In this document: positions 1 to 64,000 of the stretch, piece after piece | Numbering within the stretch: position 1 is the first letter of the stretch | Layout: every line of letters starts with the position of its first letter | Assembly (NCBI GenBank): GCA_963761305.1 | Contig: CAVXGK010000001.1 | Location: 1,664,001-1,728,000, forward strand | Reading direction: 5' to 3' | DNA length: 64,000 nucleotides | Source: an uncultured Gemmatimonadaceae bacterium | GTDB lineage: Bacteria; Gemmatimonadota; Gemmatimonadetes; Gemmatimonadales; Gemmatimonadaceae | Notes under the pieces: generated by a model | Seen by the model: only the letters and a program-made list of their open reading frames with translations | Databases searched by the model: none | Told to the model about the DNA's origin: nothing | Made by a program: the position numbers and the translations under genes

Positions 1-179
1 TTGCTCTCCATGCGGTGCAGCGCGGGGTAGAGCGCGCCTTCTTCGATCTGAAGTTGATCGTGCGTCGCGTTCTGGATCCAGCGCAGCACGGCGAGACCGT
101 GCATCGGTCCCCAGGACAACGTCTTGAGGATCAGCAAGTCGAGCGTGCCACGAACGAGGTCGACCTCGGGCTGGTTCAT
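1..179 (-). CDS. PadR-family transcriptional regulator (5' part; runs off window start)
   Basis: Manual translation of the minus strand from ATG at 179: MNQPEVDLVRGTLDLLILKTLSWGPMHGLAVLRWIQ...IEEGALYPALHRME, a typical PadR signature; paralogue at 42925-43251. Not in the ORF track. Confidence 0.9.
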   Translation of the reverse strand, partial: MNQPEVDLVRGTLDLLILKTLSWGPMHGLAVLRWIQNATHDQLQIEEGALYPALHRMES

Positions 180-221
180 TCGTTGGCTCCACGACCCCGG
201 GATGAGCGGTGCGCCCTGTTA

Positions 222-236
222 CCTAAGATTCTTAGG
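222..236. promoter_or_regulatory. Palindrome CCTAA-GATTC-TTAGG upstream of PadR gene, putative autoregulatory operator
   Basis: Inverted repeat 43 bp upstream of the PadR start; same arm spacing as the palindrome upstream of the second PadR gene. Confidence 0.5.
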
Positions 237-336
237 CTCAGACAGCACCAGCGCAAGAAGGGTTGCCTGGATCGTCTCACTCGCCTCGTGCCGCGGTGAC
301 GCCTTCGGGGTGCCCGGGGTTTAGCGAGCAAGGCTG

Positions 337-882
337 ATGATCAGGGACCTCAAAGACCCGAAGCGATCGATCCTCCTGCTGGCAGCTACGCTCGTCGTGG
401 CCTGCTCGGCGGCGCCTCCGATCGCGCCGTCCGACGGCGAGCTGCCGATCGGAACCTGGGGCGGCGACAGCGCGGGAATGATCGTCGGCGACACGTCGAT
501 GCATCTGCACGTCGGGTGTACGTTCGGCGACGTCTCCGGGCGCATCAATGTCGCCGGCGACGGGAGCTTCGACGTCGAGGGCACGTACACGCTGCATGCG
601 TTTCCGATTGCCGTAGGCCCGACCGACCCCGCGCGGTTCACCGGCACGGTGACCGGCATGACGGCAATCGTGACGGCAACGATTCAGGACACCGCGCAGC
701 ACCAGACCGTGATGCACGGGCCGGTCGTCGTCTCGCTCGGCGTCGACCCTCGGCTCGGCCCATGTCCGATCTGCGCGCGCCCGGTGGTGACCAAATCCCT
801 CGGAGCGCGACTCGAAACGCGAATGTCGGCGATGCTACGCACGACGGCTCGGAGCGTTCGTCGGCTGGTCGGAGCGGATTAG
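337..882 (+). CDS. Hypothetical lipoprotein
   Basis: Signal peptide with lipobox-like LVVAC; GC-typical coding ORF. Confidence 0.7.
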   Translation: MIRDLKDPKRSILLLAATLVVACSAAPPIAPSDGELPIGTWGGDSAGMIVGDTSMHLHVGCTFGDVSGRINVAGDGSFDVEGTYTLHAFPIAVGPTDPARFTGTVTGMTAIVTATIQDTAQHQTVMHGPVVVSLGVDPRLGPCPICARPVVTKSLGARLETRMSAMLRTTARSVRRLVGAD

Positions 883-920
883 TCGCTGAGGGCCGGCCTG
901 ACGTAAGATCCAGTCCGGCC

Positions 921-1910
921 ATGAGCGACACTTTGCACGACCCTGGAACCGAACGCGCCCACGCGCGCGCCGACGCACACGCGTTTCCTCGACGCTTCAC
1001 GATCGGCAGGTCCGACGTTCGCGTCGGCACGGCGGGCTGGACCGACAAGACGCTCACCGCGCGCGGCGTGTTCTATCCCGCCGACGCGAAAACGCCGGAG
1101 GACCGGCTTCGCTACTACGCGTCCCGCTTCGCGCTCGTCGAGGCCGACATGGGGTTCTACGCGATCCCCGACCGCGCGCTCACCGAGCGCTGGGTCGAGC
1201 GCACGCCCGACGACTTCGTGTTCGACGTCAAAGCCCATGCGCTGATGACGGGCCACGCCACCGACGTCGCTCGGCTGCCGCGCGTGATTCGCGACGAGAT
1301 CCCGTCCGACGCCGGCCCGCGCGTGTACGCGAAGGACCTTCCGCCCGAACTGGACGACGAGGTGTGGCGCCTCTTCCGCGATGCGATGGAGCCGCTCCAC
1401 GCGAGCGGCAAGCTCGGCGCCGTCCTGCTCCAGTTCGCGCCGTGGGTGCTGCCCAACCGGGGAACGCCGGCGATGTTCGCTCGAGTGCGCGAGCGCCTGG
1501 GCGATCTGCCCGTGTCGATGGAGTTCCGTAATCCGAGCTGGCTGGCGACACGTCTTCGCGAGCGGCTCTGGGCGCAATTGCGCGATCAGGGTTTGACGTA
1601 CGTCGTCGCCGACACACCGCCGGGCACGAAGACGAGCCTCCCGATCGCGCCGGCAGTCACGACGCCCGACCTGGCGATCGTGCGTCTACACGGCCGCCGC
1701 AGCGAACTGTGGGGCGCGCGCGAGGCGACGGTGCTCGAGAAATACCGCTATCTCTACGACGCGGACGAGCTCGCCGACTGGCTGCCGACCATTCTCGAGT
1801 TGGCGGAACAGGCCGAACGAGTCCACGTCGTGTTCAACAACTGTTACGCGAACTATGGAACGACAAACGCGGCCGAGTTGGCCGCGTTGATCGACGACGG
1901 AGAGCGATGA
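921..1910 (+). CDS. DUF72 domain protein (YecE-like)
   Basis: VRVGTAGW, FYAIP, F.VKA, LGAVLLQF, RLHGR, FNN motifs; start placed at ATG 921. Confidence 0.9.
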   Translation: MSDTLHDPGTERAHARADAHAFPRRFTIGRSDVRVGTAGWTDKTLTARGVFYPADAKTPEDRLRYYASRFALVEADMGFYAIPDRALTERWVERTPDDFVFDVKAHALMTGHATDVARLPRVIRDEIPSDAGPRVYAKDLPPELDDEVWRLFRDAMEPLHASGKLGAVLLQFAPWVLPNRGTPAMFARVRERLGDLPVSMEFRNPSWLATRLRERLWAQLRDQGLTYVVADTPPGTKTSLPIAPAVTTPDLAIVRLHGRRSELWGAREATVLEKYRYLYDADELADWLPTILELAEQAERVHVVFNNCYANYGTTNAAELAALIDDGER

Positions 1911-1916
1911 GTGGCC

Positions 1917-2150
1917 CTAGGCGGCGAGCCGCCCGTTCGGCTTCCAGACCGGCGATCCCTTCCCGCTTGGATCTCCGATGCATTCGTAGACCGCGGGCGG
2001 AAATCCGTAAACACCAATCTCGAGAATGTCGCCTGCTTTCACGGTGACGTGCTGACCCAATGCGTCCACCGCGGCGAGGAATGACTCGCTCTCGATGACT
2101 CCATCTTGCCGCGAGGCCACGCCTCGCACAGAAAAACGGAATTGGGACAT
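1917..2150 (-). CDS. Small hypothetical protein (77 aa)
   Basis: ATG start, balanced composition unlike the Arg-rich shadow ORFs, fills the gap between genes. Confidence 0.6.
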   Translation of the reverse strand: MSQFRFSVRGVASRQDGVIESESFLAAVDALGQHVTVKAGDILEIGVYGFPPAVYECIGDPSGKGSPVWKPNGRLAA

Positions 2151-2290
2151 TATAGATTGCCTCGGTGTTCGTTCCAGGTTTTAGTACCCCTGCAGGTTCC
2201 TACGGTTGCAGGGCCTGCTCGGTGCCACCGTGCTGTTCGGGGGTATCCAGATCGCAGCACACTCGCGCACCTCGACTTCCGACACTTCTG

Positions 2291-4396
2291 ATGCGACTTC
2301 CCGTCCCCCTCCTACTGCCCCGGCCAGTCTCCCTTGCCGTTGCCGCCGCGGCCCTGGCCGGCCTGCCAGCCGCCGGCGTGCTCGCCCAGCAGCCGCGCTC
2401 CATCACGTTCGACGACTTTTCGGCCGTGCGCGGCGTGAGCGACCCGCAGCCGTCCCCCGACGGCAAGTCGGTCCTCTTCGCCGCGCGCACGACCGACGTG
2501 TCGGCCGACTCACGTACAGCGCACACGTACGTGATCCCGGTCGGCGGCGGTTTGCCGCGAGCGTTTCCCGCGGCCGAGGTCTCCGCGACCGAAGCGCGTT
2601 GGTCTGCGGATGGAAAACGCATTGCCTACATCGCGGCCGGACAACTCTGGGTGGCCGACGCGAGCGGCGGCGCTCGCAAACAACTCACCGACTTGAACGG
2701 TGGAGCCACCGGACCGATCTGGTCGCCGAATGGCGATCAGATCGCATTCACGTCCGCGGTGTATCCCGAATGCACCACCGACGCGTGCAACACTGCCAGG
2801 GCCAAGGCCGCGGCCGACAGCAAGGTGAAGGCACATGTCGCCGATGAACTGTTGTATCGGCACTGGAACGCGTGGGATGAAGGCACGCGCTCACATCTTT
2901 TCATCGTCGGCGTCGACGGCGGCGCGCCACGCGACCTCGTGCCCGGCGTGAAATACGACATTCCCCCCGGTCCGTTCGGCGGCAGCGAGGGCTACGCCTG
3001 GTCGCCGGACGAGCACGAGCTGGCGTACACGGCCAAGGATCAGGGTCGCGCCGACGCGTGGACGACGGATCTCAACGTCTACACAATCGCCACGTCGGGC
3101 GGCGCTCCCGCGGTGATCACCGCGTCGAACAAGGGCGCCGACGCGAATCCCGTCTACTCGCCGGATGGCAAGTACATCGCGTACGCGTCGCAAGCGCGCG
3201 CCGGATTCGAGTCGGACCGCCAGCGCCTCATGCTCTACGATCGAGCGCGCCATTCGAGCCGGGAGCTGTTGCCAAAGTGGGATCGCAACGCCGACGCGTA
3301 CTTCTGGTCGCCGGATTCAAAGATCGTCTACGTGCAGACGACCGACGCCGGCCGCGACAAGCTCTATCGCGTCGACGTCTCGAACGCCGGCGAAGCGAGC
3401 ACGCCGCAACTGGTCGTCGGTGAGCACAACAACTCGGCGTTCGCGCTGTCGCACGACGGTCATACGATCGCCTGGACGCGCAACGCGACGCAGTTTCCGG
3501 CCGAGGTGTACGTCGCCGACGTTACGTCGAGCGGCGCGTTCGCCGCGCACGCGCTCACGCACGAGAATGACGCCCTGGTCGCGCAGCTCGCGCTCAACCC
3601 CGCCGAGGATTTCTGGTTCACCGGCGCGGCGGGGGCGAAGGTGCAGGGCTTCATCGTCAAGCCGCCGAACTGGCGTCCGGGTCGCAAGTATCCCGCGATT
3701 CTGCTGATCCACGGCGGACCGCAAGGCGCGTGGCTCGACGAGTGGCACGGCCGCTGGAACTATCAGATGTTCGCCGCGACCGGCGCCGCGCTCATCATCG
3801 TGAACCCGCGCGGTTCGACGGGCTACGGGCAGAAGTTCGTCGACGACGTGTCGAAGGGCTGGGGTGGAAAGGTCTACACGGATCTCATGAACGGCCTCGA
3901 CGCGGCGCTGGCGAAGAATTCATGGATCGATTCGACCGAGCTCGGCGCCGCAGGCGGATCGTTCGGCGGCTACATGGTGGACTGGATCGCCGGCCACTCG
4001 ACGCGCTTCAAGGCGCTGGTGTCGCATGCGGGTCCGTTCAATCTCGAGAACATGGCCACCGCGACCGAGGAGCTGTGGTTCCCGGATTGGGAATACAGCG
4101 GGCCGTTCTGGGATTCCAAGGCGATGGCGACGCAGTATCGCGTCTACTCGCCGCATCTGTTCGTGAAGAACTTCAAGACGCCGACGCTCGTGACCGGCGG
4201 TGAGCTCGACTATCGCGTGCCGTATACCGAAGACCTCTCGATGTTCACGTCGCTCCAGCGCATGAACGTGCCGAGCCGGTTGGTGATCTTCCCCGACGAA
4301 GGACACTGGATCCTCAAGCCGCAGAACCAGAAGCTGTGGTGGGGCGAGGTGCAGAGTTGGCTCGAGAAGTATTTGAGCTCGAACCCGAAGGCTTGA
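2291..4396 (+). CDS. S9 family prolyl oligopeptidase / acylaminoacyl peptidase with PD40 beta-propeller
   Basis: Signal peptide, WSPDG repeats, IHGGP, GGSFGG nucleophile motif, DYRV, PDEGH. Confidence 0.95.
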   Translation: MRLPVPLLLPRPVSLAVAAAALAGLPAAGVLAQQPRSITFDDFSAVRGVSDPQPSPDGKSVLFAARTTDVSADSRTAHTYVIPVGGGLPRAFPAAEVSATEARWSADGKRIAYIAAGQLWVADASGGARKQLTDLNGGATGPIWSPNGDQIAFTSAVYPECTTDACNTARAKAAADSKVKAHVADELLYRHWNAWDEGTRSHLFIVGVDGGAPRDLVPGVKYDIPPGPFGGSEGYAWSPDEHELAYTAKDQGRADAWTTDLNVYTIATSGGAPAVITASNKGADANPVYSPDGKYIAYASQARAGFESDRQRLMLYDRARHSSRELLPKWDRNADAYFWSPDSKIVYVQTTDAGRDKLYRVDVSNAGEASTPQLVVGEHNNSAFALSHDGHTIAWTRNATQFPAEVYVADVTSSGAFAAHALTHENDALVAQLALNPAEDFWFTGAAGAKVQGFIVKPPNWRPGRKYPAILLIHGGPQGAWLDEWHGRWNYQMFAATGAALIIVNPRGSTGYGQKFVDDVSKGWGGKVYTDLMNGLDAALAKNSWIDSTELGAAGGSFGGYMVDWIAGHSTRFKALVSHAGPFNLENMATATEELWFPDWEYSGPFWDSKAMATQYRVYSPHLFVKNFKTPTLVTGGELDYRVPYTEDLSMFTSLQRMNVPSRLVIFPDEGHWILKPQNQKLWWGEVQSWLEKYLSSNPKA

Positions 4397-4433
4397 CGCG
4401 CCCGGCTGGCCGCTCTATCGGGACCACTTCGGT

Positions 4434-4665
4434 AACTGCTTCGACGCAGAGGCGCGGAGAAACGGAGAGGCGGAAAGGTACACCCAACCATCGTTGCGCC
4501 ACGAGCCGGGATTTTTTGGGGAACAGCCGCTCGGGAAGCGTCGTGCATCCGTCAAAAGCATGAAGCGTCCCGAGCGGCCGTTCCCAAAGAATCCCGGCTC
4601 GTTGTGCGACGGAATTCGTGTGTTCTCCTCGTCTCTGCCTCTCCGCGTCTCTGCGTCGAGCAGTT
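4434..4665. repeat. Nested palindromic repeat family A, copy 1
   Basis: AACTGCTTCGACGCAGAG...CGAGCCGGGAT...CCGCTCGGGA / TCCCGAGCGG...ATCCCGGCTCG...CTCTGCGTCGAGCAGTT, between convergent genes. Confidence 0.95.
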
Positions 4666-4688
4666 GTAGTTGCAGTTGCTTTGTCGGC

Positions 4689-7322
4689 CTAGTTACCGGA
4701 TCGAACCTCGAGCCGGTACCGGCCGTGTGACGAGAGGAACGACGCCCCCGTCCCCGTCACGGTCGCGTAGACGATTCCCGGCGTGAGCGTGAGGCGCACG
4801 CGCGAGCAAAACGGACTCGGGAGCGTGTTGACGTTGTCGCTCGAGCCGAGGCTCGCTCCGGCCGCCGACGCCACGCTGAGGAACGTGTCGAGCTCGATGC
4901 CGAAGCCGCACGAGCCGACCACGCCCGACGTTTCGAACGTGTAGGTCCCGGCTGTCGGGATCATCACCCGATACATGTCGTGCGTGTCGGGCGTCGTGAT
5001 CTCGCCGACGGCGTAGCTCCCGACGGTGAGGATGTTGGCGTGCGAAATGTCGTCGTTGGGTTCGACCTCCACCGGCAGCGCGAGCGTGATGCCCGTCGTC
5101 TGCACGCCCCCGGCGACGTTGAACACCGTCGAGTTGCCGAGTCCACCGGCAACCGAGAAGCGCCGGCCGGGCACGCCGATCAAGGAGTCACCCGCTTCGT
5201 CTTCGCCGGCCTGCACGTAGTACGATGAGCCGTTCGTCAGCTTGGCGAATGCAAAGCTGCCGTCAGGGTTGACCTTCGCGGTCCGCGCGACCGTGCCCAA
5301 CGTCGCGTCCACCAAGCGGACGTACGTCTGACGCGCCGGGCCGGTGGTCTGCGTCAACGCGTTGTAGGCGTCCACGATCCCCCAACCGAATGAATCGCTG
5401 CGCGACGCGCCGGCCGGCCGCGTCGCGAATTGTTCGATGCGCGACCGGAGCTGCACCGCGGTGAGCGCGGGATTCTGCGCCAGCAGCAGCGCGGCGACTC
5501 CCGAAACGAACGGCGCCGACGCCGACGTGCCGTAGCCGAGGATGAACTGGGGCGAGTTTCCTTCGAAATCCCAGCCGGGTCCGATCACCGCGTCACCGCC
5601 GTTGTCGTCGAGGCGGAAGTCGCCGCCCGGCGCCGCGACGGAGATGTTGGTACCGGCGTTCGAGTAGGTGGCGAGCGATCCGTCCATCCCGACCGCCGAC
5701 ACCGCCATCACGCCCGGATACGCCGCGGGAAACGTCGGAACCTGCTCGTCGCTCTCGTTGTTGCCGGCCGACGCGACGATCAGCGTGCCCGCCGACACCG
5801 CGGCCGCGACCGCGTCGCTCATGACCGGATCGTCGAAGCCGCCGCCCAAGCTCATGTTCATGATCGGCGACCGCGGCGCCTGGACCATCGTGTTGTTGGC
5901 GCCGAGCGCTGGCAACCCCGCGGCGTACAACACGCCCTGGGCGATGTCGAAGAACGTGCCCGAGCCCATGATGTCGAGCACCCGGATCGGGCGAATCTTC
6001 ACGTTCCAGTTCACGCCGGCCACGCCAAGGTTCTGGTTGCCGACCGCGCCGATGATTCCCGACGTCCACAACCCGTGGTCGCCGGCCGACAAGTGGAACC
6101 AGCAGTTGGCGATCGAATCGAACGCGATGTCGTCGGTGTCCGTCGGGTCCGGGTCGGGGCCATCGCCGTCGCCGGCCGTCGTGTTGTACGAGAATGGATT
6201 CCCGTCGTCGCAATTCACGTTCGTCGAATCGAAGGCAAAGCCGGTGACGAAGTCGTAGCCGTCTTTGGTGAGATTGGGCGCGACGCTGGCGTGCTCGAAG
6301 CGGACGCCCATGTCGAGCACGGCGACCGTGACGTTCGAGCTGCCGGTTGTCACCGCCCACGCCCTGGGCAGGTCGACCATGTTCGCCGCCCACATCTCGT
6401 ACGGATAGAAGTGGTCGTTCGGGAGGATCGTGTTCACCGCGCTTCGCGACGGGCCGGCGGACGCGGCATCAGCGGCGCGCATCTGCGCGAAGAGCGACGC
6501 GTTCGCGACACGCGCCTGCGGCGCGCCGTCGCGAATGCTGATCGTGTGTTCGCGCTCGACGTAGGCGACGTCCGACTCGGCCCGCAGCGAATCGATCACG
6601 GCGTCGATGCGTGTCGTGTCGTCGATCGTGAGCCGCGCGGCGAGAATCACCGGCGAGATCTCCGGCCGGCGCATCGCGTGCGACGCGGCGAGCGCGTTGA
6701 CGCGCGAACGAAGGCGGCTCACCGCCGACTGGGCCGTCGACATCGCGCGATACGACATCGATCCGGCCGTGGCCAGGCCCAACGGCGCGCCCTTGAACCC
6801 GATCACGATGCGATTCGAGGGCATCCGCTTTCCTGCCGCGAACGACTTGGCGGTGGACGCGAGCGCGACCCGCGACGGCAGCCGGTTGAACGTGCTCGCG
6901 AACGGATTCACCACCGCCGGCGTCACCGTCCCGGCGATCGTCGCTCCGTTGCCGGCGACGAACGACACCGAGGCCGCCGGAATCTGCGCGCTCGTCACGG
7001 TCACGACCTGCGTGCCGACCGTCGCCGACAGCGTCCACGTCACCGACGACTGGCCGCTCTGGTCGGTCGTCGTGCTCGCGGCGCTCAACGTGCCGCCGCC
7101 GGTCACGGTCCACGCGAGCGGCACGCCCGCGACGGCCTTTCCGCCTCCGTCGAGCACCCGCACGACCAGCGCCGTGTCGAGCGCCGACGACACGTTCGCC
7201 GATTGGTTGTTCCCGGACACGATGACGAGGGTCGTCGGCGTGTGTGGGATGGTCGCCGAGTCGTGGCAAGCGGCGAGAGCGGCGGCTGCCACGGCAGTCG
7301 CGAGAATGGCCCGAGAATTCAT
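4689..7322 (-). CDS. S8 (subtilisin-like) serine peptidase lipoprotein with Ig-like and PPC-like domains
   Basis: Lipobox LAAC; catalytic VAVLDMG, HGLWTSG, ASAGN, GTSASAP. Confidence 0.93.
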   Translation of the reverse strand: MNSRAILATAVAAAALAACHDSATIPHTPTTLVIVSGNNQSANVSSALDTALVVRVLDGGGKAVAGVPLAWTVTGGGTLSAASTTTDQSGQSSVTWTLSATVGTQVVTVTSAQIPAASVSFVAGNGATIAGTVTPAVVNPFASTFNRLPSRVALASTAKSFAAGKRMPSNRIVIGFKGAPLGLATAGSMSYRAMSTAQSAVSRLRSRVNALAASHAMRRPEISPVILAARLTIDDTTRIDAVIDSLRAESDVAYVEREHTISIRDGAPQARVANASLFAQMRAADAASAGPSRSAVNTILPNDHFYPYEMWAANMVDLPRAWAVTTGSSNVTVAVLDMGVRFEHASVAPNLTKDGYDFVTGFAFDSTNVNCDDGNPFSYNTTAGDGDGPDPDPTDTDDIAFDSIANCWFHLSAGDHGLWTSGIIGAVGNQNLGVAGVNWNVKIRPIRVLDIMGSGTFFDIAQGVLYAAGLPALGANNTMVQAPRSPIMNMSLGGGFDDPVMSDAVAAAVSAGTLIVASAGNNESDEQVPTFPAAYPGVMAVSAVGMDGSLATYSNAGTNISVAAPGGDFRLDDNGGDAVIGPGWDFEGNSPQFILGYGTSASAPFVSGVAALLLAQNPALTAVQLRSRIEQFATRPAGASRSDSFGWGIVDAYNALTQTTGPARQTYVRLVDATLGTVARTAKVNPDGSFAFAKLTNGSSYYVQAGEDEAGDSLIGVPGRRFSVAGGLGNSTVFNVAGGVQTTGITLALPVEVEPNDDISHANILTVGSYAVGEITTPDTHDMYRVMIPTAGTYTFETSGVVGSCGFGIELDTFLSVASAAGASLGSSDNVNTLPSPFCSRVRLTLTPGIVYATVTGTGASFLSSHGRYRLEVRSGN

Positions 7323-7408
7323 GAAGTCAACTCGATACGCCGCTCGGCGGCGCAAACGGCTCAAGGGTGGGCGAGCGTGCTAATTCAACTTTTCATGAAG
7401 AGCGTTCG

Positions 7409-9808
7409 TCACTCGCCGTACGGGACCCACACGTTCTTCACTTGCGTTGCCGCCCGTAGAAACTCGCGGCCTTCGCCTTCGGTTCGGTCGAGCCAGTCGC
7501 GACCGTGCCACGTCGCCCAGGTGCGTTTCATGTTGGAGGCGGATGCCAGTTCGACGATTTTGACCCCCTCTTGGTGACCGAAATACCACGCGGCCTCGAC
7601 GTCGTCGTGCTCGGCCAGCACCTTCGAGAGGGAATCCTTGTCGCCCGTCACGATGTTGATCACCCCGCCCGGGACGTCGGACGTCTCCAGCACCGAGTAG
7701 AAATCAGTCGCGGCGAGCGGATGGCGCTGCGACGGGATCACGATCGTCGTGTTGCCCGTCGCCACGGCCGGCCCCACGAGCGAGACGAGACCGAGCAACG
7801 GCATTTCGTCCGGACAGGCGATGCCGATCACACCGATCGGCTCGTTCATCGCGATCGACACGCCGCGGATCGGTACGCTGTGCACCGCGCCGTCGTACTT
7901 GTCGGCCCAGGCGGCATAAGTGAACAAGCGCGAGATCGACGCGTCGACTTCGCGTCTCGCGCGCCGCCCGCCACACTCCGTCATGTCGTCGATGCGCCCC
8001 GCGAACTCCCTGGCGCGCGCCGACAGGTTCTCGGCGACGTAGTAGAGAATCTGTCCGCGGTTGTGGCCGGTCGAGCGCGCCCAGGCCGTTGCCGCGGCGT
8101 GCGCCGCTTCGACGGCGTTGCGAATGTCCTTGCGATTTCCTTCCGGCGATTCGCCGACGACCTTCCCCGATGGGGAGACGATGCGTCGCGTGTAGCCCTG
8201 ATCCGGACGCATCTGCTTGCCACCGATGAACAGTTTCGGCGTGCGGTCGATGTCGGGGCCCTGATCCCCGGCCTCCGCCCTCGGCGCGACGGCAAGGCCG
8301 CCGTCGAGCGATGGCTTCGTTGCCTCGGCGACCGACGCCTTGTGGCTCGTGATTGGCCGCAAGTACTCCCACATTCCCTCGCGTCCACCCTCGCGGCCGA
8401 ATCCGCTCTCGCGATAGCCGCCGAATCCCGCGGCCGCGTCGAACAGGTTCGTCGAGTTCACCCACACCACGCCCGCCTTGATCTTGGGCGCGATGTCGAG
8501 TGCGAGGTTGATGCTCTCCGTCCACACGCTCGCCGCGAGACCGTACGGCGTGTTGTTCGCAAGCGCGATCGATTCGTCCGGCGTTCGGAACGTCATCGTC
8601 ACCAGCACCGGACCGAAGATCTCCACCTGCGCGATCGTCGACGACGGCTGCACGTCGGTGAACAACGTGGGAGGATAGAAGTATCCCTCGGTCGGACACG
8701 CCCACGACGGCTGCCACATCGTCGCGCCTTCGTCGACGCCCTGCTTCACCAGGCCGCGAATGCGCTCGAGCTGCACCGGCGCGACGATCGCGCCCATGTC
8801 CACCGCCTTGTCGAGCGGTGCGCCGAGTCGAAGCTTCTCCATCCGCGCACGCAGCTTGTTCACCAGCCGCTCGGCCACGCCTCCCTGCACGAGGAGGCGC
8901 GAGCCGGCGCAGCACACCTGGCCCTGATTGAACCAGATCGCGTCGACCACGCCCTCCACCACACCGTCGAGATCCGCGTCGTCATAGACGATGAACGGAC
9001 TCTTTCCGCCGAGCTCGAGGCTCAGCTTCTTGCCCGAGCCGGCCGTCGCGCGGCGGATGATCCGACCGACCTCGGTCGATCCGGTGAATGCGATCTTGTC
9101 GACGTCCGGGTGCTCGACCATCGCGGCGCCGGTCGACCCGTCGCCCGTGATGATGTTGACTACGCCGGCTGGCAGGCCGGCCTGTTCGACGATTTCCGCG
9201 AACGCGAGCGCCGTCATCGGAGTGAATTCGGCGGGCTTGAGAATCACTGTATTACCGGCTGCCAACGCCGGCGCGATCTTCCACGCCAGCATGAGCAGTG
9301 GGAAGTTCCACGGAATGATCTGGCCGACGACGCCGACCGCTTCGTAGCCGGCGAACTCCGTGTCGAGCAGCTGCGCCCAACCCGCGTGGTGGTAGAAATG
9401 CCGGGCGACGAGTGGGATGTCGATGTCGCGCGTCTCGCGAATCGACTTGCCGTTGTCCATGGTCTCGAGCACGGCGAGCAACCGCGAATGTTTCTGCACG
9501 CCGCGCGCGAGCGCGTACAGGTAGCGCGCCCGCGCGTGCGGGGTGAGCGCCTTCCACTTGGGGAGCGCGACGCGCGCCGCCCGCACCGCGGCGTCGACTT
9601 CGGCCGCGGTTCCGCTCGTGACCCGGGCGATCGTCTTGGCCGTCGAGGGATTGATCACCTCGAACATCGAACCCGGTTCGGTCCACGCGCCGGCGATGTA
9701 GTGGCCGAACACGCGTTCGTGTCTGCCGAGCCAGGCGAGCGCTTCCTTGTCGCTCTCCGGCGCCGGCCCGTACTCCATCGTTTGAAAGATTTCAGCGACG
9801 GTGGTCAT
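7409..9808 (-). CDS. Aldehyde dehydrogenase, long two-domain (ALDH16-like) form
   Basis: PWNFP, FTGSTEVG, LELGGKSP, GQVCCAG, EIFGP, followed by a second partial ALDH domain; lies downstream of deoC. Confidence 0.93.
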   Translation of the reverse strand: MTTVAEIFQTMEYGPAPESDKEALAWLGRHERVFGHYIAGAWTEPGSMFEVINPSTAKTIARVTSGTAAEVDAAVRAARVALPKWKALTPHARARYLYALARGVQKHSRLLAVLETMDNGKSIRETRDIDIPLVARHFYHHAGWAQLLDTEFAGYEAVGVVGQIIPWNFPLLMLAWKIAPALAAGNTVILKPAEFTPMTALAFAEIVEQAGLPAGVVNIITGDGSTGAAMVEHPDVDKIAFTGSTEVGRIIRRATAGSGKKLSLELGGKSPFIVYDDADLDGVVEGVVDAIWFNQGQVCCAGSRLLVQGGVAERLVNKLRARMEKLRLGAPLDKAVDMGAIVAPVQLERIRGLVKQGVDEGATMWQPSWACPTEGYFYPPTLFTDVQPSSTIAQVEIFGPVLVTMTFRTPDESIALANNTPYGLAASVWTESINLALDIAPKIKAGVVWVNSTNLFDAAAGFGGYRESGFGREGGREGMWEYLRPITSHKASVAEATKPSLDGGLAVAPRAEAGDQGPDIDRTPKLFIGGKQMRPDQGYTRRIVSPSGKVVGESPEGNRKDIRNAVEAAHAAATAWARSTGHNRGQILYYVAENLSARAREFAGRIDDMTECGGRRARREVDASISRLFTYAAWADKYDGAVHSVPIRGVSIAMNEPIGVIGIACPDEMPLLGLVSLVGPAVATGNTTIVIPSQRHPLAATDFYSVLETSDVPGGVINIVTGDKDSLSKVLAEHDDVEAAWYFGHQEGVKIVELASASNMKRTWATWHGRDWLDRTEGEGREFLRAATQVKNVWVPYGE

Positions 9809-9939
9809 TTCGGAGAGGAACGAGTGCGGGGGCGGGGGTGGGGACGGGGTGCGGAGACCTGGAACGGGTGCAGGGGCGCGGCGGGATCATCGCGCGTCGG
9901 TCACCGCACACCGCCGCCGCTCTCCGCACTTGGCCGCCC

Positions 9940-10947
9940 TCACTGCATCGGTTGGTGGTGCGCGGCGGCGTACCGGCCGGTCACGAAGTGCTCGAGCTGT
10001 CGTTCGATGTCGGTGAGGAGCGAGCTGGCGCCGAACCGGAACAGGTCGGCGCGGAGCCAGCGATCGCCTAATTCCTCTTTCATCAAATAGAGATACTCGA
10101 GCGCGTTCTTGGCCGAGCGAATCCCGCCGGCGGGCTTGAAGCCGACGGCGTAGCCGGTGCGCTCGAAGTATTCGCGGATCATCCGGCACATCACTACACC
10201 GAAGGGCAATGTCGCGTTCACGCCTTCCTTGCCGGTCGACGTCTTGATGAAGTCGGCGCCGGCCTGCATCGCAACCATGCTCGCGCGGGCGACGTTGCCG
10301 AGCGTGGCGAGCTCGCCGGTGGCAAGGATGGCCTTCATGTGCGCGTCGCCGCACGCCTCGCGGAAGCGGCGCACTTCGTCGTAGAGCGCCTCGTAGTTGC
10401 CGGTGAGCACGTGGCCGCGCGTGATGACGATGTCGATCTCCCGCGCGCCGGCCTTCACGCTGGCGTGAATCTCTGCAATCCGCTGCTCGATCGGGCTCAA
10501 TCCGGCCGGGAATCCCGTCGAGACAGCGGCGACAGGAATGTCCGAGCCGGCAAGTGCGTCCACCGCCGTCTCGACGAGCGAGTGGTAGACGCAGACAGCA
10601 CCGACGTGAATCCCGAGTTGGTCCGCACCGAGTGAGCGCGAGAGATCGTCGCGCAGCGGGTGACGTGCCTTCGCGCAGAGACGGCGAACGTTTCCCGGCG
10701 TGTCGTCGCCCGAGAGCGTGGTCAGGTCGATGAGCGTGATGGCGCGCAGTAGCCACGCCGCCTGCCACTCTTTCTTCACAGTGCGACGCGTCGGAATCGT
10801 CGCCGCGCGCCGTTCCACGGCACTTCGGTTCACCCGGATCGCGCGCACCGCGTCGAGATCGAGCGCCATGCCAGGATTGCGCTCGACGTGATCGGCGGGG
10901 AGCGGCCGCGGCGTCGTGATCAGGGTGAGCGTCGGCTTGGCGGTCAT
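9940..10947 (-). CDS. deoC: Deoxyribose-phosphate aldolase
   Basis: IDLTTL.GDDT, AVCVY, EIDIVI, FIKTSTGK, GFKPAGGI, RFGASSLL. Confidence 0.95.
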   Translation of the reverse strand: MTAKPTLTLITTPRPLPADHVERNPGMALDLDAVRAIRVNRSAVERRAATIPTRRTVKKEWQAAWLLRAITLIDLTTLSGDDTPGNVRRLCAKARHPLRDDLSRSLGADQLGIHVGAVCVYHSLVETAVDALAGSDIPVAAVSTGFPAGLSPIEQRIAEIHASVKAGAREIDIVITRGHVLTGNYEALYDEVRRFREACGDAHMKAILATGELATLGNVARASMVAMQAGADFIKTSTGKEGVNATLPFGVVMCRMIREYFERTGYAVGFKPAGGIRSAKNALEYLYLMKEELGDRWLRADLFRFGASSLLTDIERQLEHFVTGRYAAAHHQPMQ

Positions 10948-11003
10948 GACCGCTCCAATGTACTTCGGGGTTTCGAGAAGGGTAGAACGAACGCGCTCCA
11001 ACC

Positions 11004-12440
11004 CTACGGAGGGGAGCCTGGAACCCCATTGACCACGAGCACCGGCGCCAGATTGGCCGCGCGGAGCACCGGCTCCAGCACTCGGCGGTCTCCCGTGACG
11101 ACGATCACGAGGTGGTCGAGATCTACACACCGGGCACCGGCCTCGGCAGCCTCGGCCACGGTGAGCAACGACATCCCGCTCGCATATCGATCGAAGTAGT
11201 CGGGCGACAGTCCGTCGCGCGCGATCTCGACCAGCCGTGCCGCGATCGAGTCAGGTCCGTCGACGCGTGCCGGCAGCGAGGCAAGACGATTGCGGCGAAC
11301 CGCGGCGAGCTCGTCGGCTGTGGGCTGCCGCGTGGTGCGCAACTCCCGCAGAATCCGAAGCCACTCGGCCAGCGCGCTGTCCACCTTCTGCGCGCTCACG
11401 ACGGTGCTGCCAACGAACGCGCCGTCGCTGCCCGTGCGGCGAAACGTGAGGCCGGTCGCACCCGAATACATGAAAGAGCGTTTCTCGCGGAGCGTCTCCT
11501 GAAGGCGGGCGGACGCAACCGCGGCAAACGCGTCGGTCGCGATGGCGTCCGACGAGCTTCGCGACGGTCCCCGGTTGCCCACGTAGAGGTACGCCTGCGT
11601 TCCGGCATTCGGCACGTCCTGCAGGTACACGCGCGTGTCGTTCCTGGCGACGGTCTGGATATCCGAATCGCGCGACTCGCGTCGCGCCTGCCAGCCGCCG
11701 AACGCTCGGGTGACCGCGGCGAGCGCCACCGAATCGGTCACGTCGCCGGCGATGGTCACGGTCGTGCTGCCCGGACCGAAGAACGTGTCGTAGAAGCGCG
11801 TCACGTCGCCGCGCGTGATCGACGCAACCGACGCTTCGGTCGGCACGAGCGAGCGTACGTACGCGTCGTTGGCGCCGTACACCATTCCGTAGAACAGATG
11901 CCGCGGAATGGTGACTGGTGCCTGCGTGATGCGGCGCGCCACCGCCGCGTGCATCCCTTTGCGTCGCTCGATCGCCGCCGAATCGAACGCCGGGTGCGTG
12001 AGCATCTCCGCCATGAGCCCGAGCGCCGGTTCGAATGCGCTCGTGATGGTCGTGAAGCCGGTCGGCGCGACGCTCGTGCCGATCGCCGCCGCGGCGCCTG
12101 CGAGGTCGTCCGCGGTTCGCTTCGTCGACCCTTCGCGCAGCGCGCCGAGCGTCACGGCGAAGAGCCCTTCTTTACCGAGCGGGTCCGCCAACGAGTCGGC
12201 ACCGACGACCGCGCGAACGGCGACGACCGGAACCGAGTGATCCTCGACGACGAGGAGTCGGACGCCGTTTGGGAGCGTGTGCGCATGAATCGCCGGGAAC
12301 GTGAACAGCGGAAGCGGCGGCACGCTCGGCCGAACCGCGCGATCGACCTGCTGCGCGGACGGCGTCGTGGCCAGCGACAGGAGAAGTAGCAGCCCACCCC
12401 GTCCACCCGTCCACCTGTCCACCTGTCCACCCGTCCTCAC
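11004..12440 (-). CDS. M16 family peptidase, non-catalytic (beta-like) subunit
   Basis: TLPNGVRLLVVED, LREKRSFMY; no HxxEH; GTG start overlaps the upstream stop (GTGA). Confidence 0.85.
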   Translation of the reverse strand: MRTGGQVDRWTGGRGGLLLLLSLATTPSAQQVDRAVRPSVPPLPLFTFPAIHAHTLPNGVRLLVVEDHSVPVVAVRAVVGADSLADPLGKEGLFAVTLGALREGSTKRTADDLAGAAAAIGTSVAPTGFTTITSAFEPALGLMAEMLTHPAFDSAAIERRKGMHAAVARRITQAPVTIPRHLFYGMVYGANDAYVRSLVPTEASVASITRGDVTRFYDTFFGPGSTTVTIAGDVTDSVALAAVTRAFGGWQARRESRDSDIQTVARNDTRVYLQDVPNAGTQAYLYVGNRGPSRSSSDAIATDAFAAVASARLQETLREKRSFMYSGATGLTFRRTGSDGAFVGSTVVSAQKVDSALAEWLRILRELRTTRQPTADELAAVRRNRLASLPARVDGPDSIAARLVEIARDGLSPDYFDRYASGMSLLTVAEAAEAGARCVDLDHLVIVVTGDRRVLEPVLRAANLAPVLVVNGVPGSPP

Positions 12441-13879
12441 GGCCGCACCGCTCCCTGGGGCGTGACGTTGGTATACGGCGCGTTCGGCTTGCTGATCAGA
12501 TCGAGCTTGCCGGCCGGAACGAGACTCATCACGACGCAACCCGCCGATAGGTATTTGTGAATCGCAGCGTGCACGTCGGTCGGGGTGAGGCCGAGTGCTG
12601 CGTTCGCCTGCTCGGCGTACGACGATGGATTGCCGGTGAACATCTGATCGTGGGCGAGCGTGTCGGCGCGCGCGAACTCGAGCTGCAGCGAGGTCGCAGC
12701 GTTCACGCGGTTGTACGCATTGAACCGCGCGATTTCTTGCGGCGTCACCGGCGAACCGGCGAACGACGCGATCGTGCTGTCGACGAGCTGCTCGATCAGC
12801 GTCATCGACGCCCCGGGGCGCGGCAGCACGACGATCTCGAACACCCCGGATTTTTCGAGATCCTTGTCGTCGGCCGTCACGCTCGTCGCGAGCTGTCGAT
12901 CGGTCACGAGGAGCTTCGAGAGCCGCCCGAACCGCGGCAGCGCAAGCGCGGAGGCGGCGGCGAGGAGCGCCATCCGATCGGGACTGGCGTATGCCGCGCC
13001 GCGCCAGGCGACGTAGAGCTGTGGTTGCGTCGCGCGCGCATCCTCGAGGACGAGACGCCGTTCGCCGACGAGCGGTGCGGCGTCGGCCTCCGGCCGCGCG
13101 ACCGGCGCGCCTCGCGGAATGCTCCCGAAATACTTCTCGATCATCGAGCGGGCGGATGCCGGCGCGAAGTCGCCGCTGATGGCGAGCACCGCGTTGTTCG
13201 GGACGTAGAACGGCAGACACGTCGCGCGCGCGTCGGCGTACGACGACGCCGGCGGCGACTGGGGCGTCAGGTGATACGGATGGCCGGCCGGAAAGAGCGC
13301 GCCGGAGATGATCTCCCGGTACGTGCCGAACGGAACGTTGTCGATCGTTTGCCGGCGCTCCTGATCGACCAAGCGACGCACCGACGCAACGCGTTGCGAA
13401 TCGAGGTTCGCCATCGGCGCGGCCATCCGATCCGACTCCGCCCAGAGCACGGTTTCGAGCTCGGTGCTCGGGACGGTGATGTAGTACTCCGTCACGTCTT
13501 CGGTCGTTTCCGCGAAGCGCGTCGACGTCCCGCCGATCGAGCGGTAGAACGGCTGCTGCGGCTGGTCGAGATGCGGCGAGCCCTGTGACATCAGGTGCTC
13601 GCAGAGATGAGCTACTCCCGGCTGATTCGGCTTGTCGTCCTTCGAGCCGACGTGGTACCACAGCTGTACGCTCACGATCGGGGTTGCGTGGTTCTCGTTG
13701 AGGATCGCCACGAGTCCGTTCGCGAGCGTGAACCGCGTATAGGCGAGAGGCTTCAAAGGCGGCGTCTGCGCCGCCGAAATCGGGGAAGCCAACGAGCCGA
13801 ACAGCAGGGCGATTCGGCCGTTGCGAATCAGGTGTCCGCATCGGGCAAAGAATGGGAACAATCGTCGCCCCTGATTCAT
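12437..13879 (-). CDS. M16 family zinc peptidase, catalytic subunit
   Basis: LANGL, WYHVGSKDD, inverted zincin HLCEH, YVPNNAVLAISGD; start uncertain. Confidence 0.9.
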   Translation of the reverse strand: MNQGRRLFPFFARCGHLIRNGRIALLFGSLASPISAAQTPPLKPLAYTRFTLANGLVAILNENHATPIVSVQLWYHVGSKDDKPNQPGVAHLCEHLMSQGSPHLDQPQQPFYRSIGGTSTRFAETTEDVTEYYITVPSTELETVLWAESDRMAAPMANLDSQRVASVRRLVDQERRQTIDNVPFGTYREIISGALFPAGHPYHLTPQSPPASSYADARATCLPFYVPNNAVLAISGDFAPASARSMIEKYFGSIPRGAPVARPEADAAPLVGERRLVLEDARATQPQLYVAWRGAAYASPDRMALLAAASALALPRFGRLSKLLVTDRQLATSVTADDKDLEKSGVFEIVVLPRPGASMTLIEQLVDSTIASFAGSPVTPQEIARFNAYNRVNAATSLQLEFARADTLAHDQMFTGNPSSYAEQANAALGLTPTDVHAAIHKYLSAGCVVMSLVPAGKLDLISKPNAPYTNVTPQGAVRP

Positions 13880-13940
13880 AGATTCAAGATACAGGAGAAC
13901 AGCCTTTTCCCACCCACCCCCTCGCCCGCTCAAACTCAGA

Positions 13941-16016
13941 ATGCCCATCAGATCAACGCTTCTCCAGCTCCTCGCCGCCGGGGCACTGGTCGCGGCGCCC
14001 GCCGGGGCACAGCAGACCGCGTCTGTCCCGATGTCGAAATCGGCGCCCAAGGCGCTCGACCGCGCCAACCTCGACACGACCTGTGAGGCGTGCGCCGACT
14101 TCTACACGTTCGCCAACGGCGGTTGGCTCAAGCACACGACCATTCCCGCCAAGTACGGCGAATGGGGCGCGTTCGACCAGTTGCAGGACCAGAACGAGAC
14201 GATCGTACGGGAGATCGTAGAAGCGGCGGCGGCCGACGTGAAATCAGGCAAGGCGAAGGCGCCCTCAAACCAGTTCAAGATTGGCGCGTTCTTCGCGGCC
14301 TGCATGGACACCGCGGCGATCGAAGCACTCGGCACCAAGCCGATCGCCGCGTCGATGGCGCGGATCGCCGAGATCAAATCGTCGGCGGATCTGCCGGCGG
14401 CGCTCACGATCCTGGAGAAGTCGGACGGTCTGGCTCCGTTCGGCGTCGGGGCCGGCCCTGACCTCAAGAACTCCGATCGCATCATCGCGAGTGCCGGACA
14501 AGGCGGGCTCAGCCTGCCGGAGAAGAAATATTACATCTCGCAGGATACCAGCATGCAGGGCATCCGCGAGAAGTTCGAGAAGCACGTCGCTGCCATGTTC
14601 AAGCTCGACGGCGAGAGCGACGCCGCGGCTGCCACGCACGCGAAGACGGTCCTCGAGGTCGAAACGAAATTCGCTGGCGCGTCGATGGATCGAGTGACGA
14701 TGCGCAATCCGGACGCGACCTACCACGTGATGTCCGTCGCGCAGTTCGATTCGATCGCGCCACACATCAAGTGGGAAACGTTCCTGACGACGATGGGCGC
14801 GCCGGCAGACCTCCACACGATCAACGTCTCGCAGCCCGACTTTTTCAAGGCGGTGGACGGCTTCCTCACGTCGATTCCGGTCGCCGACTGGAAGACGCTG
14901 CTCCGCTGGCGGCTGCTCAACACGTCCGCGTCGCGCCTGCCGAAACGTTTCGCGGACGAAGACTTCGCGTTTCGCAAGATCTTCACCGGTCAGAAGGAAC
15001 GCCTTCCCCGCTGGCAAACGTGCGAGCGCAACACCGACGGCGCGCTCGGCGAAGCGGTCGGTCAGGAGTACGTCGAACGCACGTTCACGCCGGCCGCCAA
15101 GGCACGCGCGAAGGCGATCGTCGACAACATGGTCTCGGTGCTGCGCGACCAGATCGGCCAGCTCGACTGGATGAGTGATACGACGAAGCAGCAGGCGCTC
15201 ATCAAGCTCGACGCGTTCACGCGCAAGATCGGCTACCCCGACAAGTGGCGCGACTACTCGAAGCTCGAGGTACGCGTCGGTGAGTACTACGGGAATTCCA
15301 AGCACCTCTCCGACTGGGCCGCGGCACGCAACTGGGCGAAAGTCGGCAAGCCGGTCGACCGGACCGAGTGGGGCATGACGCCCCCGGCGGTGAACGCGTA
15401 CTACAACCCGACCTGGAACGAGATCGTCTTCCCCGCCGGCATCCTCCAGCCGCCGTTCTACGACCCGAACGCCGACGACGGCGTGAACTACGGCGCGATG
15501 GGCGCGGTGATCGGCCACGAGATGTCGCACGGGTTCGACGACCAGGGCCGCCGCTTCGACGCCAAGGGCAACCTGCGCGACTGGTGGACGAAGAGCGACG
15601 CCGACAAATACAACGCCCAAGCGCAGCGCGTCGTCGAGCAGTTCAATGCCTACACCATCGTCGATTCGACGACCCACGTGAACGGCAAGCTCACGCTCGG
15701 CGAGAACATCGGCGACCTGGGTGGATTGAAGATCGCGTATCTCGCGCTCGAGAGGTCACTGAAAGAGCATGGACGCCCCGCGAACATCGACGGGTTCACA
15801 CCCGAGCAGCGTTTCTTCCTCGGCTGGGCGCAGGTGTGGCGCACGTTGCAGAGCGATGAAGGCGCCAAGGCACAGGTGAACAACGACCCGCACGCACCCG
15901 CCAAATGGCGCGTCAACGGACCGCTGAGCAACATGCCGGAGTTCAAAGCCGCCTGGGGCTGCAAGGACGGCGACGCCATGGTGCGCCCGGATAGTCTCCG
16001 CGCGCGGATCTGGTAA
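13941..16016 (+). CDS. M13 family metallopeptidase (neprilysin/PepO-like)
   Basis: DFYTFANGGW, VNAYY, HEMSH, ENIGDLGG; signal peptide. Confidence 0.96.
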   Translation: MPIRSTLLQLLAAGALVAAPAGAQQTASVPMSKSAPKALDRANLDTTCEACADFYTFANGGWLKHTTIPAKYGEWGAFDQLQDQNETIVREIVEAAAADVKSGKAKAPSNQFKIGAFFAACMDTAAIEALGTKPIAASMARIAEIKSSADLPAALTILEKSDGLAPFGVGAGPDLKNSDRIIASAGQGGLSLPEKKYYISQDTSMQGIREKFEKHVAAMFKLDGESDAAAATHAKTVLEVETKFAGASMDRVTMRNPDATYHVMSVAQFDSIAPHIKWETFLTTMGAPADLHTINVSQPDFFKAVDGFLTSIPVADWKTLLRWRLLNTSASRLPKRFADEDFAFRKIFTGQKERLPRWQTCERNTDGALGEAVGQEYVERTFTPAAKARAKAIVDNMVSVLRDQIGQLDWMSDTTKQQALIKLDAFTRKIGYPDKWRDYSKLEVRVGEYYGNSKHLSDWAAARNWAKVGKPVDRTEWGMTPPAVNAYYNPTWNEIVFPAGILQPPFYDPNADDGVNYGAMGAVIGHEMSHGFDDQGRRFDAKGNLRDWWTKSDADKYNAQAQRVVEQFNAYTIVDSTTHVNGKLTLGENIGDLGGLKIAYLALERSLKEHGRPANIDGFTPEQRFFLGWAQVWRTLQSDEGAKAQVNNDPHAPAKWRVNGPLSNMPEFKAAWGCKDGDAMVRPDSLRARIW

Positions 16017-16020
16017 CTAC

Positions 16021-16262
16021 AACTGCTCAACGCAGAGACGCGGAGAACGCAGAGAACAACCGCGGAGGCCGGCTCCATTGCGCGACGAGCCGGGATGTTT
16101 TTTGTGAACAGCCGCTCGGGATACTTCCACACACCAGGAAGATTCCACGTAACGCGATGCATCCCGAGCGGCTGTTCCCCCAAAATCACGGCTCGTTGCG
16201 CGACGAAGCTTGCCTCAGCGGCAGTTCTCTGCGCTCTCTGCGTCTTGTGCGTTGAAGCAGTT
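16021..16262. repeat. Nested palindromic repeat family A, copy 2
   Basis: Same three-tier arms; starts 4 bp after the M13 stop, between convergent genes. Confidence 0.95.
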
Positions 16263-16299
16263 CGGTAAACGCCCCGACAGAGCGGCCTACCGACCGGCC

Positions 16300-17385
16300 C
16301 TACGCTTCCCAGCTGAGCGACGGCTTTCCGAAGTGCCCGTAATTGGTCGTCTGGCGGTAAATCGGGCGCCGCAGCGCCAGTCGTTCGATCATCGCCTCGG
16401 GACGATAGTCGAATGTGCGCACGAAGTCCGCGGCCGCACCGACATCGCCGGTACCGAACGTGTCCACGCGCACCGACACCGGCTCGGCGCGTCCGATCGC
16501 GTAGGCGACCTGTACCTCGGCGCGTGACGCGAGCTTGTTGCGCACGACCTGTCGCGCGACGTAGCGGCCGAAGTACGCGCCGCTGCGATCCACCTTCGAC
16601 GGATCCTTGCCGCTGAACGCGCCGCCGCCGTGGCGGCCCATGCCGCCGTATGAATCGACGATGATCTTCCGGCCCGTCACGCCGCAATCGGCCGACGGCC
16701 CGCCTTCGATGAATTGCCCCGTGGGATTGACGAGGATCTCGACGTGCGGCCCGAACCACGGGCCGAGTACTTCGGGGAGGAGACAGCTCGCGACGTAGTC
16801 GCGGATCTCGTCGTGCGTCGCGTCCTTGGTGTGCTGCGTGGAGACGAGCACCGTCTCGACACGCACCGGGCGATTGTGTTCGTAGCGAACACTGACCTGC
16901 GTCTTCGAGTCGGGTCGGAGCCACGCGCGTTCACCCTGCTTGCGCGCCGCGGCGAGTCGTTGGGAAAGCCGGTGCGCGAGCTGCACCGGCAAGGGCATGA
17001 GCTCGGGCGTCTCGTCGGTCGCGTAGCCGAACATGATTCCCTGATCGCCCGCGCCGCCCGTGTCGACGCCCATCGCGATGTCACCCGATTGCTTCGAGAT
17101 GAATTGCGTCACTCGTACGCCGTCGGCGTTGAACGCTTCGCGCGGATCGACGTAGCCGATCTCGCGGATCGCACCGCGTGCCACCGCCTCGTAGTCGACG
17201 TTCTGGTCCGACGTGATTTCCCCGGCCAGGACGACTTCGCCGCTCTTGCAGAGCACTTCGCAGGCGACGCGGCTTCTTGGATCACCCGCGAGATGCGCGT
17301 CGAGGATCGAGTCGGCGATGAAGTCGCAGACTTTGTCGGGATGCCCTTCGCTGACGGACTCGGACGTGAACGTGTAAGAGCTCAT
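16300..17385 (-). CDS. metK: S-adenosylmethionine synthetase
   Basis: FTSESVSEGHPDK, GAGDQG, GGGAFSGKDPSKVDRS, YGHFG; GGGAG RBS before ATG 17385. Confidence 0.98.
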   Translation of the reverse strand: MSSYTFTSESVSEGHPDKVCDFIADSILDAHLAGDPRSRVACEVLCKSGEVVLAGEITSDQNVDYEAVARGAIREIGYVDPREAFNADGVRVTQFISKQSGDIAMGVDTGGAGDQGIMFGYATDETPELMPLPVQLAHRLSQRLAAARKQGERAWLRPDSKTQVSVRYEHNRPVRVETVLVSTQHTKDATHDEIRDYVASCLLPEVLGPWFGPHVEILVNPTGQFIEGGPSADCGVTGRKIIVDSYGGMGRHGGGAFSGKDPSKVDRSGAYFGRYVARQVVRNKLASRAEVQVAYAIGRAEPVSVRVDTFGTGDVGAAADFVRTFDYRPEAMIERLALRRPIYRQTTNYGHFGKPSLSWEA

Positions 17386-17423
17386 ACGAACTCCCATCCT
17401 CGAATCGCTCGTGACGAGCGAAC

Positions 17424-17454
17424 AAAAAAGGCCCCGACGATTTCGTCGTGGGCC
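17424..17454 (-). terminator. Intrinsic terminator in the metK 5' leader (attenuator)
   Basis: Minus strand GGCCCACGACG-AAAU-CGUCGGGGCC-UUUUUU, about 40 nt upstream of the metK start. Confidence 0.85.
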
Positions 17455-17464
17455 CGAAGGCATC

Positions 17465-17535
17465 CGACGACTTAGACGGGTTTTTCCGGAGGCTTGCCGG
17501 CGCGCGGCCCGTCAAATCGGGGAAATCGCCGCGCG
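17465..17535 (-). ncRNA. Candidate SAM riboswitch aptamer (SAM-II/SAM-V-like H-type pseudoknot)
   Basis: P1 CGCGCGGC/GCCGCGCG, L1 GAUUU, P2 CGAUUU-GACGG/CCGUC-U-AAGUCG with a bulged U, L3 hairpin CCGG/CCGG plus AAAAA; directly upstream of the terminator and metK. Confidence 0.7.
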
Positions 17536-17540
17536 AGTGC

Positions 17541-17568
17541 AAGCTACCACGCGCGCCCCACGCGTCAA
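17541..17568 (-). promoter_or_regulatory. Sigma70-type promoter for the metK leader
   Basis: TTGACG-16 bp-TAGCTT with extended TG; predicted start site falls at the 5' end of P1. Confidence 0.65.
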
Positions 17569-17610
17569 GCCACGGGATGCTGCAGCCGCCGGCAACGGAA
17601 ATGTCTCGAG

Positions 17611-18705
17611 TCAGGGCACTGTGATCAGCCCGACGGCGCCGCCGAGCTCCTCGTCGTGCACGCTCGGCAGGTTCGACGGCGCGACCCATTCGCCGCCGTC
17701 GATGCGAATCGCGAGACGATGCGGACCCGGGGACACGACACGCTCGACGAACCAGCGGTCGTCGCCGCGCCCCAGCGTCACCGCCTCCCATCCGGTGAAG
17801 TCGCCCATCAGTTCGACGCGCTCCGCTTCACGCGATGCGCTGAGCGAGATTCGGGTCATCCCGGCGGCCGTTCGCGTGACGTCGACCCGCAACGCTCCGC
17901 CGGAGCGGCGGCTGAAGGACAGCGTCGCGTGCGGCTGCCACGCGACGCGCAGTCCCAGCGACGCGTACTGTGTGCTCGGCGTTCCGCGCACGACGTCGCT
18001 CAGCGCGTTTCCCGCCGCGAGCACGAGCGCGACCCTCGGCGCCACCCACAGTTCGGCGTCGGCGATCTGCCAGCCGCCGCTCTGCGCGCCGGCACGAAGG
18101 CCCGCGCTAGCGCCGACCGACACGCCGGCGGCCTCGTGGCGCCAACCGGCGCCGACGTCCGTGTAGGTGATGCTTCCGACGCGCGTGAGCAGCGCACTCG
18201 CGAGCAACCGCTCGTTGCCGGCAGACCACCATGCGTCGCCTGATCCACGGCCGAGCGTGAAGTTGACGTTGTCACCTGTGCGCGCGGTCGCACCCGTGCT
18301 TGCGCCGACCGCGACGCCGCCGAGCGCCCCGCCGAGTCGGAGTCGCGCGTTCACTTCGCCGCTGCCGGTGGTCGGCGCGCCCGTTTCCGTGAACCCGCTC
18401 AGCGCACCGCCGATTTCCCACCGCAATGGATTGAAGACCTGGCCCGTGACGCCGCCCAACGCCAACGCCTGTCCCGTCCATGCGCTGTTGGCCTGCAGCG
18501 ACGACAGCGCCGCGGCGTGAAACCAGGTTTGGTCACCGAATCCGTCGATCGTCGCGCCGAATGTTTGGGCGATCGATTCGGGGAGTCCGGTTTGTCGAAG
18601 GTGCGACAGCCCCGCGTCGGCCTTGACCTGCCACTGCGCGCGAGCTGAAGGAGGCGCCGCCAGGGCCGCGATTGTCGCCAGGAGCGCCGTCCGAACTCGC
18701 CGCAT
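17611..18705 (-). CDS. Exported (beta-barrel-like) protein with C-terminal CBM48/AMPK glycogen-binding domain
   Basis: Signal peptide, amphipathic beta-strand pattern, VELMGDFTGW...PGPHR..IRIDGGEW. Confidence 0.75.
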   Translation of the reverse strand: MRRVRTALLATIAALAAPPSARAQWQVKADAGLSHLRQTGLPESIAQTFGATIDGFGDQTWFHAAALSSLQANSAWTGQALALGGVTGQVFNPLRWEIGGALSGFTETGAPTTGSGEVNARLRLGGALGGVAVGASTGATARTGDNVNFTLGRGSGDAWWSAGNERLLASALLTRVGSITYTDVGAGWRHEAAGVSVGASAGLRAGAQSGGWQIADAELWVAPRVALVLAAGNALSDVVRGTPSTQYASLGLRVAWQPHATLSFSRRSGGALRVDVTRTAAGMTRISLSASREAERVELMGDFTGWEAVTLGRGDDRWFVERVVSPGPHRLAIRIDGGEWVAPSNLPSVHDEELGGAVGLITVP

Positions 18706-18763
18706 CCCTCAAAGTAGTGTCCGCGCGCGGTCCAGGTTCCGTAGCCGTTCGTCAGTCCGCGAG

Positions 18764-19423
18764 TTACGGTTTTCTCGGTGCCGAGGGCCCCGGTGCGCTG
18801 GCGGTCAAATCGCCGCTGCTTCCCGCGACGGGTGACAGGAGCGGCGTGAGTCCGTGGAATCGAATGTCGGCCGACTCTCCGCCCTTCGCTCCCTGCTGGA
18901 CGTCCGAGTTCACGTTGTTCCCGAGCGCGACGAGCTGCTCCGGCGTGGCGCCTCGCCGCATCAACTGAGTGACGATTTCGCCGGCTCGCTCGGGCGGCAC
19001 CTGATTCACGACCAACTGCGTGAGCACGCCAATCGGTACGGCGATCGCGCGGCCGGGCGCGGCCTGATGAACGCGGCTCAGCACCGCTTTCGGAATCTTG
19101 AATGAGAGCGCGACCTCGCCCGCCGTGATGTCCGCCGCGAGCGTGTCGGTCGCGATCGCGTCGCGTGCCGCATCCAACCGGTCGGCGACGGCCTGCGCCG
19201 TCTCGACGATGCGCGCCGGCAACGCGTGCACGACGAGCGCGAAGCGAATCTTCGAAACGATCGGGTCGATCGGCAGCCCCCGCGCGCGCGCGGCCCGAAC
19301 GATCTGCGTGAGTGCGGCGCTCGTCTCACGATCGGCGCCGGCGAATGTGAGCGAGTCCTGCGCGCGCACTGTTCGCGCCGCCAGAGCGAGAACGAACGCC
19401 GGGACGACGAGTCGCCCGTTCAC
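18764..19423 (-). CDS. Secreted hypothetical protein
   Basis: Signal peptide ending VRA-QD; translationally coupled (GTGA) to the upstream gene. Confidence 0.75.
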   Translation of the reverse strand: MNGRLVVPAFVLALAARTVRAQDSLTFAGADRETSAALTQIVRAARARGLPIDPIVSKIRFALVVHALPARIVETAQAVADRLDAARDAIATDTLAADITAGEVALSFKIPKAVLSRVHQAAPGRAIAVPIGVLTQLVVNQVPPERAGEIVTQLMRRGATPEQLVALGNNVNSDVQQGAKGGESADIRFHGLTPLLSPVAGSSGDLTASAPGPSAPRKP

Positions 19424-20043
19424 GGCCGCCCCACGATGACGACCGATCCCTCGACGCCCAGGTCTGGATCACGCGCCCGCGCGACACGGGCATCGGGATC
19501 GAGCGCGAAGACCGAGTCGTTCACCATGAATCCATACGTGTGCCGTCCCGGCGCGATCGGAATCGTCACCGACCACAGATCGCCGTCCGACGCGCGAACC
19601 ATCGGCGCGCTCGCCGCGTTCCATCCGTTGAAGTCGCCGACCAGCGACACGCGACGCGCCGACGCGCTCCGAAAAACGAACTGCTGCGGAATCGGCATCA
19701 CGTCCAGCGATCCGTTGACCGCCGGTTGTACCGGTACACTCGATGTCCCGGCACTCGACGCCGCCGTCCCACTCGGCGCCGTGCGCGTGAGCGGCCCGCG
19801 CACGATGAAGCCGACGAGCGCGGCTGCCGCGACGAGGCTGCCGAGCCCCGCGAGTCGCCACCGACGTACGGTCGAGCGTCGACCAGACTCCGCACCCATC
19901 AAAGGCTCGTCCGCTGCGGGCATCACGCGTTGCGCGGCCGCCGCCTCGACGACGCGGCGAATCGCGCCGACGTCCCCCGGCGGCACTTGCCGGAGCGTCT
20001 GCACCGCGCGGCGCAACACGTGGTCGCGTTCGACGTCGCTCAT
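19420..20043 (-). CDS. Probable anti-sigma membrane protein with CBM48 (isoamylase early-set) domain
   Basis: One TM helix, then VSLVGDFNGW...PGRHTYGFMVN...DP; ATGA overlap with the sigma stop. Confidence 0.8.
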   Translation of the reverse strand: MSDVERDHVLRRAVQTLRQVPPGDVGAIRRVVEAAAAQRVMPAADEPLMGAESGRRSTVRRWRLAGLGSLVAAAALVGFIVRGPLTRTAPSGTAASSAGTSSVPVQPAVNGSLDVMPIPQQFVFRSASARRVSLVGDFNGWNAASAPMVRASDGDLWSVTIPIAPGRHTYGFMVNDSVFALDPDARVARARDPDLGVEGSVVIVGRP

Positions 20044-20618
20044 TGGTGCTCCGGCGCGAGTCGCGCGCGCAGCGCGTCGCAGGCGCGCTTGACTCGCATC
20101 TTGAGCGCCGACTGGCCGACGCCCGTCATCGTCTCGATCTCCTCGTAGGAAAATCCTTCCACGTAGTGCAACAGAAAAATCTCGCGATTGTGCTCCGGCA
20201 ACTCGGCCAGCGCCCGGCGAACCGAGTCGTCCCACTCACGGTCGATCGACGCGCTCGCCGTCTCGGCCGCCGGCACGCGCGCCAGTGCTTCGTCGTCGGA
20301 CACGGCGTGCGACGCGCGCCGCTGCGACGCCGTGTTCGCCGTCCGGCAGCAGTTGCCGAGGATCTGAAAGAGCCACGACTCGAACCGCTGTCGTTCCTCG
20401 TACCGCGGCAGGGCGCGATACAGACGAACGAACGTCTCCTGCACCACGTCCTCCGCTTCGTCCGCGTCGTGCAGCATCGCCCGCGCGAACCGGAGGGAGC
20501 GCGGATAGTACGCCTCCACGATGCGCGTGAATGCGTCGATGTCGCCGAGTTTCGCGCGACTGATCGTCCGCGGATCGAGTCCGGCGGATTCTGCGGGATG
20601 CTGCAGCGGGTGGCTCGT
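20040..20618 (-). CDS. ECF RNA polymerase sigma factor
   Basis: RAKLGDIDAF, AEDVVQETF, WLFQI, REIFLLHYVEGFSYEEI; conserved region extends upstream of the first GTG (20519), so the start is uncertain. Confidence 0.88.
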   Translation of the reverse strand, partial: TSHPLQHPAESAGLDPRTISRAKLGDIDAFTRIVEAYYPRSLRFARAMLHDADEAEDVVQETFVRLYRALPRYEERQRFESWLFQILGNCCRTANTASQRRASHAVSDDEALARVPAAETASASIDREWDDSVRRALAELPEHNREIFLLHYVEGFSYEEIETMTGVGQSALKMRVKRACDALRARLAPEHQ

Positions 20619-20703
20619 CGGGGTTCCCTCGACAAACTGGCATACTGCCCAACCGCCGTCGAGGTGCCGTGGTCACCCGCCCAGGCGCTATTCATTCGGA
20701 GTC

Positions 20704-21495
20704 ATGTTCCGCTCGATGGGCTTGCTCCTGCCGCTCGAGGTGGTCGTCGTCGCGACGCTCGTGGTCGCCGCACTCTGGCGTCGCCGGCACCGCGGAGCCG
20801 CGGCGTCCACCCTCGACGTGCCAGAGCGGATTCACGACGCGCTCGCCGCCGCCGGAATCCCGAACCGAGTCGCCGGACTGCTCGCCACCGAAGCGGCGAT
20901 CTTCTACTACGCGCTCGCGTCGTGGCGACACAGACCCGTCCTTCCGCCGGGGGCAATCGCCTTCACGTATCATCGAAAGAACGCCTACGCGGCGATTCTA
21001 TACGCCGTGTTTGGAATTTCGCTCGTCGAGATGACGGCGGTGGACCTCGTCGTGCGCGCCAACCACGTCACGGCCTCGAACGTGTTGCTCGTCGTCGACG
21101 GGCTCGCCGCGATCTGGATCCTCGGATTTGCGCGGGCGGTGCAGCTGCGTCCGATCCTGCTCACGAGCGACGCTCTGGTGATTCGCAACGGACTGAGTGC
21201 GCTCGTCGTCGTCTCGCGCGCGAGTGCGACGATCGAATTCGGCCGCGTTCGCGCACCCGCTCGCGGCACGCCCGGATATTTCTGCGCCGCCATGGGACAG
21301 CCGAACGCGCTGATCACGCTGGGCGAACCGGCCACCGTGCGAGGCGCGTATCGCCGCGGCCGTGTCGTCGATCGAATCGGCCTCGTGCTCGACAACCCGA
21401 GGGGGTTTGAGGCGGCTTGGAGATCGCGCGGCGCGCACAGCGAGATCGCGCCAGATCTGGACCTCTCGTCCCAGCCGGGGACGCCGACGCGTTGA
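20704..21495 (+). CDS. Hypothetical membrane protein
   Basis: Several hydrophobic segments; ATG at 20704. Confidence 0.7.
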   Translation: MFRSMGLLLPLEVVVVATLVVAALWRRRHRGAAASTLDVPERIHDALAAAGIPNRVAGLLATEAAIFYYALASWRHRPVLPPGAIAFTYHRKNAYAAILYAVFGISLVEMTAVDLVVRANHVTASNVLLVVDGLAAIWILGFARAVQLRPILLTSDALVIRNGLSALVVVSRASATIEFGRVRAPARGTPGYFCAAMGQPNALITLGEPATVRGAYRRGRVVDRIGLVLDNPRGFEAAWRSRGAHSEIAPDLDLSSQPGTPTR

Positions 21496-21517
21496 CTCCC
21501 GCGCGTTCAAAAACCGC

Positions 21518-21759
21518 AACTGCTCAACGCAGAGGCGCGGAGAACGCAGAGAAAGCGCCGAGCACAAATGCCATCCGTCGCGACGGGCCGGGATGTGTGG
21601 GGGAACCGCCGCTCGGGATGCATCGCGATGCGTGGAACGTTCGCTGGCGCGTCGAAGCATCCCGAGCGGCTGTTCACAAGAACATCCCGGCTCGTTGGGC
21701 GACGGAGCTGCCCTCAGCGGCAGTTCTCTGCGTCCTCTGCGGCTCTGCGGTGAGCAGTT
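21518..21759. repeat. Nested palindromic repeat family A, copy 3
   Basis: AACTGCTCAACGCAGAGGCG...GAGCAGTT with the inner arms. Confidence 0.95.
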
Positions 21760-21773
21760 CAGGTTCCAGCCCC

Positions 21774-21821
21774 TTGTAACCGGGACGAATCGATTGTACC
21801 TTCTATCCGGATACACGGATA
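21774..21821 (+). promoter_or_regulatory. Sigma70 promoter (TTGTAA-17-TACCTT) overlapped by palindromic operator TATCCG-N6-CGGATA
   Basis: Palindrome 21804-21821 ends 1 bp before the ATG of the ArsR regulator. Confidence 0.7.
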
Positions 21822-21822
21822 T

Positions 21823-22764
21823 ATGGCTTCCCGGCTCAATGTTCTCGACCAGCTCTCGATTCTCGCCGACCCTACGCGGAGCCGGGCGCTGTTGCTGCTC
21901 GAGCGTCACGAGCTCACCGTCGGCGAGCTGTGCACCATTCTCCAGCTCCCCCAATCCACCGTAAGCCGCCACCTCAAGCTGCTCAGCGACGACGGCTGGC
22001 TCGTCGCGCGCGGCGAGGGCACCAGCCGGTTCTACCGCATGCTCGGCGACCGACTCGACGAATCGACCAGATCATTGTGGTCGGTCGTGCGCGCGCAGAT
22101 CTCGGCGAGTCCCGGGGCACGGCAGGACATGCGCCGCGCCGACGGCGTGCTCGCCAAGCGTCGCGACAAGGCAATCCTGTTTTTCCGGGATTCGTCGAAC
22201 CTGTGGGACGTGATGCGCACCGAGATGATCGGCGAACGCGCCGACTTGCTCGCTCTGCTCCACCTCCTCGACGACAGCTGGGTCGTCGGCGACCTCGGCT
22301 GCGGCTCGGGCCACATCGCCGAGGCGTTGGCGCCGTGCGTGAAGAAGGTCGTCGCCGTCGACGAGTCGGGTCCGATGCTCGAGGCCGCGCGCAAGCGTCT
22401 CGCATCGCACGACAACGTGGAGCTCCGCGTCGGCACCATCGAGTCGCTGCCGATCGATGATGGCGCGCTCGACGCGGCGATTCTCTTTCTCGTCGCGCAC
22501 TTCGTCACCGACCCGTCGCGAGCGATGGCCGAGGTGCGCCGCGTGCTCCGCCCCGGCGGACGGCTGCTCATCGTGGATCTGATGTCGCACGACCGGGTGG
22601 ACTACGTCGTCCAGCTCGGGCACGTCTGGCAGGGATTCGACGGACCACAGGTGATCTCGTGGCTGGAAGCGGCGGGGTTCGGGGCGTGCCGCTATCAACC
22701 GCTCCCCGCCGCGCCGGAAGCGAAAGGGCCGACGCTGTTCGTGGCCAGCGGCCGCAAGCAATGA
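21823..22764 (+). CDS. sahR: ArsR-HTH + class I SAM-binding domain regulator (SahR-like)
   Basis: LADPTR, PQSTVSRHLK HTH; DLGCGSG SAM motif; directly upstream of ahcY. Confidence 0.85.
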   Translation: MASRLNVLDQLSILADPTRSRALLLLERHELTVGELCTILQLPQSTVSRHLKLLSDDGWLVARGEGTSRFYRMLGDRLDESTRSLWSVVRAQISASPGARQDMRRADGVLAKRRDKAILFFRDSSNLWDVMRTEMIGERADLLALLHLLDDSWVVGDLGCGSGHIAEALAPCVKKVVAVDESGPMLEAARKRLASHDNVELRVGTIESLPIDDGALDAAILFLVAHFVTDPSRAMAEVRRVLRPGGRLLIVDLMSHDRVDYVVQLGHVWQGFDGPQVISWLEAAGFGACRYQPLPAAPEAKGPTLFVASGRKQ

Positions 22765-22794
22765 CAATGACACATCACTCTCGAGGATTCTGAA

Positions 22795-24279
<1,485 letters not shown>

Positions 24280-24307
24280 GCCGGTCTCTCTATCGGGACG
24301 CGTTTGC

Positions 24308-24550
24308 AACTACTTAACGCAGAGGCGCAGACACGCGGAGAGACAACCGGTTTCCGTCGCGCAACGAGCCGAGTCTTTTTGTGACAGCCGCTCGGGATGC
24401 CTCGAGCCACCGAAAAAAGATTCCATGGTGCGTGAAGCATCCCGAGCGGCTGTTCCCAAAGAATCGCGGCTCGTTGCGCGACGGAAATCAAGCAACTCTG
24501 CGGCAGTTTCTCTGCGTCTCTGCGTCTCTGCGTCTCTGCGTTGAGCAGTT
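24308..24550. repeat. Nested palindromic repeat family A, copy 4
   Basis: Same arms; between convergent ahcY and the glycosidase-like gene. Confidence 0.95.
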
Positions 24551-24567
24551 GCAGTTCTGGCCGCGAA

Positions 24568-26610
24568 TCAGCGCGGCGTGAGCTCGATCGTCACGACCTC
24601 GAATGGCGCCAGTGCGACGCGTTGCTCTTCACCGGCCTTGAATGCGCGCGGCACCTCGCGACTCCCCGCGAACGGATTCCGCGCCGCGTACTCCCGCACA
24701 CTGCCTTCGGGCAGTTCCAGCGCCGAACCCGCATCGATCGCCATCACCTGTGGCCTCTCACTCGGATTCCGCAGCGTCACGATGCCTTTCTTCGCCGACC
24801 AGGCCGCCCAGCCGTAGGGTTCCAACCGCAACGGATCCCCGCCGATCCAATGCGTATCGAACAATGTCTCCGCGTTCCCGCGTGACCATTTCGCGTGCTC
24901 GGCGATCGTGTCCCAATTCTCCTTCGTGAGCAGCGCCGGCGTGACGTACATCTCCTGCAACTGCGTTCCGTTTCCGAAGTACGCGTGCACCTCGGATGCG
25001 AAGTCGTTGCCGGGGTCGGTGTTCAGGTTGTGCGCCGACTTCGCGTAGATCAGACCGTGCAGCATCAGTGAGCTGAGCGGGAACAGCGCACCCGCGCGAA
25101 CGACGTGGTCGTACGTGTCCGCGTCGCGATAGGTGATCCAGCGCTGTCGGCTCGAGCCGACGCCGGCGAACGAATGATCTTCGCCGCCACGCCAAATCGA
25201 ATCCGCGTAGCGAAGCCAGAACGGCGACGGGTACGTGCCGGTCGTGAGATTCACGTAGAGATCCGGCTTCTCGGCGCGCAGCTCGCCGATCAAGTGAATC
25301 GCCGCGTCGAAGTCGCTGTCGAACGAACTGCCGGGCGTCGTGCTCGCGGCGTTCCCCGTGCCGTCGAACTTGAATTGATTCACGCCGAAGCGGCGGATCA
25401 TGTCCATGCACGTGTCGCGAAAACGCTGGTAGTACACGGGCCCCGACAACGCGAAGCCGCGCTCGTTCGTCTCGAAGCCCTGCTGCTTTCCGTACGCGAC
25501 GCGGTCGTCGTGCGGTTTGCCGTAGCCGCCCCACGGCGACATCCACACGCCCGGCGCCGCGCCGTATTTGCGCGTCGCGTCGCGCACGTTGGCGAATCCA
25601 TCGGGGAATCCCGAGTTGAACCGCCAGAGCGTCGTCGGGTCGTCCCACCCGTCGTCGAACAGAAACGAATCGAGCGTCACGCCGCGCTTCTCGTGCAGCT
25701 CGGCGCCGAACGCGTTCACCGCGCCGAGCGCATCGGCTTCGCTGAACTTCGAGAAGTACCCGATGTCGTACCACGAGTTGTAGTGAAGGAACGTGCGATA
25801 CGGATGCGCGCGCTCGCGCTCGACGTACGCCAGAAAATCGCGCCGCAGCTGCCCGCTGCGCGTCACACCGGCCACCGAGCTCACCTCGAGTGTGGCGCCG
25901 CGACGGAGCGGCAGCGTGCGCGGCATGCGGCACCGCACGCGATCGCCGTCCACGCCGTTGTTCGCCAGCGGATGCTCGAACGCGTAGTACGCATCGCCGA
26001 CGACGATCGGCGTGCCGCGTACCGTGCCGCTCACCCAGGTGCGCGGCGCGGTGAAATCGAACAGCGAGATCTCGCGCAGCGGCACGTCGCCGGCGAGCGC
26101 TCGCACCGTAAGCTCCTGTCGCACGTAGCCCGATCCGTCGCGCAGCACGCCGCGCCATACGACTTCGAGTCGCTCCTCGGGATCGCGCAACGTCACGACG
26201 ACGCTCCGCCCCGGCACCTGCTCGGCGCGGCGCGACGCCGATGCATTCGCGGCGAGCGGCTCGACCCTCGGGTCGCCGACGATCCGAAACCCGCTCGCCG
26301 CCAGCGTCGTCGCCGCCGGACCCGCGCCAAGCGTGAGCGTGAACAGCTCAGCCGATACCGGCAGGTCGACGCGGTGAACGCGGTCGATGAGTTTCGCGGG
26401 CCGCAGCGAATCCTCCGTCACCGTCCACGTCGCGCTGATCGACGCGTTCTCGAGAACGAAATCGCGCGCCCGGATGGCGGCGGTCGCCTCGAGGCCGGCG
26501 CCTGTCGATCCGGCTGCCGCCATGGGGCCCAGTCGTTCGGTCGCGCGCAGGACGCCGAGGCTCAGCGCGAGGCGCCCGCTGCGGTCGAAGAATTCGCGTC
26601 GTGATACCAT
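24568..26610 (-). CDS. Tat-exported alpha-galactosidase-like (GH27/36 clan) protein, resembling proteins annotated 'enterotoxin'
   Basis: SRREF Tat motif; LHYNSW, FDDGW, FKFDG motifs; operonic with galactokinase. Confidence 0.75.
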   Translation of the reverse strand: MVSRREFFDRSGRLALSLGVLRATERLGPMAAAGSTGAGLEATAAIRARDFVLENASISATWTVTEDSLRPAKLIDRVHRVDLPVSAELFTLTLGAGPAATTLAASGFRIVGDPRVEPLAANASASRRAEQVPGRSVVVTLRDPEERLEVVWRGVLRDGSGYVRQELTVRALAGDVPLREISLFDFTAPRTWVSGTVRGTPIVVGDAYYAFEHPLANNGVDGDRVRCRMPRTLPLRRGATLEVSSVAGVTRSGQLRRDFLAYVERERAHPYRTFLHYNSWYDIGYFSKFSEADALGAVNAFGAELHEKRGVTLDSFLFDDGWDDPTTLWRFNSGFPDGFANVRDATRKYGAAPGVWMSPWGGYGKPHDDRVAYGKQQGFETNERGFALSGPVYYQRFRDTCMDMIRRFGVNQFKFDGTGNAASTTPGSSFDSDFDAAIHLIGELRAEKPDLYVNLTTGTYPSPFWLRYADSIWRGGEDHSFAGVGSSRQRWITYRDADTYDHVVRAGALFPLSSLMLHGLIYAKSAHNLNTDPGNDFASEVHAYFGNGTQLQEMYVTPALLTKENWDTIAEHAKWSRGNAETLFDTHWIGGDPLRLEPYGWAAWSAKKGIVTLRNPSERPQVMAIDAGSALELPEGSVREYAARNPFAGSREVPRAFKAGEEQRVALAPFEVVTIELTPR

Positions 26611-26654
26611 GCTGATAAGGTGCTCGGTCCCGGTCTACCGGTCTACCGGTCCAC

Positions 26655-28004
26655 CTAGAGTTTCGTCGCCGGCGGCCCGGCGTTCGTCGCGAAGACTTTG
26701 GCATGCATCGCGACCGCTGGAAACCGCGCGACGTAGCGTTCAGCCCACGACGCGCGAAACTCCACGACGCCTTCCGACGGCACGAGCGCCCACACGGCGC
26801 CGCCGAACCCGGCCCCGAATGCCGACGCCGCGGCCGCGCCGCGCTCACGCGCGTCACGCACCAACCAGATCGTCTCGTCGATCTGATTGTGCAGCCAATT
26901 CTCGGCGCCCGACTGCGAGCGCTCGACGAGCGCGCCGAGCTGGCGCAGATCGCCGCGCAGCAGCGCGTCGCCCGCTCGCGGAATCAGCTCCGTGCTCTCG
27001 ACGACGAACTGCGTCAGCCGATCGTGCAGGTCGCCTCGGTCGGCGTGCAGCATCGCGAGCATCCGCGCGGCCGCGTCGGGCGCCGACGCGAGCGCGTCGC
27101 CAAGCGTGGCGTCGTCGCGGCCGGTGATGTCGTACCAGTGCGCCGCCAATTCCTGCGTCGCCAGCGACAGCCGATTGTAGTGATCGCGCACCGCGCCGAT
27201 CTTCTCGGCCGTCACGCCGCTGTACGCGATCACCAACTCGTGGTCCGCCGGCAGTGGGACCGCGCGCTCGAAGCGCACGGGACAGAACGAGTATTGCACC
27301 AGCGCCCCGGGAAGCGCGCAGAGTATGGCCGTGTGATCTTCGCTCCCGCCGAACGTCCCGACGCCGACGTCGCCGGCGAAGGCGCCATAACCGTATCCGT
27401 TCTCCACCGCGCCGAGGTAGCCGGCGATCTGCTCCAGGCTCGGCAACTCGCGACGAAATTCCGCGCGCTCGCGGAGCGCGTTCACGTCGGCGAGCGCGAG
27501 AAACGTCGCGACGACGAGCGCGCTCGAGCTGCTCATCCCCGACGCGATCGGCAGATCGCTGGCGAACGCGATGTCCGCGCCGACGAGCGAGTCTCGCGCG
27601 CCGAAATCGCGCGCCATCCGCCGTGCGACGGTGAGCGGATACGTCGACCAATGACCCGGCGGCGCCGTCACCCTCGGATCGAGCTCACTGTCGACCACGT
27701 GCTCGAGACACGCGTCGACGATCCGCAGTCGACGGTCGGTGCGCGGCACGGCGACGATGCAGATCCCACGTTCCACGGCGCAGAGCAAACTGCGTCCGCC
27801 CGCGTAGTCGGTGTGCTTGCCGAGGAATTCGACGCGGCCCGGTACCCAGAATGCGCGGACGTCCCTCGTCCGGCGCGATGGGCGTCCCTCGCTCGCGCCG
27901 AGCGAGTCGAGCGCGGCGCGTGCCATCGCGAACAGCTCCGACTTCTCCTGCGCCGCGCCGGCGCTCAGACCGATCTCGCGGAGCCTGGCCAGATCCGATG
28001 TCAC
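26655..28004 (-). CDS. galK: Galactokinase-family (GHMP) sugar kinase
   Basis: PGRVEFLGKHTDY, PIASGMSSSSA, GAGFGG; GTGA coupling to the upstream gene. Confidence 0.85.
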   Translation of the reverse strand: MTSDLARLREIGLSAGAAQEKSELFAMARAALDSLGASEGRPSRRTRDVRAFWVPGRVEFLGKHTDYAGGRSLLCAVERGICIVAVPRTDRRLRIVDACLEHVVDSELDPRVTAPPGHWSTYPLTVARRMARDFGARDSLVGADIAFASDLPIASGMSSSSALVVATFLALADVNALRERAEFRRELPSLEQIAGYLGAVENGYGYGAFAGDVGVGTFGGSEDHTAILCALPGALVQYSFCPVRFERAVPLPADHELVIAYSGVTAEKIGAVRDHYNRLSLATQELAAHWYDITGRDDATLGDALASAPDAAARMLAMLHADRGDLHDRLTQFVVESTELIPRAGDALLRGDLRQLGALVERSQSGAENWLHNQIDETIWLVRDARERGAAAASAFGAGFGGAVWALVPSEGVVEFRASWAERYVARFPAVAMHAKVFATNAGPPATKL

Positions 28005-30622
28005 AGTTTCACAGGCATCGACTGCAGGCGCGCCGTGACCTTCGCGATGTCGCCGCGTCGCGACAGATCGAGCACTGTCGCGTCCGCCGGGATCATCGCG
28101 AAGCGCTCGCCGAGCACGTCGATCGCGTACTGGATCGCATTCGGGAGTTCGAGCTCGTCGCGCACCGAGGGCTGCAGATCGCGGCACGCGCGAAAAATCG
28201 TGGAGTCGAGCCGCCAACAATTCATGCTCACCGGAGCGTCGGTGCGCGCCGACATCGTCGCCGCATCCGGTTTCTCGACGATGCGCCGCAGCGCGCCGTC
28301 GACGACGTCGAGCAACGCGTACGCGGCGATCCGATCCGCCGGAATGTCGCCGCTGCGCAACAGGCCGGCCCGCGAAAACGCGACGCCCGCCGGGCCGGCG
28401 GCGTTGCGAAGCCGCGCCAAGACGTCAGTGGGATAGTAGTTGTCCGCGTTCAACACGACGAACGGTTCGCCCGTCGTGAACTCCTCGGCGGCGAGCACCG
28501 CGTCGGCCGTGCCGAGTGGATTGGCTTGCACCGCGAAATGCACTCGGAGACGCGTCGGGATTGCCGCGCGCGCGTACCGGTCGTGCATTTCGGCGTGCTG
28601 CGGTGCGACGACGATGCACACGTCGGTGAAGCCGGCGTCGGCGAGGCCGCTCAACACGTAGTCGAGAAACGGGCGACCCACCGGAATCATGGCTTTCGCG
28701 CCGTCGTTCGCGGCGGCGGCTTGCTCCGAGGAGAGCACCGCGTTGTCGTCGCCCTCGCGCATCCGGCTGCCGAGTCCACGCGCCAGGATCACCGCTTTCG
28801 TGCACAGACGCTCGGCGGCGACGGCCGACGTTTCACTTCCCGCCAGTTCCCGCTCGCCTTCCGCGGCCCATGCGCGCCTTACGACGTGCAGCAGGACGAA
28901 TCCGCTCACGACGAACGCGACCAGCCACATGACCGCCGGGATCGTCCGCCCGTAGATGAAGCTTCCCGTCCCGAATAGACCGGCATAGACGAACATCACG
29001 CCCGCCGTCCAGCCGAGCATCATCTGTGGAATGCTGTCGCTCGACGGCGGCAGGTTCGACTCGGTACGAATGACGTTCCATCCCGGGCCGGCGGGACGCG
29101 TCAGCTCATAGAACCGTACGAGCGACGCACGATCGGCCGGTTTGGTGAGCATCGTGACCGTCACCCACACGATGGTGGTCGCGGCGACGGTCACGAGCAG
29201 CGGCACCGGATCCGGAATCGCCACGCCCATCTTTTTCGCGACGAAGAACCCGAACGCGATGAGGAACGAGGAGACCATCGCCGAGATCTCGCTCCATGCG
29301 TTGATCCGCCACCAGAACCAGCGCAGGAGGTAGATGAGTCCCGTGCCCGCGCCCACGGACAGCAGCAGTTGAAACGCTTCGCTCGCCGTCGAGAGCGCGA
29401 GCGTGAACAGACCGGCCGCGATCATGAGAAACGCGGTCAACGCGCGCGACACCCAGAGGTAGTGCCGCTCGGATTTCCCCGGTTTCACAAAGCGCTGATA
29501 GAAGTCGATGATGAGGTACGACGAGCCCCAGTTGAGGTGCGTCTCCATCGTCGAGCGGTACGCGGCGAACAGCGAGGCGACGAGCAACCCTTTCATGCCG
29601 ACCGGCAGCAGCGTGAGCATCGCCGGATACGCGAGATCGTTGCCGATGAGCGCCGGATTCACGTGCGGCAACGCGCGCTGGATGTCGGCCAACGTCGGGA
29701 AGACGAGCATCGAACAGAGCGCGACGATGATCCACGGCCACGGCCTGAGCGCATAGTGCGCGACGTTGAACCAGAGCGTCGCGCCGAGCGCGTGACGCTC
29801 GTTCTTCGACGCGAGGATGCGCTGCGCGATGTAGCTCCCGCCGCCCGGCTCGGCGCCCGGGTACCACACCGACCACCACTGCACCGTGAGCGGAATGACC
29901 AGGACGGTGACCACCAGCGTCGTGTCGCTGAAGTCCGGCAGCAGCGAGAGCGTGCTGGGACTCGTCTTGTCCAGCAGCGACGCCAACCCGCCGACCGCCG
30001 GCTGGTTCAGCGACACGATCGCCGCGCCGATCACGCCGACCATCGCCAGCGCGAATTGCACGATGTCCGTCGCGAGCACGCCCCACAGACCCGCGACCGA
30101 CGCGAACAGCACGCACGCCGTGCCGGCGATGACGATCGTCTCGACGCGCCCCCAACCGAGCATCACGTTGGCGATCTTCACCGCCGCCAGCGTGACCGTC
30201 GCCATGATCATGACGTTGAAGAAGAGCCCCAGATAAACAGCGCGGAATCCGCGCACGACCGCCGCCGGTCTTCCCGAGTAGCGCAGCTCGTAAAACTCGA
30301 GATCGGTGAGCACGCGCGAGCGTCGCCACAGCTGCGCGTAGAAGAACACGGTCGCCATGCCGGTGAGCAGAAACGCCCACCACACCCAGTTGTACGACAC
30401 GCCGTGCGACCGAACGAAATCCGTCACCAGATTCGGCGTGTCGGTGCTGAACGTCGTCGCGACCATCGACGTCCCCACCAGCCACCATGGCGCCGACTGT
30501 CCCGACGCGAAAAACTCGGCCGTGCTCGAGCCCGCTCGCTTTAGATAGAACAGCGCCGGCAAATAACAGAGCACCAGACTCACGACGACGACCACCCAGT
30601 CGAGGCGGGTGAGTTGGGTCAT
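28001..30622 (-). CDS. Sodium:solute symporter fused to C-terminal sugar-phosphate nucleotidyltransferase
   Basis: N-terminal ~590 aa SSS domain (SMVATTFSTDTP, QRILASKNE); C-terminal KAVILARGLGSRM...KAMIPVGRPFLDY...PLGTADA...NADN...RDELELP. Confidence 0.88.
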   Translation of the reverse strand: MTQLTRLDWVVVVVSLVLCYLPALFYLKRAGSSTAEFFASGQSAPWWLVGTSMVATTFSTDTPNLVTDFVRSHGVSYNWVWWAFLLTGMATVFFYAQLWRRSRVLTDLEFYELRYSGRPAAVVRGFRAVYLGLFFNVMIMATVTLAAVKIANVMLGWGRVETIVIAGTACVLFASVAGLWGVLATDIVQFALAMVGVIGAAIVSLNQPAVGGLASLLDKTSPSTLSLLPDFSDTTLVVTVLVIPLTVQWWSVWYPGAEPGGGSYIAQRILASKNERHALGATLWFNVAHYALRPWPWIIVALCSMLVFPTLADIQRALPHVNPALIGNDLAYPAMLTLLPVGMKGLLVASLFAAYRSTMETHLNWGSSYLIIDFYQRFVKPGKSERHYLWVSRALTAFLMIAAGLFTLALSTASEAFQLLLSVGAGTGLIYLLRWFWWRINAWSEISAMVSSFLIAFGFFVAKKMGVAIPDPVPLLVTVAATTIVWVTVTMLTKPADRASLVRFYELTRPAGPGWNVIRTESNLPPSSDSIPQMMLGWTAGVMFVYAGLFGTGSFIYGRTIPAVMWLVAFVVSGFVLLHVVRRAWAAEGERELAGSETSAVAAERLCTKAVILARGLGSRMREGDDNAVLSSEQAAAANDGAKAMIPVGRPFLDYVLSGLADAGFTDVCIVVAPQHAEMHDRYARAAIPTRLRVHFAVQANPLGTADAVLAAEEFTTGEPFVVLNADNYYPTDVLARLRNAAGPAGVAFSRAGLLRSGDIPADRIAAYALLDVVDGALRRIVEKPDAATMSARTDAPVSMNCWRLDSTIFRACRDLQPSVRDELELPNAIQYAIDVLGERFAMIPADATVLDLSRRGDIAKVTARLQSMPVKL

Positions 30623-30744
30623 GCGACGCTCGGCGTCGGTCGTCTCGTCACGGGCTGCAATCTCGATGGGTCGTGAGGAATCACAAGAGCGGCGGGAACT
30701 CCGCGCAAACGGAAACGGTTGACAAGCACGTAACTCACTTCGGA

Positions 30745-32088
30745 ATGAATCGCCGAGACTTTGTTGCCGGTGGTGGGGCCGCGGTCCTGGGAGCGCTGGT
30801 CCGCCCCCAGCTCTCGTGGCCGTCGCCGGCCGCCCCCGACTACACCCTCCGCATCGGTCAGGTCACGATCGAGCTGGCGCCGGGCAAGACGGTGCGGACC
30901 GTCGCGTACAACGACTCCGTCCCGGGGCCGGTGCTTCGGCTGCGCGAGGGCGTTCCGGCCACGATCGAGGTCCTCAACGACACCGACCGCGACGAGTTCG
31001 TCCACTGGCACGGCCTCGAAGTGCCCGCCGAGGTCGACGGCGCGATGGAGGAAGGAACCCCGCCGGTGCCGGCGCACGGCCGGCAGAACTACACCTTCAT
31101 TCCTCGCCCGGTCGGAACTCGGTGGTACCACTCGCACGCGATCGCCGGACGCGACTTCAGCCGCGGAACGTACAGCGGGCAGTTCGGCTTTCTGCTCATC
31201 GCTCCCGGCAACGATCCGGGACGCTACGACGATGAAGTATTTCTCACGATGCACGACTGGGGTCCGTACGTCATGGGCGGCGACGACGGATTTCAGAGCG
31301 TCGGCTACAGTCACTCGACGATCAACGCGCGCCGCCTCGGTCATGCCGAGCCAATTCGCGTGCGCGAGGGAGCGCGCGTGCTCATGCGCGTGCTCAACGC
31401 GAGCGCGACGGACGCGCACTGGCTGATGCTGCCCGGGCACCGCTTCACCGTGATCGCGCTCGACGGCAATCCGGTGCCGCGGTCGGCCAGCGTCGATCAG
31501 CTCATGCTGAATCCGGGCGAGCGCGTCGACGCCATCGTCGAGATGAACGCGCCGGGCGTCTGGATCCTCGGCGAGCCGCGCGACCAAATTCGCGACAAGG
31601 GGCTCGGCGTCGTCGTGGAGTACGCCGGCCAGAGCGGCGAGCCGAGATGGGAGAAAGCCACCGCGTTGCGCTGGAACTATCTCGATTTCGCGCACGCTGG
31701 AGGCGCCGAGGGCGGCCCGGTGCAACGAATTCCGCTCGTGTTCAAGTCCGTTTTCAAGGGGCACGGCGCCTTCGAACATTGGTCGATCAACGGCAAGTCG
31801 TATCCGGACACCGACGTCATTCACATCGAGAACGGAATCCAGTATCGCCTCGTGTTCGACAACCGGAGCAGCGAGGACCATCCGGTGCATCTGCACCGAC
31901 ACTCGCTCGAGATCACGCGGATCGGCAACGTGGCAACGTCAGGAGTGGTCAAAGACGTGGTGACGGTGCCGGCGCACACCGTCGTCGAGGCCGATTTCAC
32001 GGCGACGAGTCCGGGGAAGTCGCTCTTCCATTGTCATCTTCAGGATCACATGGACGCCGGCTTCATGACTCTGTTCGACTGTCGCTAG
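30745..32088 (+). CDS. Tat-exported multicopper oxidase
   Basis: NRRDF; copper motifs HWHG, WYHSH, HPVHLH, HCHLQDH. Confidence 0.93.
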   Translation: MNRRDFVAGGGAAVLGALVRPQLSWPSPAAPDYTLRIGQVTIELAPGKTVRTVAYNDSVPGPVLRLREGVPATIEVLNDTDRDEFVHWHGLEVPAEVDGAMEEGTPPVPAHGRQNYTFIPRPVGTRWYHSHAIAGRDFSRGTYSGQFGFLLIAPGNDPGRYDDEVFLTMHDWGPYVMGGDDGFQSVGYSHSTINARRLGHAEPIRVREGARVLMRVLNASATDAHWLMLPGHRFTVIALDGNPVPRSASVDQLMLNPGERVDAIVEMNAPGVWILGEPRDQIRDKGLGVVVEYAGQSGEPRWEKATALRWNYLDFAHAGGAEGGPVQRIPLVFKSVFKGHGAFEHWSINGKSYPDTDVIHIENGIQYRLVFDNRSSEDHPVHLHRHSLEITRIGNVATSGVVKDVVTVPAHTVVEADFTATSPGKSLFHCHLQDHMDAGFMTLFDCR

Positions 32089-32092
32089 CCTC

Positions 32093-33043
32093 ATGCGCTC
32101 GACCGCCCTTCTCGGATTCGCACTCGCGACCGCTGCTGCGACCGCGCGTGCCCAGGGCAACTACGAGATCGAGGTCTATAACTCGCTCGTCGCGCCGACC
32201 AAGACGGTGATCCTCGAGCTGCACACCAATTACACGTTCGACGGTCAGATGCTGCCGCTCAACGGCGGCAGCCGCGCGCCCGTGGTCGACGACGATCTCA
32301 CGCGACTCGGCGTTCGCGCGGCGACGACGAACGCGTGCCGCGGTCCGACTGCCTTCTTCGACCAGGTCGCGTTCAGCCACGAACGCTCGCTTGCCGTGCC
32401 CGCTCGGGCGGCCACGACCGCCTGCACGAACAACGCGGCGACGAGCCACGTCGGCCACGAGACGATCGAGGCGACGACCGGTGTGACGTCGTGGTCGGAA
32501 ATCGGCATGTATGCGTTCTCGAACGAGGACCGCGTTTCCGGCGTCCAGTACGTCGGCAGCAGCCTTCGGCCCAAGGTGCGCGTCCCGGATTCTTGGCGCT
32601 TGCCGGTCGGCGTCGCGTTGTCGATGGAGCTGGAGTACGACCGGCCCGCGTTGTCGACCGACACGTGGTCGTGGGAAATCCGCCCGATCATCGACAAGGC
32701 CGTCGGCCGCTGGTACGCGAGCGTCGACCCGACACTCGTGCGCACGCTTCAGGGAACGGGCGTCGCCAACGGCCTCGAGTTCTCGCCGAGCGCGAAGGTG
32801 AACTACGACGTCACGCGAATCGTGAGCGCCGGGATCGAGTACTACAGCGCCTACGGACGAATCGGCCGCTTCGCGCCGGCCGCCGATCGCATTCAGCAGA
32901 TCTTCGCCGCCGCGGATCTGCACGCGTCGGCGGCGTGGGAGGTCAACTTCGGCGTCGGAGCCGCGGCGACTCCCGCGACGAATCACCTCGTGGCCAAGTT
33001 GATCCTCGGTCGGAGCCTGTCGTGGGGCTCGAGCCTGAGATGA
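32093..33043 (+). CDS. Exported, probable outer-membrane beta-barrel protein
   Basis: Signal peptide, NYEIEVY/LELHTNY start, alternating beta-strands, aromatic-rich C-terminus. Confidence 0.7.
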   Translation: MRSTALLGFALATAAATARAQGNYEIEVYNSLVAPTKTVILELHTNYTFDGQMLPLNGGSRAPVVDDDLTRLGVRAATTNACRGPTAFFDQVAFSHERSLAVPARAATTACTNNAATSHVGHETIEATTGVTSWSEIGMYAFSNEDRVSGVQYVGSSLRPKVRVPDSWRLPVGVALSMELEYDRPALSTDTWSWEIRPIIDKAVGRWYASVDPTLVRTLQGTGVANGLEFSPSAKVNYDVTRIVSAGIEYYSAYGRIGRFAPAADRIQQIFAAADLHASAAWEVNFGVGAAATPATNHLVAKLILGRSLSWGSSLR

Positions 33044-33066
33044 GGCTTAGACGACGTCTCAACGGC

Positions 33067-33309
33067 AACTGCTTTACCGCAGAGGCGCAGAGGGCGCAGA
33101 GGGCGCAGAGGTCATGGTCGGTTCCGCAACGAGCCGGGAATATTCGGGGGAACTGCCGCTCGGGATGCCTCGATGTGCGGTCGTGGCGTCAACGGTACGC
33201 GCGGCTTCCCGAGCGGCTGTTCCCAAAAGCATCCCGGCTCGTAGCGCGTCGAGCCTCCAACGGCTCCGCTGTTTCTCTGCGTTCTCTGCGTCTCTGCGGT
33301 GAAGCAGTT
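33067..33309. repeat. Nested palindromic repeat family A, copy 5
   Basis: Same arms; right end overlaps the aminotransferase stop codon. Confidence 0.95.
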
Positions 33310-36300
33310 CAAGCCAACTCGCCGAGCGAGACGTCGAACGCCTCGATCAGCAACTCCGCGTCCTCGACGTCAAACGGCATCGGCGGGCGGATCTTGACCA
33401 CATTGTGATACGGCCCGTCGGTGCCGAGCAGAATTCCCTTCTCTCGCATCCGATTCGCCACGAACGACGCCTCCGGGCCCGCCGGCTCGCGCGTCTCGCG
33501 ATCTCGCACGAGCTCGACACCGATGAAGAGCCCCGACCCGCGGACGTCGCCGATGATCTCATGGCGCTCCGCCAGCGGTCGGATTCGATCGAGTAGATAG
33601 CCGCCGACGCGCAGCGCGTGCTGCTGAAGTCCTTCCTCGCGCACGACGTCGAGCACGGCCAAACCGACGGCGCACGACACTGTGTTTCCGCCGAAGGTGC
33701 TGAAATACTCCATGCCGTTGTCGAACGCGTCGGCGATCGCGCGCGTCGTCGCCACGGCGGCGATCGGATGGCCGTTGCCGAGCGGCTTGCCCATTACGAC
33801 GATGTCGGGCGCGACGTGCTGGTCCTCGAACGCCCAGAAGCTCGTGCCCATTCGCCCGAGTCCCGTCTGCACTTCGTCGGCGATACACACACCGCCGGCG
33901 GCGCGGACGCGCTCATACACCTTCTCGAGATACTTCGGCGGGAAGATGATCTGTCCACCGACACTCGGGCACGTCTCGGCGATGAACGCGGCGACGCCGC
34001 GCCCGTTGCTCGCCAACTCGTCGACGATCGCGCCGACGTGCGACGCGTACTTTGGACCTGCGTCGGCGTCGCCACGCCGATAGGCACCGCGATAGTCGTC
34101 GGGCACCGGCGCTACATGAACCCAATCCGGCGCGCCGCTGCCACCGGGCCCCGCATGCTTGTACGGACTGATGTCGATGAGCGACGTCGTGTTGCCGTGG
34201 TAGGCCGCCTCGAGCACGATCATGTCCTTTCGGCCCGTCACCGCGCGCGAGAGACGCAACGCGAGCTCGTTGGCTTCGCTCGCCGAGCTCACGAAGTAGC
34301 AGACCTGCATCTCGCGCGGCATCGTCGCGAGCAGCGATGCGGCGTAACGCTCGAGCAGATCGTTGAGGTAGCGCGTGTTCGTGTTCAGCACGCGCATCTG
34401 CCTCTCGGCCGCGTCGACGACGCGCGGATGAGCGTGGCCGACGTGCGGCACGTTGTTGTACGCGTCGACGTACCGGCGCCCATCGCGATCGAACAGGTAC
34501 TGCATCCATCCGCGCACCACCTCGACTGGCTCGCGGTACGCGAGGCTCAGATTCCCGCCGATCATGCGCCGGCGCGCCGCGAGCTCCTCGCCGCGATCCG
34601 GCTCGGTGGGTGGAAACCGCTCGGCCGGCACGCGCACGATGAGATTCGGGTCGGGACAGAGCGACGTCCACACGGTACGCTCCGACGGACGCGCGACGCC
34701 CGGAAAGTCCGTGCCGAGCTCCAATAGGTCGGTGATGACTTGAAGATGCAGGTGCGGCGTCCAACCGCCGTTCACATTCGCTGCGCCGAGCGTCGCGATC
34801 TTGTCGCCCGCTGTCACTCGCTTGCCGATCGAGAGGCCGACGAGCGATTCGCGGCTCAAATGGCCGTACAGCGTAAAGAACTCGATGCCGTCGTCGGTGC
34901 GATGCCGCAGGATGATCACCGGACCGTAGTCCTGATTCATCCCGTTGTCGTTGCATCCTGCGATTTCGCCGTCGAGCGGCGTGAACACCGCGGTGCCCGC
35001 GTCGGCGAACAGGTCGAGCCCGATGTGAATCGTGCGATGATCGTCGGTGACGCGAGGCCCCAGCGCGAACGCCGGTGCCACGTAGAGAAGCCGCGGTTCG
35101 TCGTAACGGCCAATCGCCACGCGCACGCCGGCCTCGCGCATGACGTCGTCCACGCGCCGCGTGAGCGACGGCTCGTCGTTCCTGCTCGTATCGCCGGACA
35201 AGAGAGGACTCGCGACGCTCAGATCGAGCACGATCGACGGTTCCGTTCGCGCATCCACGCCAAGCACCGAGGGGAACGACGCGCGACTCTCTATGAAACG
35301 CACGACGCGATCTCTTGTCGGTGCGGGCGCAACCCCTGCCGCCTCTCGGACCATCGCCGTCGCCAGCGCGAACGGGATCTCCGCCAGCCGCGGCAGCGTC
35401 CGCGCGATCCCTCCCTGGCTGATTGCGAGATACTCGTGATCCGGCTTCTCGCCGAGCTGCGCCGCGGCGATGCACGCGCTGACGCACAGACGTATCGCCG
35501 CCAGACCAAACACCGCCGCAAGCTCGCTCTCCTCGAGTCGCATTCGTTCGCTGAATCCACGCACTACCCGCGCAACGACGGCGAGCGGATCGGGCGCGTC
35601 GAGCATCACGTACGCGCTCGCGATCGCCAGATCCGCGACACGATAGCTGTGCACCATGTCGCCGAGGTCGACGAGACCGGTGATGCGTTGGCCGCGCGAC
35701 TCGACGTCTCCCTCGCCGCCCACGAGGATGTTAAAATCGTTGGGATCACCGTGTACGACGGAGCGGGGCAACCGCTCGAGCAGCGGCGCCGTGTGGCGGT
35801 CAAACCGCTCGACGAGCGTGTCGATCGCCGCGCCGAGCGTCTTGTCGGCGATGGTCGCCCGCTGCGCGCCGACGATGCCGCGCGCGTTGGCCAGATCCCA
35901 GTAGAAATCGCGATGCACCGCCGGGTGATCGAACTCGGCGAACGCCGCGTCGATCGCGCCGAGCTGTCGGCCGAGGTCTTCGAACAGACGCGGCGATTTG
36001 TAGACTGACGTGCCGAACGGTTTGCCCGGCAAATGGCTCACGGCCCACACGAGATGTGTTCGCCCGTTGTCACCGTGAATGTCGACCAGCGCTTCGCCGT
36101 TCGTTGCCGTGAGCACACGTGGCGTGGTCGCGACCGATTGCGCGAGGTGTGCGAGTGCCGCCTGCTGCGCGTCCAGGATCCCGCGCTCTTCCGCCGCGCT
36201 GGCCACCTTGAGTATCGCACGCGGTCGTCCGTCAACCGTGACCAGGAAATTCTGGTCGCGCTCGCTCGGCAACGGCGATGCGCGCCCGTCGAGCCCGAAG

Positions 36301-36377
36301 CGGGTTCGCGCGAGCTCGGCCGCTTCGTCGAGCGACAGTGTCGGCGATTCGCGCAACAGACTATCGCTTGTCGCCAC
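33309..36377 (-). CDS. Fusion: APH-like phosphotransferase + M23-like domain + class III aminotransferase/phospho-lyase
   Basis: SERDQNF, HGDPND.N, DLGD; HIGLD...YGHL...[25 protein letters not shown]. Confidence 0.92.
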
Positions 36378-36924
36378 GGACTTCCTTGGGGATGCGCCCC
36401 TCGCGCGCCGCGCGCCATCCGTCGCCCGTGCGCACGACTTGATAGGCGCGCTCGAACCGAAGCGGCGGTGAATAGCCCGACGTCGCGTTGTCGTAGTTCT
36501 GCGCGAACAGGTAGACCTCGACCGTGTCGCCCGTCATCGCGAACACCGGCGAGAACCGAACCACGTAGCCGGGCAACGCGGCCGAGCATTTGACGGTCTT
36601 CCGCGACGCGCTGATCGGTGGCTCGCACACACCCTTGATCGACCCACGACGCCGCATTTCAGCGGCGACCTGATCGGGCCACGTGTCCCCCGCGGCGAGT
36701 CCAACCGTGCGCGGCAGGCCGCGCCGGTCGAACAGCAGCGACAGGTTCGGGTCGTTCAGTTCGAACGCGGCGCGGGCCGCGGCGTCGAAGACACCGCCCT
36801 GGGCCTCGGACGACAGCGCGGCCACGGGGAGACCGTGGCCGCGCAGAATGTTCGAATCGCCACCACCGCAACCGCTCGCGGCGTGCGCGGCGAAAGCGAT
36901 GGTGGCGATTCGAAGAACGGTCAT
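36361..36924 (-). CDS. Hypothetical lipoprotein
   Basis: Lipobox ASGC; overlaps the next gene start. Confidence 0.7.
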   Translation of the reverse strand: MTVLRIATIAFAAHAASGCGGGDSNILRGHGLPVAALSSEAQGGVFDAAARAAFELNDPNLSLLFDRRGLPRTVGLAAGDTWPDQVAAEMRRRGSIKGVCEPPISASRKTVKCSAALPGYVVRFSPVFAMTGDTVEVYLFAQNYDNATSGYSPPLRFERAYQVVRTGDGWRAAREGRIPKEVRGDKR

Positions 36925-36933
36925 TCCGGGAAG

Positions 36934-37458
36934 TTAGCGCCGATCTCCTGGGCGGAAATCCCGGTGGTCGTCGTTCCGATGATTGCTGTCGTTGTGGTGA
37001 TCCCACGCGTGGTTCTGGTCGCGGTTTTCCTGTGCGTGGACTCTCGCGGCTTCGACCTCTCGAGCGCGAATGGCGGCCGCCTCTCGCTCACGCGCGATCT
37101 GAAACTCGCGGTCGCGTGCGATCTGAAGCTCACGCTCGCGGGCGATTTGCAAGTCGCGTTCGCGGGCGATCTGAAGCTCGCGTTCACGGATCATCCTCTC
37201 TTCGTACAGCCGGTCGTTGTTGTAGACGGTCGGACCGTAGACGAGGCGACCATTCGCCGGAAGCCACCGCGCGGCGACGGCGCAGCTGGTCGGCGCGGGC
37301 TGACGGCCCGGCGGAACGCCTTGGATCCAGACTCGGCACATGCCTGCCGCCGGCATCATGCCCATCGGCACGAACGCATACTCCCGTATGCCCTGGGCCA
37401 TGAGCGGCGTCGCAACGGCGAGGGCCGCCGTGGCCGCTAGAAGTTCGAGTTTGCGCAT
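36934..37458 (-). CDS. Secreted hypothetical protein with (IARERELQ)n repeats
   Basis: AGGAG RBS, signal peptide, CRVWIQGVPPGRQPAPTSC motif, 8-aa tandem repeats. Confidence 0.75.
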   Translation of the reverse strand: MRKLELLAATAALAVATPLMAQGIREYAFVPMGMMPAAGMCRVWIQGVPPGRQPAPTSCAVAARWLPANGRLVYGPTVYNNDRLYEERMIRERELQIARERDLQIARERELQIARDREFQIAREREAAAIRAREVEAARVHAQENRDQNHAWDHHNDSNHRNDDHRDFRPGDRR

Positions 37459-37661
37459 GTACTTCTCCTTTGTTGGTGGGCGAGCTGATTTCGCTCGCCA
37501 CCTACAAAGGCATTAGGGATGCCGAACCGGGCACGACGGTAAGTCGTTGATCGACAATATCTTAGAACGATCCGACCCGAGTGATCCTAATCAGATCGTC
37601 CGATTGCAGTCGAAAGCAGCGTCCCCGATCGTGGACGCTTTCGGCAGCCTGTCCAGACGGC

Positions 37662-37880
37662 AACTGCTTCACGCAGAGACCCAGAGAACAACGGAGAGGA
37701 GTCCGTCGCGCCACGAGCCGGGATTCTTTGGGAACTGCCGCTCGGGATGCATCGCGAAGCAAGCGACCTTCGCTGGCGCGTCGAGGCTTCCCGAGCGGCT
37801 GTTCACAAGAAACATCCCGGCTCGTTGCGCGACGATTTGCGGTCGTCCTCTGTGCCTCCGCGTCTCTGCGTTAAGCAGTT
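37662..37880. repeat. Nested palindromic repeat family A, copy 6
   Basis: Same arms; just downstream of the APC permease stop. Confidence 0.95.
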
Positions 37881-37903
37881 GCGGTGAGCAGTTCCGAAAG
37901 CCG

Positions 37904-39244
37904 CTAGACAGCTTCGGCGGGACGCGGCTTGCGTGCCCAGAGTACGTAGACCGCGGCGCCTACGAACAGGATCGCCACGCCGATCCCCGCGTTCTCCGGA
38001 TACTGCACGATCGTCGACGCGGAGATGGCCCAGCACGCGAGCGCGAATAGTATCGTCGTGATCGGATGGCCCGGCACGCGCACGCCGCCTGGCGACGTTT
38101 CGGCCGTTCCTTTTTCGCGGGCGCGAAAGACGAGCAGTGACGCGCCGGTCAACCCGAAGAACAACACGTCGATCGAGACGACGTAGTTGAGGATCTGATC
38201 GTATTTCCCGGCGAGCGCGATCGCGACGGCCCACACGCCCTGGATCACGATGGCGACGATCGGCACGCGCGAACGCGGATCCAGCTTGCCGACCGCCTTG
38301 AAGAACACGCCGTCGCGCGCCATCGCGAAATAGACCCGCGGAGCCGTCAGCACACCCTGGCTCAAGAATCCAACGGTCGACACCGCGATGCCGAGCGCGA
38401 TGAGTCGGGCGCCCCGCTCGCCGAGTGCCGATCGCAGAATCGTCGACGCCGGCGTCGACGTCGCCGCCAAGCCATCCACGCCGAGCACGCGCAGGCAGAC
38501 GAGCGTCACGGCGAGGTACAGCACGATCACGCCGACGACGCCGATCAACAGCCCGCGTGGTAGATCGCGGCGCGGATCGCGCATCTCGCCGCTCAGGAAG
38601 CTCGCGGTCTGCCACCCGCCGTACGCGAACAACACGGGCACCATCGCGGCGCCGAATCCGGCAAGGCCACCCGTACCGCTGGGGAGCGTCGCCGACGCGA
38701 CGTGTTGAACCGGCGCCGCAAGAAAGAATCCGACGCCGATCAGCATCGCGATCGCGGCGATCTTCGTGATCATGAACGCTGACTGCACGTTGCTCCCCGC
38801 GCGCACGCCGAAACAGTTCACCATCGTGAGCACGCCGAGCGCGATCGCCGCGATCGCCTGCTCGGGCATCGCCCACCCAGTGAGCTCGCGCGTGTAGCGG
38901 CCAAAGATGATCGCCGACCCCGCCATGCCGCCTGTTTGGATGACGAGGAGCAGCGTCCACCCGTAGAGGAAGGCGACGATCGGATGGTACGCGTCGCGGA
39001 GATATGCGTACTGTCCGCCGACGCCCGGGCGCAGCTGCGCCAGCTCCGCGTAGACGAACGCGCCGATCAACGCGATGGCGCCGCCGGCAACCCACGCGCC
39101 GATCACGAGCAACGGCGTGTGCACCGCACGCGCGACGACGCTCGGGTTGACGAAGATCCCGGCGCCGATGATGCCACCCATGACGATCATCGTGGCGTCG
39201 AACGGCCCGAGGCGGCGGGCGAGAGTCGGTTCGCCGGAGGTCAT
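37904..39244 (-). CDS. APC family amino acid permease
   Basis: LARRLG, IIGAGIF, YAEL...GGQYAYL, FAYGGW, EMRDPRRDLP. Confidence 0.93.
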   Translation of the reverse strand: MTSGEPTLARRLGPFDATMIVMGGIIGAGIFVNPSVVARAVHTPLLVIGAWVAGGAIALIGAFVYAELAQLRPGVGGQYAYLRDAYHPIVAFLYGWTLLLVIQTGGMAGSAIIFGRYTRELTGWAMPEQAIAAIALGVLTMVNCFGVRAGSNVQSAFMITKIAAIAMLIGVGFFLAAPVQHVASATLPSGTGGLAGFGAAMVPVLFAYGGWQTASFLSGEMRDPRRDLPRGLLIGVVGVIVLYLAVTLVCLRVLGVDGLAATSTPASTILRSALGERGARLIALGIAVSTVGFLSQGVLTAPRVYFAMARDGVFFKAVGKLDPRSRVPIVAIVIQGVWAVAIALAGKYDQILNYVVSIDVLFFGLTGASLLVFRAREKGTAETSPGGVRVPGHPITTILFALACWAISASTIVQYPENAGIGVAILFVGAAVYVLWARKPRPAEAV

Positions 39245-39325
39245 TGCGGCATCAATCTACTCGCTGAAGCGCCTGGCGCAGGCGCGCCCGATTTGGCCCC
39301 ACTATCGGGACGCTCTGTGGAACTG

Positions 39326-39555
39326 AACTGCTTGACGCGGAGACGCAGAGAGGCAGAGACGCAGGGTCCGTCGCGCCACGAGCCGGGATTCTTTGGGGAA
39401 CTGCCGCTCGGGATGCATCGCGAAACGATGCATCCTCGTTGGCGCGTCGAGGCTTCCCGAGCGGCTGTTCACAAAACATCCCGGCTCGTGGCGCGACGAT
39501 CTCGGGTCGTTCTCTCTGCGTCCCTGCGTTCTCTGCGTCTCTGCGTTGAGCAGTT
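39326..39555. repeat. Nested palindromic repeat family A, copy 7
   Basis: Same arms, closely similar to copy 6. Confidence 0.95.
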
Positions 39556-39688
39556 GCAGTCAGCCGTTGCCGCGAGACACTTACGGACGTGAAAGATTAG
39601 AGCGCTTTAATGTTTCGACTCTCTTGCCTGATCGTCGGTAGCAAGTAGTTTCCGCCCCGGGTTTCCCCCCCTCCCACCCACGCCCGCC

Positions 39689-39784
39689 ATGTCCAGTCGA
39701 CTCGTCGCGAGCGCGTTCGTGCTCGCTCTCGCCGCGCTGCCTGCCACCACGTCCGCCCAGCACGAGAAGGAACCGCGGCGCTGA
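39689..39784 (+). pseudogene. Signal-peptide-only ORF (31 aa), probable gene remnant
   Basis: MSSRLVASAFVLALAALPATTSA-QHEKEPRR*; stop coincides with a family A left-end remnant. Confidence 0.5.
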
Positions 39785-39926
39785 CTGCCTAACGCAGAGA
39801 CGTGTTGTACTTCGCGTACGGGTACACGCATCCCACTCTGCGGCGCGGAACCGGCCCGGTCGTTCCCGCGAGGCACGCGTAGAGCGGGTTCGCAAAACGG
39901 ACTACGAGGCCGTTTGAGCAAAGGGA

Positions 39927-40063
39927 AACGCAGATGACGCCGATTTGAACAGCAATGCCGCAGATGAAAACGCAGACGGCGAGGCGCGCGGCTGCCGGTC
40001 AAATCCCCAGCAATCGCCGTTCAATCGGCGGCAATCGCCTTTCAAATCTGCGTCATCTGCGTT
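39927..40063. repeat. Palindromic element family B (23-bp inverted arms)
   Basis: AACGCAGATGACGCCGATTTGAA ... TTCAAATCTGCGTCATCTGCGTT (22/23 match). Confidence 0.85.
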
Positions 40064-40094
40064 GAATTTTGGTCGACGCCAGTAGTGGCTTGGG

Positions 40095-40211
40095 CTGGCG
40101 CGGCGAAGCTTCCCGAGCGTCTGTTCACAAAAAAAATCCCGGCTCGTGGCGCGACGATGTCCGGTTGTCCTCTGCGCCTCTGCGTTCTCTGCGTCTCCGC
40201 GTCGAGCTGTT
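40095..40211. repeat. Family A, copy 8 (right half only)
   Basis: GCTTCCCGAGCG.CTGTTCACAA..ATCCCGGCTCGTGGCGCGACGA...CTCTGCGTCTCCGCGTCGAGCTGTT. Confidence 0.9.
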
Positions 40212-40230
40212 GCAGTTACCCGGGCGACGA

Positions 40231-42882
40231 CTATTCGGACTGCAGCGCCACCGCCGGATCGACTTTCGTCGCTCGCCTCGCCGGCACGACCGTGGCCGCC
40301 ACCGCCGCGGCGCCGAGGACCAGCCCCACGAACGCCAACGTCGCCGGATCGCGCGCGCCGACACCGTAGAGCATTCCGGCCACGAATCGGCCGAGCACCA
40401 GCGCCGCCGCGATGCCGATGGTCACTCCGGCGAGTGCCATCCAGGCGCCGTGACGCACGACGAGCAGCACCAGGCTTCGGGTCTGTGCACCAAGCGCGAC
40501 GCGAATGCCGAGCTCGCGCGTGCGCTGGGTGACCGAGTAGCTCACCACGCCGTACACGCCGACCAGCGCGAGCACGAGCGTCGCGGCGGCAAAGGCGCCG
40601 ATGAGCAGGAGCGGGAATCGACGCATGAACACCGACGCGGACTCGGTGATCAGCTGATCCATCGCCACCGGATGAATCACGCCCGCGCCGGGCGCCATTT
40701 GCTCGACGACGCGATTCAGCTCGCGCGACAGATCGCCGACGTCGCGCCGCGAGCGGATCGCCATGCTCATGTACGTCTCGGGATCTTGCGAGAACGGCAG
40801 GTATATCGTCGGCGGGATGTGCTCGTCCACGTTGCCGATCGGCACGTCGCCGACTTGGCCGACGATGCGAATCGAGTCGCCCATCACGACCGTGTGCCCG
40901 ACCGCGTTGCCGTCGGTGAAGTACGCTTCGGCGAACGCCTTGTTCACGACGGCGACGCGCGGCGCATGGGCGACGCCGTCGCCCGCGTCGAAGTCGCGCC
41001 CTCGCGACATCGGGATCTCGAGCGCCGAGAAATAGCCCGAGCTCGCCGAGCGGTAGCTCGCCGTGGGTTCCTTGCCGGGCTCGTACGGCGGTTGGCCGAC
41101 GATGTCGAAGCCGACGCTGTTCCCCCAATCGAGCGGCATTTTCGTGACCAGTCCGACGGCGTCGACGCCCGGCAAAGCGTGCACGCCGTCGATGATGCGA
41201 TCGAACGTGGCGATCTGCCGGGTCGGATCGGTATAGCTCGCGTCGGGCAGGAACACGCCGGCCGTCATCAGATGCTCGGATTGAAAGCCGAGTTGGATCG
41301 ACAAGAGTTTCGTGAGACTCCGGCCGAAAAGCGCCGCGCCCGACATCAACACGATCGTCAACGCGACCTCGCCGATGACCAGCGCATCGCGCAGCGATCC
41401 CGCTCGGCTGCTGCCGCGCGAGCCTTGCTTCAGCACCTCGGCCATCTGTGGGCGAGCTTCTCGCAGCGCGGGCACGAGACCGAACAGCACACCGGCGGCG
41501 ACGGAGATGAGACAACTATAAAGCACGACCGGCGTGTTGACGCCCACCGCCGCCAGCGCCGGCGGGCGCTGTCCCGTCGGGATGATGCCGACCAGCGCAT
41601 GAATCCCGTAGCGCGCCACGACGAGCCCCGCCGCACCGCCGACGACGGCGAGCATGAGGCTCTCCGTCATCAGTTGTCGGACGAGCCGGCCGCGTCCCGC
41701 GCCGAGCGCGATGCGCACCGCGACTTCGCGCCGGCGGTCGGCGCCGCGCATAAGCAGGAGGTTCGCCACGTTCGCGCACGCGACGAGCAGCATCACGGCC
41801 ACCGCACCATATAGAAGGAGCACCAGCGGCCGCACCGAGCCGATGAGCTGATCGCGCAGCGGGATCACCTGCCCGTCGCGGCCGTTGTTCGTCGGCGGGT
41901 ATTCGCGGGCGAGTTGCGCCATGATTGACGACATGTCCGCCGACGCCGTGTGCAGCGTGGCGCCGTCCTTCAAGCGCGCGACGGTGTTGAGCCAGTGGTT
42001 GCCGCGCTGCTGGCGCGATCGGTCGAGGCGGTCGATCGGCGCCCAGATCGAGGCGTCGCCCAGTCGGGCAAACTGAAACTCTTTTGGGAGAACACCGATC
42101 ACCGTCGCCGTCGTGCCGTCGAGCGTGATCGTCCGCCCGATCACCGAACGGTCGCCGGCAAAGCTCCGCTCCCAGAATCCGTAGCCGAGCAAGACTCGAC
42201 GCGGCGCGCCGACGGCGTCTTCGCCGGGCACGAACGTGCGGCCGATCGCCGCGTGCACGCCGAGCACGTCGAAGAAGTTCGCGGTCGTTTTCGCGGCGCG
42301 AACGATCTGCGGATGCTCGGTGCCGAACACGAATCCCGCCCCGTGGTAGCCGGCGAGGTCCGTGAACGAATGATTGCGCGCGCGCCAGTCGAGGTAGTCG
42401 GGGTACGACGCCTCAGATCGGTTGTCGACCTTGGACTGGAACGTCTCCCAGAGATGGACGAGTCGATCGGGCTGGGCGAACGGCAGCGGCTTGAGCAGCA
42501 CCGCGTCGACGACGCTGAAGATCGCCGCGTTGGCGCCGATGCCGAGCGCGAGCGTGAGCAACACGGTGATGGCGAAGCCCGGACGTTTGCGCAGCGAGCG
42601 CGCCGCGAACTTGATGTCCTGTCCGACCGACGCGAGCCATTCCGACGCCGCCCAATTCCTCACCCGTCGCCGGTCCATCGACGCGAGCTCGGCCCGCGCC
42701 GCCTTCACATCCCCGAACTCGCGCAGCGCCATCTCCCGCGCGTCCTCGGCCGACATCCCGCGTGAGACGAGGTCATCGACGCGCTTGTCGAGATGAAACC
42801 GCATCTCGTCGTCGACGTCGCGCTGGACCGTGCGGCGAGTGGAATCGTGATGGAAGAGTTTGCGCGGACTGTTGTCAGTCAT
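40231..42882 (-). CDS. ADOP-type duplicated ABC permease (MacB/FtsX domains)
   Basis: [56 protein letters not shown]. Confidence 0.95.
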
Positions 42883-42924
42883 GATCGATTCCGTTTTTGT
42901 AGTTCCCGTCCACCCGTCCACCCG

Positions 42925-43251
42925 TCATGCTGTGCTCAGGATCTTGAACACGGCGTTCGCGTACGTCGTCCAATCCGCCGACTTCTCTCTGAGGCGTGCC
43001 TTTCCGGCCACGGTGAGTTGGTAGTACTTCGCCTTTCGGTTGTTCTCCGAGAGCCCCCATTTCGACTCCACCAGCCGCCGTTCCTCCAGCCGGTGCAGCG
43101 CGACGTACAGGGCCCGATCTTCCACGTTGATCGTCCCGTCGCTGGTCTCCCTGATCCACTGGGCCACCGCGTAGCCATGCCTGGGGCCCCAGGTCAGGGT
43201 CTTGAGAACCAGGGTGTCGAGGGTACCCTGGAGGAGTTCGAGGTCTGGCAC
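42925..43251 (-). CDS. PadR-family transcriptional regulator
   Basis: LLQGTLD.LVLKTL.WGPRHGY, LYVALHRLE, SENNRKAKYYQLT. Confidence 0.95.
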   Translation of the reverse strand: MPDLELLQGTLDTLVLKTLTWGPRHGYAVAQWIRETSDGTINVEDRALYVALHRLEERRLVESKWGLSENNRKAKYYQLTVAGKARLREKSADWTTYANAVFKILSTA

Positions 43252-43259
43252 GGAGTGAT

Positions 43260-43280
43260 TCCCCGGAAAGGATCCGGGGA
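43260..43280. promoter_or_regulatory. Palindrome TCCCCGGA-AAGGA-TCCGGGGA, putative PadR operator
   Basis: Perfect 8-bp arms, 9 bp upstream of the PadR start. Confidence 0.55.
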
Positions 43281-43442
43281 GTTAGACGCCAGGATGGTGG
43301 AAAAGGTTGACTGCTCGGTCCACCCGTCCACCCGTCCGCCGGTCCACCCGTCCACCCGCGTATCGAACGCTTTCCCTACACTTTGCATCTAAGCAACCAA
43401 CACGTGACCAAATCGGCCGTTGCCTTCCAGACCGATAACCGG

Positions 43443-43988
43443 GTGAGCGAACCCGAAATGATCGCTCGGGTCCTCGCCGGGGACCGGATCGCGGCGCGCG
43501 AGCTGTATGACGCGCACTCGCCCCGGGTGTTCCGGCTCGCCTTCCGGTTGACCGGGGACGCCGATCTGGCTCGCGAGTTCACGCAGGACACGTTCGTGCG
43601 CGCCTTCAGTCAGCTGTCCCGCTTCCGCGGGGACTCGGCGTTCTCCACCTGGCTGCACCGCGTCACCGTCACTGTCGTGGCGAACGCGATGCGAAAGGTG
43701 AAGCGGTTCAGGGAACGGGAGACGACACTCGAGGACGTCCACCCGTTCGGATCCGACAGCTCGGGAGTCGACCCCGTGCTTCGCGATCGACTGCACCGTG
43801 CGATCAGCGACCTGCCGGAGATCTATCGAACGACCGTCATCATGCACGACATCGAAGGCTATACGCACACCGAGATCGCTGAAGCCCTCGGCGTTGCTGA
43901 AGGAACCTGCAAGAGCCGGCTGTCGCAGGCACGCGCACAACTTCGCGCGGCGCTGAGCGACCTGGCACCCGGAGAGTTGGAATCATGA
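43443..43988 (+). CDS. ECF RNA polymerase sigma factor
   Basis: GDRIAARELY, QDTFVRAF, FSTWLHRV, GYTHTEIA, GTCKSRL; start uncertain. Confidence 0.92.
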   Translation: MSEPEMIARVLAGDRIAARELYDAHSPRVFRLAFRLTGDADLAREFTQDTFVRAFSQLSRFRGDSAFSTWLHRVTVTVVANAMRKVKRFRERETTLEDVHPFGSDSSGVDPVLRDRLHRAISDLPEIYRTTVIMHDIEGYTHTEIAEALGVAEGTCKSRLSQARAQLRAALSDLAPGELES

Positions 43989-44650
43989 AAGAAGATCGAT
44001 TCGACGCACTCATGCGCGACGCCGCGCGAACGTATCGCAAACCGCCCGAGCCCGATCTCGACGGCATGTGGACCGAGATCGAGCGCGAGACATGGGGGGG
44101 GGTCGCGACGACGCAGCCGGCTCGCATCGCAGCGCGATGGTTCGGGGGAAGGACGCGCGCATCGGGTTGGCTCGCCGCCGCTACGCTGGTAATAGGTATT
44201 GGCTTGGGCCGCGCGTCGATCTCACTGCGACACGAGGCGGCGGTGCCGCAGGCGACGCAGTCCGTTGCGGCCATCGGCAGCATGGCGCCGGTTCGCAACG
44301 ACACCGCGTTCGACGCACCATACGGCGTCGAGACGTCGCAGTATCTGGGACAAACGGCGGCGCTCCTCATCGCGCTGCCATCGGAAGCACGATCCGGCCA
44401 TCCCGACGAACGATTCGTCGCACGAGCCTCCGAGCTGCTGACGCGTACGCGTCTGCTGCTCGACTCGCCGGCCGCGAACGACACGCAAATGCGCTCGCTA
44501 CTCGAGGATCTCGAGCTGGTGCTCGCGCAGGTCGTGCGGCTGCAAGATGGACAGGATCGCACCGAGCTGGACCTCATCAACCGCGCGCTCGAACAGCGCG
44601 ACGTCATCCCGCGGCTGCGCACGGCGGTCGCTGACATTTCTGCGAATTAG
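43985..44650 (+). CDS. Probable anti-sigma factor (single TM)
   Basis: ATGA-coupled to the sigma gene; WLAAATLVIGIGLG TM; LLEDLELVLAQ helix. Confidence 0.75.
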   Translation: MKEDRFDALMRDAARTYRKPPEPDLDGMWTEIERETWGGVATTQPARIAARWFGGRTRASGWLAAATLVIGIGLGRASISLRHEAAVPQATQSVAAIGSMAPVRNDTAFDAPYGVETSQYLGQTAALLIALPSEARSGHPDERFVARASELLTRTRLLLDSPAANDTQMRSLLEDLELVLAQVVRLQDGQDRTELDLINRALEQRDVIPRLRTAVADISAN

Positions 44651-44660
44651 GAGAGGAGCG

Positions 44661-46595
44661 ATGAAACGGATCACGCTCGCCACTGTTGCACTCATTGCCG
44701 GATCGATGGTCGCGGCGGCGCAAGAGCCGCCCACGCCACCGACACCGCCCGCCCGTCCGGTGCCCGCACCGCGTCCGGATTCTCCGGCGCCGGTCGCACC
44801 CGAGGCCAGACCGATGCCGGCCCCGCGGCCGGCGCCGGTTGTGGTGCCGATGCGGGACTTCGACTACCGCTTCGACATCGACACTCGCGAGATCGCTCGG
44901 CAGGCCGAACAAGCGGCCCGCGAGGCGTCGCGGATCGACCAGGAGCAGGTGCGTGAGATTGCGCGCGAGGCGGCCGAAGCGGCGCGCTTCGACCAGGAGC
45001 ACATTCGCGAGATGGCTCGTTTCGACGCCGATCAAGCGCGACAGGTGGATCAAGCGGCCCGAGAGGCGGCGCGCGTCGACCAGGGGCGCATCCGGAATCT
45101 CGATTTTGACTTCGCACCGATGGCGGTGATGCCGCCGATGCCCCCGATGCCGGCTATGGCCCCGATGGCGCCGATGGCGTACGTCGGAGTGGGACGCGAC
45201 TTCACGGACCGGCAAGTGCCGGCGCCGTGGGTGCAGGGCGATCCAGCCGATTCCGTCTATCGCGTCGCACGCGACGCGCTCAACGGCGGCGACTACGGCC
45301 GCGCGGCGCGGACGTTCAACGATCTCGTGGCGAAGTATCCGAAGTCTCAGCTCACGGATGCCGCGCAGTACTACGAGGCGTTGGCGCGCTACAAGATCGG
45401 CACGACCGAAGAGCTGCAACGCGCGGCGAAGATCCTCGAGCCGCTGGTGGCCAAGCTGCCGGTGCGGACGAGCACCTCGGAGAACTCGGGGCAGACGCGC
45501 GTCAGCGTCAGCGTCGGCGGGTTCGGCGCCCAGGGATGCGGCGGATTCAATTGCGGCAACGTGTCGTACTACAAGGGCGGATTCAGTGAATCCGAGGTCG
45601 CGGCGCTCTACAACCGCGTGAACGGCACTCTCGCGCAGCGCGGCGACAAAAGCGCGCAAGCAATCATCGAGAAGTCAGCCGCGCAGGCGGGCAGCGCGTC
45701 GTGCGACCGCGAAGATCTCGACGTCCGCACCGAAGCGCTCAACGCGCTGAGCCAGATGGACGCCGCGACGTCGATGCCGGCGCTCAAGCGCGTGCTCGAC
45801 CGCAAGGACGACTGCTCGGCGCAGCTCCGTCGCAGCGCCGTGTTCATGCTCGGCCGTCGCTCCGACACGGAGTCGGCGAACCTGCTGATCTCGGTCGCGA
45901 AGTCGGACCCGAACATCGACGTCCGCATCGCCGCGATCAACTACCTCAGCAGGCTCCCCGGTGACGCTGGTCTTGCCACGCTCGAGGACCTGCTCAAGAA
46001 CGACCAGGACGAACGCATCCAGCGCGCGGCGGTACGCGCGCTCAACTCGAGCGACAACGTGCACGCTCGCACGAGCATGCGCGCGCTGATCGACCGCAAA
46101 GATGCGCCGATGAATCTCCGCATCGAAGCGATCAACAGCTTCGGCTCCGACCGCACCACGACCGACGACGCGGCATATCTGCGCGGCCTGTACGCCAAGG
46201 CCGACAACGATCAGATGAAGGACGCCATTCTCAGCGCCCTGTCGCGCATCGGCGGCGCCGAAAACGACCAGTTCGTCCTCGCCATCGCCAAGAATCCGAA
46301 CGAATCGAGCCGGATTCGGTCGTCGGCGCTCTCGCGGCTTTCGCGCTCGCCCACTGTTACGACCGCGGACCTGGGAAAGATCTACGATGCCGCGGATACG
46401 TACGACGTCCGCTCGCGCATCGTCCAAATCTTCTCCAGCCGCAAGGATCCGGAGTCGGCCGACAAGCTGATTGACATCGCGAAGACCAGCACGGTGCCGC
46501 AGATCAAGAAGGAAGCGCTCAACGCGCTGATGCGTCGCAACGACCCGCGCGCCACGCAGCTCTTCATGGACATTCTCGACGGGAAAAAGCCATGA
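44661..46595 (+). CDS. Exported HEAT-repeat protein with TPR-like segment and low-complexity N-terminus
   Basis: GGAG RBS, signal peptide, Pro/Met-rich linker, repeated (V/L)R..A...L helices. Confidence 0.85.
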   Translation: MKRITLATVALIAGSMVAAAQEPPTPPTPPARPVPAPRPDSPAPVAPEARPMPAPRPAPVVVPMRDFDYRFDIDTREIARQAEQAAREASRIDQEQVREIAREAAEAARFDQEHIREMARFDADQARQVDQAAREAARVDQGRIRNLDFDFAPMAVMPPMPPMPAMAPMAPMAYVGVGRDFTDRQVPAPWVQGDPADSVYRVARDALNGGDYGRAARTFNDLVAKYPKSQLTDAAQYYEALARYKIGTTEELQRAAKILEPLVAKLPVRTSTSENSGQTRVSVSVGGFGAQGCGGFNCGNVSYYKGGFSESEVAALYNRVNGTLAQRGDKSAQAIIEKSAAQAGSASCDREDLDVRTEALNALSQMDAATSMPALKRVLDRKDDCSAQLRRSAVFMLGRRSDTESANLLISVAKSDPNIDVRIAAINYLSRLPGDAGLATLEDLLKNDQDERIQRAAVRALNSSDNVHARTSMRALIDRKDAPMNLRIEAINSFGSDRTTTDDAAYLRGLYAKADNDQMKDAILSALSRIGGAENDQFVLAIAKNPNESSRIRSSALSRLSRSPTVTTADLGKIYDAADTYDVRSRIVQIFSSRKDPESADKLIDIAKTSTVPQIKKEALNALMRRNDPRATQLFMDILDGKKP

Positions 46596-47869
46596 GCCGA
46601 CGAATCCTTACGCTTGCGGCAATCGTCGCCGCGGTTCCGAGTTTCGCGAGTGGACAGTCGCTCGCCTCGCGCGTCGACGGCGCGCCCGATGGACGCGTGC
46701 AGTTCAACTTCGCCGCTCGCGCCGGTGTCTGCGGCAACGGTCGAAGTTGGATTCAGACGGGCCCGAACAACTATTCGGGCAACTTTTACGGCGACAGTTG
46801 GCGCTCCGAGCCGTGCGTGCCGGGGCCGGTGCGTGTCGTCGTCGACCGCGCCGACAAGCAGCCGCTCTCGGTGCAGACGTACGTCGGTCCGGCGGATTCC
46901 ACGTTGCGCGGCGTGACCGATCTCGGTCACGTCCGCGCGCAGGACGCCGCCGACTATTTGCTGGGCCTCGCCAGCAAGGCCGACGGCCGCGCCGGACGCG
47001 ACGCGCTCATGCCGGCGATGCTCGCCGACAGCGCGAATACGTCGGCCGAGTTGGTGGTGATCGCCAAGAACACGGCGCTCCCGCGGGAGACGCGCCGCAG
47101 CGCGCTTTCATACATGGGACGCTCGACCGACGGGATGCAGACGATTCCCGCCGCGGTCACCGACCCGATTCTCGCCATCGCCCGCGACGAGACCGACAAC
47201 CAGTCGGTGCGACAGCAAGCGCTCGCCGTGCTCGGCCGCCTCGACCACGGTGCGGGCATCCAGCCGCTGATTCAACTCTCGCAGCAGAATCAGAGCACGT
47301 GGCTGGCGAAGGAATCGATGTCCGCGCTCGCCCGCTCCGGCGACCCGCGTGCCCGGCAGTACCTGCGGACCGCGGTGAAGCGCACGGATCTGCCGGATGA
47401 AGTGCTCACCGTCGCCCTTCGCTCGCTCGGCCAGGACTACGCGACGGCGCAGGACGCCGCGCTGCTCCGCGAAGTCTACCCGACGCTCACCAGCGACCGC
47501 GCACGCGAGGCCGTGTTCAGCGCGTTGGCCGAGATGGGTGGGTCGGAGAACACGAAGTGGCTGCTCGCGCTGGCGCAGAACGGCAACGAGCCGATTCAGA
47601 CGCGGCGTCGCGCCGTGGACGCCGCCAGCCGAGCCGGCGCGCCAATCGGCGATTTGGTGCATCTCTACGACACGACGACCGATCCGAACATGAAGGAGTC
47701 GCTGATCAGCATCTACATGCGGAGCGGCGACAAGACGGCGGTCGACAAGCTGCTCACGATCGTGAAGGGCGAAGAGAACATCACGGTGCGGCGACGTGCG
47801 ATCTCGCAACTGTCGCGGTCCGAAGACCCGCGGATCAAGGCAGCCTTGCAGGACATCGTGATGAAGTAG
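46592..47869 (+). CDS. Exported HEAT-repeat protein
   Basis: Signal peptide, CGNG...PC.PGPVRV N-domain, HEAT repeats; ATGA coupling. Confidence 0.85.
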   Translation: MSRRILTLAAIVAAVPSFASGQSLASRVDGAPDGRVQFNFAARAGVCGNGRSWIQTGPNNYSGNFYGDSWRSEPCVPGPVRVVVDRADKQPLSVQTYVGPADSTLRGVTDLGHVRAQDAADYLLGLASKADGRAGRDALMPAMLADSANTSAELVVIAKNTALPRETRRSALSYMGRSTDGMQTIPAAVTDPILAIARDETDNQSVRQQALAVLGRLDHGAGIQPLIQLSQQNQSTWLAKESMSALARSGDPRARQYLRTAVKRTDLPDEVLTVALRSLGQDYATAQDAALLREVYPTLTSDRAREAVFSALAEMGGSENTKWLLALAQNGNEPIQTRRRAVDAASRAGAPIGDLVHLYDTTTDPNMKESLISIYMRSGDKTAVDKLLTIVKGEENITVRRRAISQLSRSEDPRIKAALQDIVMK

Positions 47870-47911
47870 AGGTGGATCGGGTGGACAGGAGACGGGTGGA
47901 CAGTGCAGGGC

Positions 47912-47953
47912 GCAAAGGGCGGACTCCGCGGGGGAGAGCCGCCCTTTGTGTTT
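47912..47953 (+). terminator. Probable intrinsic terminator
   Basis: CAAAGGGCGG...CCGCCCTTTG hairpin followed by TGTTT. Confidence 0.65.
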
Positions 47954-48067
47954 CCTCCATCGGGGGGTTGCTGGGGGGCGCCGCGGCGCAGCAGACTAAG
48001 TTGAGTCGGGGACAGGCGCGTGACCGTCGTCGCGCGACAACCGCACATCCTCCCACGGGGAATCGCC

Positions 48068-48829
48068 ATGACCGATCCGTCATCCGTCGCCGCGCCGTCG
48101 TCCACTGCGCCGGCGGCGCCTCAGAAGGCGTCTTTCTGGGAAGACCTGATCGACATCTTCTTCTCGCCGGCCAACGTCTTTCGACGCAACCAGGACAAGA
48201 GCGTATGGCCGCCGCTCCTCTTCGTGTCGCTCGCGATCGGCGTGATCTTCTTCGCGACCTTCAACCAGCTCGCAGCCGATCTTCGACGCCGAGTTCACGC
48301 GCGCAATGGCGAAACAGGCGGCGACGAACCAGCAGCTCACGCCCGAGGCGATCGAAAAGATGCCAAATGCGTGCAGCGAGATGATCACGCGCTACGGCTT
48401 TCGGCGTGATCATGTTCTTCACGATGTTGATCCTTGGCGCGGTGTCGTGGCTCGTCGGGAAGATCGTCGGATCTTCGCAGACGTTCCATTCCGCGACTCA
48501 TCGTCGCGGCATGGTCCTACATGCCCCGCATGCTCGGTGCGGTAATCGGCGGCGTTCAAGGATTGCTCATGGACCCGGCGAGCCTCACCGGACCGACTGG
48601 CCATCTCGCTCAGCCCCGCACGGTTTCTTCCGCCCGGACAGCTCAATCCGGTCGCGCTCCAGTTCCTCGGGCCGTCTCGATCTCATCACGATCTGGGTGA
48701 CGATACTGCTGGCGATCGGACTCTACGTCACTGGCAAGGTGAGCAAGAGCAGAGCGGCGGTGTTCGGCATCATCATTTGGCTCATCGGCTGCGCTGCCGG
48801 CGCTTCGACAGGCGTACATGTCAATGTGA
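48068..48829 (+). pseudogene. YIP1-family membrane protein, multiply frameshifted (pseudogene or sequencing errors)
   Basis: FWEDLIDIFFSPANVF start; consecutive segments in different frames (AAWSYMPR, RLDLITIW, LPALRQAYMSM*). Confidence 0.7.
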
Positions 48830-48895
48830 GAACAGCGTCGGCTTGCGGCTGACGGCCGAGTCGTCACGGGCCGATCAGCTGTCAGCTTGACTGCA

Positions 48896-50269
48896 TCAGC
48901 TGGCCGCCGAGCGGAATCCCGATGTCGACGCCGTTCGCGAGTAAGGCGGCGTCGCGTGCGACCGCATCCCCGGCGCCCACAGCACGACCCGATCCCGCCC
49001 CAACCGCTTCGCCACGTACAGCGCCTCGTCGGCCCGCGCGCGCAGCGCGCCGGTGACGTGCGGCTCGGTGACGCACTCCGACGCGATACCGACGCTGATC
49101 GTCACCGGTTTCGCCACGCGGAACGCGTGCGAACGAATCGAATCCATCAGCCGCTCCGCGACGACGCCGGCCGTTTCGGAATCGGCGTCCGGCAGCAGCA
49201 TCACGAATTCTTCCCCACCGACGCGCCCCACGACGTCTCCCGCGCGCGACGCGTCGAGGAGGAGCATCGCGACTTCGCGCAGCACCATGTCGCCGGCGAG
49301 ATGGCCCGCCGAGTCGTTGATCGACTTGAAGTGGTCGATGTCGACGGCGAGGAGCGCGATCTCGGCTTCGTCGCGCGCGGCGCCCTCGACCATCTGCTCC
49401 AGGGCGTACTCGAATCCGTTCCGATTCAGGCAGCTCGTGAGATTGTCGGTGAACGCGATCTCGGCGAGCTCGGTGCGCATGTGGTTGTAGGCGCGGCCCA
49501 ACACCGTGATGGCATCCGGCTCGCCGTCGCGCGACTCGATGTACGTGCGGCCGAAGTCGCCGCGCTGGGCGGCAGCGAAAAGGTCGACCAGGGCGGCGAG
49601 CCGCTGGTTCGCGCTCGCCTGGAGGATCATGCCGTGAAAGGAGACGAACAGGAACACGGCCAGCATCCAGCTCTGCTCCCGCCAGTCGATGTGCGCACCG
49701 CGGCTGAACGCCGCGGCCAGCAGGCCGAGGTAGGCCGCAGATGACGCGACCACGACGATGAGCGCCGGCGAACGCAGGAAGAACATCTGCATCAGCTGGA
49801 GCGCCAGAAGACTCAGTAGCAGCGCCCGGCCGTAATAGGCGGGGCTCGTGACGAGCAGCGCGGTCGTGTAGATCGCGATGACGTCGGCCAGCGCGAGTAC
49901 GACGAGCGCGACGCGCGTGACCCGTTCGCGTTTCTCAATGAGAACCGTGAGAAGCGCGACGAAGATCAGGTACGCCGGCGCGACGACGAGGATCGGCCAG
50001 ACCGGTCCGCGCGCCAAACCGGTGATTCGCAGGAGCGCGCCGCCGGCGGCGACCGCCCCCGCGAGCCAGAATCGGCGCGTGGACTGCCAGACGACCATTT
50101 CCGCGTTGTTGAAGACGCCGGCTTTCTCGGCGTAACGCGACCGCCCCAGGACGCGCTCGAGTGACGACATCGACTCGGCGGCGAATCGACGATACGAGCG
50201 CGACGACAAGGCGGGGGAAGCGGAAGTTCGTCGCTCGATCGGGTGCTGCTGAGGGGTGTGCAACGACAT
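48896..50269 (-). CDS. Membrane diguanylate cyclase
   Basis: TM region, HAMP-like segment, DNLTSCLNR, DIDHFKSIND..GH..GD, RVGGEEF, ADEALY.AK. Confidence 0.93.
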   Translation of the reverse strand: MSLHTPQQHPIERRTSASPALSSRSYRRFAAESMSSLERVLGRSRYAEKAGVFNNAEMVVWQSTRRFWLAGAVAAGGALLRITGLARGPVWPILVVAPAYLIFVALLTVLIEKRERVTRVALVVLALADVIAIYTTALLVTSPAYYGRALLLSLLALQLMQMFFLRSPALIVVVASSAAYLGLLAAAFSRGAHIDWREQSWMLAVFLFVSFHGMILQASANQRLAALVDLFAAAQRGDFGRTYIESRDGEPDAITVLGRAYNHMRTELAEIAFTDNLTSCLNRNGFEYALEQMVEGAARDEAEIALLAVDIDHFKSINDSAGHLAGDMVLREVAMLLLDASRAGDVVGRVGGEEFVMLLPDADSETAGVVAERLMDSIRSHAFRVAKPVTISVGIASECVTEPHVTGALRARADEALYVAKRLGRDRVVLWAPGMRSHATPPYSRTASTSGFRSAAS

Positions 50270-50438
50270 CTGAGCCGCCTGAAGCTGCGGAGTGAATACC
50301 GCTCACTACAGACGATGTGGCTGTGATCGCTGGCACAGGCCAAAGTGTGACAGCACGCCAAGTCGCGCCGCAAAGACTTGCCGCGAGCGAGGAACAAATC
50401 GCGCTGTCAAGATTCTTCGCAGCGTGCCGCTCAGAGAG

Positions 50439-50948
50439 TCAAACGCCGGCCGACAGCGCGATCAGCTTGATCTGCCCCGCGTGGTACGTATCGTGGAGCG
50501 CCATGCCCACCAGTTGTCTCGCCACGGGCGTGTCGGATCGCTCCGGCACTCGCGCCAACTGCTCGGGCGACGCCGACCGGATGGCGGCGAGCAGGCGTTC
50601 CTGGTAATCGTCGAGCAAGTCGCGATCGACGAGCCACGCGGTCTCGCTCAGATCCGACGGCGACGCGGGCCACCACGGTTCTTTAATAGCACGCGGAAAC
50701 GCCGGCTCGGCTGCGTTCCTGAGGCGTTCGATCAACAGGTGCCGTCCATGCGCCAGGTGGAGCACCAGCTCCCAGATCGAGTGCCGGTGCGGCGCAACCC
50801 GGTGTGTCGCGGCCGCGGCGTCGACGTGGGCCAGCGCTTCGACGACACACGGACCGTGCCATGCCGGGCCGGCGTACGATTCGTGGATCAGATCCGCGAT
50901 GTAGTCGGGATGGGTGACGGTCGGGTCCTGCACTTTCGTGGTGCTCAC
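50439..50948 (-). CDS. DinB family protein
   Basis: AWHGP, HSIWELVLH, HDTYHAGQI. Confidence 0.88.
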   Translation of the reverse strand: MSTTKVQDPTVTHPDYIADLIHESYAGPAWHGPCVVEALAHVDAAAATHRVAPHRHSIWELVLHLAHGRHLLIERLRNAAEPAFPRAIKEPWWPASPSDLSETAWLVDRDLLDDYQERLLAAIRSASPEQLARVPERSDTPVARQLVGMALHDTYHAGQIKLIALSAGV

Positions 50949-51043
50949 CAGCGTCCTCCTCGATCTACGTGTTGCCTGTGTAGCTCTCGATCGAAACGTA
51001 GTGATCAGGTGCCAGCCCGTAACTGCTCAACCCGCCGGCCCGT

Positions 51044-51284
51044 AACTGCTCAACGCAGGGGCGCGGAGACGCAGAGGGGAACAGCGATACGACTCAAATC
51101 CTTCGCGTCGCGGGCCGGATTCCTTGGAGAACTGCCGCTCGGGAAGCTTCCTAGCGCAGCGACTCTTCACGGCGCATCGATGCATCCGGAGCGGCTGTCA
51201 CAAAAACACCCCGGCTCGTGGCGCCGACAGACCTCAAACGTCTCGGGTTCTCTCTGCGCCTCCGCGCCTCTGCGTTGAGCAGTT
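51044..51284. repeat. Nested palindromic repeat family A, copy 9
   Basis: Same arms; left end duplicated (GCCCGTAACTGCTCAAC x2), right end trailed by GCAGTT repeats. Confidence 0.93.
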
Positions 51285-51320
51285 GCTGCTGCAGTTGCAG
51301 TTGCAGTGCAGCCGCCCGGA

Positions 51321-52457
51321 TTACGACTCCTCGGCCGCGATCCGCTCGTAGTACTGGCGCTTGAACTCCTCGAGCACTCCGTCGGAGAAGAGTTCGTCGG
51401 CGATCGCCGCGATTTCTTCGGCGTCTTGCCACGCCGCGTGGAGCGCATCGAGCTCGCCGCGCATCGCTTTGCGCTCGATGTCTTCGTTCGCTGCCATCTC
51501 GAGCGCGAGTCGATCGACGGCCGGCAATCGGAACAACGGTGTCTTCTCGTCGCTGCCCGTTCCCCCGCGGCCCCAGAAGGATCGATTCGCGAGTTGCAAC
51601 GCGAGTCGCTCGGAGAATGATCCCTTCGGCGGCGTTTCTACTCGCTGCGGCGCGTCGGGGAATCGTCCCCACGACGTGCGCATCGCGAGCGACGCGACGC
51701 GGGTGAAGTAACCTTCCGGATCGCCCGCGTCGTCCAGCTTCGCGATCGCGTGCGACACCTCGGCGCCGCTGGCGACCCCGAAGTTGAGTGTGGCGAGCAT
51801 TTTTCCGGCGACGCGCAACGCGGGTGATTCAGAGAGCGTCGCGATGCCCTTGTCGTGATGCAGACGCAATTGCCACGGCGCATCCAACTCGGGTCGCACG
51901 AGCTCGGCGGCACCCAAGTGCGCGTAACGGACGGTGATGGCGTTGCCGAATTCATCTCCAGTACGGAGCAGCACACCGTTCCCGCGGCGAAAGGTGCGCA
52001 TCCGCAGCACCGTGTCGTCGCTCAAGCCCACCGAATGCGCGTAGTGCACGAGCCCGGCCGCCACCCCACGCACTATGAGCCGCGCGCCGCGCGTGATCAG
52101 TCCGCGTTGCTCGTGGCCAGGTTCGATGCGCGCGAGCCGAGCGCCGTAGCGCCAGCTCGCGATCTCGGGGAGCAGCGCCGGACCGATGCGCACGAGCTCG
52201 AAGTCGCCGCGAAATCGCGCCAGTCCGATGTTGTCGGTCGACATTCGGAGACGCGTGCCGCGGAAGAGTCGCTCACACTCGTCGATCGCCTCCCAGCGCT
52301 CTTCCAGGGGAGTGAGGTTCCATCGTCCGCATCGCGTGCAGACGACCCACAGCCGTCCCTTCTTCGCGTCGAACGCCAACCGCCGGCCGACCGGAAACGT
52401 CGGCAAGAAGTGATTCGCGCCGAGGTCGGAGTGGCAGAACAAACAAGTGGTATACAC
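51321..52457 (-). CDS. Conserved hypothetical protein with N-terminal CxxC...CxxC zinc ribbon
   Basis: CLFC...CTRCGRWNLTP; C-terminal LEMAANED...EEIAAIADEL. Confidence 0.75.
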   Translation of the reverse strand: MYTTCLFCHSDLGANHFLPTFPVGRRLAFDAKKGRLWVVCTRCGRWNLTPLEERWEAIDECERLFRGTRLRMSTDNIGLARFRGDFELVRIGPALLPEIASWRYGARLARIEPGHEQRGLITRGARLIVRGVAAGLVHYAHSVGLSDDTVLRMRTFRRGNGVLLRTGDEFGNAITVRYAHLGAAELVRPELDAPWQLRLHHDKGIATLSESPALRVAGKMLATLNFGVASGAEVSHAIAKLDDAGDPEGYFTRVASLAMRTSWGRFPDAPQRVETPPKGSFSERLALQLANRSFWGRGGTGSDEKTPLFRLPAVDRLALEMAANEDIERKAMRGELDALHAAWQDAEEIAAIADELFSDGVLEEFKRQYYERIAAEES

Positions 52458-52463
52458 CGGAGG

Positions 52464-52567
52464 GCGAAACTCTAACGAAGAGCGAAGGTAACGAACGGCG
52501 AAACTAACGAAGAGCGAAACTAACGAAGGGCGAAGCTAACGAAGAGCGAAGCTAACGAAGAGCGAAA
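52464..52567. repeat. Tandem 16-bp direct repeat GCGAA(A/G)CTAACGAAG(A/G), about 6.5 units
   Basis: Read directly from the sequence. Confidence 0.9.
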
Positions 52568-52686
52568 GCGACCAACGGCGACAAGGGCGAGACCGTCCAC
52601 CCGTCCACCCGTCCACCGCTCACTCTATGAGATGAAACCTGAGCTGGATAGAGCGCGCGTGTTTGCGGGGTGTAAGGGTCGATATC

Positions 52687-53773
52687 TCAATCAGGAACGA
52701 TCAGCGCCTTGATCGCCGTCCGATTCTCCACCGCCGCGAGCGCTTCCGACGCGCGGTCGAGCGAGAATCGTCCGCTCACCATCTCCCGCCACGGCTTCAT
52801 CGCGCCGAAGCGCGCCGTGAGCGACACCGCTCTATGGAAGTGGTCGTACCGCGACCCCCAGCATCCTTTGAGCTCGACGTGTTTGCGGTTGAGCTGCCAA
52901 TGCGGGTGCATCTCGATCGACCCGTTGTCGGTGTAGTGGCCGCACACGATCACGCGCCCGCCGTCGCGCACCATATCGAGTGCCTGACTCACCGCGTCGG
53001 GCGATCCGCTGGCTTCGATCACGACGTCCACTCCCCGTCCACCCGTCCACCCGTTCACCTGTCCACCCCTTTCTTTCGGTGGGATATCCAACCCGAGCAC
53101 CTGCGTCGCACCCATTCGCTTCGCGAAGGCGAGCCGATCGTTCGGCGCGCCGACGGCGATGATCTCGCCCGCACCCGACAGCGAAGAGAACGCAATGCAC
53201 GATTGGCCGACCGGACCGACGCCGAGCACGGCGACGGATTCGTCGAGGCGAATCTGCGCCATGTCCACCGCGTGGAGCGCCGTCACGAGTCCGCAACCGC
53301 CGCCGATGAACGTGTCGGGATCGAGGTCCTTCGGAATCTTGATCATCTTCACGCCCGGCTTCATCCAGATCGCTTCGGCCCATCCGCCGAGCAAGCCCTT
53401 CGTTCGCGCTGTAGGAGATGCCGTACACTTTGCGATGCGGACACTTCGTCGGCTGACGGGCGACGAGACAGTACCAACAGTTGTTGCACGTCTCGTGGAC
53501 GTCGAGAAACGTGACCGTGTCGCCTTCCTTGATCGGCTGGCCGTCGATGTCCTTGAGATCTCCGCGCGCTTTGTCGACGACGCCGACAGAGACGTGGCCG
53601 GGGATGATCGGAAACGGAACCTGGAGTCTGCCGTGATGAAGGTGGACGTCGGTGCCGCAGACCTCGGAATACAGCGTGCGGAGCAGCGCGGAACCGGGTT
53701 CCAGCGTGGGCTCCCTGATCTCTTCGACGCGAAGAGGCTGTTTGGCGCCGGACATGACGACGGCTTTTGGCAT
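52687..53773 (-). CDS. Zinc-dependent alcohol dehydrogenase (MDR family), one frameshift near 53397
   Basis: CGTDVH, GHVSVG, C..C.YC.......C in one frame; G.GPVG, GVDVVIEASG in the next frame. Confidence 0.88.
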
Positions 53774-53939
53774 TCGAACTCTAGAGCGAAGGGGACGAAG
53801 CGCGACGGTGGAAGCTAGACGGCGGGACGCTGGGCCCGCTATACCGCCCTTCCTCTTCGTCCAATCTCCCCTCTCGTACCATCGCGCCTGACCTGCGCAT
53901 CGCGAAACCGGCGCGCAGCCGGGCTACCCCGGCTGCCCA

Positions 53940-54115
53940 TCGACGAGAAGCAACCAGCGGAGGTACGTCAATGCGACGTGCCCATCGGCGCTGGCGTCTC
54001 GAAAGTCACGCACATCGGGGATCAGCCGATGAGCTTCGACATTCAGTATTATCACAATCTGAACAACCCGACGCCGGCGGGTGCGGAGCAGTTGCGCGCC
54101 TCTATTGGCCGGAGC
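53940..54115 (+). pseudogene. C-terminal remnant of an outer-membrane-type protein
   Basis: VPIGAGVSKVTHIGDQPMSFDIQYYHN..P....QLR resembles terminal beta-strands of barrel proteins; no N-terminus. Confidence 0.45.
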
Positions 54116-54180
54116 AGGCGATCGTCGACGGGACGTGGCGTCCGCCGGGTATCGAGCGGGCATAACCAGTCCACGCTCGC

Positions 54181-56530
54181 TCATGGCCGACCCGCGCTCG
54201 CTGTAAGTGCGCGCAGCCGATCGCCGTACTGCTTGGCGAGCGCCGTGTCGCCCTGCTCTCGGTGGTAGCTCGCCAACGCCGCCAGCACATCACGATTGTT
54301 CTCGTCCAGCGCCAACAAATGATCGAGCAACGTGAGCGACGCCTTTGCCTTCCCGGTCGAGTACAGCGCGACCGCGTACGCGTAACCGAACCGCACGTTC
54401 GTCGGATCGAGCTCCGCGGCGCGCTGAAGCTCGGCGCGAGCGTCGTTGAGACGATGCAGTCGAATGAGCACGAGACCCAGCGCGTGGTGGAGCACCGCGC
54501 TCGCCGGCAGCTTTCGCGAGTCCGGATCGTAACACGCGCTCCGCGTCGGGATCGCGAGCCGTCTGCTGAGCGCGAAAGACGTCGGCGAGGTTTACGTACG
54601 CGGGTTGAAAGAAGGGATCGAGCCGGATCGCCTCCTCGAGCTCCGTCTGCGCGCGCGGCAGATCGCCCAGCTCCGCGTAGAAGGTGCCAAGGTTCGTTCG
54701 GGCGTCGGCGCGATCGGCGTCGTACTGTTGCGACGCCACGAATTCTCGCGACGCGCGCTCGAACGCCGCCTGTTGCTCCGACGACACGAACGCGGCGCCG
54801 GCCTGCAACTGCGTCGCCGCGATTCGCACGGCGCGCATCGAGTCGGAGAGAAGCGGCGTAGTCAGCGACGCGCGTTGCGACGGTTCGGCGAGCGTCAAAC
54901 CTTGCAACGCCCCAAGCCGCACGAGCGGGCTCGGGTCGTTGACGCCGTTGGCCAGCACATTGACCGCGTCGCGATCCGACGGCGGGAGCTCGGCCAGCGC
55001 CGTCGCGCGAGCGATCGCCGGTTGTGTCGTGTCGCCGGCCACTTCGCTCAATAGCCGGCGCGCGTCGGCCGAGCGCGCATCTGCGGCGGCGAAGGCGGCG
55101 GCGAACCGCTGAAGGCCTATGGGCGTTGCGCCACCGTTCCATGCCGACACCTGGCTCGCCGCCCACTGCGCTCCACGATCGGCGTGACACGACGAGCACG
55201 CGTTCGGCGTCCCGAGCGTGACCGACAGATCCGGACGTGGCACGCGGAAGCTGTGATCGCGCCGCGAATCCACCTTCATATATGTAGCGGCCGGCATGTG
55301 GCACGAGAGACAGGTGACGCCGGTTGCCGCTTGATGGTGACTGTGCGCGGGCGCGTCGTACTTGGCAGGGGAGTGACAGGTCGCGCAGACGGCCGCCCCC
55401 TGTGCGCGCAGTTCGCCGCTGTGCGGCTCATGGCAGTCGCTGCACGTGACGCCGTGCGCGTTCATGCGGCTCTGAAGGAACGACCCCCACTCGTACACCT
55501 CGGCGCGCTGCTGTCCGTCGGCGTGATACAGTGGGCTCGTCAGCAGCGCGGGTCTATAGAAGTCGAAGTACGGTTTTCCGGCGACGTACCCTTCCGCGAT
55601 CTCTCGGCGGCGCGAGTGGCACTGCGCGCACACTTGCAGCTCGCGATCGCTCGCTCGTTGCCGAGATCGGACTGCATTCCCGGTAGAAGCGTTCGCCACC
55701 CACGTGACGTGACGCCGCTCGTCGAGCTGCGCGGTAAGGCCCATCGTCGAATCCGTGCTCGAACGCGCAGCCGCCCACGCCAGATGTCGCGATCCGGGTC
55801 CGTGACACGCTTCGCAGCCGACGGCGATCTCCGACCATGTCGTGGCGAAGCTGTCCGCCGCGGCGACGTAATTCTTGCGCACGTTCGTCGAGTGGCAGTC
55901 GGCGCACATGTAGTTCCAGTTCTGCGCCGGCCGAGTCCAGTGCAGCTCGTCGTCGCTCGAGTGCACGTCAGGGTAAAGGCTGAACCAGTGCTGTCCCCCG
56001 CTCGCTGCCGGCCGGCTGTCCCACGCCGTCGTCAGCGCTTGCAGTCGGCCCTTTGAGAACGCGACGAGGTACTGCTGCAAGGGGGCCACGCCGAACGTAT
56101 ACGAAATCGCGAAATCGCCCGGGCGTCCGTCCGGCCCGTCGGTGTGGACGAAGAACTTGCCGTCCCGCTTGAAGAAGCCGCCCAGCACGCCGGCGGCGGC
56201 GGCGTTCGTGTTCTTGAAATTCGCGAGGACGCTCGAGCCCGTCGCAGCAGCCATCGCCGCGCTATGATGGGATCGGGACCAGCGTTGGCTTTCGGCCGCA
56301 TGACACGACCGGCACGCCGCACTCCCCACGAACTCTGTCGGTGGCGCCTCTCGATGCGGCGAGGAGGACTTCGAGAGCGTTGGGCCGCGGAGCACCCACA
56401 CGCCGAGCCCGACGACGGCAATCGCGGCCGTGGATCCGATTAGCAGCGTCGATCGCGAAAGCCACGTTCGTTTCGCGATCGGCGAGCGCTTCTGTGGTTT
56501 GCGCTTGGCGGGGTGCTGGCGCATGGACAC
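54181..56530 (-). CDS. Multiheme (8 CxxCH) cytochrome c with HEAT/TPR C-terminus, frameshift near 54513
   Basis: CRSCH, CADCH, CEACH, CAQCH, CSDCH, CATCH, CLSCH, CSSCH; TPR continues in ORF 54181-54495. Confidence 0.88.
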
Positions 56531-56577
56531 ACAAACGATCCATGCGCGCAGCTACGCCACCATTGGACTTTGGTCGC

Positions 56578-58335
56578 TTACTCGCTCGGGTGACCCTTCT
56601 TCTTCATCTCGGCCAGAATCCCGCTGAGGTTGTAGCTCTCAGGGTTCTGAAGCGGCGGGAATTTCGCGTACGTTTCCAACTCCCGCTCCCACAACTGCTG
56701 GCCAAGGGGGAGCATGTTCCAGTCGTACTGAAACGCGGTCAGCGGCCCACCAAGCGCGCCACCGAGACTCATCGCCGACTTCTGATCGACGCCGACGTTC
56801 TGTTCGAACGGATCGCGCTTGATGTTCTGGACGAGCGTGAAGTGGTACGGAATCAACGGCATGATCCAACCGGCCGGCCCGGGCTGCGACATCGTGTAGT
56901 ACATCTTCCAGTTCTTGTAACGCACCGCCGACGGCGTCGCGCCCGAGAAGTAGAAGAAGTAGTCGCGCGCTGACGTTTCGGTCTTGCACTCGAGGTAGTC
57001 GCGCTGATCGACGCCGTCGAGCGTGGTCTTGACGATGCCGGGGTACGCGCCCGCCTCGATTTCTTTCTTCAGGCTGTCGCCTTTTGGCCCACCGGCGATG
57101 TCGACGAGTGTCGGCAGCCAGTCCAGCGAGGCGAACATTTCGGTTGCCACCGTGTTCGCCGGGATATGCCCCGGCCAGCGAACCACCATCGGCGCTCGGT
57201 AGCCGCCCTCCCAAGCCTCGCCCTTCTGTCCCTTGAACGGTGTAATGCCGCCGTCGGGGAAGCTGATCTGCTCGGCTCCGTTGTCGGTCGTGAAGACGAC
57301 GATCGTGTTGTTGAGCTGGCCCATCTCTTCGAGCTTGTGGAGCACGACGCCGATGTTGTCGTCGAGCTGCTTCATGCCGGCTTCGTTCACGCCCCAATCC
57401 TTGCCGCCCCGCACGCCAAGCATGGCTTCGTACTTCGGCGAGAGCGCGGTCACGACGTGCATGCGCGCCGGATTATACCAGACGAAGAAGGGCTTGTTGG
57501 TCTTTTTCGGGTCGTTGCGATCGAGAAAATCGACGACTTTCGCCGAGATCTCCTCGTCCACCGTCTTCGATCGGTCGATCGTCAACGGCCCCTCGTCTTT
57601 GCACGTCTGGTTCTTCTCCGTCCCGTCGGCGGACTTGCACCAGATGATCGGGCGCGGCGGCATCAGGCAGATCGTCTTCTTCTGGTCAACCGCTCCCGGA
57701 ACCTCGGGGAGCCCCGGGACCGGCGTGTTCTTGCACGGTGGAGCGACGCCCTGGGTGTTCGGAGCCGAGTTGATGTCCGGGAAGCTCACCTGCTGCATTG
57801 CGTCGAGGTGGTAGAGATATCCCCAGAATTCCTGAAATCCGTGCGCCGTCGGCAAGGCCTCGGTGTGATCGCCCAAATGGTTCTTGCCGAATTCTCCCGT
57901 CGTGTAGCCGAGATCGCGCAGGAATACAGCGAGCGCCGGTGTGCCGGGCCGCAAATATGACGGACTGCCCGGCAGTTGCGGCGGGATCATCCCCGTGCGC
58001 AGCGGATACATGCCGGTAAAGAACGCGTTGCGCCCGGACGTGCAGCTCTGCTCGGCCAAGTAGTCGACGAACATCGCACCCTCGTGACCGATGCGGTCGA
58101 TGTTCGGCGTTTCGCCGACCATGAGCCCGCGATGGTAGATGCTCGGCTGCATCCAGCCGATGTCATCTCCCATGATGAAGAGAATGTTCGGCTGGCCGGT
58201 CATGTGCTGCGTCGACTGCGCGCCAGCTCCAGCTGAGCACAGCGCCACGAGCCCGGCGGCGGCTGTCCATCGCAGCGCTCGCCGGCCGTTACGAGATCCT
58301 GAACGATCGTCCCACGTCATCTTGAACCTCTGCAT
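56578..58335 (-). CDS. Arylsulfatase (Cys-type formylglycine enzyme)
   Basis: PNILFIMGDDIG, SCTSGR, GKNHLG, TDNG, WEGGYR.P. Confidence 0.95.
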   Translation of the reverse strand: MQRFKMTWDDRSGSRNGRRALRWTAAAGLVALCSAGAGAQSTQHMTGQPNILFIMGDDIGWMQPSIYHRGLMVGETPNIDRIGHEGAMFVDYLAEQSCTSGRNAFFTGMYPLRTGMIPPQLPGSPSYLRPGTPALAVFLRDLGYTTGEFGKNHLGDHTEALPTAHGFQEFWGYLYHLDAMQQVSFPDINSAPNTQGVAPPCKNTPVPGLPEVPGAVDQKKTICLMPPRPIIWCKSADGTEKNQTCKDEGPLTIDRSKTVDEEISAKVVDFLDRNDPKKTNKPFFVWYNPARMHVVTALSPKYEAMLGVRGGKDWGVNEAGMKQLDDNIGVVLHKLEEMGQLNNTIVVFTTDNGAEQISFPDGGITPFKGQKGEAWEGGYRAPMVVRWPGHIPANTVATEMFASLDWLPTLVDIAGGPKGDSLKKEIEAGAYPGIVKTTLDGVDQRDYLECKTETSARDYFFYFSGATPSAVRYKNWKMYYTMSQPGPAGWIMPLIPYHFTLVQNIKRDPFEQNVGVDQKSAMSLGGALGGPLTAFQYDWNMLPLGQQLWERELETYAKFPPLQNPESYNLSGILAEMKKKGHPSE

Positions 58336-58468
58336 CGAAATGTTCTGAGCGTTTCGCCAACACCGTCGCGCGGGTCAGCCACTCTGCGTGCGTCGCCGAG
58401 GGCTCGATCCGCACGGGAAACCGATGCATGCTGATTCACGAGTTGAGCCAAATGTGGCCCATCACACG

Positions 58469-58541
58469 GGTCCACCGTTCCACCGTTCCACTGGTCCACC
58501 GTCCACCGGTCCACCCGTCCACCCGTCCACCCGTCCACCCA
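58469..58541. repeat. (GTCCACCC)n-type 8-bp tandem repeat, largest of 9 clusters
   Basis: Other clusters at ~12393-12435, 26630-26655, 42905-42926, 43317-43358, 47870-47903 (reverse), 52593-52617, 53026-53068, 59371-59393. Confidence 0.9.
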
Positions 58542-58545
58542 CTCT

Positions 58546-59265
58546 TCAGGCCAGCGTCACCTTTCCCGACGCGAGATCGTAGACCCCGGCGATCACCTTG
58601 ATGGATCCCTTGCTCGCCGCGTCTTTAATGACGGTCGAGGACGTGCGCAGCAGATCGGCCTGCAATCGCGCATTGGCCTCGACGGCCGCGTCGATGTTGC
58701 CGTTGGCGCGTTCGACGGCGGGACGGAGATACGCGTACAGCGAGCTGATTTGTCCAGGGACCTCTTCCGATTGCATCGCCGCCTTCACGGCGCCGCAGTT
58801 CTGATGGCCGAGCACGACGAGCGCACTGACCCCGAGCTCGGCGACGCCGTACTCGAGGCTCGCGATGATCTCCGGCGTCGCGACGTTCCCGGCGACGCGC
58901 GTCACGAACAGACGGCCGATCGATTGATCGAAGACGAGTTCGACGGGAACGCGCGAGTCCGCGCACCCGAGCACGGCGGCAAATGGTTCCTGCTTTTCGA
59001 CCGTGTGCTCTCTCAGCGCCGACAAGTCACTGTTGCTGGACGTCAATCGGCCGGCGGCGAATCGCTGGTTGCCGGCGACGAGCTCTCGAATGGCCTCGTC
59101 GGGCGACAGCTTCGTCGAACGCCGGGTGCTGCCCCGCTCATCAGTCAGGCCGCGCATCGTCGCCGACGTCGTGCGGGTCGCAAGGAACGGGGCCAGACGA
59201 GCGCTTCCCAACGCACCGACCGCCCACGCCTGCGCGTTCGACAGCAAGAACTCGCGCCTCTTCAT
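58546..59265 (-). CDS. Tat-exported beta-class carbonic anhydrase
   Basis: KRREFL; CADSRV, RVAGN, GHQNCGAV. Confidence 0.93.
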   Translation of the reverse strand: MKRREFLLSNAQAWAVGALGSARLAPFLATRTTSATMRGLTDERGSTRRSTKLSPDEAIRELVAGNQRFAAGRLTSSNSDLSALREHTVEKQEPFAAVLGCADSRVPVELVFDQSIGRLFVTRVAGNVATPEIIASLEYGVAELGVSALVVLGHQNCGAVKAAMQSEEVPGQISSLYAYLRPAVERANGNIDAAVEANARLQADLLRTSSTVIKDAASKGSIKVIAGVYDLASGKVTLA

Positions 59266-59504
59266 CGTTGACTCCGAGTGAACGTCGCCGATCCGAGAGA
59301 GAATCGCGGCGCCTGGGGCTTCGCGGCGTTTGGACGAAGGCCGTAGGCGGCTGGGCCTGGCCGCCCCCGATCCACCGGTCCACCGGTCCACCGCGCCCAC
59401 CCGCCAACACTCCCCGGCGCCGGGTCGTAACGCTATTGTCGTAACAGGCCCAAGCGCCTGGGGCGACCCCCCGCCCTTCCCTCCAATCCAACCGCAGGAA
59501 ACGT

Positions 59505-62500
59505 ATGCAACGCACGCGTTTGCTCGCCGCCGTCGCCTCCGGTGTCGCGCTCATGTCGACCACCGGACTCGCCTCCGCGCAGGGACTCGACTCGACCGTC
59601 ACCAGCGCCTTCAAGTGGCGCCAGATCGGTCCGTCCAACTTCATGGGCCGCGTTTCGGACGTTCAGGGAATACCAAGTCCGTCCAAGACCCTCTACGTCG
59701 CCGCCGCCGGCGGCGGAATCTGGAAGTCCAACAACTTCGGCATCACCTGGCGACCGGTGTTCGACGACAAGGACGTCGCCGCGTTCGGCATGCTCGCCAT
59801 CGCGCCGAGTGATACGAACGTCATTTACGCCGGCACCGGCGAGCCCAACTCGCGCAACACGATCGAGCCGGGCGACGGCGTCTACAAGTCCACCGACGGC
59901 GGGCTCCACTGGACCCACATCGGGCTCGAGAAGACACAGCACATCGGCCGCATCCAGGTCGACCCGCGGAACGCCAATACGGTATATGTCGCGGCGTTGG
60001 GGCCGGCGTGGAAATCGGGCGGTGACCGCGGTCTCTACAAGACCACCGACGGCGGCGCGACGTGGAAGCTCATCAAGGCGCCGGCGAACGACAAAACCGG
60101 CGCGGTCGACGTCCAGATCGATCCGTCGAATCCCGACGTCATCTATCTCTCGATGTGGGAGCGCTATCGCACGCCGTACTCGCTCTTCTCGGGCGGCGTC
60201 GGTTCGGGTCTCTTCAAGTCCACCGACGCCGGCGCGACGTGGACGGAGATCAAGGGCAACGGATACCCCGAAGGTCCCAAGGGCCGCATCGGTCTCGCCA
60301 TCTCGCGCTCGAATCCGCAGGTCGTCTACGCGCTCACCGAAGCCAGTTCGATCGAGCCCGGGCCGGTCAAGTTGAACACCGCGGCCAACGCGAAGGCGAA
60401 CGGTCTCTATCGCTCGACCGACGCCGGCAAGACGTGGCAGCACATGAACAACATCGACACGCGCCCGTTCTATTACTCGCAAGTGCGCGTCGATCCAAGA
60501 ACTCGAGAACCGCGTCTACTTCTCGTCGACGGAACTCCAAGTCTCGAACGACGGCGGCAAGACGACGATGAACGCGGCCCAGAGCGTCCACGTCGACGAC
60601 CACTCCATCTGGATCGATCCGAACGACGGCGAGCGGTGGGTGATCGGCATGGACGGCGGCATCGCCATCACCTACGACCGCGGCGGCAACTTCTGGTATC
60701 CGGAAAACCTGCCGATCGGCCAGTTCTACGACGTCAGCTTCGACTACGCCGTTCCATATAACGTCTGCTCCGGCGCGCAGGACAACGGCGCGTGGTGCGG
60801 GCCGAGCCGCCGTCGTCAGACGCCGCTGAACAACACGTACTGGTTCACGATCAGCGGCGGCGACGGATTCTATACGGCGCAGGATCCGACGAACCCCGAC
60901 ATGGTCTGGGGCGAGTCGCAGAACGCCGGCATCCAGCAGACGAATCTCAAGACGGGCGAACGCGGACGCGTCAACAAGCCGGCGTGGAACGATCGCTATC
61001 GCATGTGGGAGGACTCGATCGCCCTCGTGCGCGGCGATCCGCTCGAGCAGGAAACGCCGGACATGGCGAAGAAAATCGCCGAGCTCCGCGTCGAGCAGAA
61101 GAAAGATTCGGCCGATCTGCAGATTCGCTACAACTGGGAATCGCCCTACTTCCTCTCGCCGCACAACCCGCAGGTCTTCTACCTCGGCGGCAGCAGAGTT
61201 CTGAAGTCGCTGAAGCGCGGCGAAGATCTCTACCCGATCTCGCCGGATCTCTCGGTCAAGAAGGATCCCGCCCAGGAAAAAGCGCGCCTCGCCCGGCTCG
61301 ACACCGTCGACAAGTACACCGGCGGCATCACGCTCGACCTGACCGGCGCCGAGGCGTACGGAACGGTCGTGGCGATGCAGGAATCGCCGCTCAAGCCGGG
61401 GCTGCTGCTCGCCGGCACGGACGACGGCAACGTGTGGATCACCCACAACGACGGCGCCGTGTGGGACGATCTCACGCCCAAGTTCGCCGCACTCGGCGTG
61501 CCGTGGGACGCGTACGTCGTGCGCGTCGAGCCCTCGCACTTCGACACGTTGTCGTTCTACGTCGCATTCGAGAACCATCGCTGGAACGACTTCAAGCCGT
61601 ACCTGTTCGCGACCAACGACGGCGGCAAGACCTTCAAGTCGATCGTGAACAACCTCCCGACGTCGAGCCCCCAGGATTATCTGCACGTGATCCGCGAGGA
61701 TCCGCACAACCGAGACCTGCTGTTCGTCGGCAGCTCGCGTACGGTGTACGCGTCGATCGATCGCGGCGCGACGTGGAGCCGGTTGAGCAACAACCTGCCG
61801 ACAGTGCCGGTGTTCGACCTGCAGATTCATCCGCGCGATCACGAACTGATCGCGGCGACGCACGGCCGCAGCATCTGGGTCGTCGACATCGCGGCGCTCG
61901 AGGAGATGACGCCCAAGGTGCTGGCGCAGGGCACGTATCTGTTCAAGCCAAAGACGGCGTTTCAGTGGGGCGAAGGGTCCGCAACTGAACCTGCCGGGCA
62001 ACGGCTGGGGTCAGGCGCAGATGACGTACGCGAACCCGCCGTTCGGCGCCGACATCGTGTATCGTCTCGCGAGCGGTGCGCCGGCCAACGTGCGTCTCAT
62101 CGTCTCGAACGCCGCCGGCGACACGCTGGCGAGCATCAACGCGCCGGGCGGCACGGGCGTGCACCACGCCGACTGGAATTTCCAGGAAGCGCGTCCGCGC
62201 GGCGAACGGGCCGAGCTCTCGCCGTCGCAGAAGCGTGACAGCATCCTGCTGCACGCGCGCGCGCCGATGGTGCTCGACTCATTGATGAAATCCGGTTACG
62301 ACACGGCGGCGATTCGCCAAGTGCGCGCGCAGGTGAACATCCTGAGCAACCCGCAGCAAGTCGCGCAGTTCGGCGGCCGCGGCGGTGGTGGTGGCGGCCG
62401 AGGCGGCGCCGGTGGTCAGCCGTGCGAACACCCGACGACGCAGTGGGAGACTTTCTGCGCGCGTCCGGCTGAAGGAGTTGGTACGCGTCGCGGCGGTGGC

Positions 62501-62923
62501 GCTTTCGCCGGAGTCGACTCCGCGACGGCTGCCGCGTTCGCACCGGCGGCGACCGCCGGCGTGAACGTTCCCGCGGGCGGTGCGCGGGGCGGACGTGGTG
62601 GTGGACGCGGCGGTCGTGGTGCCGCAGCTGGTGCCGATCTCTCACCCATTCAGCACATCTGGTCGCTCATCGGGATGAATCCGCCCGTCGTCGGTGGCCG
62701 CGGTGGTGGGGGGGGCGGCGGCGGCTTCGGTGGCGGTGCGGGCGCGAACATGGCCAACACGGGCGATTATCTCGTGACCATGACCGTGAACGGACAGACG
62801 TACAAGCAGACGTTCCGGGTCGAACGCATCAGTGGTGGAGGCGAAGTCGGCGTCGTGTTCGGCAAGGACGCGAACCACGACCAGATGGGTCACTACACGC
62901 CGCAGACTCCTCAGCAGCGCTAG
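59505..62923 (+). CDS. VPS10/sortilin-like BNR-repeat exported protein (glycosyl hydrolase-like), frameshifts near 60500 and 61976
   Basis: WRQIGP..MGR, repeated S.D.G.TW boxes, PFYYS, GAQDNG, ATHGRSIW; Gly-rich C-terminus; three consecutive frames. Confidence 0.88.
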
Positions 62924-62971
62924 GCCTACGCACCGGTGGCTCCGCGCACCGGTGGCTCCGAGCTCCGCGCG

Positions 62972-63076
62972 CCGGGAGCTCGGGGTGGGACTGTCCTCCG
63001 CGGACCGCTCGCAGTATTGCCGATACAGCCTGGCAATACTGCAACGGCTCCGCTCCGGACAATCCCACCCGCTCGC
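62972..63076 (+). repeat. Palindromic repeat family C, copy 1
   Basis: GTGGGACTGTCC...GCAGTATTGCC-N-GGCAATACTGC...GGACAATCCCAC. Confidence 0.92.
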
Positions 63077-63229
63077 TCACTCGAATCGCCGAACGACAGA
63101 CTGCGTGAGCGCATAGGTGTGCGGTGCGCTCGCCGGCGCGCGCATGAGACCGCGACCGCAGGACCGACGCGCGCGCGCACCAGCCGGAGTTTCACGCGCC
63201 CACGGAGGCAGCGCCCGAGACGGCCCGGG

Positions 63230-63295
63230 GTCTGGAGCGCGAGCCGTTGCAGTATTGCCGGCAGTATCGGCAATACTGCGAGCGGTCGCGCGGAA
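63230..63295 (-). repeat. Palindromic repeat family C, copy 2 (inverted, core only)
   Basis: GAGCCGTTGCAGTATTGCCGGCAGTATCGGCAATACTGCGAGCGGTC is the reverse complement of the copy 3 core. Confidence 0.9.
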
Positions 63296-63473
63296 CGACC
63301 CCGGGCGGCTCGGGCGCGTGAAGCCCACCTCGGGCGCGTGAACACGCGAACGACAGCTCGGGCGCGTGAAGCCCAGCTCACGCACGCGAATGACGCGCAT
63401 CCGGTCGAGATCGGTTGGCTTTTCTTTCGCGCCGATCGCGATATCCTGACACGACACAACAACGGCTCGGCCA

Positions 63474-63845
63474 ATGTCATCGATGCACCGCACCATCACC
63501 GGCGACGTACTGGTTCAGCACCTCGCGTCCGACGTGATGACGATCGACCAGCATCTCCTGGCGACGCATGGCCGGAGCGCGCGAACGCTGGTGAAGGAGG
63601 GTCCGCTCCGCCTCACGATCATGGGACTCGCCGCCGGCGGAGAACTGCCGCCCCACAGCACCGACAATCCGGTATCGATTCAGGTCATCCGGGGCGACGT
63701 CACGTTCTTCGCCCTCGAGAAAGCGTACGCGCTCGTCGCCGGCGACGTCCTGATCTTCGCGCCCGGCGTCGAACACGCCGCACGGTCAAACGCCGGCGCG
63801 TCCTTCTTACTCACCGTCGCGTTCGTCCGCAGTTCGGGCGAATAG
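63474..63845 (+). CDS. Cupin domain protein
   Basis: ARTLVK, LPPH...PVSIQVIRG, AGD...PGVEHA. Confidence 0.85.
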   Translation: MSSMHRTITGDVLVQHLASDVMTIDQHLLATHGRSARTLVKEGPLRLTIMGLAAGGELPPHSTDNPVSIQVIRGDVTFFALEKAYALVAGDVLIFAPGVEHAARSNAGASFLLTVAFVRSSGE

Positions 63846-63879
63846 ATCTCGTTTAGACGTCGTGCGCGCCGTCTAAAGC

Positions 63880-63982
63880 CCGGGGCTCGGAGTGGGACTG
63901 TCCTCCGCGGACCGCTCGCAGTATTGCCGATACTGCCGGCAATACTGCAACGGCTCCGCTCCGGACAGCCCCACCCGCTCGC
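63880..63982 (+). repeat. Palindromic repeat family C, copy 3
   Basis: Near-identical to copy 1, downstream of the cupin stop. Confidence 0.92.
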
Positions 63983-64000
63983 CCCCGCGAGTCGGCGAAC

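Follow-up and report, generated by a model that had tools for sequence, protein, structure and literature searches.

A probable SAM OFF switch: a variant of the SAM-II/SAM-V pseudoknot ahead of a second metK in Gemmatimonadaceae

Described SAM-binding pseudoknots and the metK leader

The riboswitches closest to the RNA described here are the SAM-binding pseudoknots SAM-II and SAM-V. SAM-II (the metA motif; RF00521, SAM_alpha), with its metX structure 2QWY (PMC3303485, PMC3764141), is an H-type pseudoknot with a Y-R pair closing P1 by a GAUUU strand. Its pocket, as listed in PMC3764141, includes U10-U12, U20, U21, G22, C43, U44, A45 and A46, and both the carboxyl and the amino group of the ligand are needed (PMC1273637). 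Most SAM-II riboswitches are transcriptional (PMC6061858, PMC1273637); the statement in an initial annotation of this DNA that SAM-II and SAM-V mostly act on translation is thus wrong for SAM-II, and termination itself is not what is new in the present variant. In SAM-V (RF01826; metY of Ca. Pelagibacter, PDB 6FZ0), both the amino and the carboxyl group of SAM are bound by A50, and a severe loss of binding followed when inosine took its place (PMC6061858). A third system, SAM-II long loops (RF01726, PMC2864571), is likewise a SAM-II variant once missed by homology search; it is listed for Bacteroidetes and marine samples. Tandems of SAM riboswitches sharing one ligand, with the terminator-bearing aptamer first, are well known (PMC9481103).

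The element under study precedes a metK gene on the minus strand of a 64,000-nucleotide stretch of DNA from an uncultured Gemmatimonadaceae bacterium, hereafter the window (Table 1). Promoter, P1, GAUUU, P2 with its bulged U, L3 hairpin, terminator with U6 and competing hairpin had all been proposed from the letters alone, and all are found where they were placed, base for base. P2 as a whole comprises 11 bp (17519-17509 with 17479-17468) with one bulged U (U17474), and the start codon of metK lies 86 nt past the aptamer core. The preferred reading, given a probability of about 0.8 on the analysis that follows, is a new SAM-II/SAM-V variant acting as a SAM OFF switch on a second metK.

Table 1. 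Layout of the metK leader in window coordinates
Feature	Position	Strand	Remark
-35 hexamer, predicted	17563..17568	(-)	sequence
Extended -10 (TG + hexamer), predicted	17541..17549	(-)	hexamer 17546-17541, 16-nt spacer
Transcription start, predicted	~17534-17535	(-)	inferred
P1 5' strand	17528..17535	(-)	7 bp conserved, 8 here
L1 third strand GAUUU	17523..17527	(-)	equivalent of SAM-II G8-U12
P2a 5' strand	17516..17519	(-)	final base U here and C in roughly half of the copies; partner G17471
P2 5' strand: UU (U20, U21), G22 and four more pairs (5-bp P2b)	17509..17515	(-)	
P1 3' strand	17501..17508	(-)	sequence and covariation
P3 hairpin within L3	17486..17500	(-)	length and sequence variable; A5 follows here
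P2b 3' strand with bulged U17474 (U44 equivalent) and AA (A45, A46)	17472..17479	(-)	
G at the SAM-II A47 / SAM-V A50 position	17471	(-)	
Switching strand	17465..17471	(-)	partner L1 (P2a) or terminator 5' arm
Antiterminator, predicted ON fold	17443..17470	(-)	-14.1 kcal/mol
Intrinsic terminator with U6, predicted OFF fold	17424..17455	(-)	hairpin 17455-17429; -20.3 kcal/mol
Probable ribosome-binding site, outside the aptamer	17391..17395	(-)	inferred from sequence
metK, SAM synthetase, 361 aa	16300..17385	(-)	TIGR01034 and three Pfam domains

The gene 3' of the leader is indeed metK, as annotated, scoring 476 bits against TIGR01034 (cut-off 309), and is 94-95% identical to copies in named Gemmatimonadaceae records, an identity that puts the window within this family. 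It is the second copy in its genome; the other (G000:C2:1186578-1187639), 57% identical, stands directly behind an upstream coding region and has no such leader. This arrangement suggests one constitutive and one inducible metK within one genome. Two metK copies occur in most genomes of the genus, and the short riboswitch-led copy is patchy outside it. In the RNA runs X1 and X2, 5% of the words were present, the contigs were metK genes of other organisms and leader depth was ~1 or 0. Directly upstream of the leader (17611-20519, minus strand) are genes for an ECF-type sigma factor, a CBM48/AMPK-type glycogen-binding protein, a family-less protein and a 364-aa protein with a C-terminal glycogen-binding domain. 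At 4.4 kb from metK, on the plus strand (21823-24279), an ArsR-HTH + methyltransferase gene, which we take to encode a SahR-like regulator, and ahcY form a SAM-cycle cluster.

Sequence conservation and the switching strand

Judged from sequence, the evidence beyond chance for the element is comparative. The aptamer core was found upstream of metK in 30/30 and then 5/5 further homologues fetched by protein. A DNA pattern matched in 22 of 401 genomes of the phylum, with 0 for the backwards control in all rows listed, and a looser pattern run on all genomes gave at least 120 loci, of an estimated total of ~290. Of these, 2 stayed unparsed, 16 were dropped as chance matches (short P1 or unpaired P2b) and 102 were left, which by record name, among the matches listed, belong to Gemmatimonadota (79), Acidobacteriota (18), unclassified records (3), a Cyanobium bin (1) and an Acidimicrobiia bin (1). 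After removal of duplicates, the pool held 128 aptamers, two true copies with a bulged P1 having been left unparsed; 127 distinct copies, from Gemmatimonadota and Acidobacteriota, have enough 3' sequence. The element does not accompany every related metK: in the class of a Vicinamibacteria record (G439), it is present in 13 of 30 fetched metK loci. Of the other 17, one is truncated at a contig end and two (L204 and L207) show, by eye, a leader resembling SAM-I. At L194, L205, L206 and L208-L216, related metK genes that lack the element have a short conserved reading frame ahead of them.

Both pseudoknot helices covary among the copies. In 71 of the 127 copies, picked by the analyst for diversity, 98.4% of 1278 cells in P1 and P2 are paired, a count inflated by the dropping of the 16 non-pairing matches and drawn from related copies that are not independent, and 9 of 18 pairs are changed on both sides. 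None of 500 shuffles reaches any of these measures, controls slid along the alignment pair at 28-48%, and compensatory changes are present in the protein-found copies too. In P1, 6 of 7 pairs are changed on both sides and 97.6% of cells are paired. In P2b, the pair next to G22 (equivalent 23-42) is A-U in 121, G-C in 4, U-A in 1 and C-G in 1 of 127 copies, and the following pair is C-G in 86 and U-A in 37; both were free in the search pattern. The last P2a base of the 5' side forms U-G (65) or C-G (62) with G17471. The first two pairs of P2a do not exceed the shuffle control, one of their sides being invariant.

The unpaired core is fixed. GAUUU is invariant in alignment A1, where the pattern imposed it, and also in all 42 parsed protein-found copies; U10-U12, U20, U21, G22, C43, U44, A45 and A46 are invariant in both sets. 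The SAM-II pocket positions given in PMC3764141 are kept except C23, G42 and A47. The A47/A50 position, which lay outside the search pattern, is G in 127/127. L3 is less constrained. P3 has at least 4 bp in 117/127 copies and in 65% of shuffles, a control that is weak where DNA is rich in GC, and the last 5 nt of L3 hold at least 4 A in 6/127 and 0 or 1 A in 44/127. Of the element as first drawn, the eighth P1 pair (69/127) and the A5 tract are not features of the family. With a program that cannot fold pseudoknots, the leader as a whole has an ordinary folding score (z -0.98); pseudoknot-free folds show an inner hairpin in the P1 loop, the 5' side of which varies among homologues. As read from sequence, the conserved RNA is an H-type pseudoknot of SAM-II/SAM-V build.

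The expression platform is conserved as well. The terminator hairpin (-20.3 kcal/mol, z -4.06) is matched by 0 of 200 shuffles, and the alternative hairpin at 17470-17443 (-14.1 kcal/mol, z -1.29) is not significant alone. Hairpins with a stability of at least 10 kcal/mol and at least 5 U behind them occur in 96/127 copies against 0/53 coding controls; in 31/127 the U-tract is shorter than 5. Within the terminator hairpin, a complement to the 3' strand of P2a is present in 103/127 copies, compared with 189/1373 permuted 4-mers (14%), and three additional pairs extend it, in 99, 93 and 89 of 118. One strand thus has two partners, L1 (P2a, terminator freed) or the terminator arm, and the folds are mutually exclusive. 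This exclusivity had been proposed for the antiterminator and terminator and holds; the register drawn for it does not, the conserved one being GUCG/CGAC, three bases off. Since the terminator is the more stable of the two hairpins, switching would have to be kinetic. In folds of the growing transcript, the antiterminator is the best local fold as long as the terminator 3' arm is lacking, and it gives way to the terminator afterwards.

These elements suggest the following course. A promoter-like pair lies within 48 nt upstream in 61/127 copies, against 0/323 control windows, and its -10 sits 6-7 nt ahead of P1 in 52 of the 61; a strict consensus promoter scan, too strict for this genome, gave 0 sites. 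With this conserved spacing, transcription would start at P1. P1, P3 and the 5-bp P2b would then fold, P1 and P2 being backed by covariation. By analogy with SAM-II and SAM-V structures, SAM would be stacked within P2, where the bulged U would pair with its adenine and two uridine carbonyls would flank its sulfonium; the roles assigned to the bulged U and to AA follow PMC3303485 and PMC6061858. Binding would dock GAUUU in the groove and lock P2a, as in those structures. With P2a locked, GUCG would be kept from CGAC of the terminator 5' arm and the terminator would form, an outcome predicted from the exclusivity visible in the sequence. When SAM is low, the antiterminator would be the first to form as the RNA is made, and transcription would run on into metK. 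SAM being the end product, an OFF switch on its synthesis fits.

Place of the element beside SAM-II and SAM-V

Existing models miss the element, as had been anticipated. The whole window gives 0 Rfam matches at gathering score; at E up to 10, the region gives four weak matches, none of a SAM family, which are taken as chance. At the same E value, RF00521 leaves the element unmatched in the region and in the genome (150/591 candidates scored), RF01826 gives 0 matches in both, and RF01726 gives 0 in the genome (150/217 candidates scored). As a positive control, RF00521 scores a canonical SAM-II of the same genome (G000:C2:2538916-2538990, L180) at 43.7 bits; it has a hairpin and U-tract and precedes a metH-like gene. 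Across 61 related genomes, RF00521 finds canonical SAM-II in 53 and scores it above cut-off in 52, and R1, the model of the variant made in this analysis and built partly from these genomes, finds 39 matches >67 bits in 36 genomes; compared by eye, the 84 listed RF00521 matches and the R1 matches do not overlap. The assignment as a variant SAM-II/SAM-V pseudoknot is upheld, with the core kept, the helices covarying and the Rfam cut-offs not reached. No description was found in the literature on SAM-II/SAM-V variants or Gemmatimonad riboswitches, mostly papers open without subscription; supplements of motif-discovery studies could hold one.

With SAM-II, the element shares the H-type pseudoknot, the Y-R pair that closes P1 beside GAUUU, the UUG / CUAA core and bulged U, the promoter just before P1, the long P2a and the terminator platform. 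It differs in pair 23-42, C-G in only 1/127 copies, so that the G8-C23-G42 triple cannot be kept. A G in a Y-G pair replaces A47, whereas in canonical SAM-II of the same clade (29 of 30 parsed) an A follows CUAA in 29/29, facing A or C. Four bases separate G22 from P1, compared with two in 28/29 canonical copies, and L3 is a hairpin, not the A-rich strand of SAM-II. The likeness to SAM-V lies in the longer lower P2, the P3 within L3, the U triples and the bulged U. From SAM-V it differs as follows: the lower P2 has 5 bp, against the 4 bp (G21-C46 to C24-G43) reported for SAM-V (PMC6061858); two bases stand ahead of UUU instead of three; the Y-G pair takes the place of A50 facing A18; and a 4-bp P2a is joined to a terminator, whereas SAM-V has a 2-bp P2a over the ribosome-binding site. 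The A-stack after P3 (A41, A42 in SAM-V) is not conserved. On sequence grounds, then, the element belongs to neither SAM-II nor SAM-V; it appears to work like SAM-II with a P3 as in SAM-V. The G in place of A at the amino-acid end, the SAM-V-like P3 and the frequent tandems had all been overlooked in the initial annotation. Strict membership of either class is refuted by G47, the P2b differences and the non-overlapping RF00521 and R1 matches. An intermediate aptamer with SAM-II-like GC/GC pairs, an extra bulged A, P3 and G47 precedes metH at L098:1495-1561 (-).

The SAM OFF reading is favored by the covariation, the invariant pocket, the SAM and methionine genes downstream, the tandems, the terminator, antiterminator and promoter counts (96, 103 and 61 of 127) and the intermediate L098. 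Counting against it are the change of A47/A50 to G, the lost G8 triple, the 17/30 metK loci without the element and the 31/127 copies with short U-tracts, and also, among 95 pattern-found copies, the 22 without an identified gene and the 18 before proteins without a Pfam family. As a G in a Y-G pair replaces the SAM-binding adenine, the amino-acid end must be held differently from SAM-II and SAM-V; SAM may bind less tightly or through a different contact. The variant thus offers a natural test, since a pocket holding SAM without its supposedly necessary adenine would imply a new contact or a new ligand. It would represent a third sequence type on the SAM-II/SAM-V scaffold, invisible to current models and present in two abundant, little-cultured phyla.

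A changed ligand is the strongest of the other readings, if an unlikely one: the same fold and OFF switch would respond to a tail-modified SAM relative, of which decarboxylated SAM or some other adenosyl-sulfonium is the most plausible. The contacts to adenine and sulfonium are retained, G occupies the aminoacyl contact in 127/127 copies against A in 29/29 canonical copies of the same clade, and a metagenome scan for a 5-bp-P2b form with A47 yielded 20 matches, 19 of them parsed, none with a P1 of at least 5 bp and a paired P2b; one of these matches, L264, scores 28 bits with R1. A spermidine-sensing SAM-I variant provides a precedent (PMC10853860). The genes behind the element are, however, ordinary SAM regulons, with no polyamine gene identified among the first downstream genes (40/95 of these being unidentified or without family). 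Tandems that share one ligand are well known (PMC9481103), and a pyrimidine-paired G could still accept groove bonds from the amine. Were the changed ligand real, the variant would form a separate class, and its tandems with SAM-II or SAM-I would be two-input gates through which Gemmatimonadota and Acidobacteriota of soil control the synthesis of methionine and SAM.

Two further readings are less probable still. A ligand-independent structure is improbable: a stable 5' pseudoknot with a leaky constitutive terminator, or a small RNA, would set a basal level, and proteins such as the presumed SahR-like neighbor would regulate. The 11-bp P2 might form even without ligand, and it appears together with the terminator in the best ligand-free fold of the full leader; the ArsR-methyltransferase gene and ahcY at 21823-24279 are nearby. 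Long SAM-II P2a helices are expected with or without ligand (PMC6061858), and a SAM-II-independent terminator is known for metA (PMC9373788). Such a passive structure would not be expected to show an unpaired GAUUU and bulged U invariant across two phyla, the antiterminator complement at 103/127 against a 14% control or the enrichment before SAM-pathway genes. Less credible again is an ordinary SAM-II or SAM-V member missed only through its G+C content or loop length. Topology and core are alike and L098 is intermediate, but RF00521 does find the GC-rich canonical SAM-II of the same genomes without any of its 84 listed matches overlapping R1, and three differences (P2b length, P3 and G47) are consistent.

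Downstream genes and tandem partners

For the 95 pattern-found copies, the first gene downstream is metK (30), a metY-type gene (16), a peroxiredoxin gene (7), a metX-like gene (1) or metH (1), so that 55 precede metK, metY, prx-metY, metX or metH. The rest are the 18 copies before proteins without a Pfam family and the 22 without an identified gene, many on short loci; for 23 unresolved loci, 86 downstream frames were compared with Pfam, which identified only metH and unrelated genes. The peroxiredoxin gene is followed by metY in all 3 loci long enough to show the next gene. In L080, L111 and L121, a 1-Cys peroxiredoxin stands right behind the variant, followed by the metY-type gene.

Tandem arrangements are frequent. 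By regular expression, 43/127 copies stand ahead of a second SAM element, which is a canonical SAM-II in 19 and SAM-I-like in 24; Rfam confirmed two SAM-II and two SAM-I-like partners among 20 loci scanned. Described tandem SAM-II/SAM-V, SAM-II/SAM-II and SAM-II/SAM-I-IV systems (PMC9481103) share this order, with a terminator-bearing first aptamer and the second nearer the start codon. They differ in that the first aptamer here is an uncatalogued variant; the copy in the window stands alone.

The SAM-I-like partner is itself divergent (L066:1662-1768, L168:113-218 (-) and ~22 more loci): an additional hairpin precedes it, and its P1 has an AUG/CAU core. Against RF00162 it scores 47.9 and 45.8 bits (cut-off 44.4) in the 2 scanned loci that reach the cut-off, and it may be an uncatalogued SAM-I variant. 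It mostly precedes genes without a Pfam family. Proteins of 220-320 aa without Pfam match form a family behind one or two SAM-type riboswitches (L078:1790-2476, L061:1844-2800, L067:595-1269, L122:1694-2485 and L110:1647-2486), and an NCBIfam search of two of them gave no match. These proteins may serve a new function connected with SAM or methionine, and the variant points to several uncharacterized genes as likely parts of a SAM regulon. A second such family of family-less proteins behind these riboswitches occurs in Acidobacteriota (L135:1752-2153).
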